Source of the DNA: Sinorhizobium meliloti
Lineage (GTDB): Bacteria > Pseudomonadota > Alphaproteobacteria > Rhizobiales > Rhizobiaceae
Direction of reading: 5' to 3'
Length of the DNA: 32,000 nucleotides
Assembly (NCBI RefSeq): GCF_017876815.1
Contig: NZ_JAGIOS010000001.1
Location: 2,400,001-2,432,000, forward strand
Shown: piece by piece, positions 1 through 32,000 of the stretch
Position numbering within the stretch: position 1 is the stretch's first letter
Layout of the letters: each line of letters begins with the position of its first letter
The notes under the pieces: model-generated
Databases searched by the model: none
The model's input: the letters and a program-made list of their open reading frames with translations, nothing else
What the model was told of the DNA's origin: nothing
Made by a program: the position numbers and the translations under genes

Positions 1-1964
1 GCAGCGTCGACGCAGGGATAAATGCATCGCGTGCCGACTTCGGTATCAATCTTCGCGGTCTTTCCGGTCCTCGTATCGTGACCACGATCGACGGCGTTCC
101 GATCCCCTATATCTCGAACAGCGCCCGTCAGGGTGCCTTTGCCTCGATCAATGCGAACGGCGGCGGGGACATGTTCGATTTCAATTCGCTCTCCGTGGTC
201 GACATAGTGCGCGGGGCGGATTCGAGCCGTGGCGGTTCCGGCATGCTCGGGGGCGCCGTGGTGCTGCGCACGCTCGAGCCCGAGGATGTCATATCCGACG
301 GAAAGGATTGGGGCGCGATCTTCAGGTCCATCTATGACAGCGAAGACGACAGCATTGCGGGCTCGGTTGCTGGAGCCCACAGATTCGGCCAGACCTCCGT
401 TCTCTTTCAGGGCAGCTACCGCAAGGGGAATGAACGGGATAACGAGGGGACGGTCGGTGGCTACGGATCCGCCCGCACGGAGCCCAACCCTACCGATTTC
501 GACCAGAACAACTTGCTCTTCAAGTTTCGGCATGAACTCGAAGGCGGTCACAGAATCGGCCTGACGGCGGAAAGCTTCCGCCGCGACGCCGACAATGATC
601 TCAGAGCGGAACAGGGGCGCCGGTACAAGATCGGCGACTATACCGGTTTTGAAGACCGCGACCGCAAGCGCGTCTCGCTGGACTATGATTTCGAGGCCGC
701 CTCGTCGGACGACTTCTTCAGCTTCGCCAGGGCATCGCTCTACTGGCAGGATCTGGAACGCTCCTCCGGCTCGAATGGCCGGACGATCGCCGATGTGCCC
801 TACGGGCGCGACAATTCGATCAGCAACGAGAGCGTGGGTTTCAACGGACGCGCAGGCAAGGATTTCGAAACCGGCGGTTTCGATCATTCGCTAACCTTCG
901 GCCTCGATGTCGCCCGTTCCGAGTGGAGCCAGTATACCTCGGCGGTTTGCCCGACGCCGGCGACATGCCCGGCGCTCAACAACCAGTCCGAAGTCCCCGA
1001 CGTGAGGAGCATGACGGTCGGCGCCATATTGGAAGACCGCATTTCGGTCGGCGACAGCGCGTTTGCGCTCACGCCGGGGTTGCGCTTCGACTGGTTCCAA
1101 TATGACCCTCAGCTCAATGCAGGCTTCGAGTCGAATACAGGATCGGGAATCTTCGGGGATCTGAAGGCCAGGGATGGGGTTCGCCTGTCGCCGAAGCTCC
1201 TCGCGACCTATGACGTTACGCCGGATGTCGAGCTGTTCGCACAATGGTCGATGGCCTTCCGGGCGCCGACCGTGGACGAGCTTTATAGCCGCTTCTACAA
1301 CCCGTTCGGAAACTATGCCCAGCTCGGCAATCCGGATCTCAAGCCGGAAACCGGCAAAGGATTCGAGATCGGTGCCAATTTCGACACCGGTGAGCTGAGC
1401 GGCCGGGTCGCGGCGTTCCACAATATCTATGACAATTTCATTGAAACCGGCGATTCCATCAACAGCGACACCGGGATCAGGGAATTCAAATATGCCAACG
1501 TCAACAAGGCCCGAATCTCGGGTATCGAGTTGAGTGCGTTGAAAACCTTCGACAACGGCTTCAACCTCCATGCGTCGCTTGCCTACTCCTATGGCAAGAA
1601 CGAGGACGAGGGCACGCGGCTGCGGACGGTCGCGCCATTCAAGGCGATCATCGGCGGCGGCTACAGCCAGGAAACCTTCGGTGTCGATGTCTCGACGACG
1701 GTCTCGGCAGCCATGCCGGACGATAACGACAGCGAAACCTTCGATGCCCCCGGCTACGGTCTCGTGGATATGACCGGGTGGTGGACGCCCGAAAGCTTCA
1801 AGGGATTGAGGGTAGAGGCCGGGGTCTATAACATCTTCGACAAGAAGTATTTCAACGCGCTCGGCGTACGTGGCGTCGACCTCGCCTCATCGTCCGCTCA
1901 GCCGCGCGACTTCTATTCCGAACCGGGACGCACGTTCAAAGTCTCGTTGACGCAACGCTTCTGA
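1..1964 (+). CDS. shmR: TonB-dependent heme/hemoglobin-type outer-membrane receptor, 5' end cut by window edge
   Basis: The frame is open from nt 3 (SVDAGINASRADFGINLRGLSGPRIVTTIDGVP, a plug-domain motif), so the GTG at 78 in the ORF track is not the real start. Heme-receptor FRAP box at 1257-1268 and NPNL-like NPDL box at 1329-1340. Barrel ends ...SLTQRF with a terminal aromatic residue. Its position directly upstream of trpL-trpE(G) matches my memory of shmR in S. meliloti; the symbol is less certain than the family. Confidence 0.85.
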   Translation, partial: SVDAGINASRADFGINLRGLSGPRIVTTIDGVPIPYISNSARQGAFASINANGGGDMFDFNSLSVVDIVRGADSSRGGSGMLGGAVVLRTLEPEDVISDGKDWGAIFRSIYDSEDDSIAGSVAGAHRFGQTSVLFQGSYRKGNERDNEGTVGGYGSARTEPNPTDFDQNNLLFKFRHELEGGHRIGLTAESFRRDADNDLRAEQGRRYKIGDYTGFEDRDRKRVSLDYDFEAASSDDFFSFARASLYWQDLERSSGSNGRTIADVPYGRDNSISNESVGFNGRAGKDFETGGFDHSLTFGLDVARSEWSQYTSAVCPTPATCPALNNQSEVPDVRSMTVGAILEDRISVGDSAFALTPGLRFDWFQYDPQLNAGFESNTGSGIFGDLKARDGVRLSPKLLATYDVTPDVELFAQWSMAFRAPTVDELYSRFYNPFGNYAQLGNPDLKPETGKGFEIGANFDTGELSGRVAAFHNIYDNFIETGDSINSDTGIREFKYANVNKARISGIELSALKTFDNGFNLHASLAYSYGKNEDEGTRLRTVAPFKAIIGGGYSQETFGVDVSTTVSAAMPDDNDSETFDAPGYGLVDMTGWWTPESFKGLRVEAGVYNIFDKKYFNALGVRGVDLASSSAQPRDFYSEPGRTFKVSLTQRF

Positions 1965-1990
1965 TCATTCAGCAAGTTCCGACGGTCTAA

Positions 1991-2016
1991 AGGCGGCTCG
2001 TGTTAGCCGCCTTTTC
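1991..2016 (+). terminator. Rho-independent terminator after the heme receptor gene
   Basis: AGGCGGCT (1991-1998) / AGCCGCCT (2005-2012) stem with a 6-nt loop, followed by TTTTCT. It lies 27 nt after the stop codon. Confidence 0.6.
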
Positions 2017-2040
2017 TCACTCTCTTCCTCTTTTTTCCCG

Positions 2041-2069
2041 CTTGCGCGCCATCGCAAGCCGCGCTAACA
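2041..2069 (+). promoter_or_regulatory. Candidate sigma70-type promoter of trpL-trpE(G)
   Basis: CTTGCG (2041-2046), 17-nt spacer, CTAACA (2064-2069), compared with the rhizobial consensus CTTGAC-N17-CTATAT. The predicted start near 2076 leaves almost no 5' UTR before the trpL ATG. The -35 element lies inside the inverted repeat CTTGCG-cgccat-CGCAAG (2041-2058). Confidence 0.35.
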
Positions 2070-2078
2070 CTTCCGCCC

Positions 2079-2123
2079 ATGGCAAACACGCAGAACATTT
2101 CGATCTGGTGGTGGGCTCGCTGA
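2079..2123 (+). CDS. trpL: Tryptophan operon leader peptide (14 aa, [14 protein letters not shown])
   Basis: ATG at 2079 and TGA at 2121-2123. Three consecutive Trp codons at 2106-2114. It is followed directly by alternative hairpins and a terminator upstream of trpE(G). The peptide is identical to the S. meliloti leader peptide as I remember it. Confidence 0.9.
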
Positions 2124-2157
2124 GGCGGCCTTGACCAGTCATGCGTGATTGAGAGAT

Positions 2158-2190
2158 GGAGCCGCCCGGAGATTTCGAGGCGGCTTTTTT
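2158..2190 (+). terminator. trp attenuator terminator hairpin
   Basis: AGCCGCC (2160-2166) pairs with GGCGGCT (2179-2185) and is followed by T6 (2185-2190). The same GCCGCC can instead pair with GGCGGC at 2124-2129, just after the trpL stop, to form an antiterminator. Confidence 0.8.
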
Positions 2191-2237
2191 CGTATTCGGG
2201 CCGCGTGGAAAGACCGGGCTTTTACGGAGCGAGACGA

Positions 2238-4427
2238 ATGGCAGCGGTAATTCTGGAAGACGGCGCGGAGAGTTATACCACGAAGGGTGGCATCGTCGTC
2301 ACCCGCAGGCGGCGTGAGGCATCCTACAGCGACGCGATCGCCGGTTATGTCGACCGGCTGGACGAACGCCGCGGCGCGGTCTTTTCCTCGAACTACGAAT
2401 ATCCCGGCCGCTATACCCGCTGGGACACTGCGGTGGTCGACCCGCCGCTTGCCATCTCCTCCTTCGGTCGCTCGCTCTGGATCGAAGCCTATAACGAACG
2501 CGGCGAAGTGCTGCTGGCGCTGATCGCCGAGGATCTGAAGTCCGTTGCCGACATCACGCTCGGCTCACTTGCCGCCCGCCGCCTCGACCTCACCATCAAC
2601 GAGCCCGATCGTGTCTTCACCGAGGAAGAGCGGTCGAAGATGCCGACGGTCTTTACGGTTCTTCGCGCGGTGACGAACCTCTTCCACTCGGAGGAGGACT
2701 CGAACCTCGGCCTCTATGGCGCCTTCGGCTACGACCTCGCCTTCCAGTTCGATGCGATCGAACTGAAGCTTTCGCGTCCGGACGACCAGCGCGACATGGT
2801 TCTCTTTCTGCCGGACGAGATCCTTGTGGTCGATCACTATGCGGCCAAGGCCTGGATCGACCGCTACGATTTCGCCAGGGAGAACCTTTCGACCGAGGGC
2901 AAGGCAGCGGACATTGCTCCCGAGCCGTTCCGCAGCGTCGACAGCATCCCGCCGCACGGGGATCACCGCCCGGGCGAATATGCCGAGCTCGTCGTCAAGG
3001 CGAAGGAAAGCTTCCGTCGCGGCGATCTTTTCGAAGTGGTGCCGGGGCAGAAATTCTACGAGCGCTGCGAAAGCCGCCCGTCCGAGATTTCCAACCGGCT
3101 GAAGGCGATCAATCCGTCGCCCTATTCCTTCTTCATCAATCTCGGCAACCAGGAATATCTCGTCGGTGCTTCGCCGGAGATGTTCGTGCGCGTTTCCGGC
3201 CGGCGCATCGAGACCTGCCCGATCTCCGGTACGATCAAGCGCGGCGACGATCCGATCGCCGACAGCGAGCAGATCCTGAAGCTCTTGAACTCGAAGAAGG
3301 ACGAGTCCGAGCTCACCATGTGCTCGGACGTCGACCGCAACGACAAGAGCCGGGTCTGCGTGCCGGGCTCGGTCAAGGTGATCGGCCGGCGTCAGATCGA
3401 GATGTATTCGCGGCTGATCCACACGGTCGATCACATCGAGGGGCGCCTGCGCGACGATATGGACGCCTTCGACGGGTTCCTCAGCCACGCCTGGGCGGTG
3501 ACCGTTACCGGCGCGCCAAAGCTCTGGGCCATGCGCTTCATCGAGAGCCACGAGAAGAGCCCGCGTGCCTGGTATGGCGGCGCGATCGGCATGGTCGGCT
3601 TCAACGGCGACATGAATACCGGGCTGACCTTGCGTACCATCCGCATCAAGGACGGGATCGCCGAGGTGAGGGCGGGTGCGACGCTCCTCTATGATTCCAA
3701 TCCGGAAGAAGAAGAAGCCGAAACCGAACTGAAGGCCTCTGCCATGATTGCAGCCATCCGCGACGCGAAATCCGCAAACAGCGCCAAATCCGCGCGCGAT
3801 GTCGCCGCCGTCGGCGCCGGAGTCAGCATCCTGCTCGTCGATCACGAGGACAGCTTCGTCCATACCCTCGCGAACTACTTCCGCCAGACCGGCGCGTCCG
3901 TCACCACCGTGCGCACGCCGGTGGCCGAGGAAATCTTCGACCGGGTCAAGCCGGACCTCGTCGTGCTTTCGCCCGGTCCCGGCACCCCGAAGGACTTCGA
4001 CTGCAAGGCGACGATCAAGAAGGCGCGGGCGCGGGACCTGCCGATCTTCGGCGTCTGCCTGGGGCTGCAGGCGCTCGCGGAGGCCTATGGCGGCGACCTT
4101 CGTCAACTGGCGATCCCGATGCATGGGAAGCCCTCGCGCATCCGCGTGCTCGAACCCGGCATCGTCTTCTCCGGCCTCGGCAAGGAGGTGACGGTCGGGC
4201 GCTATCATTCGATTTTCGCCGATCCGTCCAACCTGCCGCGCGAATTCGTGATCACGGCCGAAAGCGAAGATGGTACGATCATGGGCATCGAACACAGCAA
4301 GGAGCCGGTGGCGGCCGTGCAGTTCCATCCGGAATCGATCATGACGCTGGGCGGCGACGCCGGCATGCGGATGATCGAGAACGTGGTTGCCCATCTCGCC
4401 AAGCGGGCGAAGACCAAGGCAGCCTGA
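2238..4427 (+). CDS. trpE: Anthranilate synthase, fused component I + glutamine amidotransferase component II, TrpE(G), 729 aa
   Basis: Start at the internal ATG 2238 ([13 protein letters not shown]...); the upstream part of the track ORF (2145-2237) is the attenuator. Chorismate-binding motifs [21 protein letters not shown] and AWYGGAIG. C-terminal GATase with GVCLGLQAL (catalytic Cys) and VQFHPESI. Confidence 0.97.
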
Positions 4428-4509
4428 CCTCCTGCGCGTCGGCTGGACCGGCTCGAGGCATTCGACCGTTTGACAAGCGGCCCGTGATCGCCCATATGGC
4501 GCCCATGAT

Positions 4510-4541
4510 CCGCCTGCGCGAAAACCCGCGCGGGCGGTTTT
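4510..4541 (+). terminator. Rho-independent terminator after trpE(G)
   Basis: CCGCCTGCGCG (4510-4520) / CGCGCGGGCGG (4527-4537) forms an 11-bp stem with one G:T pair and loop AAAACC, followed by TTTT (4538-4541). Confidence 0.7.
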
Positions 4542-4584
4542 GCATTTGAATGGCCTTGCATCTGCAACTCGTTTGCATCTGCAG
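4540..4584 (+). promoter_or_regulatory. Three direct copies of TTGCAT(T/C)TG(A/C)A at the CDF gene 5' end (candidate operator/promoter)
   Basis: TTGCATTTGAA at 4540-4550, TTGCATCTGCAA at 4556-4567 and TTGCATCTGCAG at 4573-4584, spaced 16 and 17 bp apart. The middle copy contains the inverted repeat TTGCA-TC-TGCAA. The third copy runs into the GGAGG Shine-Dalgarno sequence. Confidence 0.3.
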
Positions 4585-4595
4585 GAGGAATGAAG

Positions 4596-5516
4596 ATGAC
4601 CGGAACCGACAATAGAACCATCCTGCGACTCGCCTTCTGGGGCATCCCCCTGTCGCTGGGCGTGATGGGCCTTAAGATGCTCGCCTGGTGGGTGACGGGC
4701 TCGGTGGCGCTCCTGTCCGACGGGCTGGAATCTTCCGTCAACGTGGTCGCCGCGGTGATCGCCTATGCGATGATCGGCTATGCGGCAAAGCCGGCCGATG
4801 CCGACCACCCCTTCGGGCATCACAAGGCGGAATACTTCTCCGCAGTCATCGAAGGCGTGCTGATCGTCCTGGCGGCGTTGCTGATCATCTGGGAGGCCAT
4901 TCCCGAAATGATGGCACCGGTACTTCTGAATGCACCGACGCTCGGCCTCGCCATCAATTTTGCTGCCGGCGTCGTCAATGCGATCTGGGCCTATGTGCTC
5001 ATCCGCGCGGGCAGCCGCCATCGCTCGCCGGCACTGAGTGCGGACGGCCAACACATTCTCTCGGATGTCGTGACCTCCGCGGGCGTGCTCGTCGGCCTTC
5101 TTCTTGCCATCGCCACGGGCTACGCGATCCTCGATCCGCTGCTCGCCGTAATTGTCGCGGGCAATATCCTGTTCCAGGGCTGGAAAGTGATTTCGCGCTC
5201 CGTCGACGGGCTGATGGACAAGGCGGTGCCGGCGGACGAGGAGGAGGCGATCAAGGCGGCGATCGCGGCCAATGCCGGCGGCTCTCTCGGCGTCCATGAC
5301 CTGAAGACGCGTCAGGCGGGCCCGGCGATCTTCGTGGATTTTCACATGGTCGTGCCGGAGGCGATGGCGGTCGGTGACGCGCACGACATCTGCGACCGGA
5401 TCGAGGATGCGATTCGCGTCGTGCATCCGGGTGCGGGGATCGCCATTCACGTCGAACCGGAAGGCGAAAAGGCGCACGGGGTGCGCGTCAAAGTTAGTGG
5501 AGCATCACGGAAATGA
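4596..5516 (+). CDS. yiiP: Cation diffusion facilitator (CDF, FieF/YiiP-type) divalent metal exporter
   Basis: Six predicted TM helices. Metal-site residues in TM2 (LLSDGLES) and TM5 (HILSDVVTS). C-terminal cytoplasmic domain ([10 protein letters not shown]...HVEP). I prefer ATG 4596, which has 7-nt spacing from GGAGG at 4584-4588, over the track start at 4590 (1-nt spacing). By synteny this is the gene I recall as the Mn exporter SmYiiP; the symbol is tentative. Confidence 0.88.
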
Positions 5517-5977
5517 CCAAGACTGATGTATCGGGACTTTCACAACTGGGGGCAAAGGTCGATCTGCCCCAAAGCCCGGAAGAGGCGGTGCTCGAAAGAG
5601 TGCCGAGCGGGCATGGCGGCACGGATTTCGTCGTCCGCTTTACGGCGCCCGAGTTCACCTCGCTTTGCCCGATGACCGGGCAGCCCGACTTCGCGCATAT
5701 CGTCATCGACTATGTGCCTGACGGCTGGCTGGTGGAGTCGAAATCGCTCAAGCTGTTCCTGCATTCGTTCCGCAACCACGGCGCTTTCCACGAGGATTGC
5801 ACGATCGAGATCGCCAAGCGCCTGGTTTCGCTGCTTTCTCCGAAGTGGCTCCGGATCGGGGCCTACTGGTATCCCCGCGGCGGCATCCCGATCGACGTTT
5901 TCTGGCAGACGGGAAACCCGCCGGAGGGCGTCTGGCTGCCGGATCAGGGCGTGCCGACCTATCGCGGACGGGGATGA
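5513..5977 (+). CDS. queF: NADPH-dependent 7-cyano-7-deazaguanine (preQ0) reductase, unimodular type
   Basis: Catalytic Cys context [13 protein letters not shown] and QueF motif [16 protein letters not shown]. The ATG overlaps the CDF stop codon (ATGA at 5513-5516). Confidence 0.95.
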
Positions 5978-5996
5978 TGGCGTCTGCGCATTTGCA

Positions 5997-6658
5997 ATGG
6001 CGGGCTTCATGAGCAGGCGCCACGCCGGTGACGAAATTCTGCTTCCGAAACTGCCCACGGGTCGGGAATGGACGCCGGTTCGTCACGGCGAATCCGGTGA
6101 CCGCGTCTATCGTCGCAGCGACGGCGGCGCCTATGCGAAGATTGCGAGCGGCAAGGCCGCAGCACTGCTCGAGGGGGAGCGCGATCGTGTCGCTTGGCTG
6201 GCGCCGTTCCGCCTGGGCTCGCCCTCCGTCTGCGAGTGGATCGCGGCAGATGAAGCATGCCTCGTCATCAGCGCGCTGCCGGGTGTGCCGGCAAGCGAGC
6301 TCTCCGCCGTCGACCTCAAGAAAGCCTGGCCGTCGATCCTGCGGCAATTGAAGCTGCTGCATGAATTGCCGACGGAAGCCTGCCCTTTCGGGCGGCGGCT
6401 CGCGTCGATGTTCGACCGGGCCGCGGATGTCGTCCGGCGCGATGCCGTCAATCCGGATTTCCTGGCCCCGGAGGATCAGAACACTCCGCCGGGCGAACTG
6501 CTCGACGCTCTGCGGGCCGAACTGCCGAGGCACCTGATCGACGAGCCTTCCGATCTCGTAATCTGTCATGGCGACGCATGCCTGCCGAACTTCATGGTCG
6601 ATCCGGATACACACCGCTGCACGGGCGTGATCGACCTGGGCCGGCTCGGAACGGCGGA
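5997..6658 (+). pseudogene. Aminoglycoside 3'-phosphotransferase (APH(3'))-family gene, 3'-truncated (about 50 codons missing)
   Basis: The middle of track ORF 5712-6920 reads like APH(3'): VYRRSD...YAKI, ISALPGVP, and the catalytic loop [14 protein letters not shown]...[11 protein letters not shown]. Family members continue after GRLG-x-AD with RYQD... and ~45 more residues. Here the frame runs into the antisense strand of the receptor gene. An alternative start is ATG 6009. Confidence 0.7.
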
Positions 6659-8546
6659 ACCTGGCGTTCGTGTAGGTGTAGGCAAGCGTTACCGGAACCT
6701 CGAAGCCGTTACTATCGATACTGCCAAATGTGCGGCCAACGGTCAATTCGATGCCTTTGACGCTGACCTCGCCGCCCTCGAACTGATCACCAATGGTGCA
6801 ATTGCCTCCGGTGGATGCGGTGCAGGTTCCAAGCAGGTTCGAATAGCTGTTGATGAAGCCTATGGCACCGGCGCGCCAGCCGTCGGAATCATACTTCACG
6901 CCGGATTCGTAGTTCCATGAAGTCTCGGGATCCACGTCCGATCCCGGAGCGGGGCTGGCAAAGCCGCGATGGACACCGGCCACCAGCAGAACCTCGTCGG
7001 TGGCGCTCCAGGTTGCCGACAGGCCGGGGATGAACACATCGACATAGGACTGTTTTGCAGTGGTCGGCCCGTTGCGGCCGGGGTCGGCGCTCCCCCAGTT
7101 CGTCTGGTCCAGATTGATCGATTCATAGCGCAGGCCGGGAACGAAGGTGAACGGTCCGGCTTCGATCGTGTCGCGCGCGAAGAAAGCCCATGCCTTGGCT
7201 TCATTCAGGCGGTTGGACTGGCTGCCCGGCGCGCCCGCGGAGGTCAGGATCATGCGCCCATTGACCATCTGGTAGCGATCGTCCTGCTGGAAGCGGTCTT
7301 CCTCGTCCTGATGATAGCGCGCGGACAATTCGAGTTCGTGGCTGAGTTCGCCGGTATCGAAATTCGTGGTCAGCACGCTTTGAATGCCGGTCGCCTGATA
7401 GGCGCGGGCGTTGTTGCGCACACGCAATGCCCCCGCTCGGCCGGTATATCCGTCCGCACCGACGATATCGGCCATCTGCGTCGAATACGTATCGGGGTCC
7501 GCCAGGATGTTGCTGAGGGATACCCAGCCAGTATCGGAGTCGTTACGGACATCGTTGAGCTTGTACCAGGCCCGCGTGGTATCGGTACGGTAGACGGTCG
7601 TCGTCAGGTTGATGTCGGGTGTGATCTCGTAACTGTGGCTGAATTGATAGATATTATGCGCGGCGTCGATCACGTCCTTCTGACTGGCGTTATAGCGCCT
7701 GAAAGGCGTGTCCTTGAAATCGTCCAGGGTCAGGCCGAGATAGGTCTCATTGCTGGTTTCATCGTAGTTTTGATACTTGAACTCGAAATTCTGCGTTCCA
7801 TCGGCCGTGCGAAAGCCCAGCTTGCCGCCCCAATCGGTGAGATCGAATCCGGTATCGCCGCCGCGATCGATATCCTTGAAGCCATCCGATTTATCGTAAA
7901 GCCCTTCGATAAGTCCGCCGATCTCGAACGCGTCGCCCAGCGGCGCCCAACCTCCGGTCCAGGCGTGGACACGTCGGCCGCCATAGCTGCCACCGAGAAT
8001 GTCCGCCTTTCCGGTCAGCGTTCCGATATCGGAATCGGGAATAGGGGTCGAGAAAAGATTGATCGCGCCGCCAACGGTCATCGGACCGTATTTTATTGCT
8101 GCCGGTCCCTTGGCCACCTCTACCCCCGACATGCGCGCCATCTTGGGAAAATAATAGGCCGCAGGCGCCGCATAGGGGGCCGGCGCGATCAGGATGCCGT
8201 CTTCCATGACCGTTATGCGGGCATTGCGGTCTGTACCCGAACCACGGATGCCTATGTTGGGCCTAAGGCCGAACCCCTCTTCCTCTTGAAGATAAACACC
8301 CGGAATCTGCCGCAATACCCGATTGGGGTCGCTATAGGAAAAGCGCTCCATATCCGTCAGGTCCAGCCGCTGGACCGAACCGCCGATCGCGAATGCGTCG
8401 GATTTGTCCGCGGTGACGACAATAGGAGCGAGCAAAGTTCTGTTTTCTTTGGGAGCTTCTTGCGCCTGAACAAGTATAGGCATGCTCCAAAAGCCGGCAC
8501 CAACTACAATTGCGAGGCGACTCGCGCTTGATCTCCATAGAATCAT
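6657..8546 (-). pseudogene. TonB-dependent siderophore-type receptor, 3'-truncated (barrel C-terminus missing)
   Basis: Signal peptide MILWRSSASRLAIVVGAGFWSMPILVQA, TonB-box-like APIVVTAD, and plug motifs (RQIPGVYLQEE, IGIRGSG, VMEDGILIAPAPY). The barrel runs to ...VTLAYTYTNARF (6657-6680). After that the 932-aa track ORF is only the antisense of the APH-like gene. No terminal aromatic barrel strand appears in any minus-strand frame. Confidence 0.75.
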
Positions 8547-8580
8547 TCTAAATGTCCCCTCTGCCCCAGAGTTGCCAGTT

Positions 8581-8820
8581 CCGAAACTTCTAATATGAAA
8601 TTATTCTATACCTAACAAGTCAAGATTTTACGTAGATCGTGCGAATTATCGCGTGACAAAACCAAAATGATATGCGTTAGTGATTCTAGATAGAAGGTTA
8701 TGTCCATATAAGTTCACAATAGTACTGATAAAATTCTAAACAACTACTGTATAATACTATAAACATTACTAAATATTGGAATATAATTTCAAATATAAAT
8801 TATAATAATTCCATCTAAAG
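8581..8820. other. Strongly AT-rich divergent intergenic block (about 27% GC)
   Basis: My hand count over 8581-8820 is 64 G+C in 240 nt; the last 60 nt contain 9 G+C. It holds many TATAAT-like strings and a TTCTA-GA-TAGAA inverted repeat at 8684-8695. It lies between the receptor pseudogene start (8546, minus strand) and clpP (8960, plus strand). Confidence 0.9.
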
Positions 8821-8959
8821 ATGCGAATTCCTGGATTCGGGTTGTTGGAGATCAGGCGAGCCGTTGCAACGTATCGTCACGGCGCGGCGGTGGTTCGCAT
8901 TGTTTTCGCCGTCGAGTCGCATTATCTGGTTGGAAGACATTTCATGAGGAGTCCGAAGA

Positions 8960-9547
8960 ATGCGGAACGACGACGACCAGGAAGAAAAGAAGACCGAATT
9001 GCCGCTCGGCAAGGAGACGGAGGCGAACCTTTTCAAGTCGCGTTCGATTTTCATTTACGGAACGATCACCCAGGAATTGGCGCAGAAGGTCTGCTCGCAG
9101 CTCGTGGCGCTCGCCGCGGCCAGCGACGACGATATCCGCCTATTCGTCAACTCGCCGGGCGGCCATGTCGAATCCGGCGACAGCATCCACGACATGATCA
9201 AGTTCGTGAAGCCGAAGGTCTGGACCATCGGCACAGGCTGGGTCGCGTCCGCCGGCGCGCTCATCTATGTCGCCGCGCCGAAGGAGCAGCGCCTGTGCCT
9301 GCCGAACACCCGCTTCCTGTTGCACCAACCCTCGGGCGGCACGCGCGGCATGGCTTCCGACATCGAGATCCAGGCGCGCGAGATCATCAAGATGAACGAG
9401 CGTCTGAACCGGATCTTCTCCGAAGCGACCGGACAGCCGGTCGACAAGATCGCCAAGGACACGGATCGCGATTACTGGCTCGGTGCGGAAGAGGCGAAGG
9501 CCTACGGTCTCGTTTCGCGCATCGTCACCTCCATCGCGGAGATTTAG
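8960..9547 (+). CDS. clpP: ATP-dependent Clp protease proteolytic subunit (orphan paralog, no adjacent clpX)
   Basis: Catalytic triad contexts [10 protein letters not shown] (Ser), LLHQPSGG (His) and DTDRDYWL (Asp). GAGGAG Shine-Dalgarno at 8946-8951. Charged N-terminal extension [13 protein letters not shown]. Confidence 0.92.
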
Positions 9548-9567
9548 TCCGGGCGGCAAGGGGCGGC

Positions 9568-9690
9568 CGCTCATCCGCCTGCCTGCACCTTCTCCCCGCA
9601 AGCGGGGCGAGGGGAGCGGCGGCGCCGCCTCAGTCCCCTTTCCCCGCGCGGGGAAAGGGGCTAGTCCTCGGTTCAAACCCGAGGAGAGGG
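9568..9690. repeat. Cluster of GC-rich palindromic intergenic elements (rhizobial REP/RIME-like)
   Basis: CTCATCCGCCTGCCTGCACCTTCTCCCCGCAAGCGGGGCGAGGGGA resembles the common rhizobial ...TTCTCCCCGCAAGCGGGGAGAAGG repeat. A perfect 26-bp palindrome CCCCTTTCCCCGCGCGGGGAAAGGGG lies at 9635-9660. A hairpin TCCTCGG-ttcaaac-CCGAGGA lies at 9665-9685. Confidence 0.6.
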
Positions 9691-9731
9691 CACTCTTGCT
9701 CCGCTTTACCAAGCCGTGTATAGGCTTTTCC

Positions 9732-9857
9732 ATGACTCAGGCTGACGCACACAAGATCGCAGCGATCTCTTCCGGACACGATGCCAATCGTGCTCCTGCG
9801 CGCGCCACCGCATCCCTTCTTCTTCTCGGCCTTATCCGCGGTTGCCGGGTTCGCTGA
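9732..9857 (+). CDS. Candidate leucine leader peptide (41 aa) upstream of leuA
   Basis: MTQADAHKIAAISSGHDANRAPARATASLLLLGLIRGCRVR. Four consecutive Leu codons plus a fifth lie at 9816-9833, near the C-terminus. It is followed by mutually exclusive pairings: GCCGGG 9844-9849 with CCCGGC 9864-9869, versus a long hairpin at 9856-9900. The GLLLL...IVRG pattern resembles enterobacterial leuL. Confidence 0.45.
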   Translation: MTQADAHKIAAISSGHDANRAPARATASLLLLGLIRGCRVR

Positions 9858-10018
9858 GGAGCGCCCGGCGGCCGAAAAGCCTTGCCGGCACCTGCTCCTC
9901 GAAATCCAGAAAAGCTGAACCAAATCGCGCGGCCCCCGCGGCATCGCCATCGCAATGTCCCGAATGATCGGCTATTGCATGCGGCAGGCTACGCTCAAGT
10001 GACGAAGAGAAGCTGCAC

Positions 10019-11728
10019 ATGATTTTGAAATCACATTCCATCAAGACCGGCATGCCCGAGGCGGCTGTGAAATATCAGCCCTATCCGCAGATCGTGCTGC
10101 CGGATCGCACGTGGCCGTCAAAGGCGATCACCGAGGCGCCTATCTGGTGTTCCGTGGATCTGCGCGACGGCAACCAGGCGCTCGTCGATCCGATGGGTCA
10201 CGACCGGAAGGCGCGCATGTTCCACCTCCTCCTGGACATGGGCTTCAAGGAGATCGAGATCGGCTTCCCGTCCGCGTCGCAGACGGATTACGATTTCGCC
10301 CGCTGGTGCGTCGAGGAAGGCAACGTTTCCGAAGACGTGTCCCTGCAGGTGCTGGTCCAGTGCCGGCCGGAATTGATCGCGCGGACCTTCGAGGCGCTTG
10401 AAGGTGCGCACCGGCCGATCGTACATTTCTACAATTCGACGAGCGAGCTGCAGCGCCGCGTCGTCTTCGGCAAGGACGTGGCCGGCATCAAGCAGATCGC
10501 GACTGACGCCGCCAAGATGATCACCGACATGGCCGCGAAAGCGGGCGGCGGTTATCGCTTCGAATACTCGCCGGAAAGCTTCACCGGCACCGAACTCGAA
10601 GTGGCATTGGAGATTTGCAACGCCGTGATCGAGATCGTACGGCCGACGGCGGACAACAAGCTCATCATCAACCTGCCCTCGACCGTGGAGATGGCGACGC
10701 CGAACATCTATGCCGACCAGATCGAATGGATGTGCCGCAATCTCGATAATCGCGAGAACCTGATCGTCTCGCTGCATCCGCACAACGATCGCGGCACCGG
10801 CATTGCCGCCACCGAGCTGGGGCTGATGGCGGGCGCCGACCGTGTCGAGGGGACGCTCTTCGGCAATGGCGAGCGCACCGGCAACGTCGATGTGGTGACG
10901 CTGGCGCTCAACATGTTCACGCAGGGCGTCGATCCCAAGCTCGACTGCTCGGACATCGAGCGGATCAAGGAAGTCTACGAATATTCCAACCAGATGGTCA
11001 TTCCGGAACGCCACCCCTATGTAGGCGAACTGGTCTACACGGCCTTCTCCGGCTCGCATCAGGATGCCATCAACAAGGGCATGAAGGCGATCAAACAGGC
11101 GAACAAGCCGACCTGGGAGGTACCCTATCTGCCGATCGATCCGCGCGATGTCGGACGCAGCTACGAAGCGATCATCCGCATCAACTCGCAATCGGGCAAG
11201 GGCGGCATCGCCTATATCCTGCAGGAGGACTACGGTATCAATCTGCCGCGCAATCTGCAGATCGAGTTCCGTGAGGAAGTCCAGCGCATTACCGACGAGG
11301 AAGGCAAGGAGCTGCCCTCGAAGCGCATCCATCAGCGCTTCATCGAAAGCTATGTCGAGCAGCCGGGCGCGCGCATCAAGTTCGTCGACCATCACACCTA
11401 CCCGGCAGGCGAGCACAAGGGCCTGCGCGTCGTTGCCGCCGAAATCACGGATGGCGGCGAGACCAGGCAGATCGAGGGCAAGGGCACGGGCCCGATCGAC
11501 GGCTTCATCAATGCGCTGTCGATCTATCTCGGCATCGAACTCTCGGTGGCGGATTACTCCGAGCATTCGCTGCAGCATGGTTCGAACGCCGCTGCGATCG
11601 CCTATGTCGAGGTCGAGTATCCGGGCGGCAAGCTCTTCGGCGTCGGTATCAACACCAATATCGTGGCCGCCTCACTGGAGGCGATCGTCTCGGCTGCCAA
11701 CCGCGTGCTGGACGTGGTGGGGAAGTGA
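10019..11728 (+). CDS. leuA: 2-isopropylmalate synthase (long, actinobacterial-type LeuA)
   Basis: WCSVDLRDGNQAL and HPHNDRGTG motifs of the HMGL-like catalytic domain, plus the C-terminal LeuA regulatory domain. An alternative start is ATG 10052 (MPEAAVKY...). Confidence 0.95.
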   Translation: MILKSHSIKTGMPEAAVKYQPYPQIVLPDRTWPSKAITEAPIWCSVDLRDGNQALVDPMGHDRKARMFHLLLDMGFKEIEIGFPSASQTDYDFARWCVEEGNVSEDVSLQVLVQCRPELIARTFEALEGAHRPIVHFYNSTSELQRRVVFGKDVAGIKQIATDAAKMITDMAAKAGGGYRFEYSPESFTGTELEVALEICNAVIEIVRPTADNKLIINLPSTVEMATPNIYADQIEWMCRNLDNRENLIVSLHPHNDRGTGIAATELGLMAGADRVEGTLFGNGERTGNVDVVTLALNMFTQGVDPKLDCSDIERIKEVYEYSNQMVIPERHPYVGELVYTAFSGSHQDAINKGMKAIKQANKPTWEVPYLPIDPRDVGRSYEAIIRINSQSGKGGIAYILQEDYGINLPRNLQIEFREEVQRITDEEGKELPSKRIHQRFIESYVEQPGARIKFVDHHTYPAGEHKGLRVVAAEITDGGETRQIEGKGTGPIDGFINALSIYLGIELSVADYSEHSLQHGSNAAAIAYVEVEYPGGKLFGVGINTNIVAASLEAIVSAANRVLDVVGK

Positions 11729-11761
11729 CGCACTTGTCCTCGTGATGGCCCCTTGCCCTGA

Positions 11762-11788
11762 CCCTCTCTCCGCGTGCGGGGAGAGGGG
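11762..11788. repeat. GC-rich palindromic element / likely leuA terminator hairpin
   Basis: CCCTCTCTCCGC-gt-GCGGGGAGAGGGG is an imperfect palindrome of the same CTCCCCGC/GCGGGGAG family as the elements at 9590-9660. It lies 34 nt after the leuA stop. Confidence 0.5.
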
Positions 11789-11838
11789 GAACGCCCATTG
11801 AACTTGATTTCTATAGGTGGGCTATCCGTTTCGGTATA

Positions 11839-11866
11839 TAAGGATATCCGCGAAAGGATATCCTTA
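11839..11866 (+). promoter_or_regulatory. Candidate vapBC operator: two copies of the palindrome GGATATCC
   Basis: TAAGGATATCC-gcgaaa-GGATATCCTTA. GGATATCC occurs at 11842-11849 and 11856-11863 (14 bp centre to centre). The second copy overlaps the AAGGA ribosome-binding site and abuts the vapB ATG (11866). A TATATA -10-like string lies just upstream. Confidence 0.5.
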
Positions 11867-12117
11867 TGGCTCTCTACATCAAAGATCCCACCGTGGACCG
11901 AATGGCGGAAAAACTTCAAGAACGCCTAGGTGTCCGCACCAAGACAGATGCTGTCCGCATTGCTCTGCAACACGAACTGGATCGTGTGGAAGACGAAATT
12001 CCGCTGCGCGAAAAGCTGGCCGCCTTGCGGCAACAGGCGCGCGACCGGCTAGGCCCGCCTGTTCACGGGATCGATATGAAAAAGCTTATGGATGAGCTTT
12101 GGGAGGAGGGCGAGTGA
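11866..12117 (+). CDS. vapB: Type II antitoxin, VapB family (Rv0623-like / PSK transcription factor fold)
   Basis: MALYIKDPTVDRMAEKLQERLGVRTKTDAVRIALQHEL... follows the MAL-IK-P-DR-A--L pattern of Rv0623-type VapB antitoxins. It overlaps the downstream PIN gene by 4 nt. Confidence 0.85.
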   Translation: MALYIKDPTVDRMAEKLQERLGVRTKTDAVRIALQHELDRVEDEIPLREKLAALRQQARDRLGPPVHGIDMKKLMDELWEEGE

Positions 12118-12542
12118 GCTTCGTCGACGCCTCCGTCATCGTTGCGATATTGAACGAGGAACCCGGCTTTGAGGAATTGGAAAAGCGCCTGAGCGACGCG
12201 GACGGGAAGCTCTGCGTTTCGCCGCTCGTGCGTTTCGAGGCGGTCGCCGCACTCACGAGACTGCGCATCATCGCCACGAAGGGCAAAGCAGATCGCAGCG
12301 ATTTGATTGGCGAAGCCCGTGAGTTGGTCGACAGCTTCATTCAGGCACTCAGTGCGAGCGAGGTCACGATCGATTCCCACACGGGCGTTCGCGCCCTCGA
12401 TGCGATGGCCCGCTACGGGAAAGTCGCGGGCCACCCGGCGGCCCTAAATCTCGGTGATTGTTTCGCCTATGCGGCCGCGAAGGAGTCTGGGCTGACCCTG
12501 ATCTACAAGGGGAATGATTTCTCGCAAACCGACCTGGGTTAG
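12114..12542 (+). CDS. vapC: PIN-domain ribonuclease toxin VapC
   Basis: A GTG start at 12114 (GTGA overlap with the vapB stop) gives (M)SFVDASVIVAIL..., a typical VapC N-terminus. Acidic PIN residues are present (FVDAS, NEEPG, LGDCFAYAAA). The track start at 12099 is probably too long. Confidence 0.88.
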   Translation: MSFVDASVIVAILNEEPGFEELEKRLSDADGKLCVSPLVRFEAVAALTRLRIIATKGKADRSDLIGEARELVDSFIQALSASEVTIDSHTGVRALDAMARYGKVAGHPAALNLGDCFAYAAAKESGLTLIYKGNDFSQTDLG

Positions 12543-12664
12543 AGCACTTGCGCCTTTCTCCGAAAAGCGGAAATGCTTCCAACATTGACTCATATGCGAT
12601 AGCCCTGCCTCCTATGGGCAGAAGGTCGCGGCGGCTCGGGGCAGTTCCTCGGTGTTGATCAGTC

Positions 12665-13492
12665 TCAAATATTCGCCGCCACCGTTTCGGCAAGGTCCTG
12701 CAGAGCGGGATCGGATGACGGTCCGATCATCACGAATGAGACGCCTTCCCGTTCCCAGGAGACCAAGCCGAGGTCGCCGCGGATGGTCTCGCTGAATTCG
12801 TCGGATTGCTGTCCATCGCCTTGCTTGAGAAAGCAGATGGTGAAAACTTCTGCCTCGCGGTCACGATAGACGAGCTGGGCGACCGGTCTTCCGTTGGCGG
12901 CGAGGAGCCTCGCGCCTTCGAAGGACAATCCCTTGCGGTCGAGGTTGGGGACAGTGAAGCTCACGCCGACGCTTGCGGCAAGCCAGGTCTCGATCTCTGC
13001 CGCCTGCGTTCCCGGCACCTCGACCAGATACTCCTTCTGGCGCGAAAAGATGCGGTGAGATCCGACGATATCGTCGATCCAGGGGCGGTCATCGGCCTGG
13101 TTCATCGGCTCGGCGAAATCCGTGGCGCTGCCGAGAATGAAGCCGGCGGCTCCGCCGAGCAGGAAAAGGGCGGTGGAAGCGGCGAGGATGCGCGGCCAGA
13201 TGCGGGCGCTTCGCCTTGGAAGACTGGCCGTCGTTACCCGCTCCGACTTCGGGTTGATGCCGGGGCCTTGCTTTATCTGGCGTACCAGCGCCAGCGGCAC
13301 CGGATCATGGAGGAAGTTTTCGAAAGCCCCGTTGCCGAAGGCGCTGCCCGACTTGAGCTTTTCGAGCAATGCCCTTGCCTCGTCGTCGCGTGCGAGAAGA
13401 GCGTCAAGTTCGGATTTTTCGCTTTCTGCGAGTTCGCCGTCGATATAGGCGGACAACCGCACCTCGAGCGCTAGCCCCTTCGTTTGCAGCAA
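12665..13492 (-). CDS. Membrane-spanning anti-sigma factor (non-zinc type)
   Basis: N-terminal anti-sigma signature LSAYIDGELAESE with no His/Cys zinc motif. Single TM helix ILAASTALFLLGGAAGFILG and a periplasmic C-terminal domain. The start is TTG at 13492, preceded by a perfect AAGGAGG that lies inside the last codons of the sigma gene. Confidence 0.8.
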   Translation of the reverse strand: MLQTKGLALEVRLSAYIDGELAESEKSELDALLARDDEARALLEKLKSGSAFGNGAFENFLHDPVPLALVRQIKQGPGINPKSERVTTASLPRRSARIWPRILAASTALFLLGGAAGFILGSATDFAEPMNQADDRPWIDDIVGSHRIFSRQKEYLVEVPGTQAAEIETWLAASVGVSFTVPNLDRKGLSFEGARLLAANGRPVAQLVYRDREAEVFTICFLKQGDGQQSDEFSETIRGDLGLVSWEREGVSFVMIGPSSDPALQDLAETVAANI

Positions 13493-13495
13493 CGG

Positions 13496-14011
13496 TCAGG
13501 CCCTCCTTTCCGTATTTTCGGACAACATGGCTGCGAGCCTGAGCCGCGCCGTCGACAGTCTGCTCATGACCGTACCGACCGGGATGCCGAGGATCTCCGC
13601 CGTTTCCCGATAGCTGTGGCCTTCGACATTGACGAGGAGGAAGACGCTTGCCAGTCCCTCCGACATGGACAGGATCATCTTCTGCACCTGATTGGCATAG
13701 GCGGCCTTTTCGGCCGTTGCTTCGACGTGCGGTTCGTCCCGCTCGAAAACGTCGACCGCACCGGCGCTGCGCACCTTGCGCTTGCGGATTTCGTCCACCC
13801 AGAGATTGCGGGTCATCGCATAGACCCAGCTTTCCAGCCGGCCCTCGCCGTTCCAAAGGTGACTGCGCGCGATTGCCCGCTCGCAAACTTCCTGGACAAG
13901 ATCGTCGGCGTCATTGGCATTGCGGGCCAGCGTGATCGCGAAGCGGCGCAGTTTGGGCAGCAGGCTGACCAAATCCCGTCTGAAATCCTTCATTTCTGCC
14001 GCTGGGCGCAT
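13496..14011 (-). CDS. ECF (group IV sigma-70) RNA polymerase sigma factor
   Basis: Region 2 (DADDLVQEVCERAI, WVYAMTRNLWVDEIRKRK) and region 4 (SYRETAEILGIPVGTVMSRLSTARLRL). The start is uncertain: ATG 14011 (MRPAAEMKDF) or ATG 13993 (MKDF). The track start at 14143 is too far upstream. Confidence 0.9.
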   Translation of the reverse strand: MRPAAEMKDFRRDLVSLLPKLRRFAITLARNANDADDLVQEVCERAIARSHLWNGEGRLESWVYAMTRNLWVDEIRKRKVRSAGAVDVFERDEPHVEATAEKAAYANQVQKMILSMSEGLASVFLLVNVEGHSYRETAEILGIPVGTVMSRLSTARLRLAAMLSENTERRA

Positions 14012-14204
14012 TGCTCTTCCAGTGAAACGTGCCGGATCGCGCGTCCATTCGCCATCCGGACGCACCATCAATGATATGGAACATTTGGTCCTAAGTCTGC
14101 AAGGGAAGAGCCGGAACGGAAAGAGGTTTTTGCGCCCCGGCAACGGTTTTCCCCACGGCGCCGCGCGTCCTTGAATCGGCCGGGATCGAAAGGCTTCCGG
14201 CGCT

Positions 14205-15107
14205 TCAGAAATACGTCGTTTCGGCGAGCACCACGCCGGTCGCGTCCGGGTTGATCGCGTAGCGCTCCCGGGTCAACCGCCAGTCTCCGGGCTCGCCGTC
14301 GACGGAAAAGAGATTATAGGCGGCGACGGGCTTGCTGCCGCCGGGACCCTGCGAGGCGGATGCGATGCCGACGACCGGCACCGGCCCCGTATGCCCCTTG
14401 AGCCAGTGGAGCGTATTGAGATGCGTGTGGCCGTGCAGAACCAGCTCGGCCCCGCCCGCGGAGATGGTGGCAGCGAAACGGCGGATGCCGATCATGCGCT
14501 TGTGCATCGAGGTCGCGCCGCGGATCGGCGGGTGATGGATCATGACGATGCGGAACAATCCGGCTTCGCCGGCCTGGCGAAGGAGGTTGACCGTCGCGCG
14601 TGCCTGTCGCGGCCCGAAATAGCCGCTGGCGGCGAAAGGGGGAGTGGCCACAGCCGTCGAGCAGCCGATCAGCGCCACCTTGCCGCGCACCCGCATATAG
14701 GGAAAGCAGGCATGCTTCTTCATCCAGCCGCTGGGGCCGTCATCGCCACGCATGAAGGGATACCATGCATGCGTGATCTTCTCGTATGCGCCGGGCACAT
14801 AGGCGTCGTGGTTGCCCGGCACGACCGAGATTTCATTGGGGTCGCCCGCTTCCGCAAGCCATTCGGTAACCGCCTCGATCTCCAGGGAAGAGGCGAGATT
14901 GACGAGATCTCCGGTAATCGCCAGGTGATCCGGATTGCGCACCTCGATGTCCTTCATCAGGCAGTCGAGCGTCCCGGGAAAGAGGTGGCGCACCCTGTTC
15001 CTGTGCCAGTTGACGAATCCGGTGATCCGCTTGGAGGCGAGTTCGCGGAGGGAGAGATCGGGCAACGGCCCCAGGTGGACATCGGATATATGCGCAAGTT
15101 TGAACAT
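14205..15107 (-). CDS. Calcineurin-like metallophosphoesterase
   Basis: Ordered motifs ISDVHLG, ITGDLVN, GNHDAY, MIHHPP and HGHTH. Confidence 0.9.
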   Translation of the reverse strand: MFKLAHISDVHLGPLPDLSLRELASKRITGFVNWHRNRVRHLFPGTLDCLMKDIEVRNPDHLAITGDLVNLASSLEIEAVTEWLAEAGDPNEISVVPGNHDAYVPGAYEKITHAWYPFMRGDDGPSGWMKKHACFPYMRVRGKVALIGCSTAVATPPFAASGYFGPRQARATVNLLRQAGEAGLFRIVMIHHPPIRGATSMHKRMIGIRRFAATISAGGAELVLHGHTHLNTLHWLKGHTGPVPVVGIASASQGPGGSKPVAAYNLFSVDGEPGDWRLTRERYAINPDATGVVLAETTYF

Positions 15108-15189
15108 TGATCCCGTCTAGCGCATATTCCCGTGAAGGGGAATCAGTAATGGACTATTCCCGGACACCGCGAATGTGAGGAGAAGGCGT

Positions 15190-15681
15190 ATGGACGAGAG
15201 CCGCGGGCCGGAGATGCCCTCCTGGCGGCTCCGCTTTCTGACGCGGTTTGCCCATGTTTATTTCGCCCTGGCGCGCGGCATGACGCTCGGCGTGCGGGCT
15301 GCCTGTTTCGACGATGAGGGGCGGGTCTTTCTCGTAAGGCATTCCTATCTGCCGGGCTGGCATCTTCCCGGCGGCGGACTCGACCGCAACGAGACGGCGG
15401 TGGAGGGCCTTGCCCGCGAGCTGAGGGAGGAGGGCAACCTCGTGCTGACGACGGCACCGCTGCTCTTTCAGGTCTACTACAACCGGCGCACCAGCAAACG
15501 CGATCACGTCATCTTCTTCCGCTGCGATAATGTCCGCCAGGAGCGGCCGAAGCGTGCGGATCTCGAAATCGCCGCGGCGGGCTTCTTTCCGCTCGAGGAC
15601 CTTCCGGCGGACACGACCCCTGCGACCCGGCGCCGGCTGGCGGAGCTTGCAGGAGACGTAGTGCCGGACAGGTTCTGGTAA
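15190..15681 (+). CDS. NUDIX hydrolase
   Basis: Nudix box PGGGLDRNETAVEGLARELREEGNL. I prefer ATG 15190 (GAGGAG at 15177-15182) to the GTG at 15175. Confidence 0.88.
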   Translation: MDESRGPEMPSWRLRFLTRFAHVYFALARGMTLGVRAACFDDEGRVFLVRHSYLPGWHLPGGGLDRNETAVEGLARELREEGNLVLTTAPLLFQVYYNRRTSKRDHVIFFRCDNVRQERPKRADLEIAAAGFFPLEDLPADTTPATRRRLAELAGDVVPDRFW

Positions 15682-15805
15682 CGGCCGCATATCCCCTGAC
15701 GAGGAATGTCGCCGGCTTCAGCGCAAGCTTGAGCAGGCGGCGGGTGTGGAAACCGCCGGCTGTTGGAGTGACTTCCGGTTTGTAAATGGATTACCGCAGA
15801 TGCCA

Positions 15806-16714
15806 TCAGCGTTCGGCGTTTGGGAAGTCCGACCGAGCAGTGACCGTGATCTTCTCGTCGTGTGGCAATCTTTCGGGCAGGTCCGCGCGATCGGCCACGA
15901 CGATCCCGTGATCGGTCAGGAGACTGGCAAAGCGATCGTCCTGGCGGAGAACCCGGCCAGTGATGTCTTCGCCGGCGCGGGCAGTGCGGACATGATGGTG
16001 TAGAGGCTCTTCGCCGCTCTCCCGCAAGTCGTCGAATGCGGATCGGATGGCCTCACGGCGGCCCGGCTTCATCGCGTCCTCGATCGCGTGCTTCATCAGG
16101 GGACTGGACGGGTCGTTCGTGGTTTCGATCGACGCCTCGATCATGCGCGGCATGGTGATGAGGGAAAAATCGATCGCGTGCCCGTAGTGGCGGCCCAACT
16201 CGGAAATAAAAGCCTCTTGAGCACGGCCGTTGCCCTCTCTGAATGGATGCACGTAGTTCGGTTCCGAAAGGACCTTTGCGGCCCGCTCGGCAAATTGCTC
16301 CGGCGTTGCCTTGCTAAGGGCCGGCGGATCTGCGATCGGCCTCAGCGCCTCGTTCAGACCCATTTCTATGCGTGAGCCGGGCAGGAAGGATGTGCCGCCC
16401 TGGAAGAGTCCGCCGACAGGCTCGACCCTCTGGCCGTCGACAACGGGACTCTCGTTGCGCGTATGCCCGGCCCATTCGTAAACGTCCTGAAAAATGTACC
16501 TGTGAATCGCCTTCAGGTGGGCCGTGTCGAAATTGCCGCTCGGTCCACTTCCCTGGTTTATCTCGACCAGCCGGATGTTGGTCAGTGCATACTCGGCCGG
16601 TCGAAGTTCGGAATGTGCCGTCAGGTTCAGTTTGTTGCGCAAGACGCCCGTGCGATCTGGATCATCGGTAACGGCAGGGTAGGTGTAAGAGCCCTTCGGC
16701 TGTCCGCTTGCCAT
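15806..16714 (-). CDS. Fic-domain protein with non-canonical active-site motif (HPFREGNGRAQE)
   Basis: The N-terminal part is VbhT/Bep-like (VLRNKLNL, FDTAHLKAIHRYIFQDVYEWAGHTR). Fic loop HPFREGNGRAQE at 16214-16249. The C-terminal ~90 aa carries no motif I recognise. GAGGA ribosome-binding site just upstream. Confidence 0.9.
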   Translation of the reverse strand: MASGQPKGSYTYPAVTDDPDRTGVLRNKLNLTAHSELRPAEYALTNIRLVEINQGSGPSGNFDTAHLKAIHRYIFQDVYEWAGHTRNESPVVDGQRVEPVGGLFQGGTSFLPGSRIEMGLNEALRPIADPPALSKATPEQFAERAAKVLSEPNYVHPFREGNGRAQEAFISELGRHYGHAIDFSLITMPRMIEASIETTNDPSSPLMKHAIEDAMKPGRREAIRSAFDDLRESGEEPLHHHVRTARAGEDITGRVLRQDDRFASLLTDHGIVVADRADLPERLPHDEKITVTARSDFPNAER

Positions 16715-16725
16715 CGATTCCTCAT

Positions 16726-16754
16726 GAAAAAGCCGCCCGGGAATGCAGGCGGCT
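16726..16754 (-). terminator. Terminator-like hairpin between the small ORF and fic
   Basis: The minus strand reads AGCCGCC-tgcattcccg-GGCGGCT followed by TTTTT. It lies in the 62-nt spacer between the stop at 16777 and the fic ATG at 16714. Confidence 0.5.
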
Positions 16755-16776
16755 TGTACAACTCATCGATCGACGA

Positions 16777-16983
16777 TTAGGCGCGCTTGAAGCGCGTCAG
16801 CATCTCTTCGCGAAACTCTTCCGTGGTAATGTCGCCGGCGATAAAGCGGGCGTTGGCCGCCTCGAGCACCGGATCGTGAACATAACCCTGCCGGATATTG
16901 GCAGCCCGCGCCTGCTCGGTGGCCTTGCGGCGCTTCTCGATGGCTTCCGGAGAACGGTCCCGACGGCGGGAATGAACGTTCAT
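16777..16983 (-). CDS. VbhA-family antitoxin-like small protein with degenerate inhibitory motif
   Basis: MNVHSRRRDRSPEAIEKRRKATEQARAANIRQGYVHDPVLEAANARFIAGDITTEEFREEMLTRFKRA aligns by eye with VbhA (...RRRDARNALASQRLEGLEPDP...GELETSDV...). ATG 16983 has GGAG 8 nt upstream; the track start at 16989 is a TTG. Confidence 0.72.
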   Translation of the reverse strand: MNVHSRRRDRSPEAIEKRRKATEQARAANIRQGYVHDPVLEAANARFIAGDITTEEFREEMLTRFKRA

Positions 16984-17019
16984 CGGCAAATCTCCAGTTG
17001 CATGCTACCTTAACAGGGA

Positions 17020-17041
17020 AAATGCTGCAAATCCAGCATTT
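17020..17041. promoter_or_regulatory. Inverted repeat AAATGCTG-N6-CAGCATTT upstream of the small ORF / downstream of yqjG
   Basis: Perfect 8-bp arms at 17020-27 and 17034-41, ~37 nt upstream of ATG 16983. It could be an autoregulatory operator or a weak terminator for the upstream yqjG-like gene. The sequence alone does not distinguish these. Confidence 0.3.
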
Positions 17042-17148
17042 CGCCCCATTTTCCGATGTTTCGAAGGCGGGTTCGACCGTAACGAAACGGCGATGGAAGG
17101 CCGTGTCCGAATTCGGTGGGGAGGACGGACGCGTGCTGACCGCGCCGC

Positions 17149-18141
17149 CTACAGCCGGTCCCGCCCGTGCGGCGCTTCAAGGTCGAGCGCCGGCCCCACC
17201 GGCACGATGCCCGTGGGATTGATCGTCGTATGGCTGCGGTAATAATGCGCCTTGATGTGGTGCATATTCACCGTCTCGGCGACGCCCGGCACCTGGTAGA
17301 GCTCGCGCAGATAGCCGTATAGGTTCGGATAGTCCGCAATGCGGCGGATGTTGCATTTGAAATGGCCGACATAGACCGGATCGAAACGGACGAGAGTCGT
17401 GAACAGCCGCCAATCGGCTTCGGTCAGGCGGTCTCCCGTGAGATAGCGCTTGGACGCGAGGCGGTTCTCCAGTTCGTCCAGCATGGCGAAGAGGGCGGTG
17501 ACGCTCTCCTCATATGCCGCCTGGCTGGTTGCGAAGCCGGCCTTGTAGACCCCGTTGTTGACCGCGTCGTAGATGCGCGCGTTGAGCGCGTCGATTTCCG
17601 GCCGCAGTTCCTGCGGGCAGAAGTCTTCCGTCGAGCCTGTCAGACGATCGAAGGCCGAGTTGAACATGCGGATGATTTCGGCGGACTCGTTCGAGACGAT
17701 CGTGTTCTTCCGCTTGTCCCAGAGGACCGGCACCGTCACCCGGCCGGAATAGACCGGGTCGGCGCGCAGATAGACTTCCCAGAGCATGCGCGAGCCGAAG
17801 AGGTGATCGGCGGTGCCGCCGTTCTCGCCCTCACCGTCCTCTCCCTTGAATTCCCAGCCGTTGGCCAGCATCAGCGGGTCGACGACGGAAAGCGAGACGA
17901 GGTCTTCGAGCTTCTTGAGCTTGCGGAAGATCAGCGTGCGGTGCGCCCAGGGGCAGGCAAGGGACACATAGAGATGATAGCGGCCCGCTTCGGCCTCGAA
18001 GCCGCCTTCGCCGGAAGGGCCGGGCGATCCATCTGCCGTGATCCAGTTGCGGAACTGCGATTCGCTGCGCTTGAAGTGACCGTTCGTTGCACGCGTGTCG
18101 TACCAGACATCCTGCCAGACGCCATTCACCAGCCTACCCAT
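17149..18141 (-). CDS. yqjG: Glutathionyl-hydroquinone reductase (Xi-class GST, YqjG/ECM4 family)
   Basis: YHLYVSLACPWAHRT catalytic CPWA motif. Typical N-terminus MGRLVNGVW..FRNWIT. AAGGAG lies 7 nt upstream of the ATG. Confidence 0.92.
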   Translation of the reverse strand: MGRLVNGVWQDVWYDTRATNGHFKRSESQFRNWITADGSPGPSGEGGFEAEAGRYHLYVSLACPWAHRTLIFRKLKKLEDLVSLSVVDPLMLANGWEFKGEDGEGENGGTADHLFGSRMLWEVYLRADPVYSGRVTVPVLWDKRKNTIVSNESAEIIRMFNSAFDRLTGSTEDFCPQELRPEIDALNARIYDAVNNGVYKAGFATSQAAYEESVTALFAMLDELENRLASKRYLTGDRLTEADWRLFTTLVRFDPVYVGHFKCNIRRIADYPNLYGYLRELYQVPGVAETVNMHHIKAHYYRSHTTINPTGIVPVGPALDLEAPHGRDRL

Positions 18142-18398
18142 GGGCCAACTCCTTTCGATCGTTTGCTGACGCCATAATTAGTGCTGAGAACCGCGGCCGA
18201 TAGATGTGAAATTCCGAACAGTGCGTTTTACCCTTTGACTGGCGGCGTTTTTCTGCTATCGGCGAAAAGGTAGCTCTTTCATCTGGGAAACGATCACCAC
18301 CATGATCCTGTCGGGAAGCCTGCGACGACGCTGATGCTGCAAACGCCCATTCGGGGCGAGCCATCCTCCATGTCCGTTCGCATGCCGGTTCTCGACAC

Positions 18399-18950
18399 AT
18401 GAAAAAGCACGATCTCGTCTATCTGACCGAAGACGCATCCCACGACGCAGCCATCGAAATCATCAATGAAGAGGCCTTCGGGCCGGGTCGCTTCACCCGC
18501 GCCGCTGCGCGGATTCGCGAGCAGGGACCCCATGACCGGGCGCTCTCCTTCATCTGCGCCGATAATGGCGAAACGATCGCATCGGTCCGGATGACGCCGG
18601 TGACCGCCGGCTCGGTGAAAGGACATCTGCTCGGCCCACTTGCCGTCCGGCCCTCGCACAAGAACCAGGGCATCGGCCGGGAACTCGTCCGCATTGCAGT
18701 CGAAGCGGCGCGCCGGAAGGGCTCCGAAGCGGTTATCCTCGTCGGCGATCCGCCCTATTACCAGCCGCTCGGCTTCGAGAAGGTGCGCCATGGCGCGCTC
18801 CAATTCCCGGGTCCCGTCGATCCGGCGAGGGTTCTCGTCGTGCCGGTCGCGCTGGACGTTCACGCGCGGCTTGAAGGCATGATCGCTTGGCGGGATGACG
18901 GCGCCACCTGCCTCACCGCGCGCGCGGAGGCGCAAGGGGCGGCTGCCTGA
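18399..18950 (+). CDS. GNAT-family N-acetyltransferase (YhbS-like)
   Basis: Acetyl-CoA motif A in LAVRPSHKNQGIGRELVRIAVEAARRKG. N-terminal EIINEEAFGPGRF is typical of the YhbS-like subgroup. No clear Shine-Dalgarno sequence. Confidence 0.85.
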   Translation: MKKHDLVYLTEDASHDAAIEIINEEAFGPGRFTRAAARIREQGPHDRALSFICADNGETIASVRMTPVTAGSVKGHLLGPLAVRPSHKNQGIGRELVRIAVEAARRKGSEAVILVGDPPYYQPLGFEKVRHGALQFPGPVDPARVLVVPVALDVHARLEGMIAWRDDGATCLTARAEAQGAAA

Positions 18951-18964
18951 TACCTCGCCGGCGT

Positions 18965-21034
18965 TTACCGGCCCTCGCGGTACCAGGTAGCCGAGATGAG
19001 GAAGAGCAGTGCCGCCAGGCCGAAGAGCCCCGCGAAAAGCGAAAGAGAATCGATGCCTTTCAGCACCGTCTCGTCGGTCATGCGCAGCGACAGGCGTTGA
19101 TCGTCGGCGACGCGGACGGCGCCGCGAACGGGGAGGATAGACGGGAGGTCGACCGGTCCGTCGGCGCTCGCCAGACGGCGGACCAGGCCCTTCGTCTTCT
19201 CCGCCCAGGGTTCGATCTTCTCTTCCGTGGAAATCGCCGCCTTGAATTCGGGCGCGTCGACATTGCCGACATGGACGAGCGTCGTCAGTTCGTCGTTGGC
19301 AACTTCGAAGAGGCCGATTTCATTGGTCTCGACCTCAGCCTTGTAGAGCCCCGGCTCGCCTTCCGTGAGCGTGACTTCCTGGGTCCGGCCGGAAGGATAG
19401 GTGAGGGTCGCCTGGCCGGGATCTCCTTCGATCGTCTGGCGCGTGATCTCGAGCGTCCGGCCCATCGCGCGAGCGGTAAGCGCCTCCTCTTCGAGCGCCG
19501 GTTCCTGCATCAGCCAATGCGCCGTGCGGCGATAGAGCGAGACATGCGGCCCACCCCCTTCGAAGCCGCGCGCCCACAGCCAACCCTGGTCGGAGAGCAG
19601 CATGGCGACACGCCCCTTGCCGACGCGGTTGAGGACCAGCAGCGGCTTGCCGTCTGCCGCTTCCATCACCGTCTGGCCGAGCGGCCTGTCCACATCGACG
19701 GTACGGAACCAGCGGCCCCAGGCCGGCGGTTCGTCCGCTGCCCCTTCGAGCCCGCGGGTGACCGGATGCTTCTTTCCTTCCTCCGAGAGCCGGGGGAAGA
19801 ACGCCTTCTCGTTCATGACGCCGGTCGGCGTTGCCGGCAGCACCGCCGCAAGCGGGGTCGCAGCGATCGAATCGTCGCCGGCGTGCTCCGGCCCGGCGGC
19901 GATCAGCAACGCTCCACCGTTCTGCACGTATTGGGCGATGTTGTCGTAATAGAGGATCGGCAGCACGCCACGATGCTGGTAGCGATCGAAGATGATGAGG
20001 TCGAATTCGCTTATCTTGTCGACGAAAAGCTCCCGCGTCGGGAAGGCGATGAGCGAGAGTTCGTTGATCGGCGTGCCGTCCTGTTTCTCCGGCGGCCGCA
20101 GAATGGTGAAATGGACGAGATCGACCGCGGCATCGGATTTTAGGAGGTTGCGCCAGGCGCGCTCGCCCGCATGCGGCTCTCCGGAAACGAGGAGCACGCG
20201 AAGATTTTCGCGGATGCCGTCGAGCACATGGACGGCGCGGTTGTTCGTCTCCGTCACTTCGCCGGCAACCGGATTGACGGCGAATTCCAGGATGTTGTTG
20301 CCGCCGCGCGGTACGGTAAAGGTGAACGGAACGTCCGTGCCGGGCTCCGCCTGCTCCGTGGCGATCTCGTTGCCGTTCAGGCGGATCGTCACCTCGGCGC
20401 TGCCGCCGGGAGCCGCGCCGTCGTCCACGACCCGAAAGGTCATTCTCTGCTGTTCGCCGACGATGCCGAAGCGGGGCGCGCTGACGATTTCGATGCGCCG
20501 GTCGAACTCGTCCGGCTTGCCGCTGATCAGGGCGTGGACGGGCGCATCGAAGCCGAGCTTCTGGTTGACATCCGGCACGTCGTGGATCTGGCCGTCGGTA
20601 ATGAAGATGGCGCCGCCGACACGGGCGGGCGGCACGTCTGCAAGCGCCGTTGTCAGGGCGCCGAAGAGCCTGGTCGAGGGCGCCTCGGTTTCCTCGCCGT
20701 CGGCGGCTTCGACGATGCGCGCCTCGATCTGGGGGAAACGGGAAAGGCGTTCCTTGAGACCTTCGAGCGCCTGGTCCGTCTGCGCGCGGCGGTCACCGTT
20801 CTCCTGGCTCTGGCTGCGGTCGACAACGACGGCGACAATGGTAAAGAGGGGTTCGCGCTCCTCCTGGAAGAGGACGGGATTTGCAAGCGCAAGGCAGAAT
20901 GCAGCAAGCGCCGCCGCCCTGATCCAGGCTCCGCGAACGCCGCGCCAGATGCCGAGTGCCGCCAGAACGGCTGCGACAAGCGTCAGTGCCGCGAGATAGG
21001 GCCAGGCGAGAAGCGGCGAGAAATCGATTGTCAT
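18965..21034 (-). CDS. Membrane protein with vWA-like and GATase1-like domains, last gene of the MoxR operon
   Basis: Two N-terminal TM helices and one C-terminal TM helix. DxSxS MIDAS-like motif DRSQS at 20807-20821. The stretch LIIFDRYQHRGVLP...GGALLIAAGPE resembles the class-I amidotransferase-like fold found in BatA-cluster proteins. Confidence 0.72.
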   Translation of the reverse strand: MTIDFSPLLAWPYLAALTLVAAVLAALGIWRGVRGAWIRAAALAAFCLALANPVLFQEEREPLFTIVAVVVDRSQSQENGDRRAQTDQALEGLKERLSRFPQIEARIVEAADGEETEAPSTRLFGALTTALADVPPARVGGAIFITDGQIHDVPDVNQKLGFDAPVHALISGKPDEFDRRIEIVSAPRFGIVGEQQRMTFRVVDDGAAPGGSAEVTIRLNGNEIATEQAEPGTDVPFTFTVPRGGNNILEFAVNPVAGEVTETNNRAVHVLDGIRENLRVLLVSGEPHAGERAWRNLLKSDAAVDLVHFTILRPPEKQDGTPINELSLIAFPTRELFVDKISEFDLIIFDRYQHRGVLPILYYDNIAQYVQNGGALLIAAGPEHAGDDSIAATPLAAVLPATPTGVMNEKAFFPRLSEEGKKHPVTRGLEGAADEPPAWGRWFRTVDVDRPLGQTVMEAADGKPLLVLNRVGKGRVAMLLSDQGWLWARGFEGGGPHVSLYRRTAHWLMQEPALEEEALTARAMGRTLEITRQTIEGDPGQATLTYPSGRTQEVTLTEGEPGLYKAEVETNEIGLFEVANDELTTLVHVGNVDAPEFKAAISTEEKIEPWAEKTKGLVRRLASADGPVDLPSILPVRGAVRVADDQRLSLRMTDETVLKGIDSLSLFAGLFGLAALLFLISATWYREGR

Positions 21035-21044
21035 CGCCGGGTCC

Positions 21045-23858
21045 TCATTGTCCGAGCCGCTCGAGCAGGGCGGGCACGTGCACCTGGTCGGCCTTGTAGT
21101 TGCCGGTCAGCATGTACATCATGATGTTGACACCGGAGCGAAAGGCGTATTCGCGCTGCATTTCGTCCGGCGGCACGGTCGGCAGCAGTGCGACTCCGTT
21201 CGAATCCACTGCCCATGCACCGGCAAAGTCGTTGCCGGTGATGATGATCGGCGTCACCCCGTCGCCCGGTCGCGCCGGCCGGTTGCTCGGTTCCTCGCGA
21301 CTATCGAGCTGGGATTCGATCCAGAGGGGGCTGCCGGTATAGCGGCCGGGAAAATTCGTCAGCAGATAGAAGGCCTTGGTCAGGACATGGTCGGCCGGAA
21401 CCGGCTCCAGCGGCGGTATGTCGAGATTGCCGAGGATCGCCTGGAGACGTTCGGTGTTCGCGCTCGTTCCGGTCGATGAAGAGCCGAGCGAGGAAAACTG
21501 ATCACGCGTGTCGAACAGCACCGTGCCGCCCGCTCGCATATAGGCATCGATTCGGCTGACGGCTTGCGGGCTCGGCATGGGCGCGCTGGCGGAAATCGGC
21601 CAGTAGATGATGGGGTAGAGGCTCAATTCGTCCTTGGAGATGTCGAGACCGACGGGCGCGCCGGGCTCGAGCGTGGTGCGATAGGTCAGGAAGTCGGTGA
21701 GGCCTCTCAGCCCGTCTTCGGAAAGGCGGTCCACCTCTTCCTCGCCGGTGACCACATAGGCGAGGTGCGTGGTGTCCAGCCGCTCGAGGATGCGCTGGTC
21801 GTCCGGGCGCGCGTCGTCGGCAAAGGCCTGCGGCGGGGCGAGGAAGAAGGTTCCGGCGAGGACCATGATGATTGCCGAAGTGGCCCTTGCCATCCGAGCG
21901 CGTGAAAAGACGCCACCCATGAAGAGAACGATCAGGGCGTCCGCGAGCAGCAGCAGGAGGGCGAGCGTCATCAGCGCCGGCTTCAGCGACCAGCTTTCCG
22001 CACCGGCCAGCCGCTCGGAGGTATGGGGGCCGGCGGTGGTCATGTCGATCCGCTTGAGCTCGGCGTCGCGCGGTAAGAGATTGAGCGCCGTGAAGCCGTC
22101 CTCGGAGCCGTAGAGCCCCGGAGGATTGTCGGCTGTCGCGACCGGTGCCTTGCCGGGCACGATGTCGAGGGGACGGGCATTGCCCGTTTCGGCGACGAGC
22201 ACGCCATCGGCGTTCAGAAGCCGGTAGGGCGGCAAGGTCTGCGCCTTCACGGCCTTGCCGTCGCTGGCGATACCGCCGCCGCGCGAAAGCTGGACACTGC
22301 GGCGGAGCATCTCAACGAAATGGCCCGAGATCGGCAGGTTCGACCATGTGGCCTCGGCGCTGACGTGAAAGAGCACGATGCGGCCGGCCCCGCGTGTCGC
22401 AGTCGTGACCAGCGGTGTGCCGTCGGCGAGGTTTGCCCATGTGCGCTCCGCCAGATCGGCTGTCGGTTCGGCCAGAACCTGCCGCTTGACGAGAATGTCA
22501 GTGGGGCGGGCCATGCCGGCGAAGGGGCTGTTGCCGGGATAATCGGCGAGCGGCTGCGGTTCGGACCAGGAGAGCGCGCCGCCGAGCGCCCGTTCGCCCT
22601 GGCGAAGGGTGACCGGGACGAGCGGATCGTCGGCAGGTGCGGCTGCCAGCCGGGGGCCGGCGAAGCGGATCAGCGTGCCGCCGTTGTCGATCCATTTCGC
22701 AAGCAGGGGATAGGTCTCCTCCGGCAGCCGGCCGATGTCGGCCATGATCAGAACCGAGGGACGCTGCTCCAGAAGCTCCGGAATCGCAACGGCAAGATCG
22801 CTCTGGCGGGGCTCGACGAGATCGGCATAGGGGGCGAGCGCCCGATTGATATAGTAGAGCGGCGAGAGCAGCGGCTGCGACAGGTCACGTGCCTCGCCGC
22901 TCAACAGAGCCACGCGACGGCGGCGGAAGCCGTCGTCGAGGAGATGCTGGGCGCCGGCAGTCGCGGCTCCTTCGATGCCGATGCGGGCGAAGTCGTTGCG
23001 CAGTTCGAACGGGGCCTCAATCATCCCCTTGGCGGTCGCTGCGCCGGGTGCGAAATCGATCGTACCACTGGCGATCGCACGGCCGCGGGTATCGAAGGCA
23101 ACGATGGGCAAGGAACGGCCGTCGTCGGTCTTCAGCCGGCTCGCCGTCACCGACATGCCGCCGGACTCGTTGCTCGTCGCAGTGAGTGCCACGGCCTCGC
23201 TGCCGTCCGCTTCGATCACCTTGAGACCGGCCGCGCCGATCCCGGCCAGTGCCTCCATCGTCTTGCCGTCGCCCCCTTCGATGCCGTCGGTGAGGAAGGC
23301 GACCGTTCCGGGAGGCGCGTCTTCGAAGGCCGCCTGCAAGGCCGCGATTGCGGAACCACGGTCGGCAGGCAGCGGTTCGGGCCTCGCTGCCGCCAGCCGG
23401 TTGCGCGCAGTGCTCGCCGAGCCTGGCGTCGCGTCGTGCTGGCGCTCTCCGGTGAAGACGATCGAAACCGCAACATCCTTCGCCTCGGCGTCGTCGATCA
23501 GCGCCGAGGCGGCTTCGACACGCCGCTCCCAGTCGGGCGCCGTTGCCCAACTGTTGTCGATCAGCAGCGCCAGCGGCCCGGAGGTCGCGAGCGTATTGCT
23601 GCGCGGGTTGAAGACGGGGTCGGCGATCGCGAAGATGACGGCGGCGGCCATCAGCATCCTGAGAAGGGTCAGCCACCAGGGGCTTTTCGAGGGTGTCTCC
23701 TCGCGCTTCATCACCGAGGCCAGGATGCGCAGCGGCGGGAAGATTTCGGCCGCAGGTCTCGGGGGCGTCATGCGCAGCAGCCACCAGATCACCGGCAGTG
23801 CCACGAGTGCTGCCAGAATGGCGGGGTTGGCAAAAATGAAGGAGAGGCCGCCGATCAT
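21045..23858 (-). CDS. BatA-N-terminal (double-TM) / DUF4159-type large membrane protein
   Basis: The N-terminus FANPAILAALVALPVIWWLLRMTPPRP...FPPLRIL is the aerotolerance-regulator N-terminal double-TM signature. The C-terminal ~220 aa (...IIITGNDFAGAWAVD...VNIMMYMLTGNYKADQVH) resembles DUF4159. 4-nt ATGA overlap with the upstream DUF58 gene. Confidence 0.8.
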   Translation of the reverse strand: MIGGLSFIFANPAILAALVALPVIWWLLRMTPPRPAAEIFPPLRILASVMKREETPSKSPWWLTLLRMLMAAAVIFAIADPVFNPRSNTLATSGPLALLIDNSWATAPDWERRVEAASALIDDAEAKDVAVSIVFTGERQHDATPGSASTARNRLAAARPEPLPADRGSAIAALQAAFEDAPPGTVAFLTDGIEGGDGKTMEALAGIGAAGLKVIEADGSEAVALTATSNESGGMSVTASRLKTDDGRSLPIVAFDTRGRAIASGTIDFAPGAATAKGMIEAPFELRNDFARIGIEGAATAGAQHLLDDGFRRRRVALLSGEARDLSQPLLSPLYYINRALAPYADLVEPRQSDLAVAIPELLEQRPSVLIMADIGRLPEETYPLLAKWIDNGGTLIRFAGPRLAAAPADDPLVPVTLRQGERALGGALSWSEPQPLADYPGNSPFAGMARPTDILVKRQVLAEPTADLAERTWANLADGTPLVTTATRGAGRIVLFHVSAEATWSNLPISGHFVEMLRRSVQLSRGGGIASDGKAVKAQTLPPYRLLNADGVLVAETGNARPLDIVPGKAPVATADNPPGLYGSEDGFTALNLLPRDAELKRIDMTTAGPHTSERLAGAESWSLKPALMTLALLLLLADALIVLFMGGVFSRARMARATSAIIMVLAGTFFLAPPQAFADDARPDDQRILERLDTTHLAYVVTGEEEVDRLSEDGLRGLTDFLTYRTTLEPGAPVGLDISKDELSLYPIIYWPISASAPMPSPQAVSRIDAYMRAGGTVLFDTRDQFSSLGSSSTGTSANTERLQAILGNLDIPPLEPVPADHVLTKAFYLLTNFPGRYTGSPLWIESQLDSREEPSNRPARPGDGVTPIIITGNDFAGAWAVDSNGVALLPTVPPDEMQREYAFRSGVNIMMYMLTGNYKADQVHVPALLERLGQ

Positions 23859-24775
23859 GAGAGCCCCCCATGGGCGGCTCGGCCCGGCATGCCTGAAAGA
23901 TGCATATGCACCGCGACCAGGGCTTCCGAGGCCGCCCGGTCGGTTCTGTGCGGAATGAAGGTCCAGCCGAGATGGCGCAGGCTCGTGCCGAGGCTGTCGC
24001 GGCGGGCGCGATAGGCACGCTGGTAATCCTCACGCAGGATCTCGGCGCGCCCCGCGGTCAGCTTCTCGCCGGTTTCGGGGTCGGTGAACTCGGTTCTGCC
24101 GGCATAGGGGAAGACTTCCTCCGCCGGATCGGCGATCTCCACGACATGGCCTCGCAGGCCCCGGCGGGCGAGCGGTCCAAGTCGTTCCATCACCCGGTCG
24201 GCCGGGTCGAGAAAATCGCCGATCAGAACCAGGTCGCTGGCGCCGCGTATCATCCCGGTATCGGGCAGGCCCTCCGAAAGCGGACTATGCATGATTGCGG
24301 TTGCCAGCCGCTCGGCGGCATTGCGTGCCGAAACCGGCTCCATCACGCCGGGGCAGCCGATCCGCTCGCCGGAACGGGCGAGAATTTCGGCAAGCGCCAG
24401 CATCAGCACCAGAGCGCGGCTTTCCTTCGAAACGGCGCCGAGCGTCGATTTGTACATCATCGAGGGCGAGAGATCGGCCCAGAGCCAGATCGTGTGCGCT
24501 GCCTCCCATTCGCGGTCGCGAACATAGGTGTGGTCGTCCTTGGCGGAGCGGCGCCAGTCGATGCGCGAAAGGCTCTCGCCGTCGCTGTAAGGGCGGAACT
24601 GCCAGAAGTTCTCGCCGATGCCGCGCTTGCGCCGGCCGTGCCAGCCGGTGATTACCGTGTTGGCGATCCTGCGCGCTTCGACGAGACAGTCTGGCACGAG
24701 CATCGCGCGCTGCTGCGCGCGCGACAGGACCTCACCGGACGGGGTACGCGCGACAATGTGCCCGATCGAGGCCAT
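23855..24775 (-). CDS. DUF58 (vWA-like) protein, MoxR partner
   Basis: FRPYSDGESLSRIDWRRSAKDDHTYVRDREWE is the DUF58 core. MIDAS-like DLSPS at 24461-24475. It starts 4 nt after the moxR stop. Confidence 0.88.
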   Translation of the reverse strand: MASIGHIVARTPSGEVLSRAQQRAMLVPDCLVEARRIANTVITGWHGRRKRGIGENFWQFRPYSDGESLSRIDWRRSAKDDHTYVRDREWEAAHTIWLWADLSPSMMYKSTLGAVSKESRALVLMLALAEILARSGERIGCPGVMEPVSARNAAERLATAIMHSPLSEGLPDTGMIRGASDLVLIGDFLDPADRVMERLGPLARRGLRGHVVEIADPAEEVFPYAGRTEFTDPETGEKLTAGRAEILREDYQRAYRARRDSLGTSLRHLGWTFIPHRTDRAASEALVAVHMHLSGMPGRAAHGGLS

Positions 24776-24778
24776 GCG

Positions 24779-25792
<1,014 letters not shown>

Positions 25793-26150
25793 TGCAAGTC
25801 TCCCGGTCGTCCGCTTCTGGATCGATCGCCGATGCCGGCTGTCCAGTTCCTGTTTTTCAATTTAGACCCCGCGGGGCGGCTGACAAGCCGCCGCCGTCGC
25901 ACTATCTCGTGAGCTTGACACCAAAGCCTGAAACATTGCGTTCCAGGCGCGAATGCGGACATATGCGCCGAAGCGAGCTTGTGGTGCATACCCGACGCTA
26001 CAGCGCCGCGTCTTATCAGACGCGCAAGGCTTGCTGTAGCATTTTTAACTGCTGCATGCTTTGTCCTCGATCGGCTGTGATCAAGGGAACATGCAGCAGG
26101 CAACGGCGTCATGCTTCGGACGCAAGATCGAGACCAAACGGGACGGAACG

Positions 26151-26774
26151 ATGGCAGAAGCCAAGATTCAGCAAACGGGCGATGCGGCCGGCCTGGCGGC
26201 GCTGATCGCACGCGCTGCCGGGCAGACGGGCGGCGAGGCGAGAGGGTTGCCGCCGGTCGACCGCTGGAATCCGCCGTTCTGCGGCGACATCGACATGGAA
26301 ATCCGGGGCGATGGAACCTGGTTCTACATGGGCACGCCGATCGGCCGCCAGCCGCTGGTGAGGCTGTTCTCGACCGTGCTTCGCAAGGACGACGACGGCA
26401 AGACCTACCTCGTCACGCCTGTGGAAAAGGTCGGCATCCGGGTCGCCGACGCGCCGTTCATCGCCGTCGAGATGAGCGTGACCGAGAAGGACGGCGACAG
26501 GGTGCTGACCTTCCGCACGAATGTCGGCGACGTGGTGGAGGCGGGGCCGGAGCATCCCTTGCGCTTCGTCATCCACGGCGACAATCGCGAACTCAAACCC
26601 TATCTCCATGTGCGCGGGCGGCTGGAAGCGCTCGTCTCGCGACCGGTGATGTACGACATCGTCGAGCTCGGCGAGACCATCGCGGTGGAAGGGGTGGAGA
26701 TGTTCTGCGTCAGATCGGCCGGAGCGATCTTCCCGATCATGCCCGCGGCCGAGCTGGAAGCTTTGTCCCGATGA
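26151..26774 (+). CDS. DUF1285 domain protein
   Basis: PPVDRWNPPFCGDIDMEIRGDGTWFYMGTPIGRQPLVRLFSTVL matches my memory of the DUF1285 core. I prefer the internal ATG 26151 (MAEAKIQQ...) to the track start at 26061. Confidence 0.82.
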   Translation: MAEAKIQQTGDAAGLAALIARAAGQTGGEARGLPPVDRWNPPFCGDIDMEIRGDGTWFYMGTPIGRQPLVRLFSTVLRKDDDGKTYLVTPVEKVGIRVADAPFIAVEMSVTEKDGDRVLTFRTNVGDVVEAGPEHPLRFVIHGDNRELKPYLHVRGRLEALVSRPVMYDIVELGETIAVEGVEMFCVRSAGAIFPIMPAAELEALSR

Positions 26775-27403
26775 GCAGTCACCCATACTCCGCCGACGAA
26801 TTCCGTCGCCGCGCGCTGCAGCAGGCGGGGGGGCCGATCGAGACTTCCTGGCGCGATCACGGCGACTTCCTGCTGAACCCGGGCATCGTATCCTATCTCG
26901 AGTCCCTGCATCTGAAGGACGCCGCAGTCCTCGTCCCCGTCGTCGACGACGGCGAAGACGCCAGCGTCATCTTCACCCAGCGCACCTCGAATTTGCGCAA
27001 GCATTCCGGTCAGGTCGCCTTTCCGGGCGGTGCGGTGGATCCGGAAGACCACTCCATCGAAGTCGCAGCACTCCGCGAGGCCGAGGAGGAGATCGGGCTC
27101 GATCCGCGTTTCGTCGAGACGGTCGCGCGGCTGCCGCATTACATGGCCATGTCCGGCTTCCGCATCACGCCGGTGCTTGCGGTGGTTCAGCCCGGCTTCG
27201 TGCTCGAGCCCAATCCGGAGGAAGTGGAGAGCGTGTTCGAGGTGCCGTTGTCGTTCCTGATGAATCCGCGAAATCATGGACGAGGAAGCAGTCACTGGCA
27301 GGGCGCCGAGCGCCATTTCTATCGCATGCCCTATGGCGAAAGGAACATCTGGGGGATCACCGCGGGGATCGTCCGCATGCTCTATGAAAGGCTCTATGCA
27401 TGA
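26771..27403 (+). CDS. CoA pyrophosphatase (NUDIX, NudL-type)
   Basis: NuCoA motif FTQRTSNLRKHSGQVAFPGG followed by Nudix box ALREAEEEIGL. The real start is ATG 26771 (ATGA overlap with the DUF1285 stop). The first 220 codons of the 430-aa track ORF are a shadow frame. Confidence 0.88.
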   Translation: MSSHPYSADEFRRRALQQAGGPIETSWRDHGDFLLNPGIVSYLESLHLKDAAVLVPVVDDGEDASVIFTQRTSNLRKHSGQVAFPGGAVDPEDHSIEVAALREAEEEIGLDPRFVETVARLPHYMAMSGFRITPVLAVVQPGFVLEPNPEEVESVFEVPLSFLMNPRNHGRGSSHWQGAERHFYRMPYGERNIWGITAGIVRMLYERLYA

Positions 27404-28659
27404 CTTCCATTGTCGCCGAGCGCTGGTTTCAGGCTCCTCATCTGCGCCGCATCTTCGACCTGTTGAACGCCGATGGCGGTGAGGTTCGGGTCGTCGGAGG
27501 CGCGATCCGCAACAGCCTCATGGGTTTACCGGCCGGTGATGTCGACCTGGCAACCACCTGGCGTCCCGAGGAGGTGACCGAGCGGGCGGGGGGCGCCGGC
27601 ATCAAGGCGGTGCCGACGGGAATCGACCATGGCACCGTGACGCTCGTCATCGAAGGTGTTCCCTATGAGATAACGACCCTGCGCCGCGACGTCGCGACCG
27701 ACGGGCGTCGCGCCGAAGTGGCTTTCGGGACCGACTGGAAAGCGGATGCGGAACGCCGCGACTTCACCATCAACGCACTCTATGCCGGTGTGGACGGCGA
27801 GATCATCGACCATGTCGGGGGCCTCGGGGACATCGAGACGCGGACGGTGCGTTTCATCGGCAGCGCGGCCGAACGCGTGGCGGAGGATTATCTCCGTATT
27901 CTTCGCTTCTTCCGTTTCTTTGCGCATTACGGCAGCGGCCGTCCGGACGCCGAGGGCCTGAGGGCCTGCGCCCAGGCCCGCGCGAAGCTCGCCACGCTTT
28001 CCGCCGAACGCGTGTGGACGGAGACGAAGAAGCTGCTTTCGGCCGACGACCCGGGCCGCGCGCTCCTGTGGATGCGGCAGGCGGGTGTCCTGAGCGAGAT
28101 CCTGCCCGAGACCGAGAAATGGGGCATCGACGCCATCCCGGCGCTGATCGCGGCGGAGAAGAGTTTCTCCTGGAGGGCGGACCCGCTCCTGAGGCTTGCG
28201 GCGATCGTCCCGCCGGACGCCGCCCGGCTCGAGGCCATGACCAAACGTCTGCGGCTGTCGAAGGCGGAGAGCGCTTACCTCGACCGGTTCGCCGAAGCGC
28301 CGGAAATCGCCGCTACTCTTGCGGATGCGGCGCTCGAACGCCAGCTCTATCGCCATGGCACAGAAGGCATCGTCGTCCGGCTGAGGCTTGCACTTGCCTC
28401 GGCGCGCCGCAAGGCCGAAACCGATCCGGCATTCCTTGCCGACAGCGCGTCCTTTCATCGGCTCCTTGCACGGGCGGAGAAATGGCAGCGGCCCGTCTTC
28501 CCGTTGAACGGTGCCGATGTCCTCAAACTGGGGATTCCCGCCGGTCCTAAGGTGGGGGAGGTGCTGGCAGAGCTCGAAGCCTTCTGGGTCGAGCGCAACT
28601 TCAGCGTCGAGCGGGCGACCCTCGTCGCCCGGCTCGAGTCGATGGTGCGGTCGGGTTGA
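27400..28659 (+). CDS. cca: CCA-adding tRNA nucleotidyltransferase (class II)
   Basis: Polymerase head motif VVGGAIRNSLMGLPAGDVDLAT, DFTINALY, and RILRFFRFFAHYG. ATGA overlap with the upstream NUDIX gene. Confidence 0.9.
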   Translation: MTSIVAERWFQAPHLRRIFDLLNADGGEVRVVGGAIRNSLMGLPAGDVDLATTWRPEEVTERAGGAGIKAVPTGIDHGTVTLVIEGVPYEITTLRRDVATDGRRAEVAFGTDWKADAERRDFTINALYAGVDGEIIDHVGGLGDIETRTVRFIGSAAERVAEDYLRILRFFRFFAHYGSGRPDAEGLRACAQARAKLATLSAERVWTETKKLLSADDPGRALLWMRQAGVLSEILPETEKWGIDAIPALIAAEKSFSWRADPLLRLAAIVPPDAARLEAMTKRLRLSKAESAYLDRFAEAPEIAATLADAALERQLYRHGTEGIVVRLRLALASARRKAETDPAFLADSASFHRLLARAEKWQRPVFPLNGADVLKLGIPAGPKVGEVLAELEAFWVERNFSVERATLVARLESMVRSG

Positions 28660-28677
28660 AACCGGTTCGGGCCGCGG

Positions 28678-28863
28678 TCAGGCGACCTTGGTTTCGTCGA
28701 CGATGCGGGCCTTGATGTTGTCGACCATGTTTTCGCGGATGACCGTCTCGCCATGAGTCTCGCGCATGTGCTCGACGACCCGGCGCACGATCTCCGCATC
28801 ATTGTCAGCGCGGGTGTGCCAAGCGCAACCCGGGACGAGCGAACCGCATTCGAATAGGCGCAT
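28678..28863 (-). CDS. DUF1059 small protein (61 aa)
   Basis: MRLFECGSLVPGCAWHTRADNDAEIVRRVVEHMRETHG has the DUF1059 pattern. ATG 28863 is preceded by GGAAGGAGG; the track start at 28890 is too long. Confidence 0.8.
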   Translation of the reverse strand: MRLFECGSLVPGCAWHTRADNDAEIVRRVVEHMRETHGETVIRENMVDNIKARIVDETKVA

Positions 28864-29037
28864 GGTGTTCCTCCTTCCTACAATCGGCAAAGCCTCCCCT
28901 AGAAAAGCCTAGCATCAACCCGCGCTCTCGCCAAATTGTTCCGGCCCGGACCCCGAGCGAAGAAAATCCTGTAAACGGGCACTTTGTTGGTGCTATGCCT
29001 GTGGCAATAGAGGATCCAGCAAAGGCCGCATTCACAC

Positions 29038-29580
29038 ATGACCGCTGTTCAATCGGAACTGATTTCCGCTATCAGAAGCATTCCGGACTATCCGAAGCCC
29101 GGCGTCATGTTCCGTGACATCACGACCCTGCTCGGCAACCCGCGGGCATTCCGCCGGGCGATAGACGAGCTCGTCCATCCCTATGCCGGTACCAAGGTCG
29201 ACAAGGTCGCCGGCATCGAGGCGCGCGGCTTTATCCTGGGCGGCGCGATCGCGCACCAGCTTTCGGCCGGCTTCATACCCATTCGCAAGAAGGGAAAGTT
29301 GCCGCACGACACGGTGCGGATCGCCTACAGTCTGGAATACGGCGTGGACGAGATGGAAATGCACAGGGACGCGGTCGCTCCCGGCGACAAGGTGATCCTC
29401 GTCGACGACCTGATCGCCACCGGCGGCACCGCCGAAGGCGCCGCCAAGCTCCTGAAGCAGATGGGTGCGGACATCGTCGCAGCCTGCTTCATCATCGATC
29501 TGCCTGAGCTCGGCGGACGCAAGAAGCTCGAAGCGCTCGGCGTCAATGTGCGCACGCTCATCGAATTCGAGGGGCATTGA
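29038..29580 (+). CDS. apt: Adenine phosphoribosyltransferase
   Basis: [18 protein letters not shown] and the PRPP loop [14 protein letters not shown]. Confidence 0.96.
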
Positions 29581-29625
29581 GCCCTCCGGTTCATAGGCTA
29601 GGACCAAACAGCTGGCCCCGGCCCT

Positions 29626-30096
29626 TCAAGCGAATTCGATGACCTTGCTCTCGAAGCGGATGACCGGCTCGCCGTGCTGGTTCTCGCCCTCGCAGAGGAT
29701 CGTGTTGATCCGCCAGCCGGGTCGCGAGGCGACGATCCGGGCCTCCAGTAGAGTGACCGCATAGGTGATCGTGTCGCCGGCATAGACCGGCTTCAACCAC
29801 CTGAGTTCCTTGAACCCGGGCGAGGGGCCGAGCTTCGGCGCGTGCAATCCCTCGGCTGCAAGGCGGCGGATCTCCTCCTTCCAGAACCGCAGGAAGCACT
29901 GCATCCAGCCGGCGCTGGTATGCCAGCCGGAGGCGCAAAGGCCGCCGAAAAGCGACTGTCTCGCCTGCTCCTCATCGACGTGGAAGGGTTGCGGGTCGAA
30001 ATCGCGGGCGAAGCGGACGATGTCCTCCGCGGTGAATGTCAGGCTGCCGGTGACGACCTTGCGCCCGGCCTGGTAGAGCTCCTCCAGCGTCATCAT
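29626..30096 (-). CDS. MaoC-like (hot-dog fold) dehydratase, 156 aa
   Basis: Hydratase-type motif FARDFDPQPFHVDEE. The real start is MMTLEEL at 30096; the upstream part of the 251-aa track ORF overlaps the neighbouring gene. Confidence 0.88.
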   Translation of the reverse strand: MMTLEELYQAGRKVVTGSLTFTAEDIVRFARDFDPQPFHVDEEQARQSLFGGLCASGWHTSAGWMQCFLRFWKEEIRRLAAEGLHAPKLGPSPGFKELRWLKPVYAGDTITYAVTLLEARIVASRPGWRINTILCEGENQHGEPVIRFESKVIEFA

Positions 30097-30548
30097 GCGC
30101 GCGCCTCCCCATTGCGGCGCCTGAACATGACGGAGCATTCCGAAACCGCCACGGCTTCGCCGCTCTGGTTCTCGATCTCGTTGCGAAACTTGACGAGGCC
30201 GATCGCGGGCTTGGTTTTCGACGGGCGCGCCTCCAGGACCAGGCTGAAGCCTGAAAGGATATCTCCGGCAAGGACCGGCTTCTTCCACTCCATGAAGTCG
30301 ATGCCCGGTGACCCTTGCGAGGATGAATTGCCGAGAAAAGCCTCGATCATCATCCGCATGCCGACCGCGCTCGTGTGCCAACCGGAAGCGGCGAGGCCGC
30401 CGAGAATGCTGCTCTTGCCGACCTCTTCGTCCAGATGCATAGGCTGCGGATCGAACTCACTGGCGAAGGCGATCATGTCGTTGGCCTGCATCAGGACCGG
30501 GCTGTAGTCGAAACGCCGGCCCTGAGTGAAATCCTCGAAATACAGCAT
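30093..30548 (-). CDS. MaoC-like (hot-dog fold) dehydratase, 151 aa (tandem paralog)
   Basis: FASEFDPQPMHLDEE motif. The stop overlaps the downstream paralog's start (ATGA at 30093-30096). Confidence 0.88.
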   Translation of the reverse strand: MLYFEDFTQGRRFDYSPVLMQANDMIAFASEFDPQPMHLDEEVGKSSILGGLAASGWHTSAVGMRMMIEAFLGNSSSQGSPGIDFMEWKKPVLAGDILSGFSLVLEARPSKTKPAIGLVKFRNEIENQSGEAVAVSECSVMFRRRNGEARA

Positions 30549-30986
30549 GCCTCATTCTCTCCTTCACGCCGCCGCGCGTCCTGACACCCTAACAAAGGCC
30601 CGCCCTTACGTGGCTTCAGCCTGGCCGATTTTCCAGGTTGCGCATGTCGATTGTTCATTGGATCACCTCACTGAAAGTCGTGCGTGGCAACTTTTCCGGC
30701 AAGGATCCGCCCATGACAGATTTGAACAAGGCCCTGGCGGCAGCCGCCGAAAAGGGACTCATATCAGCCGATCGTGTCAATGATCTTGATGCTTTTATTT
30801 CGGCGCGGGAGTGATTGCCGGATCGGCAAAGGCCGTAGCAAGGCGGCCATGACGAGACACTTTGGGCATGCCGTCCGGCGTTCGCCGCCCATGCAGATTC
30901 TGCAGCTGGATCACGATGATTTTAGGCCGGGCCGACCTGGAATCATGAACGTGATCGGTTCTGACAAGTTGAGACGCGGGACGCGG

Positions 30987-31013
30987 GAGGAAAACCGCAC
31001 ACAGGTTTTCCTC
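30987..31013 (-). terminator. Perfect 10-bp hairpin just downstream of ychF
   Basis: GAGGAAAACC (30987-30996) / GGTTTTCCTC (31004-31013) with a 7-nt loop, 8 nt from the ychF TAG. There is no clear U tract after the stem, so terminator function is not certain. Confidence 0.4.
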
Positions 31014-31020
31014 ATCCGCT

Positions 31021-32000
31021 CTACGTATTGAACCGGAAATGGATGACGTCGCCGTCCTGGACGACGTATTCCTTGCCTTCGTCGCGAGCCTTGCCGGCCT
31101 CCTTCGCGCCGTTTTCGCCGCCATAGCCGATATAGTCGTCATAGGCGATCGTGTTGGCGCGGATGAAGCCGCGTTCGAAATCCGAGTGGATGACGCCGGC
31201 GGCCTGCGGCGCCTTGGTGCCGCGCGGGATCGTCCAGGCGCGCGTCTCCTTCGGTCCAACCGTGAAATAGGTGATGAGATCGAGGAGCTTGTAGCCGGCG
31301 CGGATCAGCCGGTCGAGGCCGGCTTCCTCGAGACCGAGCGCCGCGAGGAATTCCTTCGCTTCCTCTTCCGGCAGCTGCGCCACTTCGGACTCGATCGCCG
31401 CCGAAATGACGACCGTTTCGGCGCCCTGCTCCCTGGCCATCTTCTCGACGGCGCGGGTGTGCTCGTTGCCGGTCGCGGCGTCGCTTTCGGCGACGTTGCA
31501 GACGTAGAGAACCGGGTGCGAGGTGAGCAGGTTGAGGCTCTGGAGAATGCGCAGCTCATCGGCGTCGAGCTTGGAAAGCAGGGTGCGCACGGGCTTGCCT
31601 TCCTGCAGCAGCTTCAACGATGCTTCCATGATGGGAAGCTGCGCCATCGACTCCTTGTCCTTGCCGGTCGCACGCTTGCGCGTCTGTTCGGCACGCCGTT
31701 CGAGGCTGTCGAGATCCGCGAGCATCAGCTCGGTCTCGATGGTGTCGGCGTCTTCGACCGGATGGATACGGCCTTCGACATGGGTGATGTCGTCGTCCTC
31801 GAAACAGCGCAACACGTGCACAACGGCATCCACCTCGCGGATGTTGGCGAGGAACTGGTTGCCGAGGCCCTCGCCCTTGGACGCGCCGCGCACCAGCCCG
31901 GCGATGTCTACGAAGGAGATGCGCGTCGGGATGATCTCCTTCGACTTGGCGATGTCGGCGAGCTTGCGCATGCGCGGATCGGGCACGGCGACTTCGCCGG
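31021..32000 (-). CDS. ychF: Ribosome-binding ATPase YchF, N-terminus beyond window edge
   Basis: The frame stays open to nt 32000 (...GEVAVPDPRMRKLA). Motifs FVDIAGLVRGASKGEGLGNQFLANIREVDAVVHVLRCF and the C-terminal HSDFERGFIRAN...DGDVIHFRFNT. Confidence 0.95.
   Translation of the reverse strand, partial: GEVAVPDPRMRKLADIAKSKEIIPTRISFVDIAGLVRGASKGEGLGNQFLANIREVDAVVHVLRCFEDDDITHVEGRIHPVEDADTIETELMLADLDSLERRAEQTRKRATGKDKESMAQLPIMEASLKLLQEGKPVRTLLSKLDADELRILQSLNLLTSHPVLYVCNVAESDAATGNEHTRAVEKMAREQGAETVVISAAIESEVAQLPEEEAKEFLAALGLEEAGLDRLIRAGYKLLDLITYFTVGPKETRAWTIPRGTKAPQAAGVIHSDFERGFIRANTIAYDDYIGYGGENGAKEAGKARDEGKEYVVQDGDVIHFRFNT

Follow-up and report, generated by a model that had tools for sequence, protein, structure and literature searches.

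A Sinorhizobium meliloti Fic/VbhA-type gene pair in which the arginine–glutamate contact of class I systems has become glutamate–glutamine

The two genes described here form a class I-type Fic/VbhA pair and belong to a distinct, conserved subfamily in which the bridge between the FIC loop's second arginine (R2) and the inhibitory glutamate of the partner has been swapped for Glu on the Fic side and Gln on the partner side. Their coordinates, and those of the features discussed below, are given in Table 1 for the 32,000-nucleotide stretch of S. meliloti DNA that was analysed as a whole (the window). In canonical systems, R2 binds the γ-phosphate of ATP and is the pairing partner of the inhibitory Glu (PMC8401265). 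The usual view of Fic proteins is that they are AMPylating toxins held under a glutamate plug; here the Glu has moved into the enzyme and has been neutralised in the partner.

Table 1. Features of the gene pair and its surroundings, in positions of the window
Feature	Position	Strand	Description
Segment that Sinorhizobium sp. K101 lacks (empty site)	15681..17158	.	K101 has 116 bp between its NUDIX and glutathione S-transferase genes
Fic protein	15806..16714	-	302 aa; exact match to UniRef Q92N52_RHIME; FIC + OB fold, without C-terminal secretion tail
Capture junction	15806..15824	-	Last five codons P-N-A-E-R + stop not plasmid-derived; replace the ~50-aa C-terminal tail of plasmid homologs
Plasmid-derived DNA fragment with the gene pair	15825..17071	.	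blastn, 86% identity to psfSMH12b, a plasmid of S. fredii, in its DUF736-VbhA-Fic region
OB-fold domain	15830..15997	-	~Residues 240-295; 5 beta strands at 242-292 in the model
FIC signature loop H156-P-F-R-E-G-N-G-R164-A-Q-E167	16214..16249	-	Second Arg (R2) replaced by Glu; sequence read directly
VbhA-family small protein, Fic partner	16777..16983	-	68 aa, ATG start; PF18495
Inhibitory-helix tip A28-N-I-R31-Q32-G33	16885..16902	-	Replaces (S/T)xxxE(G/N); HMMER alignment to VbhA SQRLEG

The profile HMM searches that the original prediction proposed place both proteins above the Pfam cut-offs. The larger protein matches Fic (PF02661; E 1.1e-11, 45.8 bits vs a cut-off of 24), and its AlphaFold2 model (mean pLDDT 91.7) is matched by Foldseek at probability 1.00 to many Fic structures, the top match being the FIC-OB portion of BepA (5NH2_A; TM 0.84/0.88 over 292 columns). 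The catalytic His, the Mg-binding Glu, and the first Arg are all kept in the FIC loop; R2 alone is replaced, by the acidic E167, and the loop thus departs from the canonical AMPylating signature HxFx(D/E)GNGRxxR. This exchange had been read by eye from the translation, and the reading is borne out by phmmer against PDB chains, which aligns the window loop, HPFREGNGRAQE, column for column with HPFREGNGRTQR of BepA. Among 60 clade members, H156, F158, R159, G161, G163, and R164 are invariant and E167 is at least 90% conserved. The R2 column holds Glu in 95% of the clade vs Arg in 100% of 202 canonical relatives. The nucleotide pocket (F110, N153, H156, R164, and S195) is likewise invariant in the clade; F110, N153, and S195 correspond to the ATP contacts F113, N156, and S198 of BepA (Schirmer 2021). 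R115 is an Arg specific to the clade, but no such Arg was placed in the γ-phosphate site.

Outside the loop, the protein has the Bep-like arrangement of FIC domain, hairpin, and OB fold. Clade members have the Bep-type hairpin (segment 90–99), where 61% of canonical relatives show a gap. BepA and Bep1 match the structure through the OB fold, and the phmmer alignment to 4NPS reaches residue 283. The C-terminal ~90 residues had been described as a separate small domain of no known name; it is a small domain, the OB fold of FIC-OB(-BID) proteins, but its structured part spans only ~60 residues. The window Fic stops 7 residues past the OB fold and has neither a BID domain nor a charged tail as a type IV secretion system (T4SS) signal, Fic being its only Pfam match. 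An assignment as a VbhT ortholog was ruled out by the NCBIfam equivalog NF045983 (98.4 bits vs a cut-off of 800).

The partner matches VbhA (PF18495; E 2.2e-17, 63.2 bits vs a cut-off of 25.9) and its alignment to VbhA in 3SHG_B covers residues 13–69. Its gene lies 63 bp upstream of the fic gene on the same strand, so that the inhibitory helix of class I systems resides, as expected, on a separate upstream small protein, and 75 of 80 related loci share this partner-then-Fic arrangement. The annotated ATG at 16983, with GGAG 9 nt upstream, is better supported as the start than the TTG two codons upstream at 16989, which is the start of the mechanical open reading frame (16777–16989). What the partner lacks is the class I inhibition motif (S/T)xxxE(G/N), in place of which it reads A-N-I-R-Q-G. 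The original prediction had set this hexapeptide at the inhibitory position on the basis of an eye alignment to VbhA, and HMMER reproduces that alignment, pairing 'aanirqgyvhdp' with VbhA 'asqrlegledp'. Relative to the class I motif, the inhibitory Glu has become Gln and the Ser/Thr has become Ala, as had been claimed; an Arg occupies position −1, and Gly alone is kept. The heptapeptide TEEFREE had been named as a possible source of a genuine inhibitory Glu. It falls on VbhA helix 3 in the HMM alignment and was rejected in that role, and no Glu of the small protein is aligned at the inhibitory position. The segment ARAANIRQGYxHDP is the most conserved of the partner, with ANIRQG in 54 of 66 partner homologs and R31, Q32, and G33 invariant or nearly so (the partner–Fic paired alignment has 22 rows).

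The original prediction asked whether the R-to-E and E-to-Q changes co-occur across a clade, and they do. Every relative above ~50% identity has Glu or Asp at R2. Among 50%-identity representatives, every match above ~50% identity has Glu; at 90% identity, all of the 120 best cluster representatives whose motif could be read have Glu, Asp, or Gln, mostly Glu. The nearest R-type relatives are 46–49% identical. When R2 and the inhibitory residue were scored together in 71 related loci, 66 were (E,Q), three (D,Q), one (Q,E), and one (Q,Q), and no (E,E) pairing was found; an acidic R2 thus goes with a Gln partner in 69 of the 71 genomic pairs. The canonical outgroup loci (L079 and L080) have an xxxEG partner together with R2. 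A metagenome scan for a sister clade with the nearest R-type relative, P0191, gave no matches.

The same double change is found in a second lineage. There, the Fic protein P0286 (HPFREGNGRTQE) has a partner that reads SSARQG, and fused proteins of Zavarzinia combine SSRIQG with a loop ending ...TQE, whereas the nearest canonical relative of this lineage, P0338 (..AQR), has a partner with SSRLEG. The combination of an acidic R2 and Gln in this lineage is of independent origin. The E/Q state goes back to the ancestor of a large alphaproteobacterial clade and has at least two origins. The proposal that the two partners of one contact had changed together consequently holds clade-wide and is seen again as convergent covariation. 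With both sides of the contact replaced and covarying, the evidence also agrees with the original argument against a conventional, ATP-using AMPylating toxin held by a Glu plug. The suggestion that the motif changes reflect a decaying module does not survive: the E/Q state is ancestral and conserved, dN/dS of 0.15–0.25 for both genes indicates purifying selection, and the inhibitory-helix segment is the best conserved part of the partner. For the same reasons, a sporadic degenerate allele was rejected. A literature search for the motif strings GNGRAQE, GNGRTQE, and similar found no paper.

A reading absent from the alternatives listed in the original prediction is antitoxin-independent deAMPylation (PMC13327609, 2026). 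In that work on Fic-1, a class I Fic protein with a VbhA/FicA-type small partner, R146 (R2) was required for AMPylation, and R146E, but not R146A, deAMPylated AMP-GyrB without antitoxin; H135 was needed for both activities (PMC13327609). The same study noted that natural R2-to-E proteins number at least 95, among them one from Gluconobacter cerinus that is BepA-like (PMC13327609); two G. cerinus loci (L063 and L065) fall in the clade studied here and are not equated with that protein. The window Fic carries the deAMPylase signature as defined there, an acidic R2 with an intact catalytic His, in E167 and H156. Because the engineered R2-to-E change of Fic-1 yields deAMPylation without antitoxin and R2 is needed for AMPylation, we propose, by analogy and with about an even chance of being right, that the natural R2-to-E Fic is a constitutive deAMPylase with a non-inhibitory partner.

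Under this proposal, a pocket with no R2 and with a carboxylate where the γ-phosphate would sit would not use ATP productively for AMPylation. The Fic protein would carry in cis the Glu that class I antitoxins lend in trans, and could therefore have constitutive deAMPylase activity, with His156 taking part in catalysis and Glu167 giving a negative cleft as in engineered Fic-1 R146E. The small protein would no longer be an inhibitor of AMPylation and might be retained in the role of structural subunit or of chaperone; Gln32 of this protein would avoid Glu–Glu repulsion and could hydrogen-bond Glu167, which its conserved Arg31 may tune or mask. The engineered and natural cases differ in that AntF, the Fic-1 partner, keeps S24xxxE28, whereas here the Glu is natural and ancient, the partner has Gln, and Ala stands at −4. 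The window Fic also has a Bep-type hairpin and OB fold, unlike Fic-1.

Several observations weigh on the other side. The proposal is carried over from a point mutant of a Pseudomonas protein with ~25% identity to the window Fic (Foldseek TM 0.52/0.84, for the FIC part), and simulations cited in the same study suggest that the corresponding Glu in human FICD may have no direct part in catalysis (PMC13327609). It is not obvious why a constitutive eraser should need a partner that is so tightly conserved and whose R-Q-G tip is invariant, and the conservation of the partner hints at a regulatory contact.

A rival reading is a charge-swapped lock, in which Arg31 of the partner forms a salt bridge with Glu167 and masks the active site of an otherwise active, possibly harmful Fic protein, whichever reaction it catalyses, so that the pair would still be a toxin–antitoxin system. 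In the window clade, Gln comes with an Arg at −1 (IRQG, in 66 of 71), as it does independently in the P0286 partner (ARQG); the Arg of canonical partners stands at −2, and their residue at −1 is hydrophobic (RLEG, RIEG, RMEG). Both genes are strongly conserved, and the antitoxin-then-toxin operon order is kept. The Arg shift is not universal, however, because the Zavarzinia fused proteins stay in the canonical RIQG register, and we consider a lock of this kind unlikely. Arg31 is nearly invariant and adjoins the residue in contact with the R2 position. This could also mean that the partner supplies the missing piece of the active site in trans, with Arg31 replacing R2 and the small protein acting as an activator of a complex that alone AMPylates with ATP. 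With Glu167 still in the γ-phosphate pocket, an Arg register that the convergent lineage does not share, and no precedent, this arrangement appears very improbable.

The invariance of the catalytic His, the Mg-binding Glu, the first Arg, and the adenosine-pocket residues means that a nucleotide-containing ligand is still bound, and it leaves some room for group transfer from another donor. Glu167 would then select a donor with no γ-phosphate, or with a neutral or cationic group beside the β-phosphate, such as NAD, ADP, or a CDP-choline-like molecule. Fic proteins with alternative chemistry, such as Doc and AnkX, also change other positions of the motif, and this argues against such a switch. 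Non-canonical FIC motifs do go with phosphocholination and phosphorylation (PMC8401265), but no particular donor is positively indicated here, and the sole experiment on an R2-to-E Fic gave deAMPylation (PMC13327609). A change of donor therefore seems to us improbable.

Returning to deAMPylation, the window pair can be set beside the known systems that it most resembles. It shares with VbhT/VbhA of Bartonella schoenbuchensis (PDB 3SHG and 3ZC7) the gene order, the fold (Foldseek TMt 0.86), and the VbhA Pfam partner; VbhT/VbhA differs in having the canonical R147 and VbhA E24 and in being a toxin proven to AMPylate gyrase and topo IV, and the window copy is without BID domain or tail. The best structural matches are BepA and Bep1 with BiaA (PDB 5NH2, 2VZA, and 7ZBR; TM 0.84–0.88 over FIC and OB), with which the window Fic shares the Bep-type β-hairpin, and true BID domains occur in some members of the clade. 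Q92N52_RHIME was itself placed among the hairpin-bearing rhizobial FIC proteins closest to Beps (Harms 2017). BepA, in contrast, is ~27% identical to the window Fic and is canonical at R2. In the non-canonical Beps that have been described, the Glu stands in place of the second Gly (G2) and not of R2; these Beps have also lost ATP-binding residues, all of which the window Fic keeps. In the class II proteins FICD/HYPE and Enterococcus faecalis Fic, a Glu in the γ-phosphate region switches AMPylation to deAMPylation (cited in PMC13327609). That Glu sits on an intramolecular inhibitory helix with R2 kept, so that both activities are possible, whereas the window Fic, with Glu at R2 itself, should by analogy be fixed in one state. 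Together with the R146E experiment of 2026, the pair offers a concrete and cheap test for natural, dedicated, antitoxin-independent Fic deAMPylases. The rhizobial group is called 'FicT toxins' in the literature by homology only. If the proposal is true, these 'rhizobial FicT toxins' nearest the Bartonella effectors would be reinterpreted, with consequences for many annotations of 'Fic family protein / antitoxin VbhA family protein' on plasmids of alphaproteobacteria.

Plasmid homologs of the pair adjoin conjugative T4SS genes and bear a BID secretion domain or a relaxase-like tail; BID (PF17841) is found in the clade members L030 (36.2 bits vs a cut-off of 29.5) and L054 (28 bits). VbhT/VbhA is likewise located beside a conjugative VirB-type T4SS and relaxase, with a C-terminal signal that resembles the cognate TraA relaxase. 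The family lives on conjugative plasmids, probably as a T4SS substrate. Its association with conjugative T4SS operons, together with the tails like those of relaxases, suggests that it is a new kind of protein, co-transferred with plasmid DNA. An extension of the deAMPylase proposal, which we regard as rather unlikely, is that the protein is a conjugation-delivered constitutive eraser. Encoded on conjugative plasmids of rhizobia among genes for establishment and anti-defence (ArdC-like zincin, ParB-like, DUF736, thermonuclease, and LPD7), it would enter the recipient by T4SS injection through its relaxase-like C-terminal signal or BID domain and undo the AMPylation of gyrase/topo IV, or of another target, by resident or incoming FicT toxins; the Gln-type partner would serve as a chaperone, and the tail-less S. 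meliloti copy would be a domesticated antidote. No AMPylating 'writer' Fic was found on the same plasmids by tblastn, which hit one place per record, and this counts against the deAMPylase proposal. A literature search for a Fic deAMPylase on a conjugative plasmid found no paper.

The S. meliloti copy itself is a piece of plasmid, 1.25 kb long, that the chromosome has captured; the FIC and OB parts were kept and the tail was cut off. The flanks (13906–15680 and 17159–18441) are ~97% identical to one contiguous stretch of the K101 chromosome. Plasmid homology stops just after the ...S-D-F codons, where the plasmid copies run on with SRVRREQ...RSRERDDDDRGR. A scan of 15600–17300 for promoters and terminators gave nothing meaningful, and the window has no tRNA.

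This history raises the possibility that the chromosomal copy is what is left of a plasmid gene, dead and persisting by chance or serving only as a binding protein, for which BepC, a FIC domain that acts by binding, is a precedent. The truncated, tail-less capture fits such a remnant, as do the deviations at K105 (K105Q; 59 homologs are invariant here) and L152 (L152P), the higher dN/dS of the chromosomal lineage (0.25 and 0.45, from few substitutions), and the shortened or frameshifted alleles of some S. meliloti strains (P0002, P0065, P0106, P0452, P0453, and P0459). The missing tail, the two changed residues, and the damaged alleles also speak against deAMPylase activity. On the other hand, the exact Fic sequence occurs on 551 contigs and that of the partner, annotated 'antitoxin VbhA family protein', on 643; only 2 of 82 highly conserved positions deviate in the window Fic, below the family median of 3; the catalytic residues are all intact; and the E/Q state is the inherited one. 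A non-catalytic or decaying remnant is, on balance, not a likely explanation. The foreign origin of the fragment is also visible in codon usage, with GC3 of 0.72–0.74 in the two genes vs 0.79–0.83 in neighbouring genes.

The large protein and its small upstream neighbor belong to the Fic and VbhA families, yet the pair fails both defining motifs of an AMPylase and its inhibitor. Pfam Fic matches the large protein at 45.8 bits (cut-off 24), and Pfam VbhA matches the small one at 63.2 bits (cut-off 25.9). In phmmer alignments against PDB chains, the loop H156-PFREGNGRAQ-E167 pairs column by column with BepA HPFREGNGRTQR, and AANIRQGYVHDP of the small protein pairs with VbhA ASQRLEGLEPDP. The coordinates and eye alignment of the original prediction were therefore right: Glu stands at the second arginine (R2) of HxFx(D/E)GNGRxxR, and in the partner's (S/T)xxxE(G/N) motif Gln takes the place of the inhibitory Glu and Ala that of Ser/Thr. 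The Fic protein is exactly UniRef Q92N52_RHIME (Sinorhizobium meliloti), with an identical sequence on 551 contigs; the exact partner sequence is present on 643.

Coordinates of the gene pair and of plasmid-borne relatives, with the C-terminal tails compared
Feature	Coordinates	Strand	Remark
Small ORF, VbhA-family partner	16777-16983 from ATG (16989 from mechanical TTG start)	-	ORF reading
Fic ORF, 302 aa	15806-16714	-	ORF reading; 63 bp downstream of small ORF
Fic homolog and TraA/relaxase, plasmid L082	7176-8240 and 12750-15272
Fic homolog and TraA/relaxase, plasmid L085	13986-15167 and 16517-17653
Pair of Fic homolog and TraA/relaxase, plasmid L090/L091	L090 9191-11815 and L091 1341-2390
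Tail pair 1, Fic vs relaxase			...NDRDDRDR vs ...RDRDDHER
Tail pair 2, Fic vs relaxase			...KEDRGRER vs ...SKDKGRER
Tail pair 3, Fic vs relaxase			...RSRERDDDDHGR vs ...RERDRDDRDR

The two substitutions co-occur across a clade. Within the best 120 clusters at 90% identity, R2 is Glu in every protein with a readable motif, apart from a few with Asp or Gln. When 1.84 billion representatives were searched exhaustively, all relatives above ~50% identity had Glu; the nearest with Arg lie at 46–49%, and beyond that Arg predominates. The small gene lies upstream of Fic in 75 of 80 genomic loci (Rhizobiales, Acetobacteraceae, and relatives), and 66 of the 71 scorable pairs combine Glu at R2 with Gln in the partner. 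Asp with Gln occurs in three, all Gluconobacter, and the other two are a reversed Gln/Glu and a Gln/Gln pair; Glu on both sides was found in none of the 71. The best-conserved stretch of the partner is ARAANIRQGYxHDP, and dN/dS against family members is 0.15–0.25 for both genes. A sporadic allele is ruled out by the clade-wide Glu, the predominance of Glu/Gln pairs, and these dN/dS values.

Two exceptions within the clade are Notoacmeibacter sp. (L049), with reversed polarity (Fic HGFRDGNGRTNQ, partner ANYREG), and an alphaproteobacterial MAG (L052) with amides on both sides (...TQQ and LNRHQG). Three Gluconobacter loci (L062, L063, and L068) have the loop HPYREGNGRTQD, in which R2 is Asp and the motif Phe is Tyr, still with a Gln-type partner (AQRRQG). 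Two further residues, Tyr42 on the partner-binding helix α1 (98% of the Glu-type clade) and Arg115 just past the flap (87%), are nearly missing from 202 canonical relatives.

The identical double change is also found in a second lineage, at 30–40% identity to the window protein. There the partner of the unfused P0286 (HPFREGNGRTQE) reads SSARQG, and Zavarzinia proteins that carry the VbhA domain as an N-terminal fusion have (S/A)SRIQG and ...TQE. The nearest canonical relative of this lineage, P0338 (...AQR), has the partner SSRLEG, and the outgroups L079 and L080 are canonical, with xxxEG and R2. Contact between R2 and the inhibitory Glu is documented for VbhT/VbhA, BepA/BiaA, and Fic-1/AntF (PMC8401265, PMC13327609). 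Recurrence of the same double change in so distant a lineage shows that the two positions co-evolve, as expected of contacting residues. The proposal that both sides of one contact changed together is borne out by the covariation and the second lineage; the alternative of a decaying module is not, as the contact is rewired rather than decayed. The natural single-chain fusions, P0319, P0334–P0336 (Zavarzinia and relatives), and P0312, combine SSRIQG with HPFREGNGRTQE and are, in effect, class I pairs made class II-like with the Glu/Gln state retained.

The AlphaFold2 model of Fic, built from the family alignment, has a pLDDT of 91.7 and a pTM of 0.89. Its top Foldseek matches are BepA (5NH2_A, 2VZA) and Bep1 (7ZBR, 4NPS), over ~292 columns at TM 0.8–0.88. 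The C-terminal region, previously recognized as a separate domain that could not be named, comprises five strands (residues 242–292) and is identified as an OB fold, as these alignments span FIC and OB fold. Residues 90–99 form the Bep-type hairpin with which Harms et al. (2017) credited Q92N52.

In a 60-sequence clade alignment, H156, F158, R159, G161, G163, and R164 (the first motif arginine) are invariant, and E160 (Mg) nearly so. Also invariant are F110, N153, and S195, equivalents of BepA F113, N156, and S198, which contact adenine and ribose (Schirmer et al.). The ATP-binding residues are thus kept, whereas they have been lost from the Bep subgroup whose second glycine is Glu, and the γ-phosphate clamp is the only thing changed. 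R2, which binds the ATP γ-phosphate, is also what the inhibitory Glu captures (PMC8401265). In a 2026 study of the class I pair Fic-1/AntF, AMPylation needed R146 (R2), and Fic-1 R146E, but not R146A, deAMPylates AMP-GyrB without AntF (PMC13327609). The best-supported reading of Q92N52 and its relatives, to which we give about even chances, is therefore that they are constitutive deAMPylases for which AMPylation would be impossible. The Glu-to-Gln change in the partner would be the expected compensation for a carboxylate in cis, and the strongly conserved R-Q-G tip, which suggests a further role for the partner, tempers our confidence in this reading. The R2-to-Glu signature is already known from one sentence in 2026. 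That study notes at least 95 natural proteins with this change, one of them BepA-like and from Gluconobacter cerinus; the G. cerinus loci L063 and L065 fall within the clade. The paired partner change was not found described in the literature searched; neither the co-evolved partner nor the convergence nor the type IV secretion system (T4SS) context appears to have been described before.

Homologs are mostly 349–358 residues long, with the conserved C-terminal tail ...ELKAIEAQ..RSRERDDDDRGR. On plasmids the pair sits in a block that runs ParB-like, RepC, thermonuclease, DUF736, VbhA, Fic, ArdC-like zincin, near MobC/TraA and a VirB-type T4SS. In Agrobacterium larrymoorei it directly follows the genes for VirB2-11, the coupling protein, and an LPD7 protein and precedes the relaxase gene. 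On three conjugative plasmids the Fic homolog shows similarity over its last 10–25 residues to the extreme C terminus of the co-resident TraA/relaxase, which suggests a common type IV secretion signal; such an ending is absent from all 47 other CDS on pSF83666d. A common signal has been reported for VbhT and TraA of pVbh. In some longer clade members FIC-OB is followed by a Bartonella-type BID domain (PF17841, 36.2 bits in the 572-residue L030 and 28 bits in the 560-residue L054; cut-off 29.5), so the complete Bep-like architecture exists outside Bartonella too. The relaxase-like tail and the BID domain parallel VbhT, suggesting that plasmid homologs may be delivered by the T4SS. The plasmids pAtA47a_b (L083/L084) and pSF83666d (L090), on which the pair shares its block with genes for the ArdC-like zincin, DUF736, and thermonuclease, also carry several defense or addiction genes, encoding AbiH-like, Shedu nuclease, RelE/MqsA, PemK/Phd, and abortive-infection proteins.

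In S. meliloti the pair is a ~1.25-kb piece of plasmid origin that was inserted between a NUDIX gene and a glutathione S-transferase gene. These genes adjoin each other in Sinorhizobium sp. K101, Shinella, and R. leguminosarum; 15681–17158 stands in place of 116 bp of the empty K101 site (L086), and 15825–17071 matches plasmid DNA of S. fredii at 86% identity. The GC3 of the captured genes is below that of their neighbors. Because plasmid homology stops right past codons ...S-D-F, directly after the OB fold, capture removed the C-terminal tail, the ORF being closed by five unrelated codons. The window Fic deviates at 2 of 82 highly conserved positions (family median 3): K105Q (nt 16400–16402) in the flap region (GLSKGG to GLFQGG; Lys in 59/59 aligned homologs) and L152P (nt 16259–16261) immediately ahead of the motif (SELNYVH to SEPNYVH; Leu in 58/59). 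The copy is otherwise well kept. Some S. meliloti assemblies have frameshifted or shortened alleles of 185–307 residues (P0002, P0065, P0106, P0452, P0453, and P0459), which indicates occasional loss within the species or annotation differences. The 116-bp spacer of the empty site (L086 1777–1892) holds a long imperfect palindrome (GCCGCCTGCTTGTCCC ... GGGACAAGCGGCTAGCG), a candidate rhizobial intergenic repeat and possible target of the recombination.
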